Source: an uncultured virus (IMG/VR IMGVR_UViG_3300005662_008418)
Lineage: Duplodnaviria > Heunggongvirae > Uroviricota > Caudoviricetes
IMG/VR virus record: IMGVR_UViG_3300005662_008418
DNA length: 64,000 bases
Direction: 5' to 3' (one strand)
The notes beneath the pieces were generated by a model. The model was not told where the DNA came from. It did not search any database and saw nothing but the letters and a program-made list of their open reading frames with translations. Every line of letters starts with the position of its first letter. The stretch's first letter is position 1. Shown piece after piece: positions 1 to 64,000 of the stretch. Position numbers and translations under genes: made by a program.

Positions 1-2
1 AT

Positions 3-140
3 TCATTGTGTGTTTTCTTCTTCCTTTGGAATCCTGTAGTAACTCATATATAGTTCATGTTCGATGTTATGTCGCTTGAGCGTTTCTTCAAGGTGTAGGA
101 TGTACCAAGACATACGCAGCTTATGGTTAACATTTTTCAT
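3..140 (-). CDS. small hypothetical protein (45 aa, MKNVNHKLRMSWYILHLEE...)
   Basis: Hand-translated ATG..TGA ORF below the ORF-track cutoff. Its stop overlaps a further ATG (ATGA) at the window edge. Confidence 0.5.
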   Translation of the reverse strand: MKNVNHKLRMSWYILHLEETLKRHNIEHELYMSYYRIPKEEENTQ

Positions 141-190
141 ATGTTAACAAATCTGACTTATCAGATATGAAACTAATATTATGCTGCAAA

Positions 191-263
191 TACTCCCTAC
201 AGGATTCGAACCTGCGACTTCAACCGTGTAAAGGTTGCACTCTAGCCGCTGAGTTAAGGGAGT
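191..263 (-). tRNA. tRNA-Val(TAC), no encoded CCA
   Basis: Reverse complement folds as a cloverleaf: acceptor ACTCCCT/AGGGAGT, anticodon arm CAACC-TTTACAC-GGTTG, T-loop GGTTCGAATCC, discriminator A. Confidence 0.95.
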
Positions 264-303
264 GTTTTATTTCTAATTTTTAGTAATGCCAAAATATAAC
301 TAA

Positions 304-393
304 CGGGCAAAGAAGGATTCGAACCCTCGGAAGATTTTAACAACCTTCTGCAATTTAGTAGATTGCCGCCTTAAACCACTCGGCCATTTGCCC
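304..393 (-). tRNA. tRNA-Ser(ACT), class II (long variable arm), A34 anticodon
   Basis: Acceptor GGGCAAA/TTTGCCC, discriminator G, D-arm GCCGAGTGGTTTAAGGC, anticodon arm GCAAT-CTACTAA-ATTGC, long variable arm, T-arm GAGGGTTCGAATCCTTC. Confidence 0.9.
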
Positions 394-423
394 TGAAAAA
401 ATACCATAGTCTCGATGTATAAT

Positions 424-463
424 TGCGTAAATAAGTTTCAGACAATATCGAAACTTTTACGCA
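424..463. other. imperfect hairpin between tRNA genes (processing or termination element?)
   Basis: TGCGTAA(424-430) pairs with TTACGCA(457-463), and AAGTTTC(433-439) pairs with GAAACTT(450-456). Confidence 0.45.
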
Positions 464-468
464 TAAAG

Positions 469-544
469 CACCCGCAGCAGGAGTCGAACCTGCATAAGTC
501 CAGTTACGGTACTACCGCTTAGAAGGCGGAGCCGATATGCGGGC
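469..544 (-). tRNA. D-armless tRNA-like gene, anticodon TCT, long variable arm
   Basis: Acceptor GCCCGCA/TGCGGGT plus G73. About 7 unpaired nt replace the D-arm. Anticodon arm CCGC-CTTCTAA-GCGG, variable stem-loop of about 20 nt, perfect T-arm GCAGG-TTCGACT-CCTGC. Confidence 0.75.
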
Positions 545-569
545 AATGTGTATGCTGATCTGAGTCTTT

Positions 570-578
570 ATTGTAGCA
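570..578 (-). promoter_or_regulatory. possible extended -10 promoter (TGcTACAAT) for the tRNA cluster
   Basis: Matches TGnTAnnnT about 25 nt upstream of the first tRNA gene. No clear -35 element. Confidence 0.3.
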
Positions 579-623
579 AGCACATGACAGTACATGTCGT
601 GGAAATCGAGAGTACTTATTTTT

Positions 624-1064
624 TTAAATTTTACCCTTTTTACTGGCGCTCGCATCTGCCACAAAGTTATCGGGCTTCTTATTCATTGACTCAGAAGTGC
701 TTTTGTTCTTCTTTTCCTCAAAGAGCTTAGCCTCTGCTTCTGATATCTGCCTCCTCATTTCTGGGAGCATGCTTTCTACTGCATCAATGTATTCCCTAAG
801 AGCATCTCTGGTTATCTCGTTAATGCTGGAGCAATCTGCTGCCATTTGCTTTACTTGAATAAAATCTTTTTCAAAATCAGCAAGGCGCTGCTTATCCACA
901 TTAAATCCAGATATCATCTCCCCGATACTCTTGCCTCCAGAAAGGTACTCGAAACTTTTCTTAAGGCCATAAGCACCAAGCCCTATAGCTGCTCCGATCC
1001 CCATAAGGGGAAGGTAGCCTATTGCTTCCTTATTCATGCTATGTTGCTGGTTGCTATTTTTCAT
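624..1064 (-). CDS. hypothetical protein with N-terminal hydrophobic Gly-rich helix and coiled coil
   Basis: ORF track; LPLMGIGAAIGLGAYGL segment followed by charged helices. Confidence 0.7.
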   Translation of the reverse strand: MKNSNQQHSMNKEAIGYLPLMGIGAAIGLGAYGLKKSFEYLSGGKSIGEMISGFNVDKQRLADFEKDFIQVKQMAADCSSINEITRDALREYIDAVESMLPEMRRQISEAEAKLFEEKKNKSTSESMNKKPDNFVADASASKKGKI

Positions 1065-1067
1065 TTT

Positions 1068-1517
1068 TTACCTATAATAGTTAAAATAACCGCCCATCTT
1101 ATCCTGCACTATCGAAGCAAGTTCATCCATATTACTTGCGTAATTGCTATCTCCAGTGAATATCGGACTACTGCTCAATACACTAGAGCAGTCAAAATCG
1201 ATTTTGTCTGCATAAACACTGTTATTGCTATTGTCGCATATTTCTCTCAAATGCTTGGTCACTCCCACATTTATGGATTCAGCTATTTTGGCGGCTGGTA
1301 AATGAGGGTATCTTTGGACAAGTCCATCTAGCATAAAATTTAGTCTTCTGCTTAGGTCTCCATTGTGTATGACAGCAAGCCATTCAAACGGCAGTTCAAC
1401 AAAATCTGCCTTGTCTGGCGCATAAGCTCTACCCGAATCAAATATCCCGCCATCGATATCTCGATCTATTAGGGGCATTGCTTTTTTAAACCAATTATTA
1501 AATTTATTTTTATTCAT
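1068..1517 (-). CDS. hypothetical protein
   Basis: ORF tightly packed between co-oriented genes. Confidence 0.7.
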   Translation of the reverse strand: MNKNKFNNWFKKAMPLIDRDIDGGIFDSGRAYAPDKADFVELPFEWLAVIHNGDLSRRLNFMLDGLVQRYPHLPAAKIAESINVGVTKHLREICDNSNNSVYADKIDFDCSSVLSSSPIFTGDSNYASNMDELASIVQDKMGGYFNYYR

Positions 1518-1857
1518 AAACCAATTTTTGCGCCAGACCCTCTTCTACAAGGAGGGTATTAATACATGCACCATTAGAAAGGACTATACTAGCCAAATAC
1601 CTTCCGTATTTTTCTTTTTTGTCCTTCACGGTGCGAATTACGACATGAGCGCCGTGCTCAATAAGCAAATTTTCCACCCTTTGCTTTGCGGCAACAGCCA
1701 TTGCTCTTTTTTCTATGTTTTTGTCTGTCAGTTCTTCCGTATTTATTTCCATTAGCCTTAGCCTAATCACGGTGAACACGCCAAACCCCAGATCCACATT
1801 AGCGTCTACGGTGTCTCCATCAACTACTCTTAAAATGTTTGCTTTATATTCGTACAT
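1510..1857 (-). CDS. thermonuclease (SNase-like) family protein
   Basis: RVVDGDTVD...RLRLMEINTEE...KYGRYLA...INTLLVEEGLA motifs. Start reassigned to MYEYKA at 1857. Confidence 0.9.
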   Translation of the reverse strand: MYEYKANILRVVDGDTVDANVDLGFGVFTVIRLRLMEINTEELTDKNIEKRAMAVAAKQRVENLLIEHGAHVVIRTVKDKKEKYGRYLASIVLSNGACINTLLVEEGLAQKLVYE

Positions 1858-1948
1858 GCTATTTGTTTCGCCAAAAAATAAATAAAACTTCCGTGTTTTA
1901 TTGTAGGTTATTAAAAAACGGAAACATGAGATTACTAAAATAAAACTC

Positions 1949-2644
1949 ATGAGCACAAATACAACTTTAGCATATAATAATTTTTTTCATCTCTATCATG
2001 ACGCATTCAATGATCAAGATGTAAGTATAGATTTTTTGTTCAGTGATTGTCGAATGAAAAGTATCACCATTAGCATGCCAGCCAAAGATGCTCTTGTTAT
2101 CTATTCTGGGCTGCATTCATATGTCAATTCCATAATGGAAAAAGCATATAAGCATGAAGATGACATCAGAAATATGGTTACTGCGCAGGTCAACAAGCGA
2201 GTAGAGAAAAAAGGCGTCTACGCCCAAATGGGAGCAATGATATATGGAGGTATTGAAGATCCAATCGACACCCAAATATCAAGAGGCGTGGAATTCTATT
2301 CTGGATTGAAAAAAAGCAACTTAGCAATCATAGAAGAAGCAACTAAAGACATAGACGATGGCGATCTATGTGAAATCATATTCAAAGAAAAAGATGCAGA
2401 AATAGATCTTTCAAACGAATTTCACAATTGTCTATCTGTTATGAAAAAACTCATCACCTTAAATAAAGTCGAATTACTTGATGAATGCCTGTCCGATCTA
2501 ATGGATATATCGAAAAATACTCATAAGACAAATAATGGCAATACTTTGTCTTTAATTAACGAGGCTTTTGTTTCCGTATCCAATAAGGTACACAAGCACT
2601 TGGACAACAATACTCCAAATCTCTTTGATGTAGGAGAGGTGTGA
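1949..2644 (+). CDS. hypothetical protein
   Basis: 231-aa ORF after an AT-rich divergent spacer. Confidence 0.7.
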   Translation: MSTNTTLAYNNFFHLYHDAFNDQDVSIDFLFSDCRMKSITISMPAKDALVIYSGLHSYVNSIMEKAYKHEDDIRNMVTAQVNKRVEKKGVYAQMGAMIYGGIEDPIDTQISRGVEFYSGLKKSNLAIIEEATKDIDDGDLCEIIFKEKDAEIDLSNEFHNCLSVMKKLITLNKVELLDECLSDLMDISKNTHKTNNGNTLSLINEAFVSVSNKVHKHLDNNTPNLFDVGEV

Positions 2645-2952
2645 TGAAAAGAAAAGCAAAAGAAATCATAAACGAAATAAATAATAGCGCAGTAAGCAAG
2701 ACTCCCGTTCCAGCAAAGAAAATAATATCGTTTATAACTGAAGCGGAGAATCAGGCTAAAATACTATCCGAAGCAGCAACCATACTGATGGAAAATGGAT
2801 TCGGACCCGATGATGACGATGCGCAATTCGATATCGTTTCCATGCTAAAGTCGGCAATTTCAGACATTCAAGAACTGAGGAACGAAAATAAAAAATTGCA
2901 GGCACAAATCGGAAATTCGAAAATATTTGAGCAAACGCTCAATGAAGGTTGA
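2644..2952 (+). CDS. hypothetical coiled-coil protein
   Basis: Overlaps the upstream stop; GGAG lies upstream. Confidence 0.65.
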   Translation: MKRKAKEIINEINNSAVSKTPVPAKKIISFITEAENQAKILSEAATILMENGFGPDDDDAQFDIVSMLKSAISDIQELRNENKKLQAQIGNSKIFEQTLNEG

Positions 2953-3115
2953 ATACTATCCTGTGAATAAGAAAAAAAAGATACGATGGTGCGAGATTCG
3001 TTTTGTGTTTCGAGGTTTATTCCTATGCTGCTGGGAATTTATAAAATTAGATTGCGTAAAGTATAAAATAGCTTGGTTAGCGATATTGATCCTATATATG
3101 ATAATGATGGCATGA
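2942..3115 (+). CDS. small hypothetical protein with C-terminal hydrophobic helix
   Basis: Fills the gap between neighbours; ATGA overlap with the methyltransferase start. Confidence 0.5.
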   Translation: MKVEYYPVNKKKKIRWCEIRFVFRGLFLCCWEFIKLDCVKYKIAWLAILILYMIMMA

Positions 3116-4461
3116 AAATGAGTAAAAAAGATAAAAAACCAACCGTGGGATCTCTATTCGCTGGCATAGGCGGATTTGATCTTGGATTTGAGAGAAGCGG
3201 ATTTGATATCAGATGGTGCGTTGAAAAGGATAAGCACTGCCAGAAAGTATTAAAACGTAGGTTCCCCAATGCTGTTGTGTACGGAGATATCACTCAGATA
3301 AAAGATGAAGAATTGGAAAAAGTCGATGTGGTATGCGGCGGTTTCCCTTGTCAGGATCTTAGCGTAGCTGGAAAAAGAAAAGGATTAGCAGGAGAAAGAT
3401 CAGGATTATTTTATGAAGCAATACGACTTGTTCGCGCCATCCGACCAGAATTCCTTATACTCGAAAATGTCCCTGGATTGCTTAGCAGCAATAAAGGGCA
3501 CGACTTCGCAGCAGTCATCCGTGAAATGGACCAAGGGTGGCCTTGTGAGGAAATCGGCTGGAGAATTCTTGACAGCAGACACTTCGGAGTCCCCCAGCGA
3601 CGCAAGAGAATCTTCATTGTGGCAAGTTCTAGAACCGGAGGTTCCGAAGCACTACTGGCTATCCCCGAAGGCATGCGAGGGCATATTGAGAAGGGCGAAC
3701 AGGCGCGGAAAAACTCTACCAAAGATACTGCAGAATGCTCTGCAGAAAGTTGTGGATCAGAAAACGCAACCATAGAAAATCCTATTGTCATCGATAGGGC
3801 TGCCTTCAATCAAGGCCAGAATGCTCTGTATCAGCCATACATAAAGTGCTCCAATGAAATGCCATCTTTAGTGGCTCGCGGACCACATGCTGTGGCATTC
3901 CGAAAGTCAAGAAGAGCTCAGAATGCCCAAGACGTGGAAACTTGGGTGAATGACGATACAGCAAATACACTTAATGGATTTGATGTCGGAGATACCAGGA
4001 CGACCCATGCAGTAGTGGCAATACAGGGAAATCTAATTGGGAGGGATGCAGGAGGACCTCAGGGAGTTGGTGTTTCCACTGAGGGAGTTATGTACACCCT
4101 CACCTCTACCGATGTGCATGGCATAGCAACGAATATGCGCAATGAATCAGTCTATTCATTTGATGGCATGAATCAGAAAGCCGCTAAGGAAATTCACCAC
4201 TCCCTGAGAACCGGAAGGGATTCCGGAGATTTTATAGCCATGGAAGAACCAATAGGAAACATGAACATGGTAGTAAGAAGACTTACGCCAAAAGAATGCG
4301 AAAGACTACAGGGATTTGATGATGATTGGACATCGGATCAGTCAGATGCGGCAAGATATAAGCAATTAGGAAATGCAGTAACTGTAAATGTGGCTCAATG
4401 GATAGCGACAAACGCGAAAAACTTTCTGGAAAAGAATGCGATTGCAAAAGACATGCGTTAA
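3112..4461 (+). CDS. dcm: DNA (cytosine-5)-methyltransferase with long variable region
   Basis: Motif I FAGIGG, IV GFPCQ, VI ENV, VIII QRRKR, IX RRLTPKECERLQGF, X YKQLGNAV. Confidence 0.95.
   Translation: MKMSKKDKKPTVGSLFAGIGGFDLGFERSGFDIRWCVEKDKHCQKVLKRRFPNAVVYGDITQIKDEELEKVDVVCGGFPCQDLSVAGKRKGLAGERSGLFYEAIRLVRAIRPEFLILENVPGLLSSNKGHDFAAVIREMDQGWPCEEIGWRILDSRHFGVPQRRKRIFIVASSRTGGSEALLAIPEGMRGHIEKGEQARKNSTKDTAECSAESCGSENATIENPIVIDRAAFNQGQNALYQPYIKCSNEMPSLVARGPHAVAFRKSRRAQNAQDVETWVNDDTANTLNGFDVGDTRTTHAVVAIQGNLIGRDAGGPQGVGVSTEGVMYTLTSTDVHGIATNMRNESVYSFDGMNQKAAKEIHHSLRTGRDSGDFIAMEEPIGNMNMVVRRLTPKECERLQGFDDDWTSDQSDAARYKQLGNAVTVNVAQWIATNAKNFLEKNAIAKDMR
3413..3775 (+). CDS. nested +1-frame ORF resembling the beta-polypeptide of two-component C5-MTases (EcoHK31I-type)
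   Basis: 120-aa ATG ORF inside dcm containing SSLWQVLE..VPKHYWLSPKACEGILRRANRRGKTLP..LQNAL. Confidence 0.65.
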   Translation: MKQYDLFAPSDQNSLYSKMSLDCLAAIKGTTSQQSSVKWTKGGLVRKSAGEFLTADTSESPSDARESSLWQVLEPEVPKHYWLSPKACEGILRRANRRGKTLPKILQNALQKVVDQKTQP

Positions 4462-4469
4462 TAAATAGC

Positions 4470-4685
4470 ATGCCAACTGGTGGAGATGTACTAATGTCAG
4501 ATGGCAACATTTTATGGATGCAATGGATGGATCGTGAAAATCACACTGTGGTGCTGTGTGATAGTGTCGCATCAACCATAAGTGGTCCATGGTCTGTTAA
4601 TGACATTGATTTTGATCCAGTAGATCCGATTGTATTGTTGAGAATGGAAGCATTATATACTGCGTGCATCAGCCATGAAGAATGA
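4470..4685 (+). CDS. hypothetical protein
   Basis: Fills the gap between dcm and the glycosyltransferase; start taken at MPTGG. Confidence 0.55.
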   Translation: MPTGGDVLMSDGNILWMQWMDRENHTVVLCDSVASTISGPWSVNDIDFDPVDPIVLLRMEALYTACISHEE

Positions 4686-5526
4686 TGGAAGGAAAATAAA
4701 CAGTAAAAATTTGAACGATAGTGGCATTGATGCTTCTCGGAGAAATAGTCAATTCTATATTCATTCAAGATATATAGATCATATACTTCCAAATGAATTA
4801 ATCAACATATGCACGGTATCATTTAATCAGAATGAGTGCATACGAACACTCTATGAATCTTTAAAATCCACATGCAAAATGCCATGGAGAATGCATGTGG
4901 TAGACAATGGCTCTGCAGATTCATCGATAGAAGAACTTACTGACTTCTGTAATAAAAACAGAATTAATTTATTAACTAGAAAATGCAGATATACGATGTC
5001 CAGAGCCAGTCAGGCTCACGGTGATGCGTTGGACTTTATTGTAAAATCCATAGGTGATGATAACTCCATACTTTCCATTGTCGACAGTGACTTCTATTTT
5101 GTAAAAATAGGATGGGATTCTATAATAAGAGGATTATTGCCAAAGGGTGGACATATTACGACTATGAGGGGACTAAATGTTCATAAGCCAGCAGCATTCA
5201 TGAGCGTCTTCAGAAAAAGATACGTCAAGAACAAAAGAATATCGTTCATGCCTATAGTGGGCAAAACTGGAAAAGCATTGGAATTTAGAGATGTTGGATA
5301 TGAACTTGGTGAAATACAAATGTCCAAATGGCAAAAACTCATGAATATACCCATGAGTGATTCAACTTATGGCATAACATCCGTAGAAGGATCATGCGAT
5401 ATTTCCATAAATGGAATACCAATCGCAAGTCATCTAAGTAGAGGCAGACTAGTAGGAAGGCGTAGGGAAGTGCATGCTCAATGGGCTGATGAGTGCAGAA
5501 AATACTTAAATAAGACTAAAAAATAG
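4675..5526 (+). CDS. GT2-like (GT-A fold) glycosyltransferase
   Basis: ICTVSFN...HVVDNGSAD, DSD motif; paralogous to 8176 and 8900. Confidence 0.8.
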   Translation: MKNDGRKINSKNLNDSGIDASRRNSQFYIHSRYIDHILPNELINICTVSFNQNECIRTLYESLKSTCKMPWRMHVVDNGSADSSIEELTDFCNKNRINLLTRKCRYTMSRASQAHGDALDFIVKSIGDDNSILSIVDSDFYFVKIGWDSIIRGLLPKGGHITTMRGLNVHKPAAFMSVFRKRYVKNKRISFMPIVGKTGKALEFRDVGYELGEIQMSKWQKLMNIPMSDSTYGITSVEGSCDISINGIPIASHLSRGRLVGRRREVHAQWADECRKYLNKTKK

Positions 5527-6238
5527 GTTGTTTTTTAATCTTATTTCTTAATTCAACCATAGCACCCTTATGACCCTTTCCAAATGGTCCTCGGCTTTTT
5601 GATTGATCCTTACTGCCAAATTTATAGCCACCAAAGTGGCATGCCTTTAAATCAGCCTCCCTGTAGTCCATGACATCATTTGCACTGGTGCCATAATCTT
5701 GCCATGCTTTGTACAGGGCTAGTTGATCGCTGAATTTATGCTTTACAGTTTTAGCATAGTGCATCCATTTATCTAAAAATGCAGCTGTGTTTTCGCGAAC
5801 TTGAGTTCCCACTATCCATGACCTAAATTTCCTTGCCTCTTCCCTCTGTCTAGGCCTGGTTTCTGTTAAGAGCATTTTATTGCTTTCTTTGAATTTCTCT
5901 ATACTTGAAATGATTGATCCATAAGTCATGACATCAGCATCAAGATAGCATATAACATCGCCCTCTTTCGCAAAATCGCATGCTTGTTTCATGGCATTTA
6001 TTTTTGAACAGAATTTATCAGGTTTCGCTGGAGCTGTCACAGGAGTGCAGAGTGAAAAATCTCTCGATATTAGGTCAGCTAACTTTTTTGAGTAGCCTTT
6101 TGGAGCGCCGACTACAGTGTGTATTTTTTTAGCGTCGTGATATTCTACGCTACCGCAAAGATACCAGGCCATGATGGCATACTCTCGATCTTTACTAATA
6201 TTTACGCCTCCGAAACTGGTAACTATGTAAATATTCAA
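5516..6238 (-). CDS. putative nucleotide-sugar glycosyltransferase (GT-A)
   Basis: SKI..M, ICYLDADV (DxD) and SDQLAL motifs. Confidence 0.65.
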   Translation of the reverse strand: MNIYIVTSFGGVNISKDREYAIMAWYLCGSVEYHDAKKIHTVVGAPKGYSKKLADLISRDFSLCTPVTAPAKPDKFCSKINAMKQACDFAKEGDVICYLDADVMTYGSIISSIEKFKESNKMLLTETRPRQREEARKFRSWIVGTQVRENTAAFLDKWMHYAKTVKHKFSDQLALYKAWQDYGTSANDVMDYREADLKACHFGGYKFGSKDQSKSRGPFGKGHKGAMVELRNKIKKQPIF

Positions 6239-7011
6239 CTTAGTATTTCCCTGACTCCATGTGGAATTCTATAATTTTTCAGCATCACAACATCATCTAG
6301 ATTTTTTGAGCGTTTCAATATTCGAAACTGAGTGTCTCTGCGAATTGAATCTATATTCTTTTTTTTCCACTTAGAACTATGCATCTGCTGCGGATGTATT
6401 CTATAAATAGCGCAAGGGGATTCACTAAACCCTATTCGCAGCCTCTTGACGCATCTAGCCCACATTTCCTTGTCGCTGCTGCATCTCATCTCTTCGTCAT
6501 ACATGCCAACTACATTATGAGCATCTTTTTTTATCATCACTCCTTGAGCATGTATCAATTTATATCCATCAACTTTCCTAACAGCTTTTGCCCTTGTGCT
6601 CGCTGGATAAAAGTCAGGCATAAGTTCTTTTCCTTTGCCTAATCTCCATGCTGGAGCGTGAACCATGTCGTAATTTTTTCTATCTAAAACACTAAATCTG
6701 GTGGTTATTCCGTCATTGGTTAATAAATCGTCTGCGTCCAGCATGACCAGAACTGGAGATTTGGCAAAAAATATGCCAGCATTTTTGGCAGAAGAGTAGC
6801 CAAAATTTCTACCCATTTCTATCACTCTTATTCTATCTTTGTTCTTATTCATAAGAGGATATACTACATCACGCCAAGAATCTGAAGATCCGTCATCCAC
6901 TATAACCATTTCAGATTCTTCGAAATCTTGAGATAAAAAGCTTTTAATTGTTTCTTCTATATAATTTGCATAGTTATACAAAGTAGTTATAATGGATACT
7001 TTTGTGTTCAT
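6235..7011 (-). CDS. GT2 family glycosyltransferase
   Basis: VSIITTLYN..YIEETIKSFLSQ, VDDGSSD, NFGYSSAKNAGI, LDADD, VGMYDEE...SDKEMW. Confidence 0.92.
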   Translation of the reverse strand: MNTKVSIITTLYNYANYIEETIKSFLSQDFEESEMVIVDDGSSDSWRDVVYPLMNKNKDRIRVIEMGRNFGYSSAKNAGIFFAKSPVLVMLDADDLLTNDGITTRFSVLDRKNYDMVHAPAWRLGKGKELMPDFYPASTRAKAVRKVDGYKLIHAQGVMIKKDAHNVVGMYDEEMRCSSDKEMWARCVKRLRIGFSESPCAIYRIHPQQMHSSKWKKKNIDSIRRDTQFRILKRSKNLDDVVMLKNYRIPHGVREILS

Positions 7012-7673
7012 AGCAGTTTCTCTATACCATTCAGCGCGCTTATGCAATCTGGACCGAAATCAATATGATTATATCCAATGTTGCTAAGTCTTCGCATAAT
7101 TGGTCTCTTCTGATCTTTCGTCAAATGCTTTACTTCCCATATTATCAAAGGTGGTTTCCATTTGCCTACATCAAATCCAGAAAAAACATGCGGCTCGTAA
7201 CCCTCTACATCTATCGATAAAACAGTCACTCTTTCAGTTTTGGATTCTATGATGCTATCTAGCGTATGGCATGGAACGGTGATTTTTCTTAAATAAGTAT
7301 TGAATTTTTTATTGAACTTATAGCCACCAACCGCACTGGCCTTACCCATTTCAATAGACTTGTCTATTGGATTTAACGGCAACGAAGGATCCATATAAGT
7401 TATCTCGATCTCTCCCTTTTTATCACCAACCGCTGATTGAATAAAAAATATATTATTGTTATTAGCTAAATTTGATCTGAAATTAAGTTTACATTTCTCC
7501 ATCAAATGGGGTATGGGTTCTATTAGTATAGATTTCCATCCGTTTTTTATACAAAAAGGAATAACTCTGTCTTCCGTTATTCCGTCGTTGGCCCCAACGC
7601 TAACCAGGATGGGATTGTGATAAGTCATGCCTATAGCCCCAAGCATTTTCATATATGCTTTTGGCTTTTTCAT
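7008..7673 (-). CDS. FkbM family SAM-dependent methyltransferase
   Basis: VGANDGITED, GWKSILIEP, TLDSII, SIDVEGYE, PPLIIWE. Confidence 0.9.
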   Translation of the reverse strand: MKKPKAYMKMLGAIGMTYHNPILVSVGANDGITEDRVIPFCIKNGWKSILIEPIPHLMEKCKLNFRSNLANNNNIFFIQSAVGDKKGEIEITYMDPSLPLNPIDKSIEMGKASAVGGYKFNKKFNTYLRKITVPCHTLDSIIESKTERVTVLSIDVEGYEPHVFSGFDVGKWKPPLIIWEVKHLTKDQKRPIMRRLSNIGYNHIDFGPDCISALNGIEKLL

Positions 7674-7987
7674 ATATGAATACCAGCATCATTAAAAAAT
7701 TTAACTATATCAGAGTCCTTGTCTAGATTCAATTCTCGTATTCTTGCTTTTATGTTTATTAGACAAATCCTCAGCTTCTCGTACTCCAGTAAATGCCGCT
7801 GCATAAAATCCCTATCTACTCTCTCCCTGATTTCGAGTTCATTAATTTTGACGCATATATCCTCACAGAAATCTGCGATATTAAATATATTATTTGCTGT
7901 AAAGTTATCTCCACGCATACTGATATCTTCACCAATACTCTTTATTGAATCAATGAACTTTTTTCTTTCTGCAATATCATTACGCAT
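7670..7987 (-). CDS. hypothetical protein
   Basis: Overlapping co-oriented ORF. Confidence 0.65.
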   Translation of the reverse strand: MRNDIAERKKFIDSIKSIGEDISMRGDNFTANNIFNIADFCEDICVKINELEIRERVDRDFMQRHLLEYEKLRICLINIKARIRELNLDKDSDIVKFFNDAGIHI

Positions 7988-8201
7988 TGATTTTTGCCCT
8001 TAAGAAGTCAACTACATCATTAGTATCATTTATTGCCTTAGCCAGATGCGATATAACCCATGGATCAGAGTTGTCTGCCAGCATCCCTTGCAAAGACTCT
8101 AATTCTAGTGCTAGAGATTTAAGCGCCTTAACTTGCTGCGCAGTCATCTCTTCAGAGCTTGTAGAAGATTGTTTTTTATTTAATTCGAATACGTTTTTCA
8201 T
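7980..8201 (-). CDS. small hypothetical helical protein
   Basis: Overlapping co-oriented ORF. Confidence 0.6.
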   Translation of the reverse strand: MKNVFELNKKQSSTSSEEMTAQQVKALKSLALELESLQGMLADNSDPWVISHLAKAINDTNDVVDFLRAKINA

Positions 8202-8898
8202 GGTTGCTAATTCCCCATTTTTGGTCTAACCATCTTTTCCATTCTGTAAAACCAGTTCCACTCCTGCTCTTACCCATATGATCTAAGAAAACAAGATTAT
8301 CCAGCATCCATACATGACCTTTTGCCTGGAATCTTATTTTAGGATGGCATATCAATGGCTTCCATGATTCCATTCGTATCATATCGCTACCAACATCCCA
8401 TCTATCAGGGCATTTTTTATCAGATCCATCTGGATTAAGTCTTGGCAAAAAGTTAATATTATTTTCTCTTACTTTCCTTACCGGGAAAGCAGAAAACCAC
8501 ACTCCACACCCGTTTGGCGTTCCTGGTCTTCTGCATGTAAAATGATCATGAGTTTCCAGAATTTTCATAGCATGCATTCCCCAATTTGGGCGAATGAAAG
8601 AAGAATCACAATCGACTATGATAGCTATATCATCGTCACTAAATGTATCTATACCACAGTGTATTGCCTCACCATGATATCTGGAAGGTGCATATATATC
8701 ACCCTGCTGTCTGGATATAAGATTAGACTTATACTTGGATGAAACTTGTTTTAGCCTTGAGATATTTTGCTCGTCTGATCCGTTATCTACAACGGTCAAA
8801 CTAAATGGCAAACCACATGTATGACTGATATTGTGAAACAAATTTTCTACAAATAAAGCTGAATTGTAGCATACTGTAAGTATTTTTATACTATTCAA
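8176..8898 (-). CDS. GT2-like glycosyltransferase (TTG start)
   Basis: ILTVCYNS, VVDNGSD, VDCDS; close paralog of 8900..9601. Confidence 0.8.
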   Translation of the reverse strand: MNSIKILTVCYNSALFVENLFHNISHTCGLPFSLTVVDNGSDEQNISRLKQVSSKYKSNLISRQQGDIYAPSRYHGEAIHCGIDTFSDDDIAIIVDCDSSFIRPNWGMHAMKILETHDHFTCRRPGTPNGCGVWFSAFPVRKVRENNINFLPRLNPDGSDKKCPDRWDVGSDMIRMESWKPLICHPKIRFQAKGHVWMLDNLVFLDHMGKSRSGTGFTEWKRWLDQKWGISNHEKRIRIK

Positions 8899-8899
8899 T

Positions 8900-9601
8900 T
8901 CAACCCCACTTTTCCTTTAGCCACGCACGCCATTGATCAAATTCATGTGTATTTCTACAGCCGCCCATGTGGTCAACGAAGAAATCATCATCCAAAGTCC
9001 ATACATGACTATTGCCATTATACTTAATTTTAGGGTGACGAAATATCGGTTTCCAAGGATCTATTCTGATCATATCGCTCCCCACATCGTAAAGATTAGG
9101 TCTGGGACAATCTTCTCCATTAGGTTTTAATATCGGCAGAAAAGATATTTCATTTTCTATTACTGTTTTTAATCTAAAAGCGGAGAACCAAGCACCACAT
9201 CCAAATTTTACTCCAGGTCTTTGACATGATATATGCTCGTAATCTCCCAGTAGAGACATTATGTCAACATCCCAGTGATTCTTGATCATATATGAATCAC
9301 AGTCTATGACAACTCCTATATGATCTTCTGGTATATTTTCGATAGCACACTGGAGCGCTTCGCCGTGATGCCTAGATGCTGAGTATGTAGGCCTAACTGG
9401 AGCCTGAGATCTCCTGATCACATAGGCGTTTCTTTGCCTCTCCATGTTAAGCAAAACATCTTGATGCTCCGCGGAGGATCCATTGTCTACAACGACCATG
9501 CGGTAGTCTTGCTTCGTTTTGAGATCAAGACTTTGCATCAAGTGATTTATGAAATGACTAGAGTTATAGCATACGGTTATTACATCTATATTGAGATTCA
9601 T
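8900..9601 (-). CDS. GT2-like glycosyltransferase
   Basis: VITVCYNS, VVDNGSS, IDCDS. Confidence 0.8.
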   Translation of the reverse strand: MNLNIDVITVCYNSSHFINHLMQSLDLKTKQDYRMVVVDNGSSAEHQDVLLNMERQRNAYVIRRSQAPVRPTYSASRHHGEALQCAIENIPEDHIGVVIDCDSYMIKNHWDVDIMSLLGDYEHISCQRPGVKFGCGAWFSAFRLKTVIENEISFLPILKPNGEDCPRPNLYDVGSDMIRIDPWKPIFRHPKIKYNGNSHVWTLDDDFFVDHMGGCRNTHEFDQWRAWLKEKWG

Positions 9602-9602
9602 T

Positions 9603-10364
9603 TTAATAATTTTCTGTATTTTTGATGGTTAGTTTCACTATGTGTTCGTGAAAATACATATAATCTTTCTTATAACCATCTTTTGATTCTTCTTTTTCAT
9701 CGCTAGTCCATTGCCAATTCCAGGATATCTCATCCCTGACATCAAACCCAAAAAAAGAAAGTACTCTTTTTTGGGTGGCGAGTACTTCAGTACCATTCCA
9801 ATTGTGACCGATGCAGATGAACCCTGATGCCTTTTTCGCAAGGACATTAGTTTCCTCCAGGGTGGTATGTCTATTTTCGAGCCAGCTAAGTCGCTCAATC
9901 AACTTTTGATACGTAGCGCATGCCTGACCCCATCTGACTGGAGATACAAAAATAACAACATCAGCATCAAATATTGCCTTGCTTATTTTCCACAACTCAT
10001 CGTCTTTGTTATTTATACTAGCCCAGCATCTGTGGTAGCCGCTGGGATTTTTATCACGATCTTTAAGGAGGGAGTCTTTTACTCCGCATGAATTTCCTTC
10101 TGACCGAGATATATTCGCTTCGCATGGATATATCTTCATATTGAAAACATCCATGAAGGAAGATCCTTTACCGCCACATTCGGCTAAATACTTTCCAACG
10201 ATCTCCGTTTTTGGAGTGTCCTTACTGACCCCTCCACCACCCCATCTGTTGCTAAAACCCAAAACCAGAGTTTTTTTGTCCTTAATAAATTCCGAGGATT
10301 TTATTATGGATTTTTCTAACTGCTCGTTTTTGGCTTCTTTTATTAAATTAAATATATTTTGCAC
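9603..10364 (-). CDS. NADPH-dependent FMN reductase / multimeric flavodoxin-like protein
   Basis: GFSNR, IYPCEAN..C...C, DDELWKISKAIFDADVVIFVSPVRWG, QKLIERL. Confidence 0.8.
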   Translation of the reverse strand: MQNIFNLIKEAKNEQLEKSIIKSSEFIKDKKTLVLGFSNRWGGGGVSKDTPKTEIVGKYLAECGGKGSSFMDVFNMKIYPCEANISRSEGNSCGVKDSLLKDRDKNPSGYHRCWASINNKDDELWKISKAIFDADVVIFVSPVRWGQACATYQKLIERLSWLENRHTTLEETNVLAKKASGFICIGHNWNGTEVLATQKRVLSFFGFDVRDEISWNWQWTSDEKEESKDGYKKDYMYFHEHIVKLTIKNTENY

Positions 10365-10418
10365 GTATTATTTTTCGTACAAAAATAGCACGCACCTGCT
10401 TATTGCACTTGATCATCA

Positions 10419-10814
10419 TTAGCACACTTTATTCCGCCAAGCAGCATCTGCAATTTTATACTTAAAATTTTCATCAAAGCAATCGTTGAGTTGAGCCTGC
10501 TGAAGCAGCTCCCCTCTATTAAAAGTCAGCCATTCAGCTACTACTTTTTCCACTTTTGAGATATTGCCAACGCTGATATCTGAAAATTTAATGATATCAC
10601 CAGGAGATGCGCATCCTCCATTGGCAAGGATGTGCAATTTAAATACATTCTTTTCCTCATCAGTCATCAGGGCATCAACAAGGCTACACGCCAGATTCCG
10701 GTAAGATGAAGAAGAGTCATGGTGATCTTCCCTCATGATCATTTTTGAGTATTCGTACGCAAATTCGTTACAAGACATGGCATTGGCATCCTTATCCATG
10801 AGGTGACCAATCAA
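10419..10814 (-). CDS. hypothetical protein
   Basis: Overlapping co-oriented ORF. Confidence 0.6.
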   Translation of the reverse strand: MIGHLMDKDANAMSCNEFAYEYSKMIMREDHHDSSSSYRNLACSLVDALMTDEEKNVFKLHILANGGCASPGDIIKFSDISVGNISKVEKVVAEWLTFNRGELLQQAQLNDCFDENFKYKIADAAWRNKVC

Positions 10815-11131
10815 ATGGCACTAATGCCTTCGCTGAGCCCAGAACCAATAAGCATGGACACAGCATGCATCCTACTCTTGACGATTTCTGAAACAGCCCT
10901 GTCGATGGCAATAACTGTCTCCAACTTGGCAGGAGTCCCCGAGATAACGCGATAGACTGTCTGCCTGGAAAGCCCAGTAACCTTAGCAACCTCGGCTGGA
11001 GAAACCTTCATGTGGTCCATGGTGCTGGCAATACGACTGACCTGTTTGATGGCTTCGTCCCTTGCCTCTGCTCGGATATTGCTTGCCATGCTCCTCTTGG
11101 TGCCAATGGTACTAAAATGCTTTGTTGTCAT
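10811..11131 (-). CDS. HTH DNA-binding protein (XRE-like)
   Basis: SPAEVAKVTGLSRQTVYRVISG..AKLETVIAI. Confidence 0.8.
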   Translation of the reverse strand: MTTKHFSTIGTKRSMASNIRAEARDEAIKQVSRIASTMDHMKVSPAEVAKVTGLSRQTVYRVISGTPAKLETVIAIDRAVSEIVKSRMHAVSMLIGSGLSEGISAI

Positions 11132-12143
11132 TTTTGCTCATCCTTTCAATAAAGTATTCAGGTTCGTTTCTAAGCAGGAAGTTCACATCATCTTCCTGGA
11201 GAGAAGATGAACGATAAGCACAGATTTGCCCAGCAAGTTCTTTAACATGCTCTTTCTTTCCAGCCATAATCGTCAATAAGGGATCAATTAAAGTTTGAAT
11301 CCTTAAACTGTGCCTATCTTGCTCATTTAGCCATTCCGTGATGCAGGAAGATACATTTGAATTCGAGCTCATGGAGGAAAAGAAAACACTACGGTCCGTT
11401 GCTAGAACCATGCATTTAGGAAAAGTGTAGCATCTGTGCACCCTGATGTCAAGCGGAACTGCGTCCCCTCCAGCAAAAATTACCGTTTCCTCTCCGTTCG
11501 TAACAACCATGTAGTTATTAGACCTGCCACAAATTTCGACATGACGGTTGCCATTTTGAAATTCGTGCACTAAAGTAAAAGATCCGGCTTGCCCCAAATA
11601 ATGTCTCCATATGCCACCTGAACCTATCAGGTAGCATGTTTTTCCATTGACATAGCAATATTCAAAATTGATATCAAGAGATATTTCCACGCAAGAATCA
11701 ATAGATATATCTACTATCAACGCCTTGTTTCCTTCATGCACCAGGCAGGATAACATCCAGTCACTGCCATGAATGTCTTTTATCTTACGCCCAAAAATAC
11801 GACTTTTTATAGATTTTGGAATCCAGCGAAAGAATAATACACCATCTGATCTCAATACGCCATGAGTCGTCAAGATTGAGAATATACTTGATGCGCGCAT
11901 GGTAATGCTGTCAAACTCTACATTATCCATGCTTAGAAGCGATTCTAAACGAGAATATAGTCCTTCACAATTGCCATATGCATCAAGAAGAATGTAAGAA
12001 TTTAAATCGCTAAAAACTGGAAGCAATTCTTCTGTGTATGATGCTGTCTGCCATGCATTATGACATACATCATAATGATGGAATCTTATGAATCTTTTCA
12101 CTACAGAAGTTGTTTTTTGACGATCAAAAAGATGCCTAGTCAT
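11112..12143 (-). CDS. hypothetical protein
   Basis: 343-aa ORF in an operon-like run. Confidence 0.7.
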   Translation of the reverse strand: MTRHLFDRQKTTSVVKRFIRFHHYDVCHNAWQTASYTEELLPVFSDLNSYILLDAYGNCEGLYSRLESLLSMDNVEFDSITMRASSIFSILTTHGVLRSDGVLFFRWIPKSIKSRIFGRKIKDIHGSDWMLSCLVHEGNKALIVDISIDSCVEISLDINFEYCYVNGKTCYLIGSGGIWRHYLGQAGSFTLVHEFQNGNRHVEICGRSNNYMVVTNGEETVIFAGGDAVPLDIRVHRCYTFPKCMVLATDRSVFFSSMSSNSNVSSCITEWLNEQDRHSLRIQTLIDPLLTIMAGKKEHVKELAGQICAYRSSSLQEDDVNFLLRNEPEYFIERMSKNDNKAF

Positions 12144-12183
12144 CGACTAGACATCTTAGTGTTTTCATTACAATTTTATATTA

Positions 12184-13362
12184 TTACTTTTTACCTTTAC
12201 GCCATTTTCCGCCAAGTTTTTTATATCTCTTTGCTGCCGCTCCGTTGCAATAAGCACTAGGACATACATCGTATCTAGCTTTAGCCCAGGAAAGGCATCT
12301 AGACCATAATGCAGGATTGGTTGGAACGCTCTTCTTGGATTTCTTTGCCTTTTTAGCTTCTTTACTTAATTCCATTTCACAAGCAGCAGATTTATCCTCT
12401 TTCAGCTTGGAAAAACCTTCCATGGATCCAACTTCCGATCCGTAAGAACTGCTGGAGAATTCCTCTGGGAAGTCTTTGCCTGCTATCTGTGGAGAACTTT
12501 TTAGAACAGATCGTATATTTGTCCACTTATCTGCTATGGTTTTGGCCAAACTAGGGATAATTGATTTTAACTTTTCTTCATCCAATGGAACAAAAAACAT
12601 CTCAGCGTTCATGGCATCCCTGCTCTTTCTGCCTTCTTCTTCCCTTTCCGACTCATATTGATCTTTGGGCGCAGAGGATTCTGGTTCTATTATTTCATTT
12701 ACTATTGAAAGAAGAGTTGAATCGTCAGTCTGCTTTATCTTGCGAATCATGTTATCAAATATATCCGCAAGATTTTTTTCTTCTGCTTCTGCAGCAGACT
12801 GTGTGATAAAATTAGTTAGTTTTCTTTGAATAATTGGATACGGATCTTCTGGAGAGAATATTCTTCCAGATGATGCATCAAATTGAGCTTGCTTTTTTAA
12901 TATTCTATCTTCCGCTTCAAGGGCTGCGAGCATTGCAAACTTTCTCAATACCCTGCTCGTAGAATGAAAAGCAACTCTTAAGCAGGCGATAGGCTCGCCT
13001 TCATATCCATGTTGGTGGCAAAAGCGGCTAAGCATGGTTGGATCAGAACTAATATTGTCAATATCTGTAAATTTTTCCGCCACCTTAATCATTACATTTT
13101 CTGTGAATGCTTTTTTGTCGTCCAGAAAAGCATTATGATACGGACACCACTCTCTTCCATCCTTCATGTAAGATGCAAGACCCTTAGTGTTGAGATGAGG
13201 CCCAGAAAACCCAGTTTTGGGCTCGTGTTTTTTTCCAAAGGCATCCACTACAGGCTTCTCCTTTGAAATTAATAAGGGAGATTCCGTACTTGCCTTCTTG
13301 TTTGCATTATTAAGTAAACCAGATAGGGCATTCCAATTTATAAGTTTAGGTAATTTTTCCAT
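12184..13362 (-). CDS. hypothetical protein with basic C-terminal viral module (PTNPALW...PSAY..GGKWR; DUF5872-like)
   Basis: Start taken at MEKLP (13362) to avoid overlap with the upstream gene. The C-terminal motif is recognised from viral small basic proteins. Confidence 0.65.
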   Translation of the reverse strand: MEKLPKLINWNALSGLLNNANKKASTESPLLISKEKPVVDAFGKKHEPKTGFSGPHLNTKGLASYMKDGREWCPYHNAFLDDKKAFTENVMIKVAEKFTDIDNISSDPTMLSRFCHQHGYEGEPIACLRVAFHSTSRVLRKFAMLAALEAEDRILKKQAQFDASSGRIFSPEDPYPIIQRKLTNFITQSAAEAEEKNLADIFDNMIRKIKQTDDSTLLSIVNEIIEPESSAPKDQYESEREEEGRKSRDAMNAEMFFVPLDEEKLKSIIPSLAKTIADKWTNIRSVLKSSPQIAGKDFPEEFSSSSYGSEVGSMEGFSKLKEDKSAACEMELSKEAKKAKKSKKSVPTNPALWSRCLSWAKARYDVCPSAYCNGAAAKRYKKLGGKWRKGKK

Positions 13363-13399
13363 ATATGTATGTTTTCTTACTTTTTTATTTTTCACCTTT

Positions 13400-16300
13400 T
13401 TAAACAGTGAATACAGGAACACTGGGATCAGTTTTTACTATCCAGGTTCCTCCATCACTATCTACAATTACGCTATTCGCATTTTCGTCTATCAATGTGA
13501 TCCCCGGCTTGGGGGTAACTCTCCAAAGATACGATCCATCAGCCGCTACAGCACCGCTTATTATGTAATTAGCATTAAAACTAATCCTGCTACTGTCAAG
13601 AATCTGCAATGTCCATCCGCCCATTCTGACATTAATATCATTCATTACCGTATTGATGTTAACTAAATTTTGCTGCATTACTGTTGTTGTCGTTTCTGCC
13701 CCATTCCAATAATATACCACATCAACTCCAGTCAATGCAAAATGCCTGATAGTCTCGTTGTACATCTTAAATCCATATGAGTCTATAGCCCACTTAGCAT
13801 TCCAGTAGCCGCTACTCCAAGTCCTAGGAGCAATCCATGGTCTTATTGGGATGTGAGGAGTGGCTCTGCGCATTGCCCTTATCTTCTGAACAAGTATGAG
13901 CATTTGGAACCATGAATCATTGACAGTTGAATTTATGGATGTTCCAGCTCCGTATCCTGTTGCATCAGTTCTTACTATTCTAGTTGGATCTGAGTTTAAT
14001 ATTTTATAAATAGAATCTTGATTGAATCCAGCATAGAACTCTGCGGACTGCGCATTGCCAACTATGGATGAATTTATATACGGATGGCCATTTGGATCAT
14101 ATCCATGATCCCATCTTCTTGAGTGGTTTCCAGAATAATTACTTACATTATAAACACCCAATACATCCCGAGAAGCTTTTACAATTGATTGTTCAAGAAT
14201 ACCGTGAAATATTGAAGCCATTACTTGATTCCAATATAAATATGCTGGATTATTCTGCGGATGGAATGATCCAGTTCCAGTTTTTATATTGTCGACAGTA
14301 TGGCTGAGTAAATCTCCGTAATTAAACATATATGCAGGAGATGGAGATTCGAACCATGCCTGATCCCACTTGACATCGTTTATTATATTATCTACATTCT
14401 GCGAACTAAGCGATGTTCCATAACTCCATGCTGAGAATGTTGCGCCATTTTCGCAATCCAGCGCTATGTGACTTGGTACGGCATTATTATCAATCAGAGC
14501 CTGCGCTATTGTGGCAAAATCATTGTAAACAAAATCTATGTCTGCAAATGCGAATGGAGATTGATTGCCATCTGCGTATCTATCAGATGGGTTTGCAAAG
14601 AACTGTCCCTGGTCATATCTTGTCGTCCTCAGCACCCTCATATCTTCTGGCAATGAAGATAGGGCGCTTACGATTGATGAGAATCTACTGGGGCAACTTA
14701 CTCCATTTATAAAATCTGAAGCAGTACTCTCATGGAATCCTCCCGTATTTGTGCAATTGAAAAGAGCTATCATTGGCTTGACATAAGAATATAGATTGAC
14801 ATTATTGTAAGTCAAAGCGCCAAGCCCGTCTTGCGGAATACTTCCGTTTATCGACCCAGATGGCCAAACCGTGTGGTCGGTAGGCAGCCATGCAGCTGCA
14901 AATATGGGCTTTCTTTCCAGGCTTTCATATATTCCAGAAGCTGTTGAGTTTCTTTCCACAAAATGATTGCGAATATAAGCAACTGATGAATTTACGGCAG
15001 ATGTGCTCAGAGCTGTTCCATCGGTTTTCTCTATCGGGATAAAATCAGATGCTTCTAACAGCGGACCGTATGCTTCCGAAATTCTCCTTTGCAATCCCGT
15101 CCTGGTGTCAAATTCAGGATCAACTATGCTAAACGATATTGGATCATCCTTGCTATTCTGTATGGCATTTCCACTGCCGAAATTACCCATCCATCTTGCT
15201 GACACAAGAGTGCCTGGGAATTCAAGCCGTATCTTACTCATGGTCTTCATAAAAGTGCCATTAACATCGGCGATTGATCGGCGTGCCTCCATATACCCGT
15301 TTTCCTGCTCGTTCTGCACAGTATGTGGGGATGCGCAATACCTAGGATGGATAGCTTCTTGATCGATATCAAAAGCATCATAAAAATCCAATATTATACC
15401 GCTATATAGATCAGCAATGGTTTTTTGATTCTGAGTAAATGATTTTATTTCATTATCGATAGATCTAAGATACGCTAATATACCCGTAGCTATGGGAAGA
15501 CCATTTGCATCTACATTGAAAAATGGATCAGTGTTATCGCTGATTGGCTTGATTGTCAAGAAGGAGCCATGGGCGAATTGAGACTTCTTAAAAAGAGAGG
15601 CTTCTATCAGGGGATCCCATAAATTAGATTCGGGATCGTCCTGCGAATACGGGACTCTTTCAATTCGAGTCATGGTTTCGTTCGCCGCACATCCGCACAA
15701 TGGAGTATTGAAGTCGTTTGCATCGACAGCAATAAGCGGTATTCTTTTTGCTATTGTGCATATGCCTTCTTTCTGGAATATTATTCCAGAAATGCTCACC
15801 TGACCTGGAGCGCAGTTTGATACATCTGCTTCAACAAATCCAATCGGCCAGTAATCCGATGGAGTACAAAGAGCGGAGTGATTTTCGTCTATCCATGCAT
15901 AATCACTCTGATTCAGTATTGCATCATTTGACATTTGAGTTAGCAACTGTATTGCATTGAATCCCTTGCTTTTCGTTATTCCATCGCATCGCATCAAGAC
16001 AAAAATATTATTAGTTGGAGAAAGCGTTGAGGATAAACTCTCCAGGAATGTTACATAGTCATCAAGATTACTAATCACTAGACTTGTTTTTTCAACACAT
16101 ATTCCCATATGAGGCATGATGCTATTGGGGTTTTTGAACTGAATTTGAGCCAATGACCCCTGCTCAAATGATATAAGGTCGAATTGATCAGAATCAACAT
16201 ACATATCAATAGGATCAAAGTATCCCTTGTCAGGGTTCAAGAGAAGCTGGCGTACACGCAATGGTTTTTGCTTTGCGTTCATTGACACGGATGCACTTCG

Positions 16301-19300
16301 CAGATTACCCAGCACTGGAGGATATCCAGCATAATAATTCAATTTACCGCGTGCAGGCAGAACATTTATGGGTATAGATCCGCTGCTGGTATAGTCAACA
16401 AAATAACAATCTCTGTTGAATCCATCTGGGCAGTTGCAGGTATCTAATATCCTTCTATATCCACCGTCTTCAACCCGCACGGGAGTAGGACCTCCATTAG
16501 TAATAACTTGGGTGTAAAGAAGATTCTGCCTTCCGCATAGGCCGTCTACCGCGAATTCTGGACCATTATTCCAATCTATATAGAAAGCATGTTTTCGTAC
16601 ATCATGCCATGATGCATCTGCCATCATGATGATGTTAATGGCGCTATTCCCGAAATGATCGTTTCCAATCTCATAAGAAGCCAATGGAGAAGGCTTTTCT
16701 GGAAGGAAGCCAGGAATTTCAATAGAAGTTTGGATAGAAATTGCGGTTCCATCTGAAACCATTAAATCCCACAATTTTTCTCTTGAAATTTGGGCTCTCG
16801 TTTTACCGCTTGGAATATCTACAGTAGTATTATGAAAGTTATTTTCCAGTCTAGGAGAGGCACCAACATATTCTTCTTCCATGAATATTACTTTGCCACT
16901 GAACAATTCTATTTGCTGCTGCACCTCCAACGGCAATTCGGCTGCTGGTACTGGAATTAATAAAATGGGCGCATTGTCATAATCTGCAGCCTTAAATGTG
17001 GCATCATGCACTACGGTGTGAGGCACTCCATGCTCAACGCATGTTTGAACTGCACCTATGATTGGCCATATCCTTGCGTAATTAGGAGGGACATTTCCAG
17101 GAGGATAAATACCTTGCTTCCATAGATATTCATTCCTAGTCATTATCAAGCACCATGTTGCGTTGGATCGGTTGTCCAATTGCAATTTGGAATCTTTTAT
17201 CGATCTAATGACTGAAGAAATCTTCCTCATAAACGGAAGATGCTGAACCGCAAATGCATTAGCAGTGTTGGAGAAGTCATCGAGTCCGCTGGGGGCATCA
17301 TACTGAGACCAATCATAAAAACCATACATAAATTCTATACTTGTATGGGAAGCCAGGCATAGAAGAGCATGGTTCTCCAGCCACCCCCTGACAGCCACAT
17401 CTCTTGGTAAAACTCCTATGCTGTTTCCGTAGTAGAATCCAACTTGAGAAGGATTTCCATAAAGAGCGTCAAATGCCGTAATGCAATTAAAATAAGTTTG
17501 ATCACAGTTTCTTCCTACTATCATTCCTGCTGGCTGAATCCATTGACCAATTTGCCAAGCAAGAGTTCTCTTACCATTTCTGCCATTTAATGTAAGTAAA
17601 TCATGATACAAACCAAGCCAGAAATCAGGCAAAGCATTTACTCCAAATGGAGTAGATATATTGCTGGGCTGCTTTCTCCTGACGTACTGTTCTACTCCAA
17701 TTTCTGTTTTTTGACCACTAGTATAAGGAAGCATGTATTCGCTATTCATAGGAAGTTCATATGAATATGTACTAGATATCAATGCTGGCAATACGATGAA
17801 GTCATCAAAGCCAGCAGTATCTATGCCTTCCCTTACGAGCCTTACAAATTCGCCCTCCTTTTCCCTAATAGCGTATATATAACTTTCCAATTTGCTTCTA
17901 ACTGCATCTGTCCAACCCACAGATGGATTTAAAGTTTTCAGCATGATAGAGGCAACATTTCCATTGAACTCTGGACCGAATATAAGATAGTTATATAATT
18001 CTGTTCCTTCTGTCAGAGGGAATGGGAAGTCAGTGTTGGTGTCAATCCCCGAAGCTGCTTTCGCTGCTGGGCTGAAGTCTAATGCGTAATAAACTGGAGA
18101 CGAGTCCCAGTGAACTCCGTGAAATCCATATCCAGTTTCTCTGTCCATGTATCTTTCTGCCAGTTCAACATGAACAGCAACAAGGTGATTAACATAATCC
18201 ATGTTGATGCCAGCGCCTTTGAATATGCTGCGGAAAGATATGTTTGGTCCGTGCCTTCCTTCTCTAATATTCCTATTAATGATATCCTTAGCTAGCGGAT
18301 AGTCGGCATCATTGAGTTCAATCCATGCAAATGGGAAGAAATATCCAATTAACTTGCATTTATACTTATTGGAAGCATCCTTGTATTCTTGCAATATGTC
18401 AATGGCCAAGCCAATTGCGTCTGCGCCCGTTCCATCATCGGCAAACAATGGGAACTGCCGGAGACCTGGTATTTGAGTATCCCACCATAGCGGCTCTCCT
18501 CCTCCTTTGATAAATACCACTATCATGTCTGGACCGCTCAGAGACATTGCTCTTATAGTTCTGTCTATACCTATTCTGCTTGCAAAATCTTGTCGCAATT
18601 CCGTGAGCGTGCTTGCATTTGCGCTGCCGAATACCCATCCTGGCGGAAGCGATCCTGTTAATTGCCATATTTTATAGAATGGTCCGTCATCTGAAGTGGA
18701 AGCACAACCGGGATCCATATCTTTCAATGCACAGAACGATAATGGAGATTGATATACTTGAGGCGGAGTTCCGCCCTGTTGGGCTCCAGGTATCTTATAG
18801 ACATATGCTTCGCAAAACAATACAGCATCGAAAGCGCTATACTGATATTGCAAGGAAATATCAGAACTCTGGAACCATGGCAATGATTCCCTTCCTACTA
18901 CAGGAGTAGGAGCGATAGGTAAAGCTCCTTCAGAACCAAATAACTTATTTGATATTACTCCCTTACTGTAGAAATCATTAGGGTATATGTCTCCAGACCA
19001 CCCCTGATCTTCTGATTTAATAGGAGCTCCGTTTGTGGCGACAGAATGCAGCATATTGATAAATTCATCAAAGCTGCTGGATCGTATGTTTGTGTTCCAG
19101 AAATTCCTGCCCTCAATAGTCCACAATCCACCAGTATATCCAGATGGATTGGACAAAAATTGGGATTCATTAAATATCCTTTGAGATTCCATCCATGACT
19201 CGTTAGGATCAAAAAAAGATTCAGGAAGTCTATGATATTGGAAGTGGTAATTTCTTACTCCATCAAAAATAGGAATTGAGAAAAGACCACGCATGAACTT

Positions 19301-22300
19301 CATAGTATCATAAACAGCCGATTGAGGAATATCCCAAACAATTCCTTTTATATCATTCAAATTGCCATTAATTTGATTATATACATATCTATAGGTATCG
19401 ACAATTGGATATAATTGCCACAAGAACCAATATGGCCCATATCCAGAAGATGGGCTCAATGATCTGATGCTGACAGTATTCCCTTGGAATGTCAGTGTTT
19501 TTTTGTCTCCGTAAAAATCCGAAGTTTGCCTCACCATTGGGTTCGGAGTTGGATTGTCATAGGGAGGATATACATTGGAAAAACTCAACTTATGATAAGA
19601 AGGTATTTCCTCAAAAGGCATAAAAACGCCAAATATCTGCTCAATAGATTCGTAATTAGCAAATGTAGAGTCAACTGCAACTACAGCCTTATTGCTCCAG
19701 CCCATATCCCAGCCAAATTCCGCACTAGTAACTGGCTGTCCGCTTGGGTTGACACTTCTTTCGGTGGCTGTGGTTTCAGAACCGTTAGGGACTAGAAGAT
19801 TCGTTCTGGGGTTTACAACATTGGGGAATGTCAGACTTGGATTATCTGCTGCAGTGCTAAAAACTTGGGTTCTTTTTGTATATTTCTGAGGTCTTGTTTC
19901 TATAAAAGTATTTATTCCCATTTCTTGTAGCCGAGTTATAACATACCAATCTGATAACTCGAGTGCTTCTGTTCTGTAATCTGGCTGACCGTCTTCTGGT
20001 CCAGTCAGATTGGGATTATCTTGATTGGTTGGCACCGATCCTCCAGCCAGCATCCAACTTGGAGCCCACAAGAATGCATCAGATGGCGTGGCGCATCCAG
20101 AACCTACATCCCAACCAACTTGGATATTGTTCTCTGTTCCTGGAATCGCTCCTTTCATTTCAACAAATTGTTGAATCACATAATCCAAATCCTGATAGAA
20201 TTTAGTGTCAGCATACGATGCATGAACGTGAAAAGCTGCCGCGGGATTGGCGTCTCTGCTCTCATAAAAATATTTATCCCACCAAAGATTGGAACGATAC
20301 CTGTATCCTCCAAACCCTCTAATGCCATTAAGATAAAGAGAAACTTTACATGGCTCATCAATTGGAAGTCTTCCAGTTGAGGGATCTGGGGATAGTCTAC
20401 CTTCCACTAATGCTTTTATTGCTTGCTTAAATCCCTTCCACCTACATGGACATGCAGCAAGAGCATTCAATCTATCCTTAGATGCTTGAGATCCCAATGG
20501 CGGCACTATTATTTCATTAGGAGAAGCAAGACCAGCAGGTATACTTGCAAATTCTTCCTCCCAAAACTTAAGACTTAAAAATGAAGATCCAAAAATATAA
20601 TCTTTTGGATCACTTTCATTTCTTCCTACTGAAAAATGCATGGGAGAGGCGTCGTAGTCGCCGAAAGGCATAAATATTTCAAAAGCTCTACTACCCCATT
20701 GATATTGATCAATTACTGACTCGTAAATTACATTGTGCCATGGGCTAGAAACTTCTGGATTGGCAGGATCGCATTCCCATGCAAATGCCCTCTGACTAAC
20801 AGGGGAGAATCCATTTGGCTCTGGCTTGCCTATAAAAAATATACTATTATTTGTACAATTCCAGGAATTATATTCTCCTTGTCCCTGCACGCTTCTCATA
20901 TTAACAAGCGAATAAAAAGAACTTATAAACTGAGCTGGAGGCAGCGGGGCTGACTCGGAACTGCTAGAAGAGGAGGATACCACAAATGAAGACGAAGATG
21001 ACGAAGACGACAGCGCATCCTCGAAGATGACTCCAGCTCCATCGCAAACACAGGATTCGTATGATGGGTTAGATATGGAGATTATTGTGCTTAGTGCATT
21101 TTCGTCGGTAATTTCTTCTACAATTCCTCTGTCATCGATAGAATCAGATCCACTCCATGTCATATTCCATTGGAGTGCCCTATTCGCAAAAAAGTCATTT
21201 TTTATTACTCTTCTGCTGTGAAATACAATGCCAAAGTTGTCACTATCATTAATAGAAGATGCAGAGAATGCCTTAAAGATTCTGGCGTTAGAAAGACTGT
21301 CAAGAACAAAACCATCAACACATCCAGAAATAGCAGGAAGTACTGAATCCACAACCTGTTCGTGATCGGATATTATACCTCCATTGCTCGAATAGAACCT
21401 AACGATTCGAGGATAGAATAGCAGGGTATTTGCGGTGACAGATGCTGGATTTCCTCTCATAATGATATTGGCTTTTAACCACGATGAATACCCAGAGATG
21501 GATGAAGCGAATCCGCTTGCCTGCAATATGCTGTTTATCGTATTGAATTTATCATGCTCTATTAATGAAGAATATAGCGGCTCTATTGTTTGTCCAGTAA
21601 GTGCCCTCTTCTTCATTATAACATGGCGCGCATAAAATATCTTCCATGGATCTGCGAGGGTGCCAGAACCGTCATTATTTGTTTTATAGTATGAAGTGAT
21701 GTTTAAACCAGATACTAGCGTACCTCCAGGCAATTCTATGGGAACTGAATCTGCAGCAGAGTCTGAGAGCAAGCTAGAAAATTCTAACGGTAAGGTAGTT
21801 CCTCCAGCCTGATTTGTCACACTTACGGGGATGAAGTCATTGAAAGCATAGCGAACTACCTCCTGTTTTCTGGAAACATATTCGCTACGTTCGTGAACAT
21901 TATTTATCGCTGCATTTTCTGTAAGTGATACATATTCGTAGTCGTCACAGACAAAAGAAAATAACCTATAATCATTGTCCAAGAATCCAAGATTGCTCTG
22001 AGCAACTGGCTCTAAGGAATCTATGACGCTTAGTTTTTTTGGAACGCCACCCATGTATATTCGCTTGGGATGACGCCGAGCCAAATCAGAAGCCCATCTA
22101 TACCAAACAGATTGCAGATTGTCATTCATGTAACAATTGTTCAGATCATTGCTTCCTGTGCAATTGCATAAATGACCATTGAGAGCATACGTAGATACTG
22201 ATTTTCCTGGCCATGCCTGAGGTCCAAGCGAGCCCTTGTCAAATCCAATTGACATTCCCGACCACAATATTGGCTCATAGCAATCATTGATAAATAGTTG

Positions 22301-23806
22301 AAACCGATCTGGATCCATGCTATTGATTCTACTCATAGCATCTGGATGGCTTGATGTTATATGACTAACTGGAGAGCCAACGAAACCAACTACTTCAATA
22401 GGATCAAGTGGATTAAACCAGGAAAAAAGTGAATCATTGGCCAAATCAAACGACTGATGTCTGTTGAGGTTGAATAATTCAGTAGAATTTTCGAATGACT
22501 GCCCAGTGCACATATAGTGCCATGATCCAACAAAATCTTCAGTTATCCATGGCATGGGATTGTTAACCACGGTACCATTGATTACCTGACCGTATTTTGC
22601 CGCAATCCAGGAGTCCATTTGGTTGATTCCTGATTCTGGAGCATTAATAGATCCAGGAACTCCGCTCTGATTTGGTCTGCCAAAAGGGAAATGAAGCCAG
22701 AATCTTCTTTGTCCCCACTGATACCATGGTTTTATTTGATTAATAATAAATTCGCGCCAATTACTAAAAGTTGCTGGATCATTTATGCCCAAGGACCCAG
22801 CTCTAGTCTGCGTATTCGGATTGCCGTTCCAGTTCACAAAACGAGTCACACTAGATTGCTTCGAAAAATCAAAGTAAACGAATGATCTCATTTCCGCTGG
22901 TGGAGGATCCTTAAACTGATTAAGAGCTGCTACTGCAGGTCTTACTCTCCAGTCTCTTGTCAATGCTGGAAATCTAGCTCTTCTAAATGGAGGCAAAAAC
23001 TCATGATCGCTTACAATGCATAGTATTTCTTTTTCCGTCCCAATGGGACCAGCTGGAGCTGGCAAAGATTTGGCTAGATATGAGATCTGTTTTATATAAT
23101 CACTTCTATCTTCAGTGGATTCGCCATCATTCCATGATAGAAAATCACGCCCATCTATCAGCATGAAATCCAAATCTCTTAAAAGATTAGAGGTAGCAAT
23201 CCATTTTGGATCAGAAGTATTAAAGAATTTATTACTTATTTCCTGAGCAACATCCGTGAGATCCCTGCTGGATATTCTTTGATAATTTGCCCCGTTATCA
23301 ACTGTTCTCCATCTGTTAACACACGGAATTCCAGCCATTCCTATTTTTATGTCTCTTGGAACATTGAGCCGTCCTAATAAGTGAGTCTTAAGAGCTAAGA
23401 CAAAATTGTTATTTAGATTCTCTATGAGATTTAATAGCGATCCCGTGGGTCTATCATCATAAAAATTATCTTCCAATATTATACCTATCACGCTTGGAAA
23501 ATCATACAATATATATTCTAAAGATGAATCTTGGTTCAATTTAGATACTACAACATCCCATAAGGAAAGATAGCTTCCAGCCCGATCCATGCTATCATAT
23601 AACACATCAGATGCGTTTGCTGCTGTATTGCGCCAAGCCTGACCAAAATAATTGCTAAAATTCAGACCAGAAAATGTGCTAGTAGTAGGAAAATCTTCCT
23701 CTCGTATAACCAGTATGTTTCTTCTAGCAACTCCTGGCTGAGCCCTCCATATGGCTTGAGCGTTTGGTGATAGACTTCCGATGGTTGTTGCTGCTAGTAT
23801 GGGCAT
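13400..23806 (-). CDS. giant 3468-aa multidomain protein, putative multi-glycoside-hydrolase-like
   Basis: Uninterrupted ORF with a Ser-rich linker and a duplicated YQWGxRxF..xPFG module. Also FHGVHWDS and a GH42-trimerisation-like segment (VEHGVPHTVV..YDNAPILLIP). Confidence 0.7.
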   Translation of the reverse strand: MPILAATTIGSLSPNAQAIWRAQPGVARRNILVIREEDFPTTSTFSGLNFSNYFGQAWRNTAANASDVLYDSMDRAGSYLSLWDVVVSKLNQDSSLEYILYDFPSVIGIILEDNFYDDRPTGSLLNLIENLNNNFVLALKTHLLGRLNVPRDIKIGMAGIPCVNRWRTVDNGANYQRISSRDLTDVAQEISNKFFNTSDPKWIATSNLLRDLDFMLIDGRDFLSWNDGESTEDRSDYIKQISYLAKSLPAPAGPIGTEKEILCIVSDHEFLPPFRRARFPALTRDWRVRPAVAALNQFKDPPPAEMRSFVYFDFSKQSSVTRFVNWNGNPNTQTRAGSLGINDPATFSNWREFIINQIKPWYQWGQRRFWLHFPFGRPNQSGVPGSINAPESGINQMDSWIAAKYGQVINGTVVNNPMPWITEDFVGSWHYMCTGQSFENSTELFNLNRHQSFDLANDSLFSWFNPLDPIEVVGFVGSPVSHITSSHPDAMSRINSMDPDRFQLFINDCYEPILWSGMSIGFDKGSLGPQAWPGKSVSTYALNGHLCNCTGSNDLNNCYMNDNLQSVWYRWASDLARRHPKRIYMGGVPKKLSVIDSLEPVAQSNLGFLDNDYRLFSFVCDDYEYVSLTENAAINNVHERSEYVSRKQEVVRYAFNDFIPVSVTNQAGGTTLPLEFSSLLSDSAADSVPIELPGGTLVSGLNITSYYKTNNDGSGTLADPWKIFYARHVIMKKRALTGQTIEPLYSSLIEHDKFNTINSILQASGFASSISGYSSWLKANIIMRGNPASVTANTLLFYPRIVRFYSSNGGIISDHEQVVDSVLPAISGCVDGFVLDSLSNARIFKAFSASSINDSDNFGIVFHSRRVIKNDFFANRALQWNMTWSGSDSIDDRGIVEEITDENALSTIISISNPSYESCVCDGAGVIFEDALSSSSSSSSFVVSSSSSSSESAPLPPAQFISSFYSLVNMRSVQGQGEYNSWNCTNNSIFFIGKPEPNGFSPVSQRAFAWECDPANPEVSSPWHNVIYESVIDQYQWGSRAFEIFMPFGDYDASPMHFSVGRNESDPKDYIFGSSFLSLKFWEEEFASIPAGLASPNEIIVPPLGSQASKDRLNALAACPCRWKGFKQAIKALVEGRLSPDPSTGRLPIDEPCKVSLYLNGIRGFGGYRYRSNLWWDKYFYESRDANPAAAFHVHASYADTKFYQDLDYVIQQFVEMKGAIPGTENNIQVGWDVGSGCATPSDAFLWAPSWMLAGGSVPTNQDNPNLTGPEDGQPDYRTEALELSDWYVITRLQEMGINTFIETRPQKYTKRTQVFSTAADNPSLTFPNVVNPRTNLLVPNGSETTATERSVNPSGQPVTSAEFGWDMGWSNKAVVAVDSTFANYESIEQIFGVFMPFEEIPSYHKLSFSNVYPPYDNPTPNPMVRQTSDFYGDKKTLTFQGNTVSIRSLSPSSGYGPYWFLWQLYPIVDTYRYVYNQINGNLNDIKGIVWDIPQSAVYDTMKFMRGLFSIPIFDGVRNYHFQYHRLPESFFDPNESWMESQRIFNESQFLSNPSGYTGGLWTIEGRNFWNTNIRSSSFDEFINMLHSVATNGAPIKSEDQGWSGDIYPNDFYSKGVISNKLFGSEGALPIAPTPVVGRESLPWFQSSDISLQYQYSAFDAVLFCEAYVYKIPGAQQGGTPPQVYQSPLSFCALKDMDPGCASTSDDGPFYKIWQLTGSLPPGWVFGSANASTLTELRQDFASRIGIDRTIRAMSLSGPDMIVVFIKGGGEPLWWDTQIPGLRQFPLFADDGTGADAIGLAIDILQEYKDASNKYKCKLIGYFFPFAWIELNDADYPLAKDIINRNIREGRHGPNISFRSIFKGAGINMDYVNHLVAVHVELAERYMDRETGYGFHGVHWDSSPVYYALDFSPAAKAASGIDTNTDFPFPLTEGTELYNYLIFGPEFNGNVASIMLKTLNPSVGWTDAVRSKLESYIYAIREKEGEFVRLVREGIDTAGFDDFIVLPALISSTYSYELPMNSEYMLPYTSGQKTEIGVEQYVRRKQPSNISTPFGVNALPDFWLGLYHDLLTLNGRNGKRTLAWQIGQWIQPAGMIVGRNCDQTYFNCITAFDALYGNPSQVGFYYGNSIGVLPRDVAVRGWLENHALLCLASHTSIEFMYGFYDWSQYDAPSGLDDFSNTANAFAVQHLPFMRKISSVIRSIKDSKLQLDNRSNATWCLIMTRNEYLWKQGIYPPGNVPPNYARIWPIIGAVQTCVEHGVPHTVVHDATFKAADYDNAPILLIPVPAAELPLEVQQQIELFSGKVIFMEEEYVGASPRLENNFHNTTVDIPSGKTRAQISREKLWDLMVSDGTAISIQTSIEIPGFLPEKPSPLASYEIGNDHFGNSAINIIMMADASWHDVRKHAFYIDWNNGPEFAVDGLCGRQNLLYTQVITNGGPTPVRVEDGGYRRILDTCNCPDGFNRDCYFVDYTSSGSIPINVLPARGKLNYYAGYPPVLGNLRSASVSMNAKQKPLRVRQLLLNPDKGYFDPIDMYVDSDQFDLISFEQGSLAQIQFKNPNSIMPHMGICVEKTSLVISNLDDYVTFLESLSSTLSPTNNIFVLMRCDGITKSKGFNAIQLLTQMSNDAILNQSDYAWIDENHSALCTPSDYWPIGFVEADVSNCAPGQVSISGIIFQKEGICTIAKRIPLIAVDANDFNTPLCGCAANETMTRIERVPYSQDDPESNLWDPLIEASLFKKSQFAHGSFLTIKPISDNTDPFFNVDANGLPIATGILAYLRSIDNEIKSFTQNQKTIADLYSGIILDFYDAFDIDQEAIHPRYCASPHTVQNEQENGYMEARRSIADVNGTFMKTMSKIRLEFPGTLVSARWMGNFGSGNAIQNSKDDPISFSIVDPEFDTRTGLQRRISEAYGPLLEASDFIPIEKTDGTALSTSAVNSSVAYIRNHFVERNSTASGIYESLERKPIFAAAWLPTDHTVWPSGSINGSIPQDGLGALTYNNVNLYSYVKPMIALFNCTNTGGFHESTASDFINGVSCPSRFSSIVSALSSLPEDMRVLRTTRYDQGQFFANPSDRYADGNQSPFAFADIDFVYNDFATIAQALIDNNAVPSHIALDCENGATFSAWSYGTSLSSQNVDNIINDVKWDQAWFESPSPAYMFNYGDLLSHTVDNIKTGTGSFHPQNNPAYLYWNQVMASIFHGILEQSIVKASRDVLGVYNVSNYSGNHSRRWDHGYDPNGHPYINSSIVGNAQSAEFYAGFNQDSIYKILNSDPTRIVRTDATGYGAGTSINSTVNDSWFQMLILVQKIRAMRRATPHIPIRPWIAPRTWSSGYWNAKWAIDSYGFKMYNETIRHFALTGVDVVYYWNGAETTTTVMQQNLVNINTVMNDINVRMGGWTLQILDSSRISFNANYIISGAVAADGSYLWRVTPKPGITLIDENANSVIVDSDGGTWIVKTDPSVPVFTV

Positions 23807-23880
23807 ATGCTATATTTCGATAAATTATTATTATATTTCTGAGCAGGGCTGCCGAAATTAATGATAAAATCTATTATGTA

Positions 23881-26235
23881 ATGTCTACACTAAAAACCTT
23901 TGAACTTCACAACGCAACTGCTGACGATTTTGCCAAGTCAATAGAAATGGCTCAAGCCAATGGCTTTATAGAAGCCAGGCAGGCCAGGCTCAAAAGCAGA
24001 TATGCTGATGTAATATACTTTACCGCCACAGAGGAAGCTGGAAGAGCTATATGTGACTATTTCAATCGCATGAAGGAAATAGGTCAGGATAGATCTGGGT
24101 CAAAAGCATCTTTTGATGGCAGAACTCTTATTATCCCAAGGCAAGATAGCGTTCTTTTTCTTGGCGTAGTGACTTCCATATTCGGATCTGGTAAAGTGCT
24201 TAAAGACCCAACAACTGGGGATATATTCGTATCTTCCCCAGCAAAGGAAGATATATTAAAATTATACAACAGTTTACATATAATTAATGCAGAAATATCT
24301 GGTCTTTCTGATGTTGTAAAGAATCTGGAAATCGCACCGCATGCAGAAAGTCAATATATTATAAAATTAATTCAAGACGGTGACCGGATCGTTATAGATA
24401 TGAAGGGGTATTCAGATCCGACCGCGATACTAAACCTAATAGAAGAATGTTTCCCTTCTACTAATGAAAATTTCGTAGAAGGATATCCTTCGCATGAAAT
24501 AATCAGACTTCCGAATACTGGAAAATATGGATATGATGTAAAATGCATACTAAACGGAAACAAAAATGATTTTTATAGATTTTTGAAAGTATGTGAAGCA
24601 AGAGGGTTCAACACCGAGCAAGCAAAAAGATTTGTTGAATACGCAGTAACTAATGGCATGATAAGTCGCTCCCGAATAGACGGAGAGATTGATATGCTAG
24701 GTGGTGAAGATCAACTGAATAAATCAATTCAGGAGGTAGAGAGGAATTTTGCCGACCACTTACTCAATACCAAGAAGCAGGCTGGAGTCAAAATAAAAGA
24801 TAAGCAAGTGGACGGTATTAAATTCCTATACACTAGGCAATCTGCAATACTTGGCGATGAACCAGGGGTAGGAAAGTCTCTACAACTTATTGCTGCAGCC
24901 CACATAAGACTACAGACATCCGGAGGAAGATGCTTAATCATAACGAAGCCCATCGTTGTAAATCAGTTGGCCAAGGAAATCCAAGGCATGACAAAAAGCG
25001 ACAGCATATCGACTGATTACAACTCAGATGCTCAATGGATGGTTCTTCCGTATAGCATATTTGGCAATGACAAATTACGAGAATCAGCTACTGCAAAACT
25101 GATGTCTGATGCCAAGGCTGGAAAAATAACGGTTATGATCCTGGATGAATCTCACACCATAAAAAATGGAGATCCTTCAGAAAGAGATCCGACTGGTGGG
25201 ATGAAGCACAAAGCACAAAACACCACATTCAATATTCAAGATATATCCAAATATGTACCTTTCGTTTGGGGTGCTTCGGCAACCATGGTGGCTAATGTCG
25301 CTGATGATGTTTACAATCAATTGAAGGCGATCAATCACACCATAGGAAATATGGATTTTGATAAATTCAAAGACAGATTTACGCATCCAAGTGATCATGG
25401 AGTTCGTCTAGAAAAAGCAGATGAGTTAAGACAGGCTCTGATAGATCATGGAGTCTATATTCAAAGGAGCAAAAAGCAAGTCGAGCCCAATCTGCCTGAT
25501 CTTAAAACGTATGAGCAGAATGTTATGGTCAGCGACTCTCAGATTAAGAATCTAGCTGCAGAAAGAGCCGATGGTGGCAAACCAAACATGATGCATGAAA
25601 GAATGGCTGTTGCTGAACTCAAGACAAGTCAATCTGCATCTAAGGCAGAATCCGTATTAAGACAGGGCAAAAAAGTAGCCATATTTACTGGCTTTCGCTC
25701 TTCTAGAAAAATGCTAGTTGAAAAACTGGAAGCTATTCTTGAAAATTTAGGTATGAGAAAAACAGTATATACTATAGATGGAGATCAGACATCTGAACAG
25801 AGGGAAATCATAGTTTCCTCATTCAAAAACCCAGACAGCCCAGTGATGGCAATAGTAATAAATCTGCAGGCAGGAGGAACTGGAGTCGATTTTCCTAATA
25901 TCTTGACAGATGTTATCATAAACGACTTTGATTGGGCTCCATCTACTGATACTCAATCAATAAATAGGTTTTTCAGGATAAGCAGTAAGCAAGATGTAAA
26001 TGTCACGTACATGGTTGCGAACAACACGATGGACGAAGTCATATACAAAAGACTGCAACTCAAGAAGCAAATTGCTGATGCAATAGCTGTATTGAATGAT
26101 GAAGAATCTAGATTGATATCAGAGCAAAAGGGATCTTCTGATGCTCAGCTTCAAAAAACACGCGAAGAGAGAAGGAAATTAATGCTCACTTTAGCGCAAG
26201 AAGAAGCAGAAGATAGATCAAGATTCAATGTTTAA
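23881..26235 (+). CDS. SNF2-family (SF2) helicase/ATPase
   Basis: KQVDGIKFL, ILGDEPGVGKS, ILDESH, ASAT, AGGTGVDF, DFDWAPSTDTQSINRFFRI. Confidence 0.9.
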   Translation: MSTLKTFELHNATADDFAKSIEMAQANGFIEARQARLKSRYADVIYFTATEEAGRAICDYFNRMKEIGQDRSGSKASFDGRTLIIPRQDSVLFLGVVTSIFGSGKVLKDPTTGDIFVSSPAKEDILKLYNSLHIINAEISGLSDVVKNLEIAPHAESQYIIKLIQDGDRIVIDMKGYSDPTAILNLIEECFPSTNENFVEGYPSHEIIRLPNTGKYGYDVKCILNGNKNDFYRFLKVCEARGFNTEQAKRFVEYAVTNGMISRSRIDGEIDMLGGEDQLNKSIQEVERNFADHLLNTKKQAGVKIKDKQVDGIKFLYTRQSAILGDEPGVGKSLQLIAAAHIRLQTSGGRCLIITKPIVVNQLAKEIQGMTKSDSISTDYNSDAQWMVLPYSIFGNDKLRESATAKLMSDAKAGKITVMILDESHTIKNGDPSERDPTGGMKHKAQNTTFNIQDISKYVPFVWGASATMVANVADDVYNQLKAINHTIGNMDFDKFKDRFTHPSDHGVRLEKADELRQALIDHGVYIQRSKKQVEPNLPDLKTYEQNVMVSDSQIKNLAAERADGGKPNMMHERMAVAELKTSQSASKAESVLRQGKKVAIFTGFRSSRKMLVEKLEAILENLGMRKTVYTIDGDQTSEQREIIVSSFKNPDSPVMAIVINLQAGGTGVDFPNILTDVIINDFDWAPSTDTQSINRFFRISSKQDVNVTYMVANNTMDEVIYKRLQLKKQIADAIAVLNDEESRLISEQKGSSDAQLQKTREERRKLMLTLAQEEAEDRSRFNV

Positions 26236-27263
26236 GAAAAATCTACTGGATTGGGTCTTGGCGGAATATCTGCCTTGTTAACCCAGTAATCCTTGGCGTT
26301 AATGGACCTATTTATCTTATGCCAAACATGCTCTGCTGAATTCATGTCCCCAGATCCAGATAGCTCATTAATAACTTTTGAAAGCACTATCTCGCGAGGA
26401 TCGTTTTTAGATAAATTCTTGAAGAGTGGTGCTGATTGTCCTACATAATTACATTGAGATTCTATGAGAGATTTGGCGGAATTAAAATCGAACATATCTG
26501 AAAAGTCGGTTATTCCATTCACCGCATCCTGAGCAGGCTGATCTGCATGAATTCTCCACACAACACTGGCTGGATGATAGTGCAACAAACCAGAGAGTCC
26601 GTATCCTTGAGATTTTACAAGGATATCTTCCAAAGGATACTGGCTGTCCAAGTATCCCATAGAAGATCTTGGATCCCACACATGATTTCCTACGCAGCCC
26701 ATTACCCCAGAATTCCAGCCATTCATTGCAGCAAGTTTAGTTCCGCAAGAAACTCTTGCTCCCGCAAGTAATATACGGTTCGTCCCGCTGAGCATGTTCT
26801 CGCTAGAATCTGGTCTAAAATCTACGCACATCCATGTGGATGCCTGCACCAGTATTGAAACAAACGCATTGAGATTGGTCTTGCTCGATACGAAATTCTT
26901 ATGATTTTTCTTATCGATCACATTGTTATTCTCAAATGGGAATGTGCTTAAGGTCTGAGCAAGGCACCATTTTACAGAAGGATAAGCAGAAGAAAGCGAC
27001 CTTATAGCATCAGCGAAATCGTTGGCAGCAGACTCTGCTTGCGCAAGCGTACATGTTTCAATGTAAGTTCTGATTTCTGGAAAGTCAATTATTCCATATC
27101 TGTAATTCTTAGGATTCAATGTGCTTGCGAAATTAACACATAGATCTGCGTCTATGGAAACTCCAGATCCAGTTAAGCCCATGTCTATATCATGTATTAT
27201 CATGCAGCTTCTTGCAAAATCTGGATAACCAGGATCTATGGAAGTGCATAATAGAGGATTCAT
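26232..27263 (-). CDS. hypothetical protein, possible degenerate glycosidase-like barrel
   Basis: 343-aa ORF. The YGIIDF...YPSVKW pattern is only weakly suggestive. Confidence 0.6.
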   Translation of the reverse strand: MNPLLCTSIDPGYPDFARSCMIIHDIDMGLTGSGVSIDADLCVNFASTLNPKNYRYGIIDFPEIRTYIETCTLAQAESAANDFADAIRSLSSAYPSVKWCLAQTLSTFPFENNNVIDKKNHKNFVSSKTNLNAFVSILVQASTWMCVDFRPDSSENMLSGTNRILLAGARVSCGTKLAAMNGWNSGVMGCVGNHVWDPRSSMGYLDSQYPLEDILVKSQGYGLSGLLHYHPASVVWRIHADQPAQDAVNGITDFSDMFDFNSAKSLIESQCNYVGQSAPLFKNLSKNDPREIVLSKVINELSGSGDMNSAEHVWHKINRSINAKDYWVNKADIPPRPNPVDFS

Positions 27264-27574
27264 TTATCTTCCCTGAAGAAGTTTACTAGCGCAAAAAAGT
27301 ATTTCCACTGTCTATCCCTGGCATAGTCTTTTAATATTTTGTGAACAGTTTGATTTATATCAATTAAACGATATTCCCTGTTCTTCACATCGCCCTTGGA
27401 TGAAACATCATGAACTAGAATTTTGCAGCCATCATGGACTAAAGGAAAAACCTCCGCTTCCATTCTGCGCGAAGGTTTTCCAGTTTCCCAAGCTTTTGCT
27501 GCATGGGATTTATGAAAATGTATTTTATTTTCTATAGATGTGCCGAAATGTGGCTTTTTACTTTTCATTGTCAA
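27260..27574 (-). CDS. hypothetical protein
   Basis: 4-nt overlaps on both sides. Confidence 0.65.
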   Translation of the reverse strand: MTMKSKKPHFGTSIENKIHFHKSHAAKAWETGKPSRRMEAEVFPLVHDGCKILVHDVSSKGDVKNREYRLIDINQTVHKILKDYARDRQWKYFFALVNFFREDK

Positions 27575-27942
27575 TTTTGACGCAGAAGATATCTGGTCTT
27601 ATTCACAATAGCCATCATTTCGTCTCTAATGTTTGCAAGATCAGAATCTTTTTCTGGCTGCAGATCCTTAGAGAACTCTCCATGCATAAACTGAGCCACT
27701 TCACCAAGAAAGCCCTCTGGATCGACTCTTGAGATGTCGTCGACAGAAATGGAAGCTGGAGCATCTAGTTTTACATATCCATATTTACCAGAATATGTCT
27801 CCACGTACGAATCAACCAGCCCATCCAGGGCGGTGTACAGGTCTCCAAGCGCAGTGTGAGCAGAATGCTTTTTGGTCTGCCAATGAAGCAGCTTGATTTG
27901 ATTTAATATTTTAAATAGTGTCGATATGTGCATAGTTTTCAT
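27571..27942 (-). CDS. ferritin/Dps-like four-helix protein (DUF5856-like)
   Basis: LLHWQT..SAHTALGDLY...VDSYVETYSGKYG...DLANIRDEM...KTRYLL. Confidence 0.8.
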   Translation of the reverse strand: MKTMHISTLFKILNQIKLLHWQTKKHSAHTALGDLYTALDGLVDSYVETYSGKYGYVKLDAPASISVDDISRVDPEGFLGEVAQFMHGEFSKDLQPEKDSDLANIRDEMMAIVNKTRYLLRQN

Positions 27943-27971
27943 TACTCCGAACTTCTACTGCGTCCTCTTTT

Positions 27972-29033
27972 TTACCATTTTCCGATTGGGCATTTTGCAG
28001 ATGGATCTGCAGACATTGTTATGATGTTGCTATTGTTGCTCTTAAGACACAACCCCTCGCTATGCTCTGGACATATGACGCAAGTTGATTTTCTATTGTT
28101 TACCACATCAAGACTTATGGCATCTATTATTTTACTCTGAGCCATTTTTGCAGCTGCCTCTGCTTCTGCCTTTCTTCTCTGGCATGGAGCACATCCGCTG
28201 GACGGAGGAGCTGGCGTCGCCGATGGCAGAGATTCCAGACTCTTGACGTAGGGAGCCCCTAGCGCGGCTAGCGCCGTCTTAGACCTCATGGCATGCACAA
28301 TGGCTGGATTGACCAGCGTCTGTAGCCCTGTCATGTAACTCTGATGGCGCCATGGCGTTCCGTCAGGAACTCGGTCAGAGAACTGACCAGTCCACTCCGA
28401 TGCCCAATAACTCTCCCACTTCTCGCCAAATCTATGCGAGTAATCCTTGCTGAACATATGAGACAGCACGGATATAGAGACTTCCTCTGGGAAGTGATAT
28501 CCCTCCCTGGAGGCAAACTGATTAAAATCTTTTGCCACCATCCTTGCATGATCTGCAAATGCTGGTCTGCATATCCAATACCCACCATTGGTATTCCTAA
28601 TCTCTTTTTGCGTTACCCCAAACCTGCGATACAGAGATACCAATTTGTCATTAGGACAAGACCACCAATCACCCCTTCTAGTGGTTGGTGCGTTTACGGG
28701 ACTCTCCAGAAAGGAATGCCATGGATCTTGACCAAGTATCTCAAGAGGATGATGGCTGGGAGATCTGACAAAAAAATGATCGGCATCAATGAACACAAGT
28801 GCATCAGCCTTTTCTCCAGCCATATGCCTTGCTAAATACTCAAACTTCCAGAACTGAGGTTGGTCTTTTGGTATGGAATCATCAAGAGGTCTGTTCTCTA
28901 CATTCTCCAGTATCCTATCGGTGTAGGCTACGAATCTTTCCGTTATCCCATGAGCCCTCATGCTCTTCACCAAAGCCTGAAGCATGTTGGTATGACTTCC
29001 CCAGGCAACAGACCAGTATATAATATTACTCAT
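27972..29033 (-). CDS. glycosyltransferase-like protein with C-terminal Cys-rich domain
   Basis: WKFEYL, VFIDADH (DxD), NTNGGYW, PEE. The C-terminus reads CxxC...CxxCP...CPIGKW. Confidence 0.65.
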   Translation of the reverse strand: MSNIIYWSVAWGSHTNMLQALVKSMRAHGITERFVAYTDRILENVENRPLDDSIPKDQPQFWKFEYLARHMAGEKADALVFIDADHFFVRSPSHHPLEILGQDPWHSFLESPVNAPTTRRGDWWSCPNDKLVSLYRRFGVTQKEIRNTNGGYWICRPAFADHARMVAKDFNQFASREGYHFPEEVSISVLSHMFSKDYSHRFGEKWESYWASEWTGQFSDRVPDGTPWRHQSYMTGLQTLVNPAIVHAMRSKTALAALGAPYVKSLESLPSATPAPPSSGCAPCQRRKAEAEAAAKMAQSKIIDAISLDVVNNRKSTCVICPEHSEGLCLKSNNSNIITMSADPSAKCPIGKW

Positions 29034-30067
29034 TTCATTATCTCCTGCACACAGTTGTTCCAATCATTAATGGACTCTTCTTTATTGCACCAAATGTCAA
29101 GAGCCCACTTTTTGCTACGATCTGAGAATGTCTTCCTCAAGAAGGGATCTTTCATTCTCCTGATCCCTTCTTTCAATTCAGTTTCATCATCCCATAGCCA
29201 TCCGCATCGCTTATCCCATATCATGTTGGGAAAATTATATTTTCTTGGAGCTATTACGGGAACTCCTGCAAGCATGGATTCCACAATAGATCTACTTTGA
29301 TTTTCTATAAATTTATAATTGGAGCAATAGACAAATATATCTATCGCTTTTAGCCATTCTGAAACAGGAACTGAATTAGTTTGACGCAGATTCCATCTTG
29401 CGTCAAATGTATGCCATGCATATTTCTTACTTAGATCCTTGCTCCATCCCAGGATGTCAAAAGATATATCATCTCCCAATCTTTCATAGAATAGAGGGAA
29501 ATCCTCTGGATATTTAAGCCAGTCGTCCCTGCTACTCTTTCCTACAGTTATTGAAGATGAATTTCTAAAAACTGGTTCAGCGCTCCATGTGTCGGCATCG
29601 AAATAATTTGCCAATATGGAATGCTTCTGCATGGGATTAGATGACAAGATCTTTGGAAGCAAAGATGACCTGTGGAATTCACTTGTGAATACCACCATGT
29701 CCACCCAGCCTTTGGATATGGCATCTATTTCATCTGGGTCGCTCCACATCATGTCATTCGCCCATATAAGCCTGAGACCCCTGTCCCTGGCCGCCTGTAT
29801 TCTCCAGGATTCCTTGAAAATCCTAAAATTACAACAGGAAAAAGCAACTCCCTCATATTTCTGAGGGAGCTGGTCAAGTAGACAATATTTCACACCGTAA
29901 CTATTGAGAAATGCTATATTGTCATTTTCAGTTAACCTGAATGGATCATTAGGAACACAGGTTATATCCCAGTCCTTATGCAAAAGCCTTATCAAATCTT
30001 TAAGTCTTGTGTCTGCTCCACCTAAATCCGATGGCCACTGCAGCATTACTAATTTTGGTTTATTCAT
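29030..30067 (-). CDS. GT4-like (GT-B) glycosyltransferase
   Basis: LGGADTRL N-terminal motif; IDIFVY...ENQSRSIVESMLAGVPVIA (EX7E). Confidence 0.85.
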   Translation of the reverse strand: MNKPKLVMLQWPSDLGGADTRLKDLIRLLHKDWDITCVPNDPFRLTENDNIAFLNSYGVKYCLLDQLPQKYEGVAFSCCNFRIFKESWRIQAARDRGLRLIWANDMMWSDPDEIDAISKGWVDMVVFTSEFHRSSLLPKILSSNPMQKHSILANYFDADTWSAEPVFRNSSSITVGKSSRDDWLKYPEDFPLFYERLGDDISFDILGWSKDLSKKYAWHTFDARWNLRQTNSVPVSEWLKAIDIFVYCSNYKFIENQSRSIVESMLAGVPVIAPRKYNFPNMIWDKRCGWLWDDETELKEGIRRMKDPFLRKTFSDRSKKWALDIWCNKEESINDWNNCVQEIMK

Positions 30068-30344
30068 ACTTCTGTTTTGCATTCATGCTTTTCCACATTC
30101 TAATCATGGAAAGAGGCACCCTTTCTAGTTTTGCTTCGTTTTTACCGCCCATGCCCCCACCATGCTTTATCGGCTTGACAAGGGCTTCCTTTTTAATCAC
30201 GTTAATCAGCCTAGCCCTTGACCAATGGCGCTCTTTACCTCCGATAACATTCGGAGGACAACGAACCCAAACTTGCCTGCCTTCGCTAAGCATGGCATGA
30301 AGTTGCTCTTGGGAAACTCTGTCCTGAGTGAGATTGGTGCTCAT
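30060..30344 (-). CDS. hypothetical protein
   Basis: ORF directly downstream of a sigma70-like promoter. Confidence 0.65.
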   Translation of the reverse strand: MSTNLTQDRVSQEQLHAMLSEGRQVWVRCPPNVIGGKERHWSRARLINVIKKEALVKPIKHGGGMGGKNEAKLERVPLSMIRMWKSMNAKQKYE

Positions 30345-30350
30345 AGCAAC

Positions 30351-30378
30351 AACATAGCGCTTAAAAATAGCCTGTCAA
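30351..30378 (-). promoter_or_regulatory. sigma70-type promoter, probably giving a leaderless transcript
   Basis: TTGACA-16 nt-TATGTT, 6 nt before the ATG at 30344. Confidence 0.6.
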
Positions 30379-30395
30379 GTGCTAATGAAGATTTT

Positions 30396-30755
30396 TTAGA
30401 ACTCTAGATCTCTTTGCGCCAAGTAGTTTGCTATGAAACTTTTAGCACTTTTCTCAAGACGAATACGCACGGCGGCTATCGCTCTGCATGCTTCTTGCGA
30501 ATCGTCATAAGATCCAGTCAGATAAAAATGACCATCAATTACAACGTAGGCATCCCAGGTATCTCTTGGCCATGCCTCATCTGCAGGTCGAACCTCTACC
30601 ATTGTCTTAAAGATGGTTCCATTGACTTCAAATTCGCCACGCTCGTCACGTATGTCTTCCTGCTCAGCGAGGAACATCACAAGTTCGGTATCCTTGCTTC
30701 CCTGGTCGTCTTTATTCGTGTTTTTTATCTTGTTTTTGTTCTTGCGGTTATCCAT
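30396..30755 (-). CDS. hypothetical protein
   Basis: Co-oriented, 3 nt downstream of tilS. Confidence 0.65.
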   Translation of the reverse strand: MDNRKNKNKIKNTNKDDQGSKDTELVMFLAEQEDIRDERGEFEVNGTIFKTMVEVRPADEAWPRDTWDAYVVIDGHFYLTGSYDDSQEACRAIAAVRIRLEKSAKSFIANYLAQRDLEF

Positions 30756-30758
30756 GCG

Positions 30759-31520
30759 TCAACCTTTCAATTCTTGATGAAGATTTTCAACCAGTCTGCC
30801 AATGCTATACTCAATTCTAGGGTTGACGTGACGCATGAGAGGAACAATCTTATGCCTAATAAAAGCTCTTGTTTTTTCCGTATTGCAGTTTGACGGATCT
30901 TCGATCCATTTTACCTGCATTTTACGGCACATCCGCTCGCAATCAGCCCTCGTAGAATCCAAAAGTGGTCTGATCAGATCAACTCCGTCTCCAAGCTTTC
31001 TGCACTTCCTCATGCCAGCAAGAGATGATGCCTTGGAACCTCGCATCAATCGGAAAAGAACTGTCTCGATCTGATCGTTGAGATGATGAGCCACCGCTAC
31101 TGCGTTGCAATTGTGCGCAATCGCAGATTCGCGAAAAATCTCATACCTCATCTCCCTGCACTCGTCGTAGACATTGCTTGAGATGCTGCTGGGATCAATG
31201 TCCTTGCGAACAAAGATGCAACCGAGACTGCATGCGAGATTTTTGGACAGCGCCACGTCTTCCTCACAGTTCTCCCTGAGGTTGTGGCACACATGAACGG
31301 CGACAATATTGTCGAGCCTGCCCCTGTCCCTGAGAACGCAAAGAGATCCAAGAAGCGCACAAGAGTCCGCACCTCCACTAAGGCCCACCAGGATATCCCT
31401 AGTTCCTTTTGGCAGATTCGATTCGCAGTGGAACACAATCTTGTCCCTGCGAGCCTGCAATGGCACAAGTTTATTGCGTTTGTGCGCCTGGAAATGTGCA
31501 GATGTCTTCGTGTTTGCCAT
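30759..31520 (-). CDS. tilS: tRNA(Ile)-lysidine synthetase, catalytic domain only
   Basis: LSGGADS PP-loop, HVCHNLR, REMRY, AHHLNDQIETVLFRLMRGS, LIRPLL, EDPSN....RAFIRHKIVP. Confidence 0.9.
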   Translation of the reverse strand: MANTKTSAHFQAHKRNKLVPLQARRDKIVFHCESNLPKGTRDILVGLSGGADSCALLGSLCVLRDRGRLDNIVAVHVCHNLRENCEEDVALSKNLACSLGCIFVRKDIDPSSISSNVYDECREMRYEIFRESAIAHNCNAVAVAHHLNDQIETVLFRLMRGSKASSLAGMRKCRKLGDGVDLIRPLLDSTRADCERMCRKMQVKWIEDPSNCNTEKTRAFIRHKIVPLMRHVNPRIEYSIGRLVENLHQELKG

Positions 31521-31899
31521 TAGGATTACACCTGACTATTTTTCCGCTCCAATCCAGAGCGAATACTGGTGATTTATGGTGACCGTAACGCTTAGCGCAC
31601 TGCCTGCATGGAATGGAGCATCTGAATTCTCTGAATCTGTTTACTCTGACTCCAATAAAAAAAGCAACATCCTTACAATCGAAGTCATTATGAAACAGGT
31701 CAAATTCAGCATGATGTGCCCCCCAGGGATATCCTGCGTCACTGGCAGCATCACTCGTGGCAACTCTGTTTATTCCACATCCGATCATGTTTCCGTTTAT
31801 GTCGAATGCCGCAAATGCGTGCTTTTTAGCCTGAGGAGACTGCGTCATTGCCTCCACCCCAGTTTCAAGAAAACATGAAACAAGGAAATCATGACCTAT
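31471..31899 (-). CDS. zinc-dependent nucleoside/nucleotide deaminase-fold protein (start uncertain; first ATG at 31848)
   Basis: KHAFAAF..G..IGCGIN, HAE and PCRQC motifs; its 3' end overlaps the tilS start. Confidence 0.75.
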   Translation of the reverse strand: MGHDFLVSCFLETGVEAMTQSPQAKKHAFAAFDINGNMIGCGINRVATSDAASDAGYPWGAHHAEFDLFHNDFDCKDVAFFIGVRVNRFREFRCSIPCRQCAKRYGHHKSPVFALDWSGKIVRCNPNGKHEDICTFPGAQTQ

Positions 31900-31942
31900 A
31901 TTTAAAGAGGATTCCTCGCGAGAAGGCGATAAATTAAATATA

Positions 31943-32326
31943 ATGTCGTCTTGGTATAAAAAAGCATCTCGACCAATCGCGCTAGAAGGACAAGCCGTAC
32001 GGGGCTTCACTCCTACTGGCGATTTCTTTGTTTCCAAGGTCAAGAAGGCAAAAATGGGGCCCAAAGATATTCCTATCATATTGACGGAAGATGGTCACAA
32101 AACAGACATGAGCCTTATTAGGAACAACCACATTTTCTGGCCACAGAGTAAAAAAAAGCAAAGGTGCCTTGTAAGGTATTCTTACTGCGGCAGGCTGTGG
32201 GACGGAGAGGCGGATGTGGCTGAAGGCGACCCTATTGTAGAAGTCACACACACCGATCCCATGGGCGGAATGCCCTTTCTGGTCAAAATCCCTGTGGCAA
32301 ACATCATGTCTGTGATGCCGAAATAG
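31943..32326 (+). CDS. hypothetical protein
   Basis: Divergent ORF starting MSSWYKKAS. Confidence 0.65.
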   Translation: MSSWYKKASRPIALEGQAVRGFTPTGDFFVSKVKKAKMGPKDIPIILTEDGHKTDMSLIRNNHIFWPQSKKKQRCLVRYSYCGRLWDGEADVAEGDPIVEVTHTDPMGGMPFLVKIPVANIMSVMPK

Positions 32327-32330
32327 CCTT

Positions 32331-32948
32331 GTGTTTGTCACTAAAGTAAAAAGCATTGAAAAACCAGATAAACTCAGCTGGGAAGTTAAAAACCCTACTG
32401 GGTTAAACCTACTCATAGCTCCGCCATCCTGGGGAAAAAGTTTTCTTTTAGAATCGCTTGTAAAGTTATGGGCTGGTCAGGGCCATACAGCACCTCCATA
32501 TCGAGCTGAAATGTCAATGGATGATGGAAGGATGTTCCTGCTGGGAGGCAGAGATCAATCTAATTTTTCCGTTGGAATAAACGCATCCATAGACTCTGGG
32601 AAAAATGGCATTTTGTTTTACCCAGGTAATGCCCGAAGAATAGTCTATCCCAGTTCCTCTCATGGTCATTCGGTTAAGTGTGCATTGGCACCACTAAGTG
32701 ATATGAAAATAGGATTACAAAAATCAGTATTATTAATTGACGACATAGATTTTGGCATGGATGAGCATTCTGTTATGGAACTTCTATACATACTAAATGC
32801 AAATGCAAAGAAAACAGGCAACCAGATACTCGCCACGACCTCCCGCACTGAATTATCTCAAAAACTAGACGCCGATTCCACTCATGTAGCCTCAAGCGGT
32901 TGGAGAATTTTCAAGTCGACTATAGAGGATGTACTAAAGGGTACTTGA
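32331..32948 (+). CDS. small P-loop ATPase (ABC/AAA-like)
   Basis: GLNLLIAPPSWGKS (Walker A), LLIDDID (Walker B), QILATTS. Confidence 0.7.
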   Translation: MFVTKVKSIEKPDKLSWEVKNPTGLNLLIAPPSWGKSFLLESLVKLWAGQGHTAPPYRAEMSMDDGRMFLLGGRDQSNFSVGINASIDSGKNGILFYPGNARRIVYPSSSHGHSVKCALAPLSDMKIGLQKSVLLIDDIDFGMDEHSVMELLYILNANAKKTGNQILATTSRTELSQKLDADSTHVASSGWRIFKSTIEDVLKGT

Positions 32949-32956
32949 TATTTTGA

Positions 32957-33244
32957 ATGTATAAGACTTTTATGAACTGGTATAAAGAAGCATCATTAAA
33001 AGAATGGTTTGGCAAAGGAAAAAAAGGCGACTGGGTCAACATATGCGCCAAGGGCATGCCTCCATGCGGCAGATCAGATGCAGATTCTGGTGGATACCCC
33101 AAATGCCTGCCAAGAAGCAAGGCTAAGAGCATGAGCGCCTCCGAAAGAAAAAATTCATGTGAACGCAAGAGAAAGGTAGAGCGCAAAGAAGGCGATACTG
33201 GATCAAGAAAGCCTAATTTCGTACCTACAAAACCAAAGAAGTAA
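32957..33244 (+). CDS. small basic Cys-containing viral protein (LKEWF..WV..PCGR..YPKCLP; DUF5872-like)
   Basis: Motif recognised from viral small basic proteins. Confidence 0.65.
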   Translation: MYKTFMNWYKEASLKEWFGKGKKGDWVNICAKGMPPCGRSDADSGGYPKCLPRSKAKSMSASERKNSCERKRKVERKEGDTGSRKPNFVPTKPKK

Positions 33245-33709
33245 TTACTTCCACTTGCCTTCTCTTATTTCCTGCAACTCATCGGCCAGAGAATGTCCAC
33301 TACGATCCTTGGCATGATTAATGTACGCAAATGTTCTGCATCTAACTTTGCGTGGCAATTCAAAAATCCCGTAATTAAGCATATGCAATACCGTATCGGG
33401 ATAATTTACAAAAATCTCTTCTCCACTTTTTATAAGAGTTGATGCGTAAAGAATGAAGTTGCCGTCTTCTGATCTTTTGACAAAAGAATTTGCATTATTT
33501 TTATGATTGCAAAAACGGCAAGATTCATCTCGTATGTAAGAATTTGGTTTTTTATCCTGCCAGCAGAAAACTGATATCTTTTCTCCAGAACCAATGTCCC
33601 TAGAAGCAAATATCCCTATCCCATGAAGCCCTGAAGGGCCTATGGCATAGGGATATTTATCTTTTGGGTTTTTAACTTTACTCAGATTACTTGTATTGGT
33701 TTCTGACAC
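33245..33709 (-). CDS. SET-domain protein (putative lysine methyltransferase)
   Basis: SGLHGIGIFASRDIGSGE, RFCNH...N, IKSGEEIFVNY. Confidence 0.85.
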   Translation of the reverse strand: MSETNTSNLSKVKNPKDKYPYAIGPSGLHGIGIFASRDIGSGEKISVFCWQDKKPNSYIRDESCRFCNHKNNANSFVKRSEDGNFILYASTLIKSGEEIFVNYPDTVLHMLNYGIFELPRKVRCRTFAYINHAKDRSGHSLADELQEIREGKWK

Positions 33710-34571
33710 GAATAAGAACCTCTTTTACCCTTCCCTGAGGGACTCCAGGTTCCTTTTCGAATGTTTTCACCGAACCACCTGCTCTCAAATGAGATACAAG
33801 CATTTTAAAAATCTCTTCGTCCCGCTCGTCCTTCATGATGGGAGTGCCGGAGTCAAACTTATCGATAAGCTTGTAAATCTCCGACATGTTGCCCGATGAC
33901 GAATGAGCAAGCGCAGGCTTGTACTTGATGGAAGGCTCCACATCATCCTTGAGGCGGAACCTGGTCTTCCTGTTGTTGCAGCGCTCTTGATCCCTGAAGA
34001 CTTCACGCTTCAGAGAGTTGACGGCAAAGGTCGAAAATTTGATGGCGTAGTATGGATTGAACAAATCCACGCACTTAATGAGGATTTGATTGCAAAGAGA
34101 GCAACGATCCTCCATGTCGTGGTCACCGATGTACTTTTCACGCCATTTGTTTGTAACGGTGAAGATAAGCGGAGTGTTGATCGCAATCAGGGCACTGCGA
34201 ATTTCGAAAAGATCCACAGCGATGTCCGCGATATCGTCGCTGATGCTGGAGGTGACGATGCGGGGATTATTCCCCATAGCCACCATACTCAAGAGCTTTC
34301 GCTTCAGGTTTACAAGAAGTTCAAATGACTCTTGCTCCTGCTTCGATGTCATCACCTGGTTCCCGCTTTCCTTTTCAAAAGACAGGAAAAGCTCGCGACA
34401 GCGGTGAGTTACTGCTGCAATCTTCCAGTCATCCCAATCATTACCCTTGGTATCCACGACTCCAGTGGTCAGGATTGGAATCCGTTTCACAATGTCCTTG
34501 CGAAACATTGCCTTTTCTGCGACTGACATCCTTATCATGCGTCCTCCTGTTATCAGACTTTTTCTTCCCAC
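33687..34571 (-). CDS. sigma-70-family-like RNA polymerase sigma factor
   Basis: Region 2-like RSALIAINTPLI...EDR.S.....LIKCVDLFNP..AIKFSTFA. The region 4-like C-terminus is degenerate. Confidence 0.75.
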   Translation of the reverse strand: MGRKSLITGGRMIRMSVAEKAMFRKDIVKRIPILTTGVVDTKGNDWDDWKIAAVTHRCRELFLSFEKESGNQVMTSKQEQESFELLVNLKRKLLSMVAMGNNPRIVTSSISDDIADIAVDLFEIRSALIAINTPLIFTVTNKWREKYIGDHDMEDRCSLCNQILIKCVDLFNPYYAIKFSTFAVNSLKREVFRDQERCNNRKTRFRLKDDVEPSIKYKPALAHSSSGNMSEIYKLIDKFDSGTPIMKDERDEEIFKMLVSHLRAGGSVKTFEKEPGVPQGRVKEVLIRVRNQYK

Positions 34572-34586
34572 TGCTGCAGAGACGGC

Positions 34587-34614
34587 AAGTTAACGAACTT
34601 TGCGCATGCGTCAA
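34587..34614 (-). promoter_or_regulatory. sigma70-type promoter upstream of the sigma-factor gene
   Basis: TTGACG-16 nt-TAACTT in the intergenic gap. Confidence 0.5.
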
Positions 34615-34648
34615 TACCTGTGGTCAGTGATGTTTCTAACTTCTTTTT

Positions 34649-35143
34649 TTAGGGGTTTTGCCCCATGTGGATCTTGATGTCCATCTTGTTCGTAAAGTAC
34701 TCTACGAACTCGACTTCTGACGATCTGTCTGCATGCGTGCGCCCACCGCACCATATGTCCCTCATTCCTGTGGAAGCTATGTGGATAAGGCATCTGGAGC
34801 ATGGAACCCCAGTAACGTATATGCGACAATTTGTCAAAGATTTGTGTGCTGAAATGATCGCATTCATTTCAGCGTGTACCATGAATGCATACTTTTCTGG
34901 CCGTAAATTGGGAAATTCTGCATCAGGAGCACCTGCGGGAAATCCGTTATAGCCAGTGCTGATAATGCGATTTTGAGAGTCGACTATGACCGCGCCATGC
35001 TGAGTCTGGGCATCATGCGAGCGGTTTGCTACCAATTCGCATAATTTTAAAAAATAAGAATGCCAGTCAGGTCTTTCATGAGACCTGTCAATGCATTCCA
35101 TTATTCTTTTATCTATTGTGTATTTCTTGTCATCCATGTCCAT
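34649..35143 (-). CDS. dCMP deaminase
   Basis: RPDWHSYF...RSHDAQTQHGAVIV..IISTGYNGFPAG, HAEMNAI, PCSRC. Confidence 0.92.
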   Translation of the reverse strand: MDMDDKKYTIDKRIMECIDRSHERPDWHSYFLKLCELVANRSHDAQTQHGAVIVDSQNRIISTGYNGFPAGAPDAEFPNLRPEKYAFMVHAEMNAIISAHKSLTNCRIYVTGVPCSRCLIHIASTGMRDIWCGGRTHADRSSEVEFVEYFTNKMDIKIHMGQNP

Positions 35144-35178
35144 GGATTATAGACATGGATGATGTGCTCAAAAAGATG

Positions 35179-35562
35179 TTATTTCTTTTCTGGCTGTTTT
35201 TGCTCGATTGCGAAGAGCAATCTGGTCTGCAATTCTGTCATTTTTATTTCTATCTCGCGCAATCTGGTGCTTATGTCTAGCAGCAAGGTGCGGTTGTTAG
35301 ATTCAGCCTGAACAAGACTCGACTCTATTTTTTCATCAGATTTCTTAAGACTCTTGATCTCTTCTTCCAACTGATTAATTCTAGTGGCAGAAACTGATTG
35401 CGTAGTCCATAGCGTGGTAAAGAACACGCCAGCGCCAATCACCACAGTCCATACTAATTGACCAAAAGACACCATGCTTTGCACCTTGTTGCTATTAATG
35501 CTACCATTAGATGTGTCTGAAGAAGCCTGCTTGCTCACCATGTTGTGATCCCCCCAGCACAT
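35179..35562 (-). CDS. single-TM protein with coiled-coil tail
   Basis: FGQLVWTVVIGAGVFFTTLW followed by heptad repeats. Confidence 0.65.
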   Translation of the reverse strand: MCWGDHNMVSKQASSDTSNGSINSNKVQSMVSFGQLVWTVVIGAGVFFTTLWTTQSVSATRINQLEEEIKSLKKSDEKIESSLVQAESNNRTLLLDISTRLREIEIKMTELQTRLLFAIEQKQPEKK

Positions 35563-35569
35563 ATTACGA

Positions 35570-35908
35570 TTACTTTTTTCTATTATTTTTCTTCTTTTTC
35601 CTTCGGGAGGTAGCAGTATTTTTATTTTTTTTAACTGATTCCGACTTCCTATACCCCATTCTCCACAAAGCCTTGGAAATGCTTTGTGCTGAATCTGTTA
35701 TAGCCTCTTCATCCATGTCCCAGTAGCATGCATGAAGCATCTCATGGATGAATATCTCAAGTTCTTCTTCTCCATTAAGAGCATATGCAACTGCTATTTT
35801 GGGCTTGCCTTTGTTGATGCACCAACCAAGCAACTCTGGGTTGATTCTTCTTGGTCTGCTGATCGAAAATCTTTTTCCTCGCAAGTTCACTGTTTTTACA
35901 GGCTTCAT
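35570..35908 (-). CDS. small HExxH metallopeptidase-like protein
   Basis: LGWC...IAV..L...ELEIFIHEMLHA...DEEAI. Confidence 0.7.
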   Translation of the reverse strand: MKPVKTVNLRGKRFSISRPRRINPELLGWCINKGKPKIAVAYALNGEEELEIFIHEMLHACYWDMDEEAITDSAQSISKALWRMGYRKSESVKKNKNTATSRRKKKKNNRKK

Positions 35909-35909
35909 G

Positions 35910-38900
35910 CTAAATTACCAGATTTTTCGAGCAGGGATCCACATCGAGTCCCGACGATAGTGCGATACCGCTCTCGGCCGAAGTGCTAGAGGCAGGTATT
36001 CCCCCGTCGTGAACTATTATTCCTCCTGCGACAAGTGCATGGGCACCCGTCAGACTGAGGGCAACAGTCATTGTTGGTCTCACCTGCCTCACTACTTCAG
36101 ATACACGCACTAGTTGCAGATTCCTGTCCACAACAAAATAATCTGATGATATAATTGATATTGATCTAAACCTAAAATTATTTCCATCTTTTATAAGTAC
36201 TGGATGCTCAAAACTGGCAGATACAGATCCTATTGTAAATCTCTCCTGTTCATATCCTATTTGTATTTGAGAGACTGAGGCAGGAGCAAATATCCACTCA
36301 TTTATTGGCGGAGCCGTCCATCCCTGAGAAATATCGATATTATCGGGCATGCTAACGCCAGGATTGGGATTGGAACCAAATTTAACTCCTAGCACCACAT
36401 CTCCAATGCGTATGTTTTCTACATTTTTCTCGGTACCGTCGGACATCAAGACCTTAGTGCCAAAAGCCAGGCATGCGCATCCGCATGCTATTTCATCCCA
36501 AAGCGCCGAACATGACGAATTATTGTTCGCAAATACTGGGCTATATAATATTTGAGGATATCCATTTAGACATACGGATACGGAATTTATGGAAGGAACT
36601 ATGCACCCTGAGTTGGACAATGCCAATATCTCTTCATATGTAAAGCTGATAGACGGATCAGATGGAGCGCATTGACATCCGCAAGGATTGCTTGCGTGCA
36701 CTTCAACCGTAGTAACTCCGCCGCAGTCGATTATATTACCATTGCCATCAAACCAAACTCCAGCACACGGAGGGGCAGATCCGCATGTTTCCTCTGGAGT
36801 GAAGGACAGTGATCTCTGAGTGTTTCCCCCAGCCTCCGTAGCGCCATCCGTAAAGTTATTGCTTGCAGTTCCAGTTCCAGAATTTATTTCACATCCGCCG
36901 TTGCACTGCTGGCAAGCGGAAGAACATCCCACTGCATCTATGTCAAATGTGAGAACAGAGCTAGGATCTCCATTGCATCCCATGAACGCAAACAGCCTGT
37001 AAGAAGAAGTGGCTGAAGCGGGCAATTGACTGACAACATTATCTATGTATGCGATTCTTTTCTGCGTGCTCACAGTGGCGATGCATCCAGTGTCGAGTAT
37101 TACATTTCGCTCTCCTATATGATATATGTGTTTCCACTTATTTTCATTTAGAGTCTCAGCAGCATACGCCGCAGGATCCCAGTAGAATATGCGCGGGATC
37201 TGCAAATCAAGATCTGCTTCTTGGCCCAAGATATGAAGCTCAGTACTATTGGAAAGAATGGATAATTGCTCTAGGAAATATATGACATTCGATTTGCCAT
37301 CGCTTTGATTTCCAATAGGATCTGTATCCTTAAGTAAGTTTATAACGGGATCTGGTATGAATAAGTCTGGACTAAATACAGATGCTGCTCCTGCCAGTAC
37401 GGTCATAGCCAAATGGTAAATTGAACATGTTGGCATATCAGAACCAATTATGGTACATTTCGCATGGAATGGTCTGAACGAGAAATAACCTCCACTAGCG
37501 CCAGATGGACTTGCAAAATGACCTACTCCGCTATTGTCTGGACAAGCGATGCTTATTGATGATGATATCTTTGCTGTCGCTCCAAAAAGAGGTAACTGCA
37601 TTACGGAGTCTGGCGCAGGAAATGGCTGACCAGATCCCAGCCCTGGTTCCGGTATACCCGGTATATCGATGGCTTCCAGCATGTATCTGTACGCAGGATT
37701 ACTCTCGCAATTGCTTGCTCCCTGCGGGTTAGCCTGCTCTCCCAATCGAACAGGATCAATAGTGCTATCATTATATATAGAAGCTTTAGCATAGCGGTTT
37801 TTCCCACATACTATGAAAATTCTGTCTGCGACTGCGTAATTTTCATATGTCATGCAGATGAAGCCATACTTAAGGGCGCCCCCTTGCGCCAAAGCTGGAT
37901 ATTTCATGGAATCATGGAAATATGGAAGTTCGCATGGAGATGTCTGGACTTGCTGAGTAACATGATTACATTGAGCCGCAGCAAGAAGTTCCAGTCTCAT
38001 TTCCTGTGGACATCCAGTGAATGTTGTTTGAATGATTGGAGTAACAGGCTTCACTTCGTTGCATCCTCCTCCAGAGCAGCCAGAAGGCAGCGCCAAAGCA
38101 GGTCCTTGTCCTTGACCAACTATATTGAAACTAATGCCTGGACATCCCCCTCCGGATATAACATAGCCAGGTGGACACTGGACAGTCGATATTGTGCAAT
38201 CGCACCCTGGCTCTGGCGGCAAGGCTGGGGGGGATCCTCCAAACTCCGAATCAAGATAAAGCGCGGCGAGGCACGAGCCCTGATTCTTCAGGCAGCAGAT
38301 AAGATCTTCACGGATGTACACTGCGGTAATTTTATTTTTACCTCCGCATACCGATGGAGAACAGATGTCCGTGGAGAATGATATCTTATTTTCATTTATA
38401 TTATTTAAATTAAAGAAATTACCAGAGGTAGGAATGGGTAAGGTAGATACGCAACTTCCCACATAGGCAAGAAGATCAATCCATATTCTTTGCGGAACAA
38501 ATGAGTTGCTTCTTATGCCAGATTGATTATAGTCTATTTCAGACAAAGTTCCATCGCTGCATACTACAAACAACTCGACCAGGGTCGGGTCAGAGTTATT
38601 GAATGCATTAAGTATGGAAGCAAGAGTTACCGTGGCATTATTTGCAAAGCAAGAACCTGAAGAGCTAAGGCATAAGCCTATAGAACTTGATTCACTGAAC
38701 TCTGATATAAGTGAATTAACATACGTTGAAGTAATGGTGCACGAAGTTGGACCTACAGAACTGCTGGAGCTGCTTGAACTGGAAGAGAAGCTTGAACTGG
38801 AGGATGAACTCGAACTGGAAGATGAACTCGAACTGGAAGATGAACTAAAACTTGAAGAAGAACTGGAACTTGAGCTGGAAGAGGAAGCTGGCAAATACCT

Positions 38901-41900
38901 TAGTTGGATATTGGCACTAGTTATACTTTGCACTCTATTTCCAGCAGTCGCAGTGGAATCCGTGATGCTTATTAGCCAGGTACCTTGAACTTGAGATCCT
39001 TGCAGCAAAGAAACCGCATTAACCTGTGATTCCGATCCGCTATTATTGGTTGCATACAAAAATGATCTTGCTGTACTTATTGTGCTACCATCCGCAACAT
39101 CAGCCGCAATCCATAAAGAACCTCCGTTGTCTATGAATGAATAGGTTCCGCCAAAATTGCCTAAATGCCCAACTACATTGAATACAGAAGCACCGGGTCG
39201 GTCAAAAACCGTCAAAACCTTTCCATCTGGAGCAGTAATCCTAACTGTAATGTTGCCGCTGTCTGGACTTGTCAAGCTAGTTAAAGTCACAACTATGGAA
39301 TTTGCTATATTGCATATGCTTCCAAATGCACTTACAGATGCCTGCAGCACTATCGATCCAGGATTTGGTATATTTGACCCCGTCGTGAATTGTATATTTA
39401 GTAAGCTGCATCCAGAGCTAGATGAACTACTGGATATGCTGCTTGATGAAGAAGAACTGCTACTAGAACTACTGCTACTTGAAGATGATGAAGGCCTGGG
39501 AGGACATATTATGCAATATGAAGACCAACTAAAAGCAATAAGCTGATCATAGGGAACCTCTCCATTTTGATCAGAAATAGAACTTACATATCCAGAATTG
39601 TTAAAGTCTAGAGCAAGCTTCTGCTCGGAAGACATGTTATCTTGGCCATTTCCGAACAAACCAGAGAGGATGCCATTATTTATTCTTCCCTGTTGACCCC
39701 ATAAAACATTGCCACCTGAATCTATAAGTGGGCATCCAGAATATCCTGGGAATTCTATAGCGGGAAAGGGCTGATCCCAGGCGAAGCACGGAATACTACT
39801 AGAACTACTAGAACTACTAGAACTACTAGAACTACTAGAACTACTAGAACTACTAGAACTACTAGAACTGCTAGAACTGCTACTTGAACTTGAACTGCTA
39901 TTGCTAGAACTGCTTGAACTGCTGCTAGAATTTGAGCTCGAACTGCTGCTAGAACTGCTAGAACTGCTAGAACTGCTAGAACTGCTAGAACTGCTAGAAC
40001 TGCTAGAACTGCTAGAACTGCTAGAACTGCTAGAACTACTAGAACTACTACTAGAACTACTACTAGAACTACTACTAGAACTACTACTAGAACTACTACT
40101 AGAACTACTACTAGAACTACTACTAGAACTGCTAGAACTGCTACTGCTAGAACTGCTACTGCTAGAACTGCTACTGCTAGAACTACTACTGCTAGAACTA
40201 CTACTGCTAGAACTACTACTGCTAGAACTGCTACTGCTAGAACTGCTACTGCTAGAACTACTACTGCTAGAACTACTACTTGATGAAGAAGCTTGTATTT
40301 CTATAATGAAAGCATTGCCAAAAGGAGACCAAACTCCCGGAACATTCTGGACTTCTACTTGAACGCTGAATCTATCAGGAAGAGTAGGAACTGGATCTAT
40401 ACTGTTATTGGAAATGGCAAATGCGAGGTGCTGCCCAGACCCAACTTGAAAATTATCGTTTGGTCCAACCCGATTCCAATCGTCACCTATGATGTCAATA
40501 TTGGGGTGATCATTTGTTTTTGTTATGGGAGCATTTGATACTCTAAAATGCAGTATCAAGTTTTCTAGAGACGAATTCCCGTCTTGTCCGTCTACATAAT
40601 TTGGTCTGAACAAGCGAGTAGCACCACAATTCATATTTGATGAATTGTTCGGGTATGATGCTGTGTTTTGAATGTAGCCAGTAAAGCCAAGCCACGCTGG
40701 TTCTGGGCAAAGGCTACTTGAACTTGATGAACTTGATGAGGACGAGAATACATCGCCACAATTGCAAGGCAATGTATACTCAGAGCAGTTTACAGAACTG
40801 GTTTCTGCGCATTTGAATTCAAGAATAGCCTTGGCTAGTACTGAGCCACATGAAGCAAGCCTGCATATGAAGTTATTTTTATTCGTGAGAGTTATGGAGA
40901 AAAGTTTTGTAACCTGAGAAAAAGATCCGCTTGTAATGCATTGACATGCTGGTAATCCTTGGGCAGCACAAGTGGCAAATGTGAAGAAATCAAGAGGCGT
41001 AAAAATAATACTTCTATCCGCATTCAGATCTACAGAAAAACTTTCATTTCTTTCCGCGACTGTAAGTATGTCCAGTATGTCCTGATATATAAATCCTATT
41101 TTCCATCTATTTTGCGCAGCTGCCAATGGTGCAGAAAGCGTGAAAGTTATTATGCTTCCTTGGTCGTTTCGATATTGCAATACGACGCATGCATCTGAGT
41201 TAGAAAGATTATCCCGAATGGCATCTACGTATTGACCAACGCTGTTGGTGGAATTAGCCCTTTGCCCATTTATACATGGAGACACTGGGTGATTATCAAA
41301 ATTTGCCAAGCAGTTTATCGAGGATGTGCCCAATAGGTTGAAAAATTCAGTGTAGGAAATTGAATTATTGCAAACTCCAGGCTGATTATCTGCGGGAAGG
41401 GTTATGGACGGAGGCAGGCATATATTGCCGCTGCATCCTACGCATATCTGTTGAAAAACTGGCTCCGAACAAGATAACCAGCCTAGAGGACATCCCAGTT
41501 GTAATATAGCACGAGCTATGGTGGAGCCACAAGATGCCAACTTGCAGAGAACATCATCTGCTCCTCCCCTACCGTCCAATACTATTGATATATACCTTGG
41601 TTTTACATTAATGATGGGATTTGGGAAGTTTCCAAATGCAGTGCAGCAAGGATCAAGAGCAGGATCACATTGTGATTCTTTTAATTCTAATTGGAAGCCT
41701 ATTTTTGGATTCAAGGGCCATGTAGCCGCCCCGTCCAGAACTGGGTGAGTTCCATCTCCGTTGACTGGAAAAATTCCCTCTAACAACTGAAGTATGTCTG
41801 TATATATAAATTTAAGATGAAAATTAGATTCCTCGCCAACCTCGACCACCAAGGGGTCGAATGCGAAATTTCTGACATTCCCATCCCTGTCTACAAAATT

Positions 41901-44900
41901 TATCTTAACGCAGAATTGTTCTCCATTGAAAGAGAAGACATTTTGCCTTACATATTCCATAACATCCCTGAAAGGGACATCGCTAGGTTCTCCATCCACA
42001 CATAGCGCTGGCAAAAGGCAGGAAAAGAATTGCCCGCATGATCCAGGATCTCCACATCTTGGGAAAGATCCATAAGAGATTGGTCTTCCAAATGTATTGA
42101 ATTCATCAAAAGATATCTGATTGGGAAGATTCAGGCAGAATCCTGCTTCGTCAGTTTGTGGCATCGGCGGCAGACATGGAAGAGATGAACTGCTACTGCT
42201 TGAACTGCTACTAGAACTGCTAGAACTAGAACTACTGCTAGAACTAGAACTACTGCTAGAACTAGAACTACTGCTAGAACTACTGGAAGATGAAGATGAA
42301 GATGAAGATGAAGATGAGGATGCAATTACTGTTATTTGAAAAGTACCTCCCCACGGATTGGGATCTACTTCAAACGGAGAAAAACTAATGATCTTATTAA
42401 GTGATACCTCTATAACTTCGGGAAGAGTTGGTACTGGATCGACTGGATCGTTTGGATCGTCTGGATCGTCTGGATCGAAGGATATGGCAAATGCAAGATG
42501 GCTTCCCAGGTCAAATCCAGCATTTCCTCCTGGGCCCCATCTACTCCATCCTGTGTATGGAGGAACATGATCAAAAGAATTTGTTATAGGAGAGGCTGAT
42601 GCCTTGAAGTGAAGAATAACTCCATTTATAGAGCTATAATTTAATTGCAGATTTAGTTGCCCAACGATGACGCTGTTATCACAAATAGGTTGAGAAAGAC
42701 CATTCGGATATTTTTCATTTTCAGTTGCGTTTTGATTGAAGCCTGTAAAGTCCATAAAATCTATGATTGGACAACTACTAGAACTGCTAGAACTGCTAGA
42801 ACTGCTAGAACTGCTAGAACTGCTAGAACTGCTAGAACTGCTAGAACTGCTAGAACTGCTAGAACTGCTAGAACTACTAGAACTACTACTGGAACTAGCA
42901 GTAAAATTTAATGTGAGCACAAATGTATCTATCAGCGCATCTGTATCGTTGTCAAAAACAGAAACAGTAAACTCTGGAGGATCTATATTCACTGGATTTA
43001 CATCTATAGCAAAAGCCATATATAAATTGTTAAGCTTGGCTGCTGCCAAGTTTACGACTCCGCCATTTGCAACTGAATTAAAGAACCCCGGTACTGATTG
43101 AATAGCACCTGCACCAAGGTCAGCAAAACCAGAGTTCACCAGACCAACCCTGACTCCGTTGCCGCCACCGCTATACTCTATTCTTAAATTGTCTGGATGA
43201 GTTTGGCATATGGCTTGAAATATAGTGTTGCGAAATGTGCCAGGGAATACAAAGTTGGTAACTCCGATATCATTTTCCCAATTCAGCGGAGCACAGGAAC
43301 TACTACTAGAACTACTACTAGAACTACTACTAGAACTACTACTAGAACTACTACTAGAACTACTGCTGGAACTGCTGTCAGAACTACTGCTGGAACTACT
43401 GCTACTGGAATCGCTGCTGGATGATGAGGAAGAAGAACTACTATCACTAGAACTACTGCTGGAACTACTGCTACTGGAATCGCTGCTGGATGATGAGGAA
43501 GAAGAACTACTATCACTAGAACTACTGCTGGAACTACTGCTGGAACTACTGCTGGAACTACTGCTGGAACTACTGCTGGAACTACTGCTGGAACTACTGC
43601 TGCTAGAAGAGGAAAAGTTAATAACTGATATAACGAAATCTGGAGCAAAAAATGCAGTGCTATCTACTACTAATTCGCTGCCCTCCATATGAAACGCGGT
43701 GACTGCCCTTACGGAAACCGTGATATCAAAATTGGAATTTATTACAGCATCCTGATCTATTGCAAAACCCAAATATGAATAGGAAAAACCAGGAGATTCT
43801 ATTCCAGTAGTCCCGCCGTTATTTAACAGAATCCAACCAGCGTAAGCAGTGTTTATGCTGTGATCAAATTGATTTGTGATCTGAAACGATGATTCCTTAA
43901 GTCTCAAAGGCACATTGGAGGGGGACCATGTAATTTGCAATGTATGGTATCCATCGCATGAAGTAACAAAATTACCATTAGGATATCTTTGAGCAATAGC
44001 TGCCGAACCATTGTATCCAACGAAATTATTCCATACGGGAGGATGGCACGAACTGCTAGATGAACTATATGAACTAGATGAACTAGATGAACTAGATGAA
44101 CTGGAAGAGGAGCTACTGGAAGAAGGAGGAGGTTCTGGCATGGTGCATCCAGCGCAAGATATGGATATGCTCCAAGATCCAGTCGCTACTTCTGCTCCGT
44201 TAGGAGGCAAACATCCAGCAAGTACAAAACACCTCAGCCTGTAAGAAAGAGGATCGCCAGTTGCACTTTCAAGAAAGCTTCTTTTTACCTTTACGAATCC
44301 TACAAGCGCTTCTCCACGCTTGAACCATGTGACATCGTCCACATCTTCAGATCCCTTAAATACATTGTACCATAATGAATTATTGGCGCATCCAGTGTCT
44401 GCAACTATGCCCCATCTTGGCATATTGAAAATGCTCGTAGGACCAGGAGCAGGAAGCCATGTCTTGGGATGCCCAAGTTGGGTCTGACTCAACAAACTGG
44501 GATTTGCACATAGGTTGAATTGAGGATCAAGCAGTGAATCAGCGCTATTGGCAAAATGAGATGGTTTTCTAAGAGGAGGAACCGCACTGTCACATAGGGT
44601 ATTGTTCCCGTAGAATCCAGAAACGGCAGTATCCGCGTATCCAACGAAACCGCCCTGCACAAGGAACCTCTGGTCGGCGCGAACAGGCAAGTTGCCATAT
44701 CCATATAGCGGAGATTTCAAAGCATTTAGATTTACTATTGCGCCAGATCCAGTGTTGAGCAACTCAGTTGGAGCTGAAGATCTAGTGATAATTAATCTGT
44801 CACTTCCGAATCCTGGGAAGAAGTTTATCTCCAGAACAACATAATCTCCGTCTGGAGAAGCGCATGATGGATTTATGGGATCAAAAAAGCTAGTTAAATT

Positions 44901-46325
44901 TATGAAAAACTCGCTTGCAGGATCCTGGCCAGCAGCTTCCGTATTGCCAGATCTTGTTATGTTGAAATTGCATATAGGAGGCACAAGTATGGCCGATGAA
45001 GATGATGACGAAGATGCTCCCCCTCCAACCGCGTCATCTACATTTCCTCCGCCACAGCATACTTCTGGATTTTCACAGCATCCCTGACAAGTCATGACGG
45101 CATCCCACGATGCAATAGATGAGTTAACCCCATCGCATCCTGGGAATATGACTACTCTTATTTTATAATTCCAAAATGAGTCTATCCCAGTTTCGTCGGT
45201 TTGAAACAACCTGTCATCGACTCGGAAAAGAAGATATTCCGAGGAGTCGCCACCCTCTCGCCACGGAGGGAGCGGATTTGCTTGACCAGATATTATGCAT
45301 CCAGAATCGGCTATTGCATAAGGAGAAACTGAAACAGGTGCATCATTCGGAGCAGGCCATACATATGGATGAGGAGGATTCCTTCCTATATTAGCATTCA
45401 TGTAGAGATCGGATGAGTACCCTATCTCCCCATCAACGATCTGCTTAGCTCCAAGAATAGTTTCTGTTAGATCTCCATACAGAGGCATTCTTAAATATGC
45501 TGTTATATCCGGAGAACTTTCGCTCTTGGTAGGGAGAACGAATACTCTCGCTCCCTTTCCAAAGGAGTTCATGGACAAGCATATGGTTCCATATGGTCGG
45601 TCATCCACGCAAACTATTGCATCTCTGACATCAACTATCCAGTCAATTGGTCTGACTGAAGGATCGAAGGTCACACTAGATGCACTGGCTGAAAAAAAAC
45701 ATCCAGCATGAGCGTCTGAGCAAGAAGCCAATGGTAGGGGAACTGACATCGAGGAGTGAATGTGAGAGAATTTATTCAATACCTCCAAGATAAAATTCGC
45801 ATATGTGCCAAACGCAGAGGCAAATGCAAGCAGACTTGCTTCAAATACTGGAGGATCTCCAAGAAATGAAACTAAAGTTGTTTCTGCCAATCCACTGTCC
45901 AGCAAATCAGCCAAATTTGCAAAGAACCCCTCTGTAGGATCTCCATTACCATCAAGTTTGTGAAAAAAGCCATCGGGCTCTGGACAATTCTCAGTTAATA
46001 CATTTTTATAAAACTGTGCTTCCTGCGGGAAGTTATCATCATTCAAAAACTGCATCACCGCGCTTCTGCACACCCTAAGACTCTGTGTTGCTTGCTCTGG
46101 AGTATCGCAGTTTAGTGTTGATACATCAATAAGATCTGAAATGAAAACAGATCTGCTGCCCTTTAAATAACCAAATATAACAGCTTGTTGCCTGACTGCT
46201 ATCGCATCACGCAATCCATCTAATATGGATCTCAGCCCAAGAACCCCTATGCCGTTGGCATCAAATAGACCAGATGTTTCTATATAGTTACTATAAGATG
46301 TTGTGTCAAATGGGTTTCTGGGCAT
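35910..46325 (-). CDS. giant 3471-aa Cys-rich, poly-Ser modular protein with P-domain-like module and C-terminal Hint domain (putative virion fibre/surface protein)
   Basis: Uninterrupted ORF with multiple poly-Ser tracts and repeated modules; Hint motifs CLAFGTKVLMSDG...SFEHP...IIVHD. Confidence 0.8.
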   Translation of the reverse strand: MPRNPFDTTSYSNYIETSGLFDANGIGVLGLRSILDGLRDAIAVRQQAVIFGYLKGSRSVFISDLIDVSTLNCDTPEQATQSLRVCRSAVMQFLNDDNFPQEAQFYKNVLTENCPEPDGFFHKLDGNGDPTEGFFANLADLLDSGLAETTLVSFLGDPPVFEASLLAFASAFGTYANFILEVLNKFSHIHSSMSVPLPLASCSDAHAGCFFSASASSVTFDPSVRPIDWIVDVRDAIVCVDDRPYGTICLSMNSFGKGARVFVLPTKSESSPDITAYLRMPLYGDLTETILGAKQIVDGEIGYSSDLYMNANIGRNPPHPYVWPAPNDAPVSVSPYAIADSGCIISGQANPLPPWREGGDSSEYLLFRVDDRLFQTDETGIDSFWNYKIRVVIFPGCDGVNSSIASWDAVMTCQGCCENPEVCCGGGNVDDAVGGGASSSSSSSAILVPPICNFNITRSGNTEAAGQDPASEFFINLTSFFDPINPSCASPDGDYVVLEINFFPGFGSDRLIITRSSAPTELLNTGSGAIVNLNALKSPLYGYGNLPVRADQRFLVQGGFVGYADTAVSGFYGNNTLCDSAVPPLRKPSHFANSADSLLDPQFNLCANPSLLSQTQLGHPKTWLPAPGPTSIFNMPRWGIVADTGCANNSLWYNVFKGSEDVDDVTWFKRGEALVGFVKVKRSFLESATGDPLSYRLRCFVLAGCLPPNGAEVATGSWSISISCAGCTMPEPPPSSSSSSSSSSSSSSSSSSYSSSSSSCHPPVWNNFVGYNGSAAIAQRYPNGNFVTSCDGYHTLQITWSPSNVPLRLKESSFQITNQFDHSINTAYAGWILLNNGGTTGIESPGFSYSYLGFAIDQDAVINSNFDITVSVRAVTAFHMEGSELVVDSTAFFAPDFVISVINFSSSSSSSSSSSSSSSSSSSSSSSSSSSSSSSSSDSSSSSSSSSSDSSSSSSSSSSSDSSSSSSSSSSDSSSSSSSSSSDSSSSSSSSSSSSSSSSSSSSSSSSSSSCAPLNWENDIGVTNFVFPGTFRNTIFQAICQTHPDNLRIEYSGGGNGVRVGLVNSGFADLGAGAIQSVPGFFNSVANGGVVNLAAAKLNNLYMAFAIDVNPVNIDPPEFTVSVFDNDTDALIDTFVLTLNFTASSSSSSSSSSSSSSSSSSSSSSSSSSSSSSSSSSSSSSSSSCPIIDFMDFTGFNQNATENEKYPNGLSQPICDNSVIVGQLNLQLNYSSINGVILHFKASASPITNSFDHVPPYTGWSRWGPGGNAGFDLGSHLAFAISFDPDDPDDPNDPVDPVPTLPEVIEVSLNKIISFSPFEVDPNPWGGTFQITVIASSSSSSSSSSSSSSSSSSSSSSSSSSSSSSSSSSSSSSSSSSSSSSLPCLPPMPQTDEAGFCLNLPNQISFDEFNTFGRPISYGSFPRCGDPGSCGQFFSCLLPALCVDGEPSDVPFRDVMEYVRQNVFSFNGEQFCVKINFVDRDGNVRNFAFDPLVVEVGEESNFHLKFIYTDILQLLEGIFPVNGDGTHPVLDGAATWPLNPKIGFQLELKESQCDPALDPCCTAFGNFPNPIINVKPRYISIVLDGRGGADDVLCKLASCGSTIARAILQLGCPLGWLSCSEPVFQQICVGCSGNICLPPSITLPADNQPGVCNNSISYTEFFNLLGTSSINCLANFDNHPVSPCINGQRANSTNSVGQYVDAIRDNLSNSDACVVLQYRNDQGSIITFTLSAPLAAAQNRWKIGFIYQDILDILTVAERNESFSVDLNADRSIIFTPLDFFTFATCAAQGLPACQCITSGSFSQVTKLFSITLTNKNNFICRLASCGSVLAKAILEFKCAETSSVNCSEYTLPCNCGDVFSSSSSSSSSSSLCPEPAWLGFTGYIQNTASYPNNSSNMNCGATRLFRPNYVDGQDGNSSLENLILHFRVSNAPITKTNDHPNIDIIGDDWNRVGPNDNFQVGSGQHLAFAISNNSIDPVPTLPDRFSVQVEVQNVPGVWSPFGNAFIIEIQASSSSSSSSSSSSSSSSSSSSSSSSSSSSSSSSSSSSSSSSSSSSSSSSSSSSSSSSSSSSSSSSSSSSSSSSSSSSSSSSSSSSSSSSSSSSSSSSSSSSSSSSSSSSSSSSSSSSSSSNSSSSSSSSSNSSSSSSSSSSSSSSSSSSSSSSSSSSSSSSSSSSSIPCFAWDQPFPAIEFPGYSGCPLIDSGGNVLWGQQGRINNGILSGLFGNGQDNMSSEQKLALDFNNSGYVSSISDQNGEVPYDQLIAFSWSSYCIICPPRPSSSSSSSSSSSSSSSSSSISSSSSSSGCSLLNIQFTTGSNIPNPGSIVLQASVSAFGSICNIANSIVVTLTSLTSPDSGNITVRITAPDGKVLTVFDRPGASVFNVVGHLGNFGGTYSFIDNGGSLWIAADVADGSTISTARSFLYATNNSGSESQVNAVSLLQGSQVQGTWLISITDSTATAGNRVQSITSANIQLRYLPASSSSSSSSSSSSFSSSSSSSSSSSSSSSSSSSFSSSSSSSSSSVGPTSCTITSTYVNSLISEFSESSSIGLCLSSSGSCFANNATVTLASILNAFNNSDPTLVELFVVCSDGTLSEIDYNQSGIRSNSFVPQRIWIDLLAYVGSCVSTLPIPTSGNFFNLNNINENKISFSTDICSPSVCGGKNKITAVYIREDLICCLKNQGSCLAALYLDSEFGGSPPALPPEPGCDCTISTVQCPPGYVISGGGCPGISFNIVGQGQGPALALPSGCSGGGCNEVKPVTPIIQTTFTGCPQEMRLELLAAAQCNHVTQQVQTSPCELPYFHDSMKYPALAQGGALKYGFICMTYENYAVADRIFIVCGKNRYAKASIYNDSTIDPVRLGEQANPQGASNCESNPAYRYMLEAIDIPGIPEPGLGSGQPFPAPDSVMQLPLFGATAKISSSISIACPDNSGVGHFASPSGASGGYFSFRPFHAKCTIIGSDMPTCSIYHLAMTVLAGAASVFSPDLFIPDPVINLLKDTDPIGNQSDGKSNVIYFLEQLSILSNSTELHILGQEADLDLQIPRIFYWDPAAYAAETLNENKWKHIYHIGERNVILDTGCIATVSTQKRIAYIDNVVSQLPASATSSYRLFAFMGCNGDPSSVLTFDIDAVGCSSACQQCNGGCEINSGTGTASNNFTDGATEAGGNTQRSLSFTPEETCGSAPPCAGVWFDGNGNIIDCGGVTTVEVHASNPCGCQCAPSDPSISFTYEEILALSNSGCIVPSINSVSVCLNGYPQILYSPVFANNNSSCSALWDEIACGCACLAFGTKVLMSDGTEKNVENIRIGDVVLGVKFGSNPNPGVSMPDNIDISQGWTAPPINEWIFAPASVSQIQIGYEQERFTIGSVSASFEHPVLIKDGNNFRFRSISIISSDYFVVDRNLQLVRVSEVVRQVRPTMTVALSLTGAHALVAGGIIVHDGGIPASSTSAESGIALSSGLDVDPCSKNLVI
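36006..36473 (-). other. Hint (intein-like) domain ending in H-D
   Basis: Block A CLAFGTKVLM, block B SFEHP, C-terminal LVAGGIIVHD. Confidence 0.85.
39795..40289 (-). repeat. 165-codon poly-Ser tract (2 Asn) built from 9-, 12- and 15-nt tandem units
   Basis: Plus-strand (ctactagaa)n, (ctgctagaa)n, (ctactactagaa)n and (ctagaactgctactg)n. Confidence 0.95.
42183..42320 (-). repeat. 46-codon poly-Ser tract
   Basis: Direct reading. Confidence 0.9.
42774..42896 (-). repeat. 41-codon poly-Ser tract (9-nt unit)
   Basis: (gaactgcta)n. Confidence 0.9.
43296..43613 (-). repeat. 106-codon Ser(Asp) tract including a 69-nt tandem duplication (43381-43518)
   Basis: Direct reading. Confidence 0.9.
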
Positions 46326-46326
46326 A

Positions 46327-49300
46327 TCACGGGATCAATATTTTACTGCTACTGCTACTGCTAAATGGGTCAGGTCCTCCGTCCAATTGTTGCTGCTGAT
46401 TATTGTTTTGAGGATCTGAGGCATTAGCTCCATTTTCTCCGTTTATTTCTGCATTGTGAACCAGTATTCCATCAACGAAAAACCAATCACTTCTTTCTGT
46501 ATTTATCTTCACTGTAGCCAGTGCCTTATCTATTTTTCTTATATCAAGGTGCATTTCCTCTAGTTTTTCGTTATAGCACCTCTCTGTACCATGCATCATG
46601 GACACACTTCTAAAAAATATTTTATTTTCATTAAAAGCCAAAATAGGATGCTCATACGTTAACCTTAACTTATTGTTCACTAGATAGTACTGTCTTTCAA
46701 AACCAAAGCTTACTGATGTAACCCTGGTTGTGCAGTACTTCCATCCAGATGTATCTGCAGGGACACTGTCTTTGTCAAAAACATTTATAAAATCTGGATC
46801 AATACCAAAATCAACACTAAGTAGTTCATCTCCTGGGACAATCGATTCCACTTTCTTGCTGGAACCGTCAGCTATTAATACCATAGAACCAAAACCAATA
46901 CACTGATTATTGCAGTTTTCTTCGCATGCCTGACTGACGATATTGCATTCACAATCAAAACCACCCGATCTTACTATCTGATTAATAGTCACGGGAACGC
47001 CGCCACTGCAGCAAGTAGAAGTTATAACTTCCGTGCATCCAAAATCTAGCTGCAATGTGCAAAAATCAATTGCAGACATGAATATGGGATTCGGACATGT
47101 ATATCCAAAACATATCTGGCAATATGCAGTTATGTCCACCTCCTGTCCTGGAGGTATTTCATCGCATGACCCTAGCCCGCAATTAGGTATTCCCGCACAC
47201 GGATTGACAAACAACGAGGAAGAGGAAGAAGACGAGGAAGAACTAACTCCTTTTGATGATGATGAAGAAGAAGGCGCAGATGAACTTGAACTTGATTTAA
47301 AGGAAGATGAAGATGAAGAAGATGAAGAAGGATATTCATCGCATGGGCATAAAGAGCAGGAACACCCGATGCATTGAGACGATGCAGACCATACTGCAGT
47401 GCCAAAGTTTGAGCAGTCATCAAAAACTATTACTCTGAGCTTCTTGTGCCACGGATCATTAACATCGTTGCTGTAAGAATCGGATGGTATGTTAAAGCAA
47501 GTTATGAAAGATCCAGTGCCTTCATCGTAACACCATTCCACTGGAGAAAATGCAGCGTCAAAAGGCACGAAGTCTTCTGGCAATCTCGAGTGAACGCAAC
47601 CACTATCTACGATCAGAGCGCTTACTGGGCAGTTTATCTGCACGCCAACATCTGATGAACTAGAAAAATATGGATTGAAGCTAGAAAGACCGTCATTGCC
47701 AAATCGATTAGTCAAAGCCTCGTTGACGTAGAATACATTGCTATAATAACCAGTATTTGACCTCAAGTGGGAATCAAATCCAGACATATCAACGGCGTTG
47801 GCTCCAAATACGGGAGATCTTACGGCATTTATCATCTGAGATACTGATGTGAAGCCTGAATCCACATCATGCTCTGGTGGATACCATGTTCTCAATACGT
47901 AAAGACGATCAGGAGCTACTGATCCCTGATTGGTCTTGAACCTTAAGCAAACTCTTCCCGTGGAAGATCCAGGAGGACATTGAAGAGCGTTATTTATAGA
48001 AAGGACATAGTCATGCACCGTGATGGGTCCAGATCCAGCCCTAGTCTGGCTGAATGCGCAAATTGATCTTGATGGCCCTGGAGGTGGTGGAGGATCGTCC
48101 CCTCCGCAGAAAACATCATCGCAAGAACAATCCATGCAATTAAGAGCAACAGACCAACTCATGGAAGTTGCTCCAATTGAGCAGTTAGGAAATATTATTA
48201 ATCTTATTTTGTAGCGCCAGCCATCATCTGGATCGGAAGATGTTGAGAACATGTTGTAGTTCACTGGGATGCATAGTTTGGCTACATTGTTCTGCTTCTT
48301 CCATGGAGATGGAGGGAATTGGGTAGCAGTATTGATGCATGATGAATCAGCAATAGGATTGACGGGACATTCCACGCCCACTCCATTTACATCCATTCTA
48401 ACAACCTGGCTGGATATATTGGTATAGACAGATGGATTGAGATAGCCATATGGATTTACTGGACTGCCGCCTCCATAAGGAATTCCATCCTGACCTATTT
48501 CGCTAAAACCAAAAAGTTTTGATCTTAAAATTGATGTGTTATCTGCAGACAACCTATCTATGGTTGGCAGTACAACAACCCTGTGCTTGCCAACTAAGGA
48601 TGAAAAAGAAAGGCATAAATATCCAAATTCAGATATGGAAGAACATGTAAGTGCGTTCTCAACATCGATTATGACTTCGACTGGATTGTCAGCCCACATC
48701 TGATCCACTTCATTGCCATTAAGAGCGTAGTTGAATGTGCATGCGTCATTTTCTCCTGCGCAATTGACATTGGGGATGTTTACTGAAAGAGATTTGTGAA
48801 TATAGCTTAACTTGTTTAGTATTTTCAAAAAAGAATTAGCCCAAGCCCCCTGAGCTCTGGCATAAGATAGCATGCTTGGTGTTGCGTCTGAACCGAATAC
48901 AGGAGGAATTGCTATTGTAGTCAAATCACTAGTACTTACATTATCTCCTACAAGTTGATTTATATTAAGATAATAGCCATCGGTAGGATCGTATTTTCCC
49001 GTATTGTAAGTGACTTTTTGAAAAAAACCATTTGGTTCTATGGCATCAGCGGAGCAGCCAGAGAGAATTATTCTTTCATATTCTCCACTTGGATGACCAG
49101 CTAGAAACTGCATCATAGCAGAATTTAGTATCTCGGAAGCAGTATATATGCTTGATGGTGTGTCAAATATCAACCCAGAAACATCCACAGGATTAAATGG
49201 AATTGTTCGTGAATATGCGTCAGATACGGCTCGCTGCCTAAGCAGTATCGCGTCCTGTATATGCTTCATGATGTAATCAATTCCCAGCATACCACCGGAA

Positions 49301-49368
49301 ACTGGGTCAAATATTTCTCCAGAAGTAAAATTAAGAGAATACTGACTGACATCAAACGGATTACGCAA
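46327..49368 (-). CDS. 1013-aa paralog of the 3471-aa protein, with Ser linker and C-terminal Hint domain (TTG start)
   Basis: N-terminus RNPFD..Y...FD....LG...I...DAI..RQ.AV is shared with the paralog. Hint motifs CIGFGSMVLIADG...LTYEHP...ILVHN. Confidence 0.8.
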   Translation of the reverse strand: MRNPFDVSQYSLNFTSGEIFDPVSGGMLGIDYIMKHIQDAILLRQRAVSDAYSRTIPFNPVDVSGLIFDTPSSIYTASEILNSAMMQFLAGHPSGEYERIILSGCSADAIEPNGFFQKVTYNTGKYDPTDGYYLNINQLVGDNVSTSDLTTIAIPPVFGSDATPSMLSYARAQGAWANSFLKILNKLSYIHKSLSVNIPNVNCAGENDACTFNYALNGNEVDQMWADNPVEVIIDVENALTCSSISEFGYLCLSFSSLVGKHRVVVLPTIDRLSADNTSILRSKLFGFSEIGQDGIPYGGGSPVNPYGYLNPSVYTNISSQVVRMDVNGVGVECPVNPIADSSCINTATQFPPSPWKKQNNVAKLCIPVNYNMFSTSSDPDDGWRYKIRLIIFPNCSIGATSMSWSVALNCMDCSCDDVFCGGDDPPPPPGPSRSICAFSQTRAGSGPITVHDYVLSINNALQCPPGSSTGRVCLRFKTNQGSVAPDRLYVLRTWYPPEHDVDSGFTSVSQMINAVRSPVFGANAVDMSGFDSHLRSNTGYYSNVFYVNEALTNRFGNDGLSSFNPYFSSSSDVGVQINCPVSALIVDSGCVHSRLPEDFVPFDAAFSPVEWCYDEGTGSFITCFNIPSDSYSNDVNDPWHKKLRVIVFDDCSNFGTAVWSASSQCIGCSCSLCPCDEYPSSSSSSSSSFKSSSSSSAPSSSSSSKGVSSSSSSSSSSLFVNPCAGIPNCGLGSCDEIPPGQEVDITAYCQICFGYTCPNPIFMSAIDFCTLQLDFGCTEVITSTCCSGGVPVTINQIVRSGGFDCECNIVSQACEENCNNQCIGFGSMVLIADGSSKKVESIVPGDELLSVDFGIDPDFINVFDKDSVPADTSGWKYCTTRVTSVSFGFERQYYLVNNKLRLTYEHPILAFNENKIFFRSVSMMHGTERCYNEKLEEMHLDIRKIDKALATVKINTERSDWFFVDGILVHNAEINGENGANASDPQNNNQQQQLDGGPDPFSSSSSSKILIP
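46453..46902 (-). other. Hint (intein-like) domain ending in H-N followed by Ala
   Basis: Block A CIGFGSMVLI, block B TYEH, C-terminal FFVDGILVHN|A. Confidence 0.9.
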
Positions 49369-52300
49369 TTAGGATCCTCCACCCCTCCAGGCGCAGTATG
49401 TTCCATATCCGCCTAGTTCTTTCTTGAAATCCATCTGTACTGATGGATTTAAATCTACTACATGGATAGATCCATCGCTTCGAAGCAATCCAGCGTTTCC
49501 AACAGCCGTAAGTTCCTGCATGATCTTCTGAGCAAAAGATTGAGGATCAACCGATGCTGGAAGACTTATATCAGAGCAGAATATTACAACATGGGCAAAC
49601 TTATTCACTATTGACGGCGGAGATATGGTAGAGAAAATACCACCTCTTATGTTTGCCGAGAAGTCAAATATCTTGCTAAATATATCAGTAGTGCTCCTTG
49701 CATTCCAGGTGTCTATTCGCATGGATGCCCTGATTAATTCACTCTGACACACGCATTTAAACGGTGAAGATATCCCACTTACTGCAGACGGATAAATCTG
49801 AGAAGAAGGAGAAGTTGGATTAAGAGCAGAAGAGCATGCAATGAGAATCTCGTCTCCAAGGAATAAATCTCCATATACAGGATCTAGCATTCTGGAAATG
49901 GCTCTCATAGTCCTTTTCATCTTACTTCTCTCAAAAAGTGAAGCATTGTTGTCCACTGCGTATTTCGTGTGACCGCTTCCGCTTGTTCTAGAATAGAATT
50001 GAGGATAAGCATCATCGGACATGCCATATGGTAGTGATATGTCTTCTTCATCAGGTATTGAATCATAGGCACTGATGTAGTAATTCGCTGATTCAGGTAA
50101 TGTATTGCCCATTATAGTGCTGTCATCTATAAGCAATAAAACAGGACCCAAAGACGAAGAAGAGCGATCCCTTGCAAACAAAGGTATGCCTGACTTGCAT
50201 ACATGAGTCACATCCTTGGCATTTGCGCTAGCGTTTGTGGCTGCAACCACTACCGATCCAGGACCGTCTATCATGAATCTAGATCCAATTCCCGTTGAGT
50301 TGAAATTATTTACGATGTTGGACGAGGTAATTGTTCCATTGAGCGATGCTGGAGAGTTAATCCTGATTATCTGGCCACCCCTAGTTGATGAATCAGTTCC
50401 GCTTTCCACGACGGTCGTCTCCCTGAACGACTTCATCTCGTTGATGTTGTCATCGCTTAGATCATCCGTATGAGATACATTACTACGAACAGTCTCCCTA
50501 AATGCATATATATTTGATGTATTAAATGAGAAACATGCAAGTCCGAACACATCACTCCAAGACATCTGCATGAGTGGACCGTTGGGACTTCCATTGCGCG
50601 AATAGGTATGAGATGACGAAAGCCTGATTGGCTTTATCCCGCCCCAGCTCCACATTCCAGCCTCTGCGTCCCAGACTGGAGGGCAATTTGCGAAAGATGC
50701 TGCATATATTGGACTGAATGTAGAGCCAGAAACAAGTGTGAGACCATTGCCGAATTGCGGAGAAGATTCCAGTTCGTATCTTTTTACAAAACTTCTTGAT
50801 GATGGACTGTAGGATAATTTATATCCATTTAAAACATCCCATTCCAACGCTCTTGGAGTGGAATTCAACTTATGCATGTACGGAGCAGAATCTATGCTTG
50901 CATACGAATCAATGACATCGGTTATGCCTGCACTGGCTGGCGTGTCTGGAGCAACAGAATTAGGAGCGTCGTCGATTGCTATCAGGGATGGAGTGCTTGA
51001 AGGTCTGAATGCCAGCGCTCTCTTGCCTCCCGACATATTGCCAGAAACTATGCCGCTTCCTATCCTCGGTGGCTTATACATGCCAAAGTCGCTCTGAGAC
51101 TGAGTTGCGCATATTGTACAACTACTGGCTGGGAAAGGATATTTAAATGCAGAAACTTGCGCAAAGGCGTGAGAGGTGCTTGACATCCTCTTTAGATCCC
51201 AAGATCCCTCACCTGACGACTGCATCGCACCAATGTATCCAAGTGTGCTGAAATACATGACATTGTCTGCGGATGAGTATGCCATGGATTGAGTTCCATT
51301 GTGGGCAGTCATTGGCACTGAACACCAGAAGTTCAGATTCGAATAGGTAGATCCAACAAAGCTGGCATTGCTCACCGCAAGCAGATCGTTACATTCTCCC
51401 ACGGCAGATGGAGCTGCTGTTGGATTTAATTCAAATGTATGCATCTTGCCTGGCTTTGACCGCAAAGTGGCGTTTGTAGCTTCGTAGAATGGATATATTT
51501 CGCTTGAGAACGAAAGATCGGATCCAGATATGGCAACAAGATATTTGAAAGTTCCAGTCTCGTGTATCATGCTTGTTTCAACAAAACTAGATATAGGAGC
51601 ATCTTGAGTTTCTGTTACTGACGAACTGGTCAAGGATCCAGACAATATCCATGGACTACCACCAGCATCGGTTCTTGCAAAAACCTGTATCAAATCCGCA
51701 TTGTCATAACCAGTTATATACTGAGTACTGAAATTGTCTTCAGTATCGGTTTCTGTCGCAAATTTATGACCTCCAACCGAAAGTGAAGTACCAGTAGAGT
51801 CTATTGTTATGGCTAATTTAAATGGTAGATTTATAAATTCATTTGTCTCAAAATCTAAATCAGTTCTTGACAGTGAGGAATCTAAGGTTAGTTGACCACC
51901 ATCTATCTTAAATACATATAAAACATCAGTATTTTCTCTAGTATTACTAATGATAAACCATCCATCATTGGCATATCCAGAAACAAATCCTTGTATGAAG
52001 TCTCCAGCAAAGGAAGATCCTGGTCCTATTTTGGAAATCTCATCATTCAATGTGCCATAGACAGTGGAAGTAACATCAGTAACAATTGCAGGACCTATAC
52101 TATTAACACCTAAATTATGAGTTATTTTATATATGTATCCAGCGTACCACACATGGGCTTCGTTGTTTATCTTGAATGCTATGCCTCCGCCAAGAGAAAC
52201 AGCCATTTCAATATCGAAACTATCAACAAACCTGGATATGGTACGACCAAATTTTTCTGGCGGACTCACTAATGTGTTGTCAAACGCTGCAATCCACAAA

Positions 52301-55300
52301 TTGTAATAACTTCCAGTTCTAATGGTATTGCTAACAACTGTAGACATTTGTGCTGCTATCGTATTTTCAGATATGAAAGTAGTCAATGCGCTTAAACCAT
52401 TAACATTCGTCCTCATTGCAAGCGCCCTGCCGCCAATCGCAATAATGGCAATTCCGCTCAAATTATCGCCAGCAACATTCCACACATTAATATCAGTGTG
52501 ATTTTGCACTGTTTTCAACAAGGTGTTGCTTCCGCAAACATATGGACATCCAACAATCTTCCTGAAAGAGCAATGGTTATTCGCAAGTAATAATCCCTTG
52601 GTCTTCAACTCGTTAACAGTAGGATTCGGCAATGTGGTTGCAACATTCTCCAGTGCAGCTGTAGTTGGGAACGAGGCTCCATTGCACTTCCTTTTTTGCA
52701 GCCATAAATGCTGTCTTGCGCTTATGGCAGGGCCATCACTTGATGTGCTGCCGCACGAAAATGTTGCTGAAGATAAAATAACTAATTCATTCTGGTCTGG
52801 TACACCTGTATCTATATATAAGCCAGCGCATCCTATGGCATGCAGGGCTGGTGGCACAACAAAAGATCCATCATCAAAGTCAACGGGTACGCGTGTGTTA
52901 TTAGGCTGATCCACTCCCTTAAGAGAATAGAGGTATCCTATCTGAGAATTGCTGGTATTCACGGATGTGCTTCCGTCTATCACAGAAACACGACCAGAAA
53001 CAATGCCATATGAAGCGGTGAAAGAAGAGCTGGGGGCAGGAAATGTACTTATCCCCCCGATAATGCATTCCTGATCAGTAGTTATTCCTATATTCCTATC
53101 GGCATTAGACCATCCCGGTTCAATGCCGGTAGAGCGGTCGGTAAGCCTTTCTGCTGCATCAAGATAGTAGTCATACTGAGATATAAGTCCAGGCAGAAGT
53201 GATAATTGATTTCTTAGAACTGGCCATGCTATGGGATTCCAGCATACGCGAGTGCCCCTATGTGAAACGAGAATTCCCGCACCTCTTCCCAGGAAATCCT
53301 GGAATGCAAATCTAATATAAGCGTTAGTATTGCTTGAAGCCATAATATGCTGCTTATAAATATCACCTATTTCTAATGGCACATGCCTTGCCCCCACAAT
53401 GAGAGGAGTTGTAATTGGGTCTTGCGTACTCCATGGTTGATGAATATCATTAAAAGAATTGAATACATTATAATTGCTATTGTTACATACTTGAGGCCTA
53501 AATCTACCCGTAGGCCATCCCAGGGAATTTGTCACTCCAGAATATACTATGGAATTTGTTAATGGATTATTATCTGGATCTTCAACAGACTGGCGTTGGA
53601 GAACCCTTACATTTTGCACAGTATCGGTCATATGCGACAGCGATTTATGCCAATTCAGAGTATCGTATGCAGCAAAACTTAGATTATTTGCATAACTAGG
53701 CTGAAGTATGCTTAATGCTATATCTGCATTAACAAGTTTAATTCTTCCTATAATAGAGCTATTTTTATTCGCAGATAATGTGTTCCAAAATACCTTTCTT
53801 CCATATCTTAAGTTATCTGGAAGAGGATTACTGTCCGTATCGCCCGGCGTACCTGGCGGATCAACCGTTGTTCCATTAAGATTGCGCCAATTAAGAGTAT
53901 TATTTGGATATACTAATGGAGATAATAATCTGAAACCATATGTGTCTGTGAATGCTCCAGCCGCAGTATTGGCTTGAACGTTAAACCATGTGCCATAGTA
54001 GGCCCATATCACAGGATTTAGAAGTGCTGTTTGACATAGTGTGCTTGATCCCTCTGATAAATATGCTGGATAAAAAACATTTTTATAAATAGAAAATGCA
54101 TGGAGCGGTACAAACTCGATGTTTGCAACAATAGGATCCAATGGGTTATTTGGATTTGATATCGGATTTATAGATACATTGTTGGAAACAGATCCCACTG
54201 CTGAGGAAACATATCTTCCAGCATTGCTTTCGGTTCCTGGTATGTAGTAGACCTGTGCGCTAGAAATGAAATTTCGCGCAATCAGTTGAGAGTCTATGTC
54301 GGCATCCGCGACTCCGTCCTCCTCAAGCCTGGGAGTCGAGAATGCGCCGCTTTGACCAGGTATTGCATTCGGAATGGGATTGCCAGTTCCATCGCAAAGC
54401 ACTTTGAAAAGACCAGTTCCAGTGAAAGTTAGATTTTCATAGTCTATCGGCCTGTCAAGAACCTTAAATGGCTTCCAATGCATTTCTGCGACTCTTATGG
54501 TTTTGGCACCATCAGAGTATATAGGCAATATGGTAGTATCATAATTTGATAGCACAGTGTTACTATCAACAACAAATGCTGCCATAGATCCAAAATGATA
54601 TATTGAAGGATTAACAGGAACGCGAGTAATCGGATCCAACTTGGGAACAGCAATAGTCAAAGACTGATCAAATACGGCACCGTTATTATTTATCCTAGAT
54701 GCTGTGCATAACCTTGCATCCGAGTAAGATGGTATATCATAATAATTATCACCTTTAGCAGCAAGAATCTGATGCTTTCTGCCTATGGCTGCGCAGGATA
54801 TAGGAGTATTTTTAACGGCATCAGGTATGTCGTGCAGCCTTCTTCCAATTCCAATAGGGTAATCATTCTGAGGCAATACGAATATCTTGCCCTGCTTGGT
54901 GTGTCCAGAAGGCTGGAACCGAGCTGGAGAACCAATCAATACTTCATGACCATGGATGTTTCTTGCAAACAATACTGAACAGCCTGGATATATTACTCCA
55001 GAAACATTTTGATCATTGAATACTTCCACAAGTTCCCATATGGCGTTGCTGGGAGACGGCGAGCCTTCTGCTGAACCAGGAGGAAGGTCTGAGAGTTTTT
55101 GCTCAGACATTTTGTAAATGAAATATGCGTTTCTATGCGATACATTTGGAGTAACAGGTATTGAGCCCTGCACCACCACGACTCCTCCTGAAGCGTCAAT
55201 CTTACTGCCAAAAATAAGTCCACTTGAAGTGGGGAAGGTTCCAATGCCCAGCTGCTGATTGGAATTTAAGAATGAATAATGTAAAGTGCCATCGCTTTCA

Positions 55301-58300
55301 TTTATGTCACTGTCTATGGCCCACACGATTCCCTGACGACCAGATAGATTTATAACAGCGTCTTGAGCCCATGCAATTAATAATTGCGTCTGGCGATCTG
55401 CTGCAGCAGCAGAACGATGTGAATATTTTACTTGAGTTGCAAACTTATCATTAGATCCAGCCAATTCTATCTTATCAACGCTTCCGACAATTTCCATTAT
55501 TGTTGAAGAGGTATACTTGGCATTTATCTGCAGCACAAATTTATGGAATGGATCGGTAATTGCCATGTTGTATCTAGTGGCATCTAGAACTCCACCGATT
55601 GGCACTGATGGAATTGCATAATCTATAGATGTGCCGAATTTTCCTCCAGTAAATGTGCCTGTAATGAAGTCATCAGCAAAAAATGACGTGGTTACCGCAT
55701 TCACCGTTCCAGTGGAAGAATACTCGCTCATGACAACAGCGCCGCCAGTGGCAGTGGGATTTCCATCCGCCACAGGTGCACCTACTGCTATAACTCCATG
55801 CTGCGTCTTCAATGGCATCCATTGAACGACATGACCAAATCTATTCACGCTGGGAATATCCGCAGGAGCTGAAATGACAGCATGGACATTATAAGTTACT
55901 GATGCTCCAGTCTTTCTCAATATGCATACTTTACCTTTTCCTGGTGCTCCTATGATAATGTCATTATTATTAGCTATACTTACAGAATATCCGAATTCAG
56001 AAGATGACATGTCTTGACCAGATGGCAAAAGCGATGTGAATTGATCTGCAAAAACTTTAGCTAAGAACTTCCATTCACCATCTGGTCTTGCAGGCGAGGC
56101 TGGTGCGATAACAACATCTGTAAGGAATTTAACGAATATAGAAACAGATCCGTTGTTGATGTCGCCAGTATTTCCAGCAACCATGACAGCATATTTCCTG
56201 ACTCCACCAACGCCATCTCTTGCGTGAATTCCTGTAGCAACTGATCTACCTAGACCTCCCTCAGGAGTAGTTGAAGAGTTTACGAGGGCATATGCGTAAT
56301 CGTCGGCTCCGAATGTGGATATTAAATCCTCACTTGACGATGATATTATTCTATTAAGACCGCAGTACACATTACTAGCCTGGATTCCGTCTGCAAAACT
56401 TATCCTTAGATCATCAGGAAAACTCACTGTGGAAGATATGGTTGGAGTAATAGTTGCCAATAAAGGCAATTCAGTTGATCCCTGATCGCGAGCACATATC
56501 GCTATAAAATCACCGCCTGCATCTGCTTCCAATACATCCTTACCGACAATAGCAGCATCGACTAATGCAGAGGAAAGTAGCCCTCCCATCTGACCAGAGG
56601 ACATTATTTTCCCATGGCCATTAGAGTCGGTGTACTTTACCGCAGCAAAAAATCTTCCAGCAATTACCTTATTTATCACCGATCCTGCTGGGAGTTCTGC
56701 CTGCACTTTCGCAGCCAGGCCAGTCGTGTCGCCAACGGGGAAGCTGTCTACGGTTCTTCCATCGCTACGCGATGCTATTACGAAGCCACCTCCATTGGGA
56801 TTTTCAAGAGAGACTGCACAATGCAGATACTGCTGAGTAGATGCGTTGGCATCATCAACCGCCTCTTGATATTGAGTATAAAAAGAGTGATTTGGATTGG
56901 CTAGATTCCACGCCATCAATTTGCCAGCATTTGTTATAGCGCAGACAATGCCATTGCCAGCGTCTATTTCAGCAAATCTTTCTCCAGATGCGTTAAAATC
57001 TGGATATGAAATTACGGAGCCTCCAATAGAACTGGTTCCTTCATTTCTTACATGAATAAATCCTTCGCTATCTAAAATAATTGAGAAAGAGCAATAAGGG
57101 GTCGCATTATTTTCAACAAAACCAGCTGCAACTTTTAGAATACTAGCGTTTAATCCATCAATCAGACTTGCCGCAGTTTTTTGACCATGATTACCGCCAC
57201 CCCATGAATAAATTTTAGAACTAAGGTTATACCATCCTCCAGGGATAAGTCTGTATACTCCTTCCGTTGTTATAAAATTACCCGATTCAATATCGCTTGT
57301 CTGCATCTTGAATCCGCCACTGCACAAAGCCCATAAAAATCCCCTGTTATCCCAGGCTATATGCTGCACATTAACGGCCATGTTCTTGGAAATGTCAAAC
57401 ATTTCTGGAGCAAGCAGCCGCATCTGACTCCTATTTCCTGATTCATTAGCGTATGAAACCATGTTTGCCAGACCAGAGTATGACTTGGCATAAGCGTCTT
57501 CAAAATTAATAAAACCAGCATGATGCCATCTTATGGCAGAAGGCGATATGTCGCCAGTAAGTGTGTCTATGGCGGAACTGATATCGGCGTAGACCAACTC
57601 AGATACGCCTGGATCGCAATCATATTTATTCTGGATATTCTGCCTGACCATCCATATGCGATACTCACTGGCAGTTGATGAAAAACCAGCAACAGCTGTC
57701 GTAGGGCATTCTGCGATAGATATAGAAGATGAAGACGATGAAGAAGATGTCTCCCCACCGACCACTATATCACAGCATCCTATTCTTTCAATAGGATCAT
57801 GTTGTTTCATCTTTACATAGAATCCAGTTTCTTGACCATTGGCGTCAAGATCACTAATTGGGCCCATGGCAGAAGCGAATGCAGCCCTGCTCACTCCGTC
57901 ATTTGACGGTACGACTTCATCTGGTATATTTTCTGAAGAAAAATAACTGTCTGGCGTACTGTTGTCATCGCAGGAAATGCCTGGACCTGAACGATAAACT
58001 GCAAAAAGCCTATATCGAATCGGCTTCTTAGGCAAATTAATGAACTCAGTTACATTCTTTACCTCTATCGGATCTCCAAGAAGTTCTAAGAGCACAGATG
58101 GAGGAAGTATAAATCTAATTTCTCCAGGAGCAACATCTGCATTGTTTGCGCGCAATCCCGTAGTAACCCCGCCGCTTCTGTCTATGACTTGCCCAGATTC
58201 ATCGACAGCTAAAGATATGGATATTTTATTACAGTTTTTGACTCCGTATATAAAGCTAGATGCAGATGTTCTTAGCCATTCATATTCATCAATAGATTCC

Positions 58301-58422
58301 GTAGCAACATTTTGAAGCGTAGAAGCTGCCTTCTGCTCAGCAATAGGAATTTCTGGATCGTAATCGCCATCCTCCGTGGCTATCACGGCAGCGTGCCAAT
58401 ATATTTTTCTACGTATTATCAT
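49369..58422 (-). CDS. giant 3017-aa beta-rich protein with RCC1-like and FG-GAP/integrin-alpha-like repeats (putative virion adhesin)
   Basis: RCC1-like: IYSWGGGNHGQ, KVAAG, IDAGNGIVCAI, AAIGRKHQILA. FG-GAP-like: FGYSVSI...IIIGAPG, FGHVV...AVGAP, VLIGSP. Confidence 0.75.
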   Translation of the reverse strand: MIIRRKIYWHAAVIATEDGDYDPEIPIAEQKAASTLQNVATESIDEYEWLRTSASSFIYGVKNCNKISISLAVDESGQVIDRSGGVTTGLRANNADVAPGEIRFILPPSVLLELLGDPIEVKNVTEFINLPKKPIRYRLFAVYRSGPGISCDDNSTPDSYFSSENIPDEVVPSNDGVSRAAFASAMGPISDLDANGQETGFYVKMKQHDPIERIGCCDIVVGGETSSSSSSSSISIAECPTTAVAGFSSTASEYRIWMVRQNIQNKYDCDPGVSELVYADISSAIDTLTGDISPSAIRWHHAGFINFEDAYAKSYSGLANMVSYANESGNRSQMRLLAPEMFDISKNMAVNVQHIAWDNRGFLWALCSGGFKMQTSDIESGNFITTEGVYRLIPGGWYNLSSKIYSWGGGNHGQKTAASLIDGLNASILKVAAGFVENNATPYCSFSIILDSEGFIHVRNEGTSSIGGSVISYPDFNASGERFAEIDAGNGIVCAITNAGKLMAWNLANPNHSFYTQYQEAVDDANASTQQYLHCAVSLENPNGGGFVIASRSDGRTVDSFPVGDTTGLAAKVQAELPAGSVINKVIAGRFFAAVKYTDSNGHGKIMSSGQMGGLLSSALVDAAIVGKDVLEADAGGDFIAICARDQGSTELPLLATITPTISSTVSFPDDLRISFADGIQASNVYCGLNRIISSSSEDLISTFGADDYAYALVNSSTTPEGGLGRSVATGIHARDGVGGVRKYAVMVAGNTGDINNGSVSIFVKFLTDVVIAPASPARPDGEWKFLAKVFADQFTSLLPSGQDMSSSEFGYSVSIANNNDIIIGAPGKGKVCILRKTGASVTYNVHAVISAPADIPSVNRFGHVVQWMPLKTQHGVIAVGAPVADGNPTATGGAVVMSEYSSTGTVNAVTTSFFADDFITGTFTGGKFGTSIDYAIPSVPIGGVLDATRYNMAITDPFHKFVLQINAKYTSSTIMEIVGSVDKIELAGSNDKFATQVKYSHRSAAAADRQTQLLIAWAQDAVINLSGRQGIVWAIDSDINESDGTLHYSFLNSNQQLGIGTFPTSSGLIFGSKIDASGGVVVVQGSIPVTPNVSHRNAYFIYKMSEQKLSDLPPGSAEGSPSPSNAIWELVEVFNDQNVSGVIYPGCSVLFARNIHGHEVLIGSPARFQPSGHTKQGKIFVLPQNDYPIGIGRRLHDIPDAVKNTPISCAAIGRKHQILAAKGDNYYDIPSYSDARLCTASRINNNGAVFDQSLTIAVPKLDPITRVPVNPSIYHFGSMAAFVVDSNTVLSNYDTTILPIYSDGAKTIRVAEMHWKPFKVLDRPIDYENLTFTGTGLFKVLCDGTGNPIPNAIPGQSGAFSTPRLEEDGVADADIDSQLIARNFISSAQVYYIPGTESNAGRYVSSAVGSVSNNVSINPISNPNNPLDPIVANIEFVPLHAFSIYKNVFYPAYLSEGSSTLCQTALLNPVIWAYYGTWFNVQANTAAGAFTDTYGFRLLSPLVYPNNTLNWRNLNGTTVDPPGTPGDTDSNPLPDNLRYGRKVFWNTLSANKNSSIIGRIKLVNADIALSILQPSYANNLSFAAYDTLNWHKSLSHMTDTVQNVRVLQRQSVEDPDNNPLTNSIVYSGVTNSLGWPTGRFRPQVCNNSNYNVFNSFNDIHQPWSTQDPITTPLIVGARHVPLEIGDIYKQHIMASSNTNAYIRFAFQDFLGRGAGILVSHRGTRVCWNPIAWPVLRNQLSLLPGLISQYDYYLDAAERLTDRSTGIEPGWSNADRNIGITTDQECIIGGISTFPAPSSSFTASYGIVSGRVSVIDGSTSVNTSNSQIGYLYSLKGVDQPNNTRVPVDFDDGSFVVPPALHAIGCAGLYIDTGVPDQNELVILSSATFSCGSTSSDGPAISARQHLWLQKRKCNGASFPTTAALENVATTLPNPTVNELKTKGLLLANNHCSFRKIVGCPYVCGSNTLLKTVQNHTDINVWNVAGDNLSGIAIIAIGGRALAMRTNVNGLSALTTFISENTIAAQMSTVVSNTIRTGSYYNLWIAAFDNTLVSPPEKFGRTISRFVDSFDIEMAVSLGGGIAFKINNEAHVWYAGYIYKITHNLGVNSIGPAIVTDVTSTVYGTLNDEISKIGPGSSFAGDFIQGFVSGYANDGWFIISNTRENTDVLYVFKIDGGQLTLDSSLSRTDLDFETNEFINLPFKLAITIDSTGTSLSVGGHKFATETDTEDNFSTQYITGYDNADLIQVFARTDAGGSPWILSGSLTSSSVTETQDAPISSFVETSMIHETGTFKYLVAISGSDLSFSSEIYPFYEATNATLRSKPGKMHTFELNPTAAPSAVGECNDLLAVSNASFVGSTYSNLNFWCSVPMTAHNGTQSMAYSSADNVMYFSTLGYIGAMQSSGEGSWDLKRMSSTSHAFAQVSAFKYPFPASSCTICATQSQSDFGMYKPPRIGSGIVSGNMSGGKRALAFRPSSTPSLIAIDDAPNSVAPDTPASAGITDVIDSYASIDSAPYMHKLNSTPRALEWDVLNGYKLSYSPSSRSFVKRYELESSPQFGNGLTLVSGSTFSPIYAASFANCPPVWDAEAGMWSWGGIKPIRLSSSHTYSRNGSPNGPLMQMSWSDVFGLACFSFNTSNIYAFRETVRSNVSHTDDLSDDNINEMKSFRETTVVESGTDSSTRGGQIIRINSPASLNGTITSSNIVNNFNSTGIGSRFMIDGPGSVVVAATNASANAKDVTHVCKSGIPLFARDRSSSSLGPVLLLIDDSTIMGNTLPESANYYISAYDSIPDEEDISLPYGMSDDAYPQFYSRTSGSGHTKYAVDNNASLFERSKMKRTMRAISRMLDPVYGDLFLGDEILIACSSALNPTSPSSQIYPSAVSGISSPFKCVCQSELIRASMRIDTWNARSTTDIFSKIFDFSANIRGGIFSTISPPSIVNKFAHVVIFCSDISLPASVDPQSFAQKIMQELTAVGNAGLLRSDGSIHVVDLNPSVQMDFKKELGGYGTYCAWRGGGS

Positions 58423-58439
58423 TGACTTTTATATCCCTA

Positions 58440-60152
58440 TCAGAATAGTCCACCATTAATGACTCTTCGGTCTTCACTATACAAGTATCTTACCTTCATC
58501 GGTATACGCAAATCTACATTTTGAGCATTTACTGGCACTCTGAATGTAGAGGTTAAAACAAGAAATTCATCTTTTGTTTTCTCTCCTTTTTGATCCCAAT
58601 CCTTGAATTGAAACCCTATTCCAGCAATAACTTCTTCGACAGAGAATGAATTACCGAATTCATCAACAGGCGGAAAGCCGAATCTTGGTTGCACCAACAT
58701 CCAGCGTGATGTTGAATCAGACGTTATGCTTGCAATTTGCACGATGTCAGTAGTAAAAACAGAAAGATCATCTGGATTAAAGTATAGCACAGTCTTGTTT
58801 GCCTTGGCTACCTCGGCAACAGAAAGAAAGCTACAATCGTATTCCCATGGTCTAAAGGGATCGGGTATGCCTGCCACTCTTTTTGCATTGTTTATTCTGA
58901 AGGGAACAGTAGCGTCTACTGATATCACTTCAGATTGACCTGCATCACGCTTAAGCAGCAGAAGAGAATTACCATTATTCATGACTGGTATGTCATTTAA
59001 CTTTACCATAAATGTATTCGCAATATCGACCAGCCTATTTGGACCATCTAACACTATATTCGCTGGAGCATCGCAATCAATTAGTTCTTCAAATTCCAAC
59101 TTAATAGTGTTAGACACTCCAGCAAATGGCTCTGGATCTAATGCAGATCCTAAGTTCCAATAAAATTCACACATATCATAATCAAATATGCACTTGACAT
59201 CTGCAAAAACTCTCACATTTGCTGTACCTTCAGCAAGACTGGTACTGGCTCTTGCATAAACAGGTATATCTATAAAACATCCATCTAAATCTTGTATGCT
59301 TCTGTTTCTCCTGATATTAGCCATATAGGATTTAAATTGAGGTTGTAGTCTAATTACCCATACCGAAGCGTACCCAGGAAGAGGAAAAATAGATACATAC
59401 TGTCTTACTTCTGATGGTATGGAAGATTGATCAAAACCGACTACATCATTGTCAGAATTTATTACGGGAACTCCTATTCCCATAATAAATCTGTCATCAG
59501 TATCCAGTGCGCTCCTGTCAAATCTTGATCCGCCAAAAGCAATGCCACCAAAATCAGCACGAGACAATATTGATTCTGGACTGACTAAGATATCCCAGGC
59601 ACCAAATGCGTCAAGAACTAAACCAAAATTCCTTGCGACTTTAGAAATTTGCATTTGATAAGATGGATTATTTCTATTGATAGCCAAAAATCCAAATTGA
59701 TCCAAAGATTCTGGACTATTTATGGCAGTAACAGTTGCCGAGATATCCCCTAAATAATCAAGCGTTATATAAGTCACGATTCCAGAAAGTGGAACTATTA
59801 TCTTAGCTGGGAACAGCGTGTATACGGCTCCATCATTATCCTCTTCTGGCTGAGAATAATAAGAGTCTGGCAAAACCGCGAATATGCTTAATGGATTTTG
59901 CCCATTGGTATACGCGACTCTAGCCTGAAACTCAGTAAAGTTAAATATTTTTGACGCTGGCTGATATGTTCCTGATATGTCTCGATATCTAACCAGCAAT
60001 ATAATACTCTGAGCATCTATAGTGTCAAATCTAACTCTATCGAAAACATTAACTCCAGGCGCAAGATAAGTATTGGGAGCGTTGTTTGATACAACGGTTC
60101 CATCCATTTTTATATAGCCACCAAATGCGACCTCAATGCCTTCAGCTGTCAT
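58440..60152 (-). CDS. hypothetical protein, probably structural
   Basis: 570-aa ORF abutting its neighbours in the co-oriented giant-gene block. Confidence 0.7.
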   Translation of the reverse strand: MTAEGIEVAFGGYIKMDGTVVSNNAPNTYLAPGVNVFDRVRFDTIDAQSIILLVRYRDISGTYQPASKIFNFTEFQARVAYTNGQNPLSIFAVLPDSYYSQPEEDNDGAVYTLFPAKIIVPLSGIVTYITLDYLGDISATVTAINSPESLDQFGFLAINRNNPSYQMQISKVARNFGLVLDAFGAWDILVSPESILSRADFGGIAFGGSRFDRSALDTDDRFIMGIGVPVINSDNDVVGFDQSSIPSEVRQYVSIFPLPGYASVWVIRLQPQFKSYMANIRRNRSIQDLDGCFIDIPVYARASTSLAEGTANVRVFADVKCIFDYDMCEFYWNLGSALDPEPFAGVSNTIKLEFEELIDCDAPANIVLDGPNRLVDIANTFMVKLNDIPVMNNGNSLLLLKRDAGQSEVISVDATVPFRINNAKRVAGIPDPFRPWEYDCSFLSVAEVAKANKTVLYFNPDDLSVFTTDIVQIASITSDSTSRWMLVQPRFGFPPVDEFGNSFSVEEVIAGIGFQFKDWDQKGEKTKDEFLVLTSTFRVPVNAQNVDLRIPMKVRYLYSEDRRVINGGLF

Positions 60153-63100
60153 TTATTGACGTCTCCTAATTATATCATTTACTGAATTTCTGATCTCTTC
60201 AGATCCAGATCCAGCCAATGCTCCACTGCCGTTTTCTCCTATAATGATGCTAGGATTGGCTGCTGAATTAACAGATTGATTACTCACAGTCGATGCAGGC
60301 GTGGAAGAACTAAAGGCATTTCCAGTTATCAATGATCTTACAGCTGGGTCATTTCTGGGCCTTTGATCAGAAATAGCTGGATTTGATGGAGCAGAATTTG
60401 ACGGAGCACTTCGTCTGGATACGTTAAAATCGAAATCCAAAGCGAATCCTCCAGAATATGACTGATCTACGGTTTCAACTGCAACATCAAAAATAGAAAT
60501 TCCTGTGTTGACATTAAAAACTGGTTTAGGTTTTTTGATAATATTATAATTATATTCGCCAATATATGGTTCGCTATATGGATCGTACCTATATCTCTTA
60601 TTTGCATAAGGATCGTATGAAGCCTCCCAGTAGGGATCAACCATCAAATTTAACTTCTTAAGAGAAAAGCCTGCTAGCAAACTACTATTATAGATTGCAT
60701 CATATGGATCAATATAAGGCTCAATGTACGGTTCCGAATCATAGTTCCCAGGAGTGGGTACTGGAATAAACTCTTGCTCAGTCTCAGTAATTACGGAAAG
60801 AACCGTGTCCAGTATATTGGTTCGAGGCTTTGGTAATATATTTTTACTGATAAACGATTCTGGATTTACTACCGCAGAACGAGCATGTACTCCAAAAGAC
60901 GCCATTCGATCCTCGATTGATCGAACCAAATTGGCGACTGTCCTATTCTTCCTGTCACTTAAATTAAAATCAAAATATCTTGAATCATAAATCATATTAG
61001 AAATAGAAATCACTGGAATGTATCCAAGATTGCAATCCGTAGAATCAGATCTCCGAGATCGCAGTAGAACTTGTGCATAAGAATATCGCGGCGGAGGATT
61101 TGGAGTAGGATAATATGGTTCTACATATGGTTCTACATATGGATCGTAATACGGATCTATATAAGGAGAATTTATAATTTCATCTATGTTAATCTTACTG
61201 GTATTCTTATTGTAATAAGAAATGTATGGTTCATCTGGATTGACATCAAAACCATATGGCTCTATGCCGTATGGTTCGGGCTCAACAGGTGGAGTAGGCC
61301 TTTTTAGCAACTCTAGTCGCAACTTATCAAATGGTATGGGGTCTTCTCTCGCGAGTGTTGCGGTCGGAGTATATGATATGCTCCATCCAAATACATCATT
61401 AATAGTCTCTATGAGATTGCCGAATTTATTTTCATAAACCTTGTAGTTAGAATTGTTTACTTTTACCGTAAAATTTTCGTAAGGATATGAAGATAAAATA
61501 TTCATACTGCAACTAATAGATCCAGTAACTGGTATTCCTATTGATCCATAATCATCGGAATTAACGAATCTTTGAACATTGCCGTTCAATCTTCCCGTTG
61601 ACTTGCAGAATTCATTTAAATCTTCACCGACATTTGATGCGTTAATCCGCAATCCATATCCTCTAAAGTCAATACATGGATTAATATACACTTTTCTTCT
61701 AGAGCTACCATCAAGACCACCCTCTGATTTCAGTGAGGCTTCATGATCGTGTATGAAAGGATTCAAAGCATCATATTTAGATATGCCTGGGTCGTTATAT
61801 TTTATGCCACCAAAAAAATCATTAGTTAATGTACTGTATAAAGCATGCCACTCACCGCCTATTGTAGGAACAGAATTATTTACATAATCATTAGCCGGAT
61901 TATAGGAAATGCCAGATCTTGGCGAATTAAACATGCGCCCAGGACTATAACATATAAATATCGAATTCATGCTGTTTCGAGCAATTTTAGATATTTTTAG
62001 CCCTATAGACGCATTTGTTATCCTATAAGGCTCCGACTGAGACATGCAACTCATGAAATATGAGCCAACTTCTTCATAAAATCTGTGTGGATGGAATGCG
62101 TTTCCTCCAGAAAAATTAACTGATACACCTATTTTAGATGTACCTATGCATGGTCTTCTTTCCAATTGACCACTAAGATCTTTTATAGCATTAGGATATA
62201 AATAGCTTTTAAGTCTGTCTGGTATCTGATATTTTTTAGCAGCATCATCAGATCCGTTTCTTATAAAATATACAGAATCAGCGATAGAGCGCAATGGATA
62301 ATATCTATTGGCTCTTATTGATTCAAAGTCTCCATCATTAGCATGCTGCTCATAAGACTTAATGGATTGCCTCATGAATGCTCTACCAGATCCTCTTGAT
62401 ATGGGCATCGCAAGACTGTATTTATTCAAATTGAATGATTTTTCTGGGCCCCTAGAAAAAATTTGCAATATAGGAGATCCATTATTTGACTGAATGGATG
62501 GATTTAAGTTTTCTACTAATGCTTCCTTAATGGATCCATCGGTATTCCCAAGCCACATTCTATGCGCTGGCAATCCATAACAGGCAGAAAGATGATCGCC
62601 AGCGACAACAGAAATAATCGGAGCATAAGGGGTTGGAGACACAATACCACATTCGCTAAATGTTGGGATAAGACCATTGCAAGCTTGACCGCCCCTGTAT
62701 CCACCAACTTCATTGATGCTTATATTACTATCCAACTCCCCGTTAACTGTGCCTGCTATGTTATTTGATATTAAATAATACAAGTCGCCAATAGTAATAT
62801 CGCTGTGGGGCCAACCCATGTCCTCTAGGTTGTCTCCAGAACCGTATGTAACATGAGAGCCTATCGAATCTGTTTCATATCTTGTCTTTACTCTTAATAA
62901 ATTGGTAAAAGTCCTCAGGTTTGATCCAGATCCGATACTGGTAGTGCATATGATGCCTACATCATTTTTTTGCCTTACACTTCTATTTTTATCTTTAAGT
63001 ATTTGAATGGAAAATGAAACTATATTTTCAACATTAGGCACTGAAAAATTAAATATATTTGCTATATTGTTCGTGCTCTTTACTCTTGCAGCATTTATGG

Positions 63101-63998
63101 CAAAAATATAAGGCATCCTAGACACAAAAGATGTGCCGTCAAGAGTGGGCTGAATTTCTAGATCTGTTTTAAATTCCATTAAAGGAATAGATGGATTTCC
63201 AAATCCCTCCAAACAATAGAATGGATCAGAAACCTCAATCAATGGGTGAACTCTGTTCTCATTAGACCCAACGCTAAGTAATTGGCGCGCTACTAATTGA
63301 TCATAAGCATATAACTGATTATCAAAATTATACAAGCTCATAGAGATCTTGCTTATTTGCTTAAATATATTTCCTCTATAATTGTGCCTACTAGTCAGTG
63401 GCTCTGAATAAACCCCATCTTCTACAATAAAACCCTTATATGAAGGAGCAAGATCGGCAGATGCCTCCAGATTCAAATCAACATCCGTTACATTACCTCC
63501 AGCATCAATATTTGTATCTAAATTTGCAATATGATATATGCATGGCTTGCCACAGTTGGCTGGATCCGTAGATTCAGTTCTGAGTATTTCCTGAATTTCT
63601 TCACGCCTGTTTTCTATAATACTTAATGTTTTATTATTTTCACCCTCTCTAATTTCAACATCTAAAGAATCAAAAAAATTACCTGCTCTAGGCTCTGCAT
63701 AAACTTCGAAAGCAGGTTTTGGCGTAGTTGATATTCGACCTGGAGTGTTTGGATCAACCAGATTGATAGACATATCAAAAGGAAAATATCCCTTTCTCCA
63801 TAGTGGAGCCAGCGTAACCGCAACAATACCACGAGACTGACTAGTTCCCACCATGCTATACATCTCTGGCAATGTAAGAGGAGAATTCGGAGGTATAGAG
63901 AATATGACTGGGGGATCGCCAAGGGCATAAGATCCACCGAATCCTGATTCGTTTGCTGGTATTGACGAATTGACTTTAATATCAAATATAACACGGTC
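60153..63998 (-). CDS. large hypothetical protein with [DE]PY repeats, 5'-truncated by the window edge
   Basis: The frame stays open upstream of 63872 (DRVIFDIKVNSS...LTLPEMY) to the window end. Confidence 0.75.
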   Translation of the reverse strand, partial: DRVIFDIKVNSSIPANESGFGGSYALGDPPVIFSIPPNSPLTLPEMYSMVGTSQSRGIVAVTLAPLWRKGYFPFDMSINLVDPNTPGRISTTPKPAFEVYAEPRAGNFFDSLDVEIREGENNKTLSIIENRREEIQEILRTESTDPANCGKPCIYHIANLDTNIDAGGNVTDVDLNLEASADLAPSYKGFIVEDGVYSEPLTSRHNYRGNIFKQISKISMSLYNFDNQLYAYDQLVARQLLSVGSNENRVHPLIEVSDPFYCLEGFGNPSIPLMEFKTDLEIQPTLDGTSFVSRMPYIFAINAARVKSTNNIANIFNFSVPNVENIVSFSIQILKDKNRSVRQKNDVGIICTTSIGSGSNLRTFTNLLRVKTRYETDSIGSHVTYGSGDNLEDMGWPHSDITIGDLYYLISNNIAGTVNGELDSNISINEVGGYRGGQACNGLIPTFSECGIVSPTPYAPIISVVAGDHLSACYGLPAHRMWLGNTDGSIKEALVENLNPSIQSNNGSPILQIFSRGPEKSFNLNKYSLAMPISRGSGRAFMRQSIKSYEQHANDGDFESIRANRYYPLRSIADSVYFIRNGSDDAAKKYQIPDRLKSYLYPNAIKDLSGQLERRPCIGTSKIGVSVNFSGGNAFHPHRFYEEVGSYFMSCMSQSEPYRITNASIGLKISKIARNSMNSIFICYSPGRMFNSPRSGISYNPANDYVNNSVPTIGGEWHALYSTLTNDFFGGIKYNDPGISKYDALNPFIHDHEASLKSEGGLDGSSRRKVYINPCIDFRGYGLRINASNVGEDLNEFCKSTGRLNGNVQRFVNSDDYGSIGIPVTGSISCSMNILSSYPYENFTVKVNNSNYKVYENKFGNLIETINDVFGWSISYTPTATLAREDPIPFDKLRLELLKRPTPPVEPEPYGIEPYGFDVNPDEPYISYYNKNTSKINIDEIINSPYIDPYYDPYVEPYVEPYYPTPNPPPRYSYAQVLLRSRRSDSTDCNLGYIPVISISNMIYDSRYFDFNLSDRKNRTVANLVRSIEDRMASFGVHARSAVVNPESFISKNILPKPRTNILDTVLSVITETEQEFIPVPTPGNYDSEPYIEPYIDPYDAIYNSSLLAGFSLKKLNLMVDPYWEASYDPYANKRYRYDPYSEPYIGEYNYNIIKKPKPVFNVNTGISIFDVAVETVDQSYSGGFALDFDFNVSRRSAPSNSAPSNPAISDQRPRNDPAVRSLITGNAFSSSTPASTVSNQSVNSAANPSIIIGENGSGALAGSGSEEIRNSVNDIIRRRQ

Positions 63999-64000
63999 AG

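Follow-up and report, generated by a model that had tools for sequence, protein, structure and literature searches.

A tRNA-Ser with the anticodon ACU in a freshwater phage: a probable AGU reader of a type that recurs in viral DNA

Can a phage make use of a tRNA-Ser that carries adenosine at the wobble position, in a codon box which serine shares with arginine? The question is raised by a gene with the anticodon ACU on a stretch of viral DNA of 64,000 nucleotides (IMG/VR record IMGVR_UViG_3300005662_008418), the whole of which is called the window in the following. Reviews and a preprint of 2026 treat A34 anticodons in split boxes as essentially absent from life and raise the question of their toxicity. 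The preprint (bioRxiv 10.64898/2026.05.15.725136) describes split-box A34 tRNAs as sporadic in bacterial genomes and takes ACU as absent from bacteria; the word 'phage' does not occur in the portion of its text that was accessible. The answer matters for genome annotation, and also for models of codon adaptation in phages, as these are mostly built on the standard wobble rules.

ARAGORN called a tRNA-Ser with the anticodon act on the minus strand (Table 1), and the Rfam tRNA model RF00005 matched the gene end to end over model positions 1-71 with 55.1 bits and an E-value of 1.9e-10, the gathering score being 29. The minimum free energy fold is a full cloverleaf with an acceptor stem of 7 bp, a D stem of 3 bp, an anticodon stem of 5 bp, a T arm and a variable arm consisting of a 7-bp stem and a 5-nt loop. 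Its energy was -29.6 kcal/mol (z = -2.60), and 3 of 200 shuffled sequences folded as well. The discriminator, the base after the acceptor stem, is a G (G73), and CCA is not encoded. The initial annotation had described an intact class II tRNA-Ser with G73 and the loop CU-ACU-AA, and ARAGORN, the Rfam model and the fold confirmed this; its anticodon identity was correct, only the position it gave, 358-360, was one base off, as the plus strand reads AGT at 357-359. SerRS recognizes its tRNAs by the long variable arm and G73, and serine identity does not rest on the tRNA anticodon. Since the anticodon is not an identity element, the SerRS of the host would be expected to charge the phage tRNA through its long variable arm and G73. 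The loop contains U36-A37-A38, reported as the requirement for t6A37 (PMC13276492, in the part available). The structural features of the phage tRNA-Ser(ACU) group are present in the window gene, namely the anticodon ACU, a 7-nt loop, U33, a purine at position 37 and a class II body, and by every feature that a sequence allows to test it classifies as a bacterial-type class II tRNA-Ser. A scan of positions 1-1100 for a promoter-like site or a terminator on the minus strand found none.

Table 1. Location of the features discussed in the text. Positions refer to the window unless a locus handle (L) precedes them.
Feature	Position	Strand	Evidence or remark
tRNA-Val(UAC)	191..263	-	ARAGORN; Rfam 65.6 bits; 40 nt downstream of tRNA-Ser, same orientation
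tRNA-Ser(ACU), class II, long variable arm, G73, CCA not encoded	304..393	-	ARAGORN, Rfam RF00005, cloverleaf MFE fold
Anticodon ACU (A34 = 359, C35 = 358, U36 = 357)	357..359	-	Sequence; loop CUACUAA, U33, U36-A37-A38
Atypical tRNA-like gene, loop CUUCUAA (UCU)	469..544	-	Covariance model R1, 84.2 bits; 75 nt upstream of tRNA-Ser, same orientation
Giant ORF, 3,468 aa	13400-23806	-	No Pfam or PHROG match
TilS-like protein, 253 aa	30759-31520	-	Catalytic N-domain, TIGR02432 163.8 bits (cut-off 93.6)
SET-domain protein	33245-33709	-	Near the dCMP-deaminase-like protein
Sigma-factor-like protein	33687-34571	-	Near the dCMP-deaminase-like protein
dCMP-deaminase-like protein	34649-35143	-	PDB 2w4l, E 5e-19
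Giant ORF, 3,471 aa	35910-46325	-	No Pfam or PHROG match
1,013-aa protein adjoining giant ORFs	46327-49368		Weak match to jumbo-phage virion proteins
Giant ORF, 3,017 aa	49369-58422	-	No Pfam or PHROG match
Giant ORF, 1,239 aa	60153-63872	-	No Pfam or PHROG match
R1 family member	L616:87-165		Covariance model R1
R1 family member	L459:457-533		Covariance model R1
R1 family member	L543:4827-4903	-	Covariance model R1
R1 family member	L411:8821-8897		Covariance model R1
R1 family member	L419:4310-4398		Covariance model R1
R1 family member	L622:401-476		Covariance model R1
R1 family member	L623:398-474		Covariance model R1
R1 family member	L624:394-470		Covariance model R1
R1 family member	L625:401-479		Covariance model R1
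R1 family member	L626:395-471		Covariance model R1

The gene lies on viral DNA, flanked by a tRNA-Val and a tRNA-like gene. The window has a GC content of 41% and encodes several glycosyltransferases, a C5 DNA methylase and an SNF2-type helicase. PHROG matches were obtained for an endonuclease, a helicase, a sigma factor and a virion structural protein, and tblastn revealed weak, distant matches to virion proteins of Erwinia jumbo phages. A contig 210,960 nt long carries the methylase in unaltered form. The source is read as an uncultivated freshwater phage, probably of jumbo size with a genome of at least 211 kb. Protein searches for relatives of the two genes adjoining the tRNAs yielded one locus with 31% identity, which was without tRNAs, and a tblastn comparison of 28 window proteins with 150 viral loci identified no related phage. 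The TilS-like protein of the window also matched Pfam ATP_bind_3 (E 3e-45), and similar proteins were present in two loci with tRNA arrays (L386, L518). ATA accounts for 615 of the 1,118 Ile codons in 13 large window ORFs, and the window contains no tRNA-Ile(CAU). The protein points to a second route by which the phage may tune decoding at the wobble position.

A sequencing or assembly error at A34 was considered. Positions 1-5000 of the window were present at least partly in 18 of the 19 runs listed, from 12 studies of freshwater metagenomes, and in 11 runs at least half of the words sampled from this region were present. Among the contigs of four runs from four studies, matched at 80% likeness, no variant letter was observed at 355-361; the run data were compared as assembled contigs, so rare variants could be missed. 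The anticodon site is spanned by a contig of a separate study (run X10, record 5, window positions 327-545), and a JGI metagenome contig of 6,833 nt (L249) is 100% identical to window positions 1-5987 and also has ACT. The latter reaches 846 bases past the window start and adds no tRNA there. Because the independent contig and the identical JGI contig carry the same anticodon, an error is very unlikely, to a degree that we regard its chance as negligible. The initial annotation had considered a true GCT hidden by misassembly, and the contigs have ACT throughout. An RNA-library run (X12) had no contig over positions 281-400, which is neutral as to expression.

The frequency of the anticodon was determined with sequence patterns. 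An ACT-specific pattern, composed of the loop CUACUAA, class II spacing and a standard T loop, matched at least 120 stretches in a scan of IMG/VR. ARAGORN assigned tRNA-Ser(act) to 67 of 80 loci among the matches listed, the loop itself being required by the pattern. Together with the window copy, the viral ACU genes listed formed 34 clusters at 85% identity with a median pairwise identity of 0.60, and they had many different anticodon stems with compensatory changes. The closest relative of the window gene among them was found in locus L064 (77%). The anticodon arm of the window gene itself, searched with N34, was absent from IMG/VR and occurred once in the JGI metagenomes, in the identical copy. 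An R34 version of the pattern provided a sample unselected for the anticodon base 34. The 80 IMG/VR loci listed comprised 62 Ser(GCU), 9 Ser(ACU), 6 uncalled loci and 3 other tRNAs, thus about 1 in 8 AGY-type tRNA-Ser genes among the viral loci listed was ACU. With the same pattern, the 80 loci listed from GTDB, sampled at one genome per prokaryotic species, comprised 79 GCU, no ACU and one uncalled locus, and in 401 Patescibacteria genomes the 105 matches were GCU without exception. The difference between viral and cellular DNA was significant (Fisher p = 0.0009 for GTDB, 0.0002 for Patescibacteria and 7e-6 pooled); the frequencies on both sides derive from a single motif pattern and from the first 80 loci listed. 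The ACU type thus recurs in viral DNA, where it is both diverse and enriched. These controls bear out the statement of the initial annotation that bacteria use GCU for AGY, while the rarity that it implied for ACU was overstated for phages, given the share in the viral sample and its presence in deposited phage genomes; it had also considered that homologues in related phages might all have GCT, and the search of other phage DNA recovered the ACT anticodon.

At least 11 deposited genomes of cultivated phages contain a tRNA-Ser(ACU). These phages were reached via the look-alikes in IMG/VR, not via the window sequence. ARAGORN called ACU in Salmonella phage Munch, Erwinia phage Hallingskeid and Rhizobium phage RHph_TM2_3B. 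The copy of Munch is 100% identical in the Salmonella phages 7t3, SE_PL and PHA46 and in Klebsiella phage fENko-Kae01, the Erwinia phage copy is 97.8% identical to this shared gene, and four sister phages of RHph_TM2_3B have identical copies. One GenBank record of a Rhizobium phage, MN988523.1, already bears the note 'tRNA-Ser(act)'. The tRNA sets recovered from Munch, Hallingskeid and RHph_TM2_3B include Ser(act) and Ser(tga) and no Ser(gct), the Munch set leaving out a tRNA match of class I length at 280882-280957, and Ser(act) is the sole AGY-box tRNA in these three complete genomes. The best full-length blastn matches of the window tRNA among cultivated phages were Ser(GCU) genes with 77-80% identity, in Microbacterium phage Pumpernickel, Synechococcus phage S-SKS1 and Komagataeibacter phage phiKM1. 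A literature search for tRNA-Ser(ACU) in phages, in which bracketed forms like 'Ser(act)' were not matchable, found none, and the accessible portion of the main text of Morgado and Vicente 2019 (PMC6409571) has no discussion of ACU or of AGU-Ser.

For codon use, 150 viral loci were compared, each taken with a maximum of 10 kb of flanking DNA per side. Of these, 68 had ACT and 74 GCT only; in 4 of the 68 ACT loci a GCT gene was also present within 10 kb. The fraction AGT/(AGT+AGC) in 67 scored ACT loci ranged from 0.58 to 0.83 (10th-90th percentile) with a median of 0.71, at a GC content of 0.31-0.43, and all these loci prefer AGT over AGC. In 71 GCT-only loci the AGT fraction was 0.22-0.85 and the GC content reached 0.58 (Mann-Whitney p = 0.009 and 0.019 for ACT against GCT-only loci). 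This difference is mostly the absence of ACT from GC-rich contigs, which may stem from mutation bias just as from selection. The AGT fraction is 0.80-0.84 at a GC content of 0.34-0.41 in Munch, Hallingskeid and RHph_TM2_3B, and the hosts of these three phages are considerably more GC-rich. The window itself has 465 AGT and 378 AGC codons, a fraction of 0.55, which is below the 10th percentile of the ACT loci, and its commonest Ser codon is TCT. With such a weak AGT preference and TCT as commonest Ser codon, a reader of AGU would bring the phage of the window little advantage. No tRNA-Ser(GCU) was found in the 64-kb window and the 846 extra bases, out of a genome of at least 211 kb.

ACU and GCU are one transition apart, and ACU may have arisen by AT-biased G to A mutation as a near-neutral variant without benefit, or the gene may be inactive. 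The confinement of the ACT genes to AT-rich contigs and the weak AGT preference of the window agree with such an origin. However, the seven other split boxes are exposed to this mutation pressure as well. Among the tRNAs neighbouring the sampled genes in the same viral sample, these boxes together had 3 A34 against 169 G34, the serine box 10 A34 against 68 G34 (p = 0.0007), and by these counts Ser ACU is the outstanding split-box A34 tRNA of viral DNA. In a complete N34 scan of one anticodon-arm context, all 15 class II Ser genes (8 distinct sequences) had A34 and none G34. The retention of ACU across very divergent backbones with compensatory stem changes, the near-identity of the Salmonella, Klebsiella and Erwinia phage copies (five of them identical) and the intact remainder of the window tRNA with its conserved tertiary positions also argue against drift, which we consider unlikely. 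Other A34 tRNAs were seen in viral arrays (L376-L561), each in 1-5 loci: Ser(aga), Thr(agt), Leu(aag), Asp(atc), Tyr(ata), Cys(aca), Phe(aaa), Ile(aat), Pro(agg), Ala(agc) and Val(aac).

Experiments in E. coli bear on the decoding. On an orthogonal tRNA body, an ACU anticodon read and reassigned AGU, reading of AGC was below detection, and U3 was discriminated from C3 by at least 95:5 (PMC11066159, in the sections available). Reverse-transcription sequencing detected no inosine in the ACU anticodon, and TadA was described as very specific for the anticodon loop of tRNA-Arg2 (PMC11066159, same sections). According to the accessible part of the preprint, overexpression of Ser-tRNA(ACU) bettered growth parameters of E. 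coli (10.64898/2026.05.15.725136). As the ACT loci prefer AGT, and as ACU in E. coli was unmodified with AGC reading undetected, the phage tRNA is probably functional and a dedicated reader of AGU by Watson-Crick pairing with an unmodified A34. In the host of this phage A34 would stay unmodified and pair with the U of AGU; AGC would be read little, and AGA and AGG to no relevant extent. The tRNA, if expressed, would supplement the tRNA-Ser(GCU) of the host, which pairs directly with AGC but needs G-U wobble for AGU, and this may raise the fitness of a phage whose genes favour AGT. The initial annotation had proposed a supply of AGT decoding, which from codon use and the E. coli data on ACU is the best-supported reading.

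Bacteria convert A34 of tRNA-Arg(ACG) into inosine. The same change in the phage tRNA, by the TadA of the host or by an enzyme of the phage, would extend its reading to AGU, AGC and some AGA. A34 in split boxes is not always left alone, as engineered Phe-tRNA(AAA) was found to contain inosine in E. coli, and His-tRNA(AUG) is cited for the same change (10.64898/2026.05.15.725136, accessible part). The window also encodes a protein of the cytidine/dCMP deaminase fold, the only one there with this fold; a comparison with solved structures matched it to dCMP deaminases and, at E-values up to 0.01, to no tRNA adenosine deaminase. The loop of TadA substrates has G36, the phage tRNA has U36, and the E. 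coli data on ACU and on TadA cited above speak against the modification. Of the 894 Arg codons in the window, 427 are AGA, more than of any other Arg codon, and 11 of 13 conserved alignment columns at AGA codons of the methylase are Arg, none is Ser. Misreading of AGA as Ser would therefore be costly, and we consider inosine at position 34 improbable. The long ORFs of the window are open under table 11, and with the Arg columns of the methylase this indicates that the standard genetic code applies. An altered reading frame or a code with AGA as Ser was rejected, since the AGA codons align with conserved Arg.

The initial annotation had also suggested that the phage tRNA escapes host anticodon nucleases aimed at GCU. 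A G34A exchange might let the tRNA escape a nuclease that cuts tRNA-Ser(GCU), or act as its decoy, and the enrichment of the ACU type in viruses would fit. No nuclease aimed at tRNA-Ser(GCU) is known to us, nor is one named in the sources consulted. A change at any of the other six loop positions would leave decoding as it is, while a change of the wobble base alters it, and the association of ACU carriage with AGT preference is not predicted by an escape. No defence or anti-defence gene was identified adjoining the tRNA cluster. It has been proposed that phage tRNAs evade host tRNases through changes in the anticodon loop, however tRNA-Ser(gct) is described as untargeted in the system studied there (eLife 2023, PMC10264068, sections available). 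The suggestion thus found no support, and we give nuclease escape or decoy little credence compared with a dedicated AGU reader.

The tRNA-like gene upstream of the tRNA-Ser has a perfect 7-bp acceptor stem and a T arm and no ordinary D arm. It was not called by ARAGORN with default settings, and the only Rfam match was tRNA-Sec with 25.1 bits, below the gathering score. Look-alikes of this element were first met by chance in IMG/VR loci. With a stricter structural descriptor, four distinct examples were obtained in 2.78 Mb against none in shuffled sequence, and a covariance model (R1) was built from these four. Ten elements scored 66-89 bits with R1 and an eleventh 42 bits, the best ordinary tRNA 43 bits; the Rfam tRNA model gave 29.9-32.9 bits for four members. 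All members have 'UAU' after the acceptor, followed by a 3-nt strand that pairs with the 3 nt just 3' of the anticodon hairpin and thereby encloses the hairpin, and a GG-containing, D-loop-like stretch precedes a normal T arm. Wherever the alignment has letters, the extra helix is paired, with compensatory changes in 2 of its 3 pairs; these counts come from an alignment fitted to the model, in which 4 of the 11 sequences had been selected for that pairing. The anticodons found are UCU, ACG and CCU for Arg and UAU and GAU for Ile, with no other types so far.

A blastn search with the L411 member of this family retrieved 50 records of cultivated phages, mostly Streptomyces phages, besides Microbacterium, Rhodococcus, Bacteroides crAss-like and Mesorhizobium phages. 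In 28 of the 30 matches listed of these 50, no feature was annotated at the element; that of Rhodococcus phage Trina is labelled 'tRNA-OTHER'. The window element itself had no blastn match in cultivated phages, and no description of such a rearranged tRNA-like family was found in the literature. From their conserved architecture, the elements are read as a probable family of rearranged tRNAs or tRNA mimics that is conserved in phage tRNA arrays and apparently undescribed so far. This family may be a more novel lead than the tRNA-Ser of the window. In the window element, the strain variants 497 A>G and 498 G>T were observed in contigs of runs X9, X10 and X12, located in the unpaired tail. In Microbacterium phage Zooman, a stretch of 221 nt between two tRNA-Arg genes (L622:552-772) matched model positions 1-367 of RNaseP_bact_a with 53 bits, below the gathering score of 100, and may represent a reduced RNase P-like RNA in a phage tRNA array.

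A wider proposal is more tentative, and we put it forward as a possibility that we rather doubt: that phages as a class keep an AGU-only Ser tRNA with unmodified A34 by selection, and that the phage of the window decodes both halves of the AGN box. If true, one split-box A34 tRNA would be common in nature, against the universal avoidance taught in textbooks, and the window phage would supply a reader for AGU, the A34 tRNA-Ser, as well as one for AGA, the rearranged UCU tRNA. As natural Ser(ACU) genes are present in cultivated phages with laboratory hosts, the question of toxicity and decoding is directly testable.

The closest known counterparts of the window tRNA are the Ser(ACU) genes of cultivated phages. 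They share with it the class II body, the loop CUACUAA, the location among tRNA genes and the AT-rich, AGT-preferring DNA, and differ by a low sequence identity to the window tRNA and by the stronger AGT preference of their genomes. The standard tRNA-Ser(GCU) has the class II architecture and the codon box in common with the window tRNA, but it carries G34 and reads AGC and AGU, whereas A34 is expected to read AGU only. An unmodified A34 occurs naturally in Mycoplasma tRNA-Thr(AGU) and in yeast mitochondrial tRNA-Arg(ACG), both in AT-rich genetic systems. These tRNAs serve four-fold boxes in which promiscuous reading is harmless, whereas the box of ACU is split with Arg. The TadA substrate tRNA-Arg(ACG) has A34-C35 like the window tRNA, and G36 instead of its U36. 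The engineered ACU tRNAs of E. coli have the same anticodon, which as a Ser tRNA in excess was harmless or beneficial, and are laboratory constructs on other bodies, as far as described in the accessible parts of the two sources (PMC11066159; 10.64898/2026.05.15.725136). The tRNA of the window is one more of the phage Ser(ACU) genes already present in public records, one of which is annotated as such, and the wider pattern, in which phages commonly keep a split-box A34 tRNA that cells avoid, appears to be under-described.
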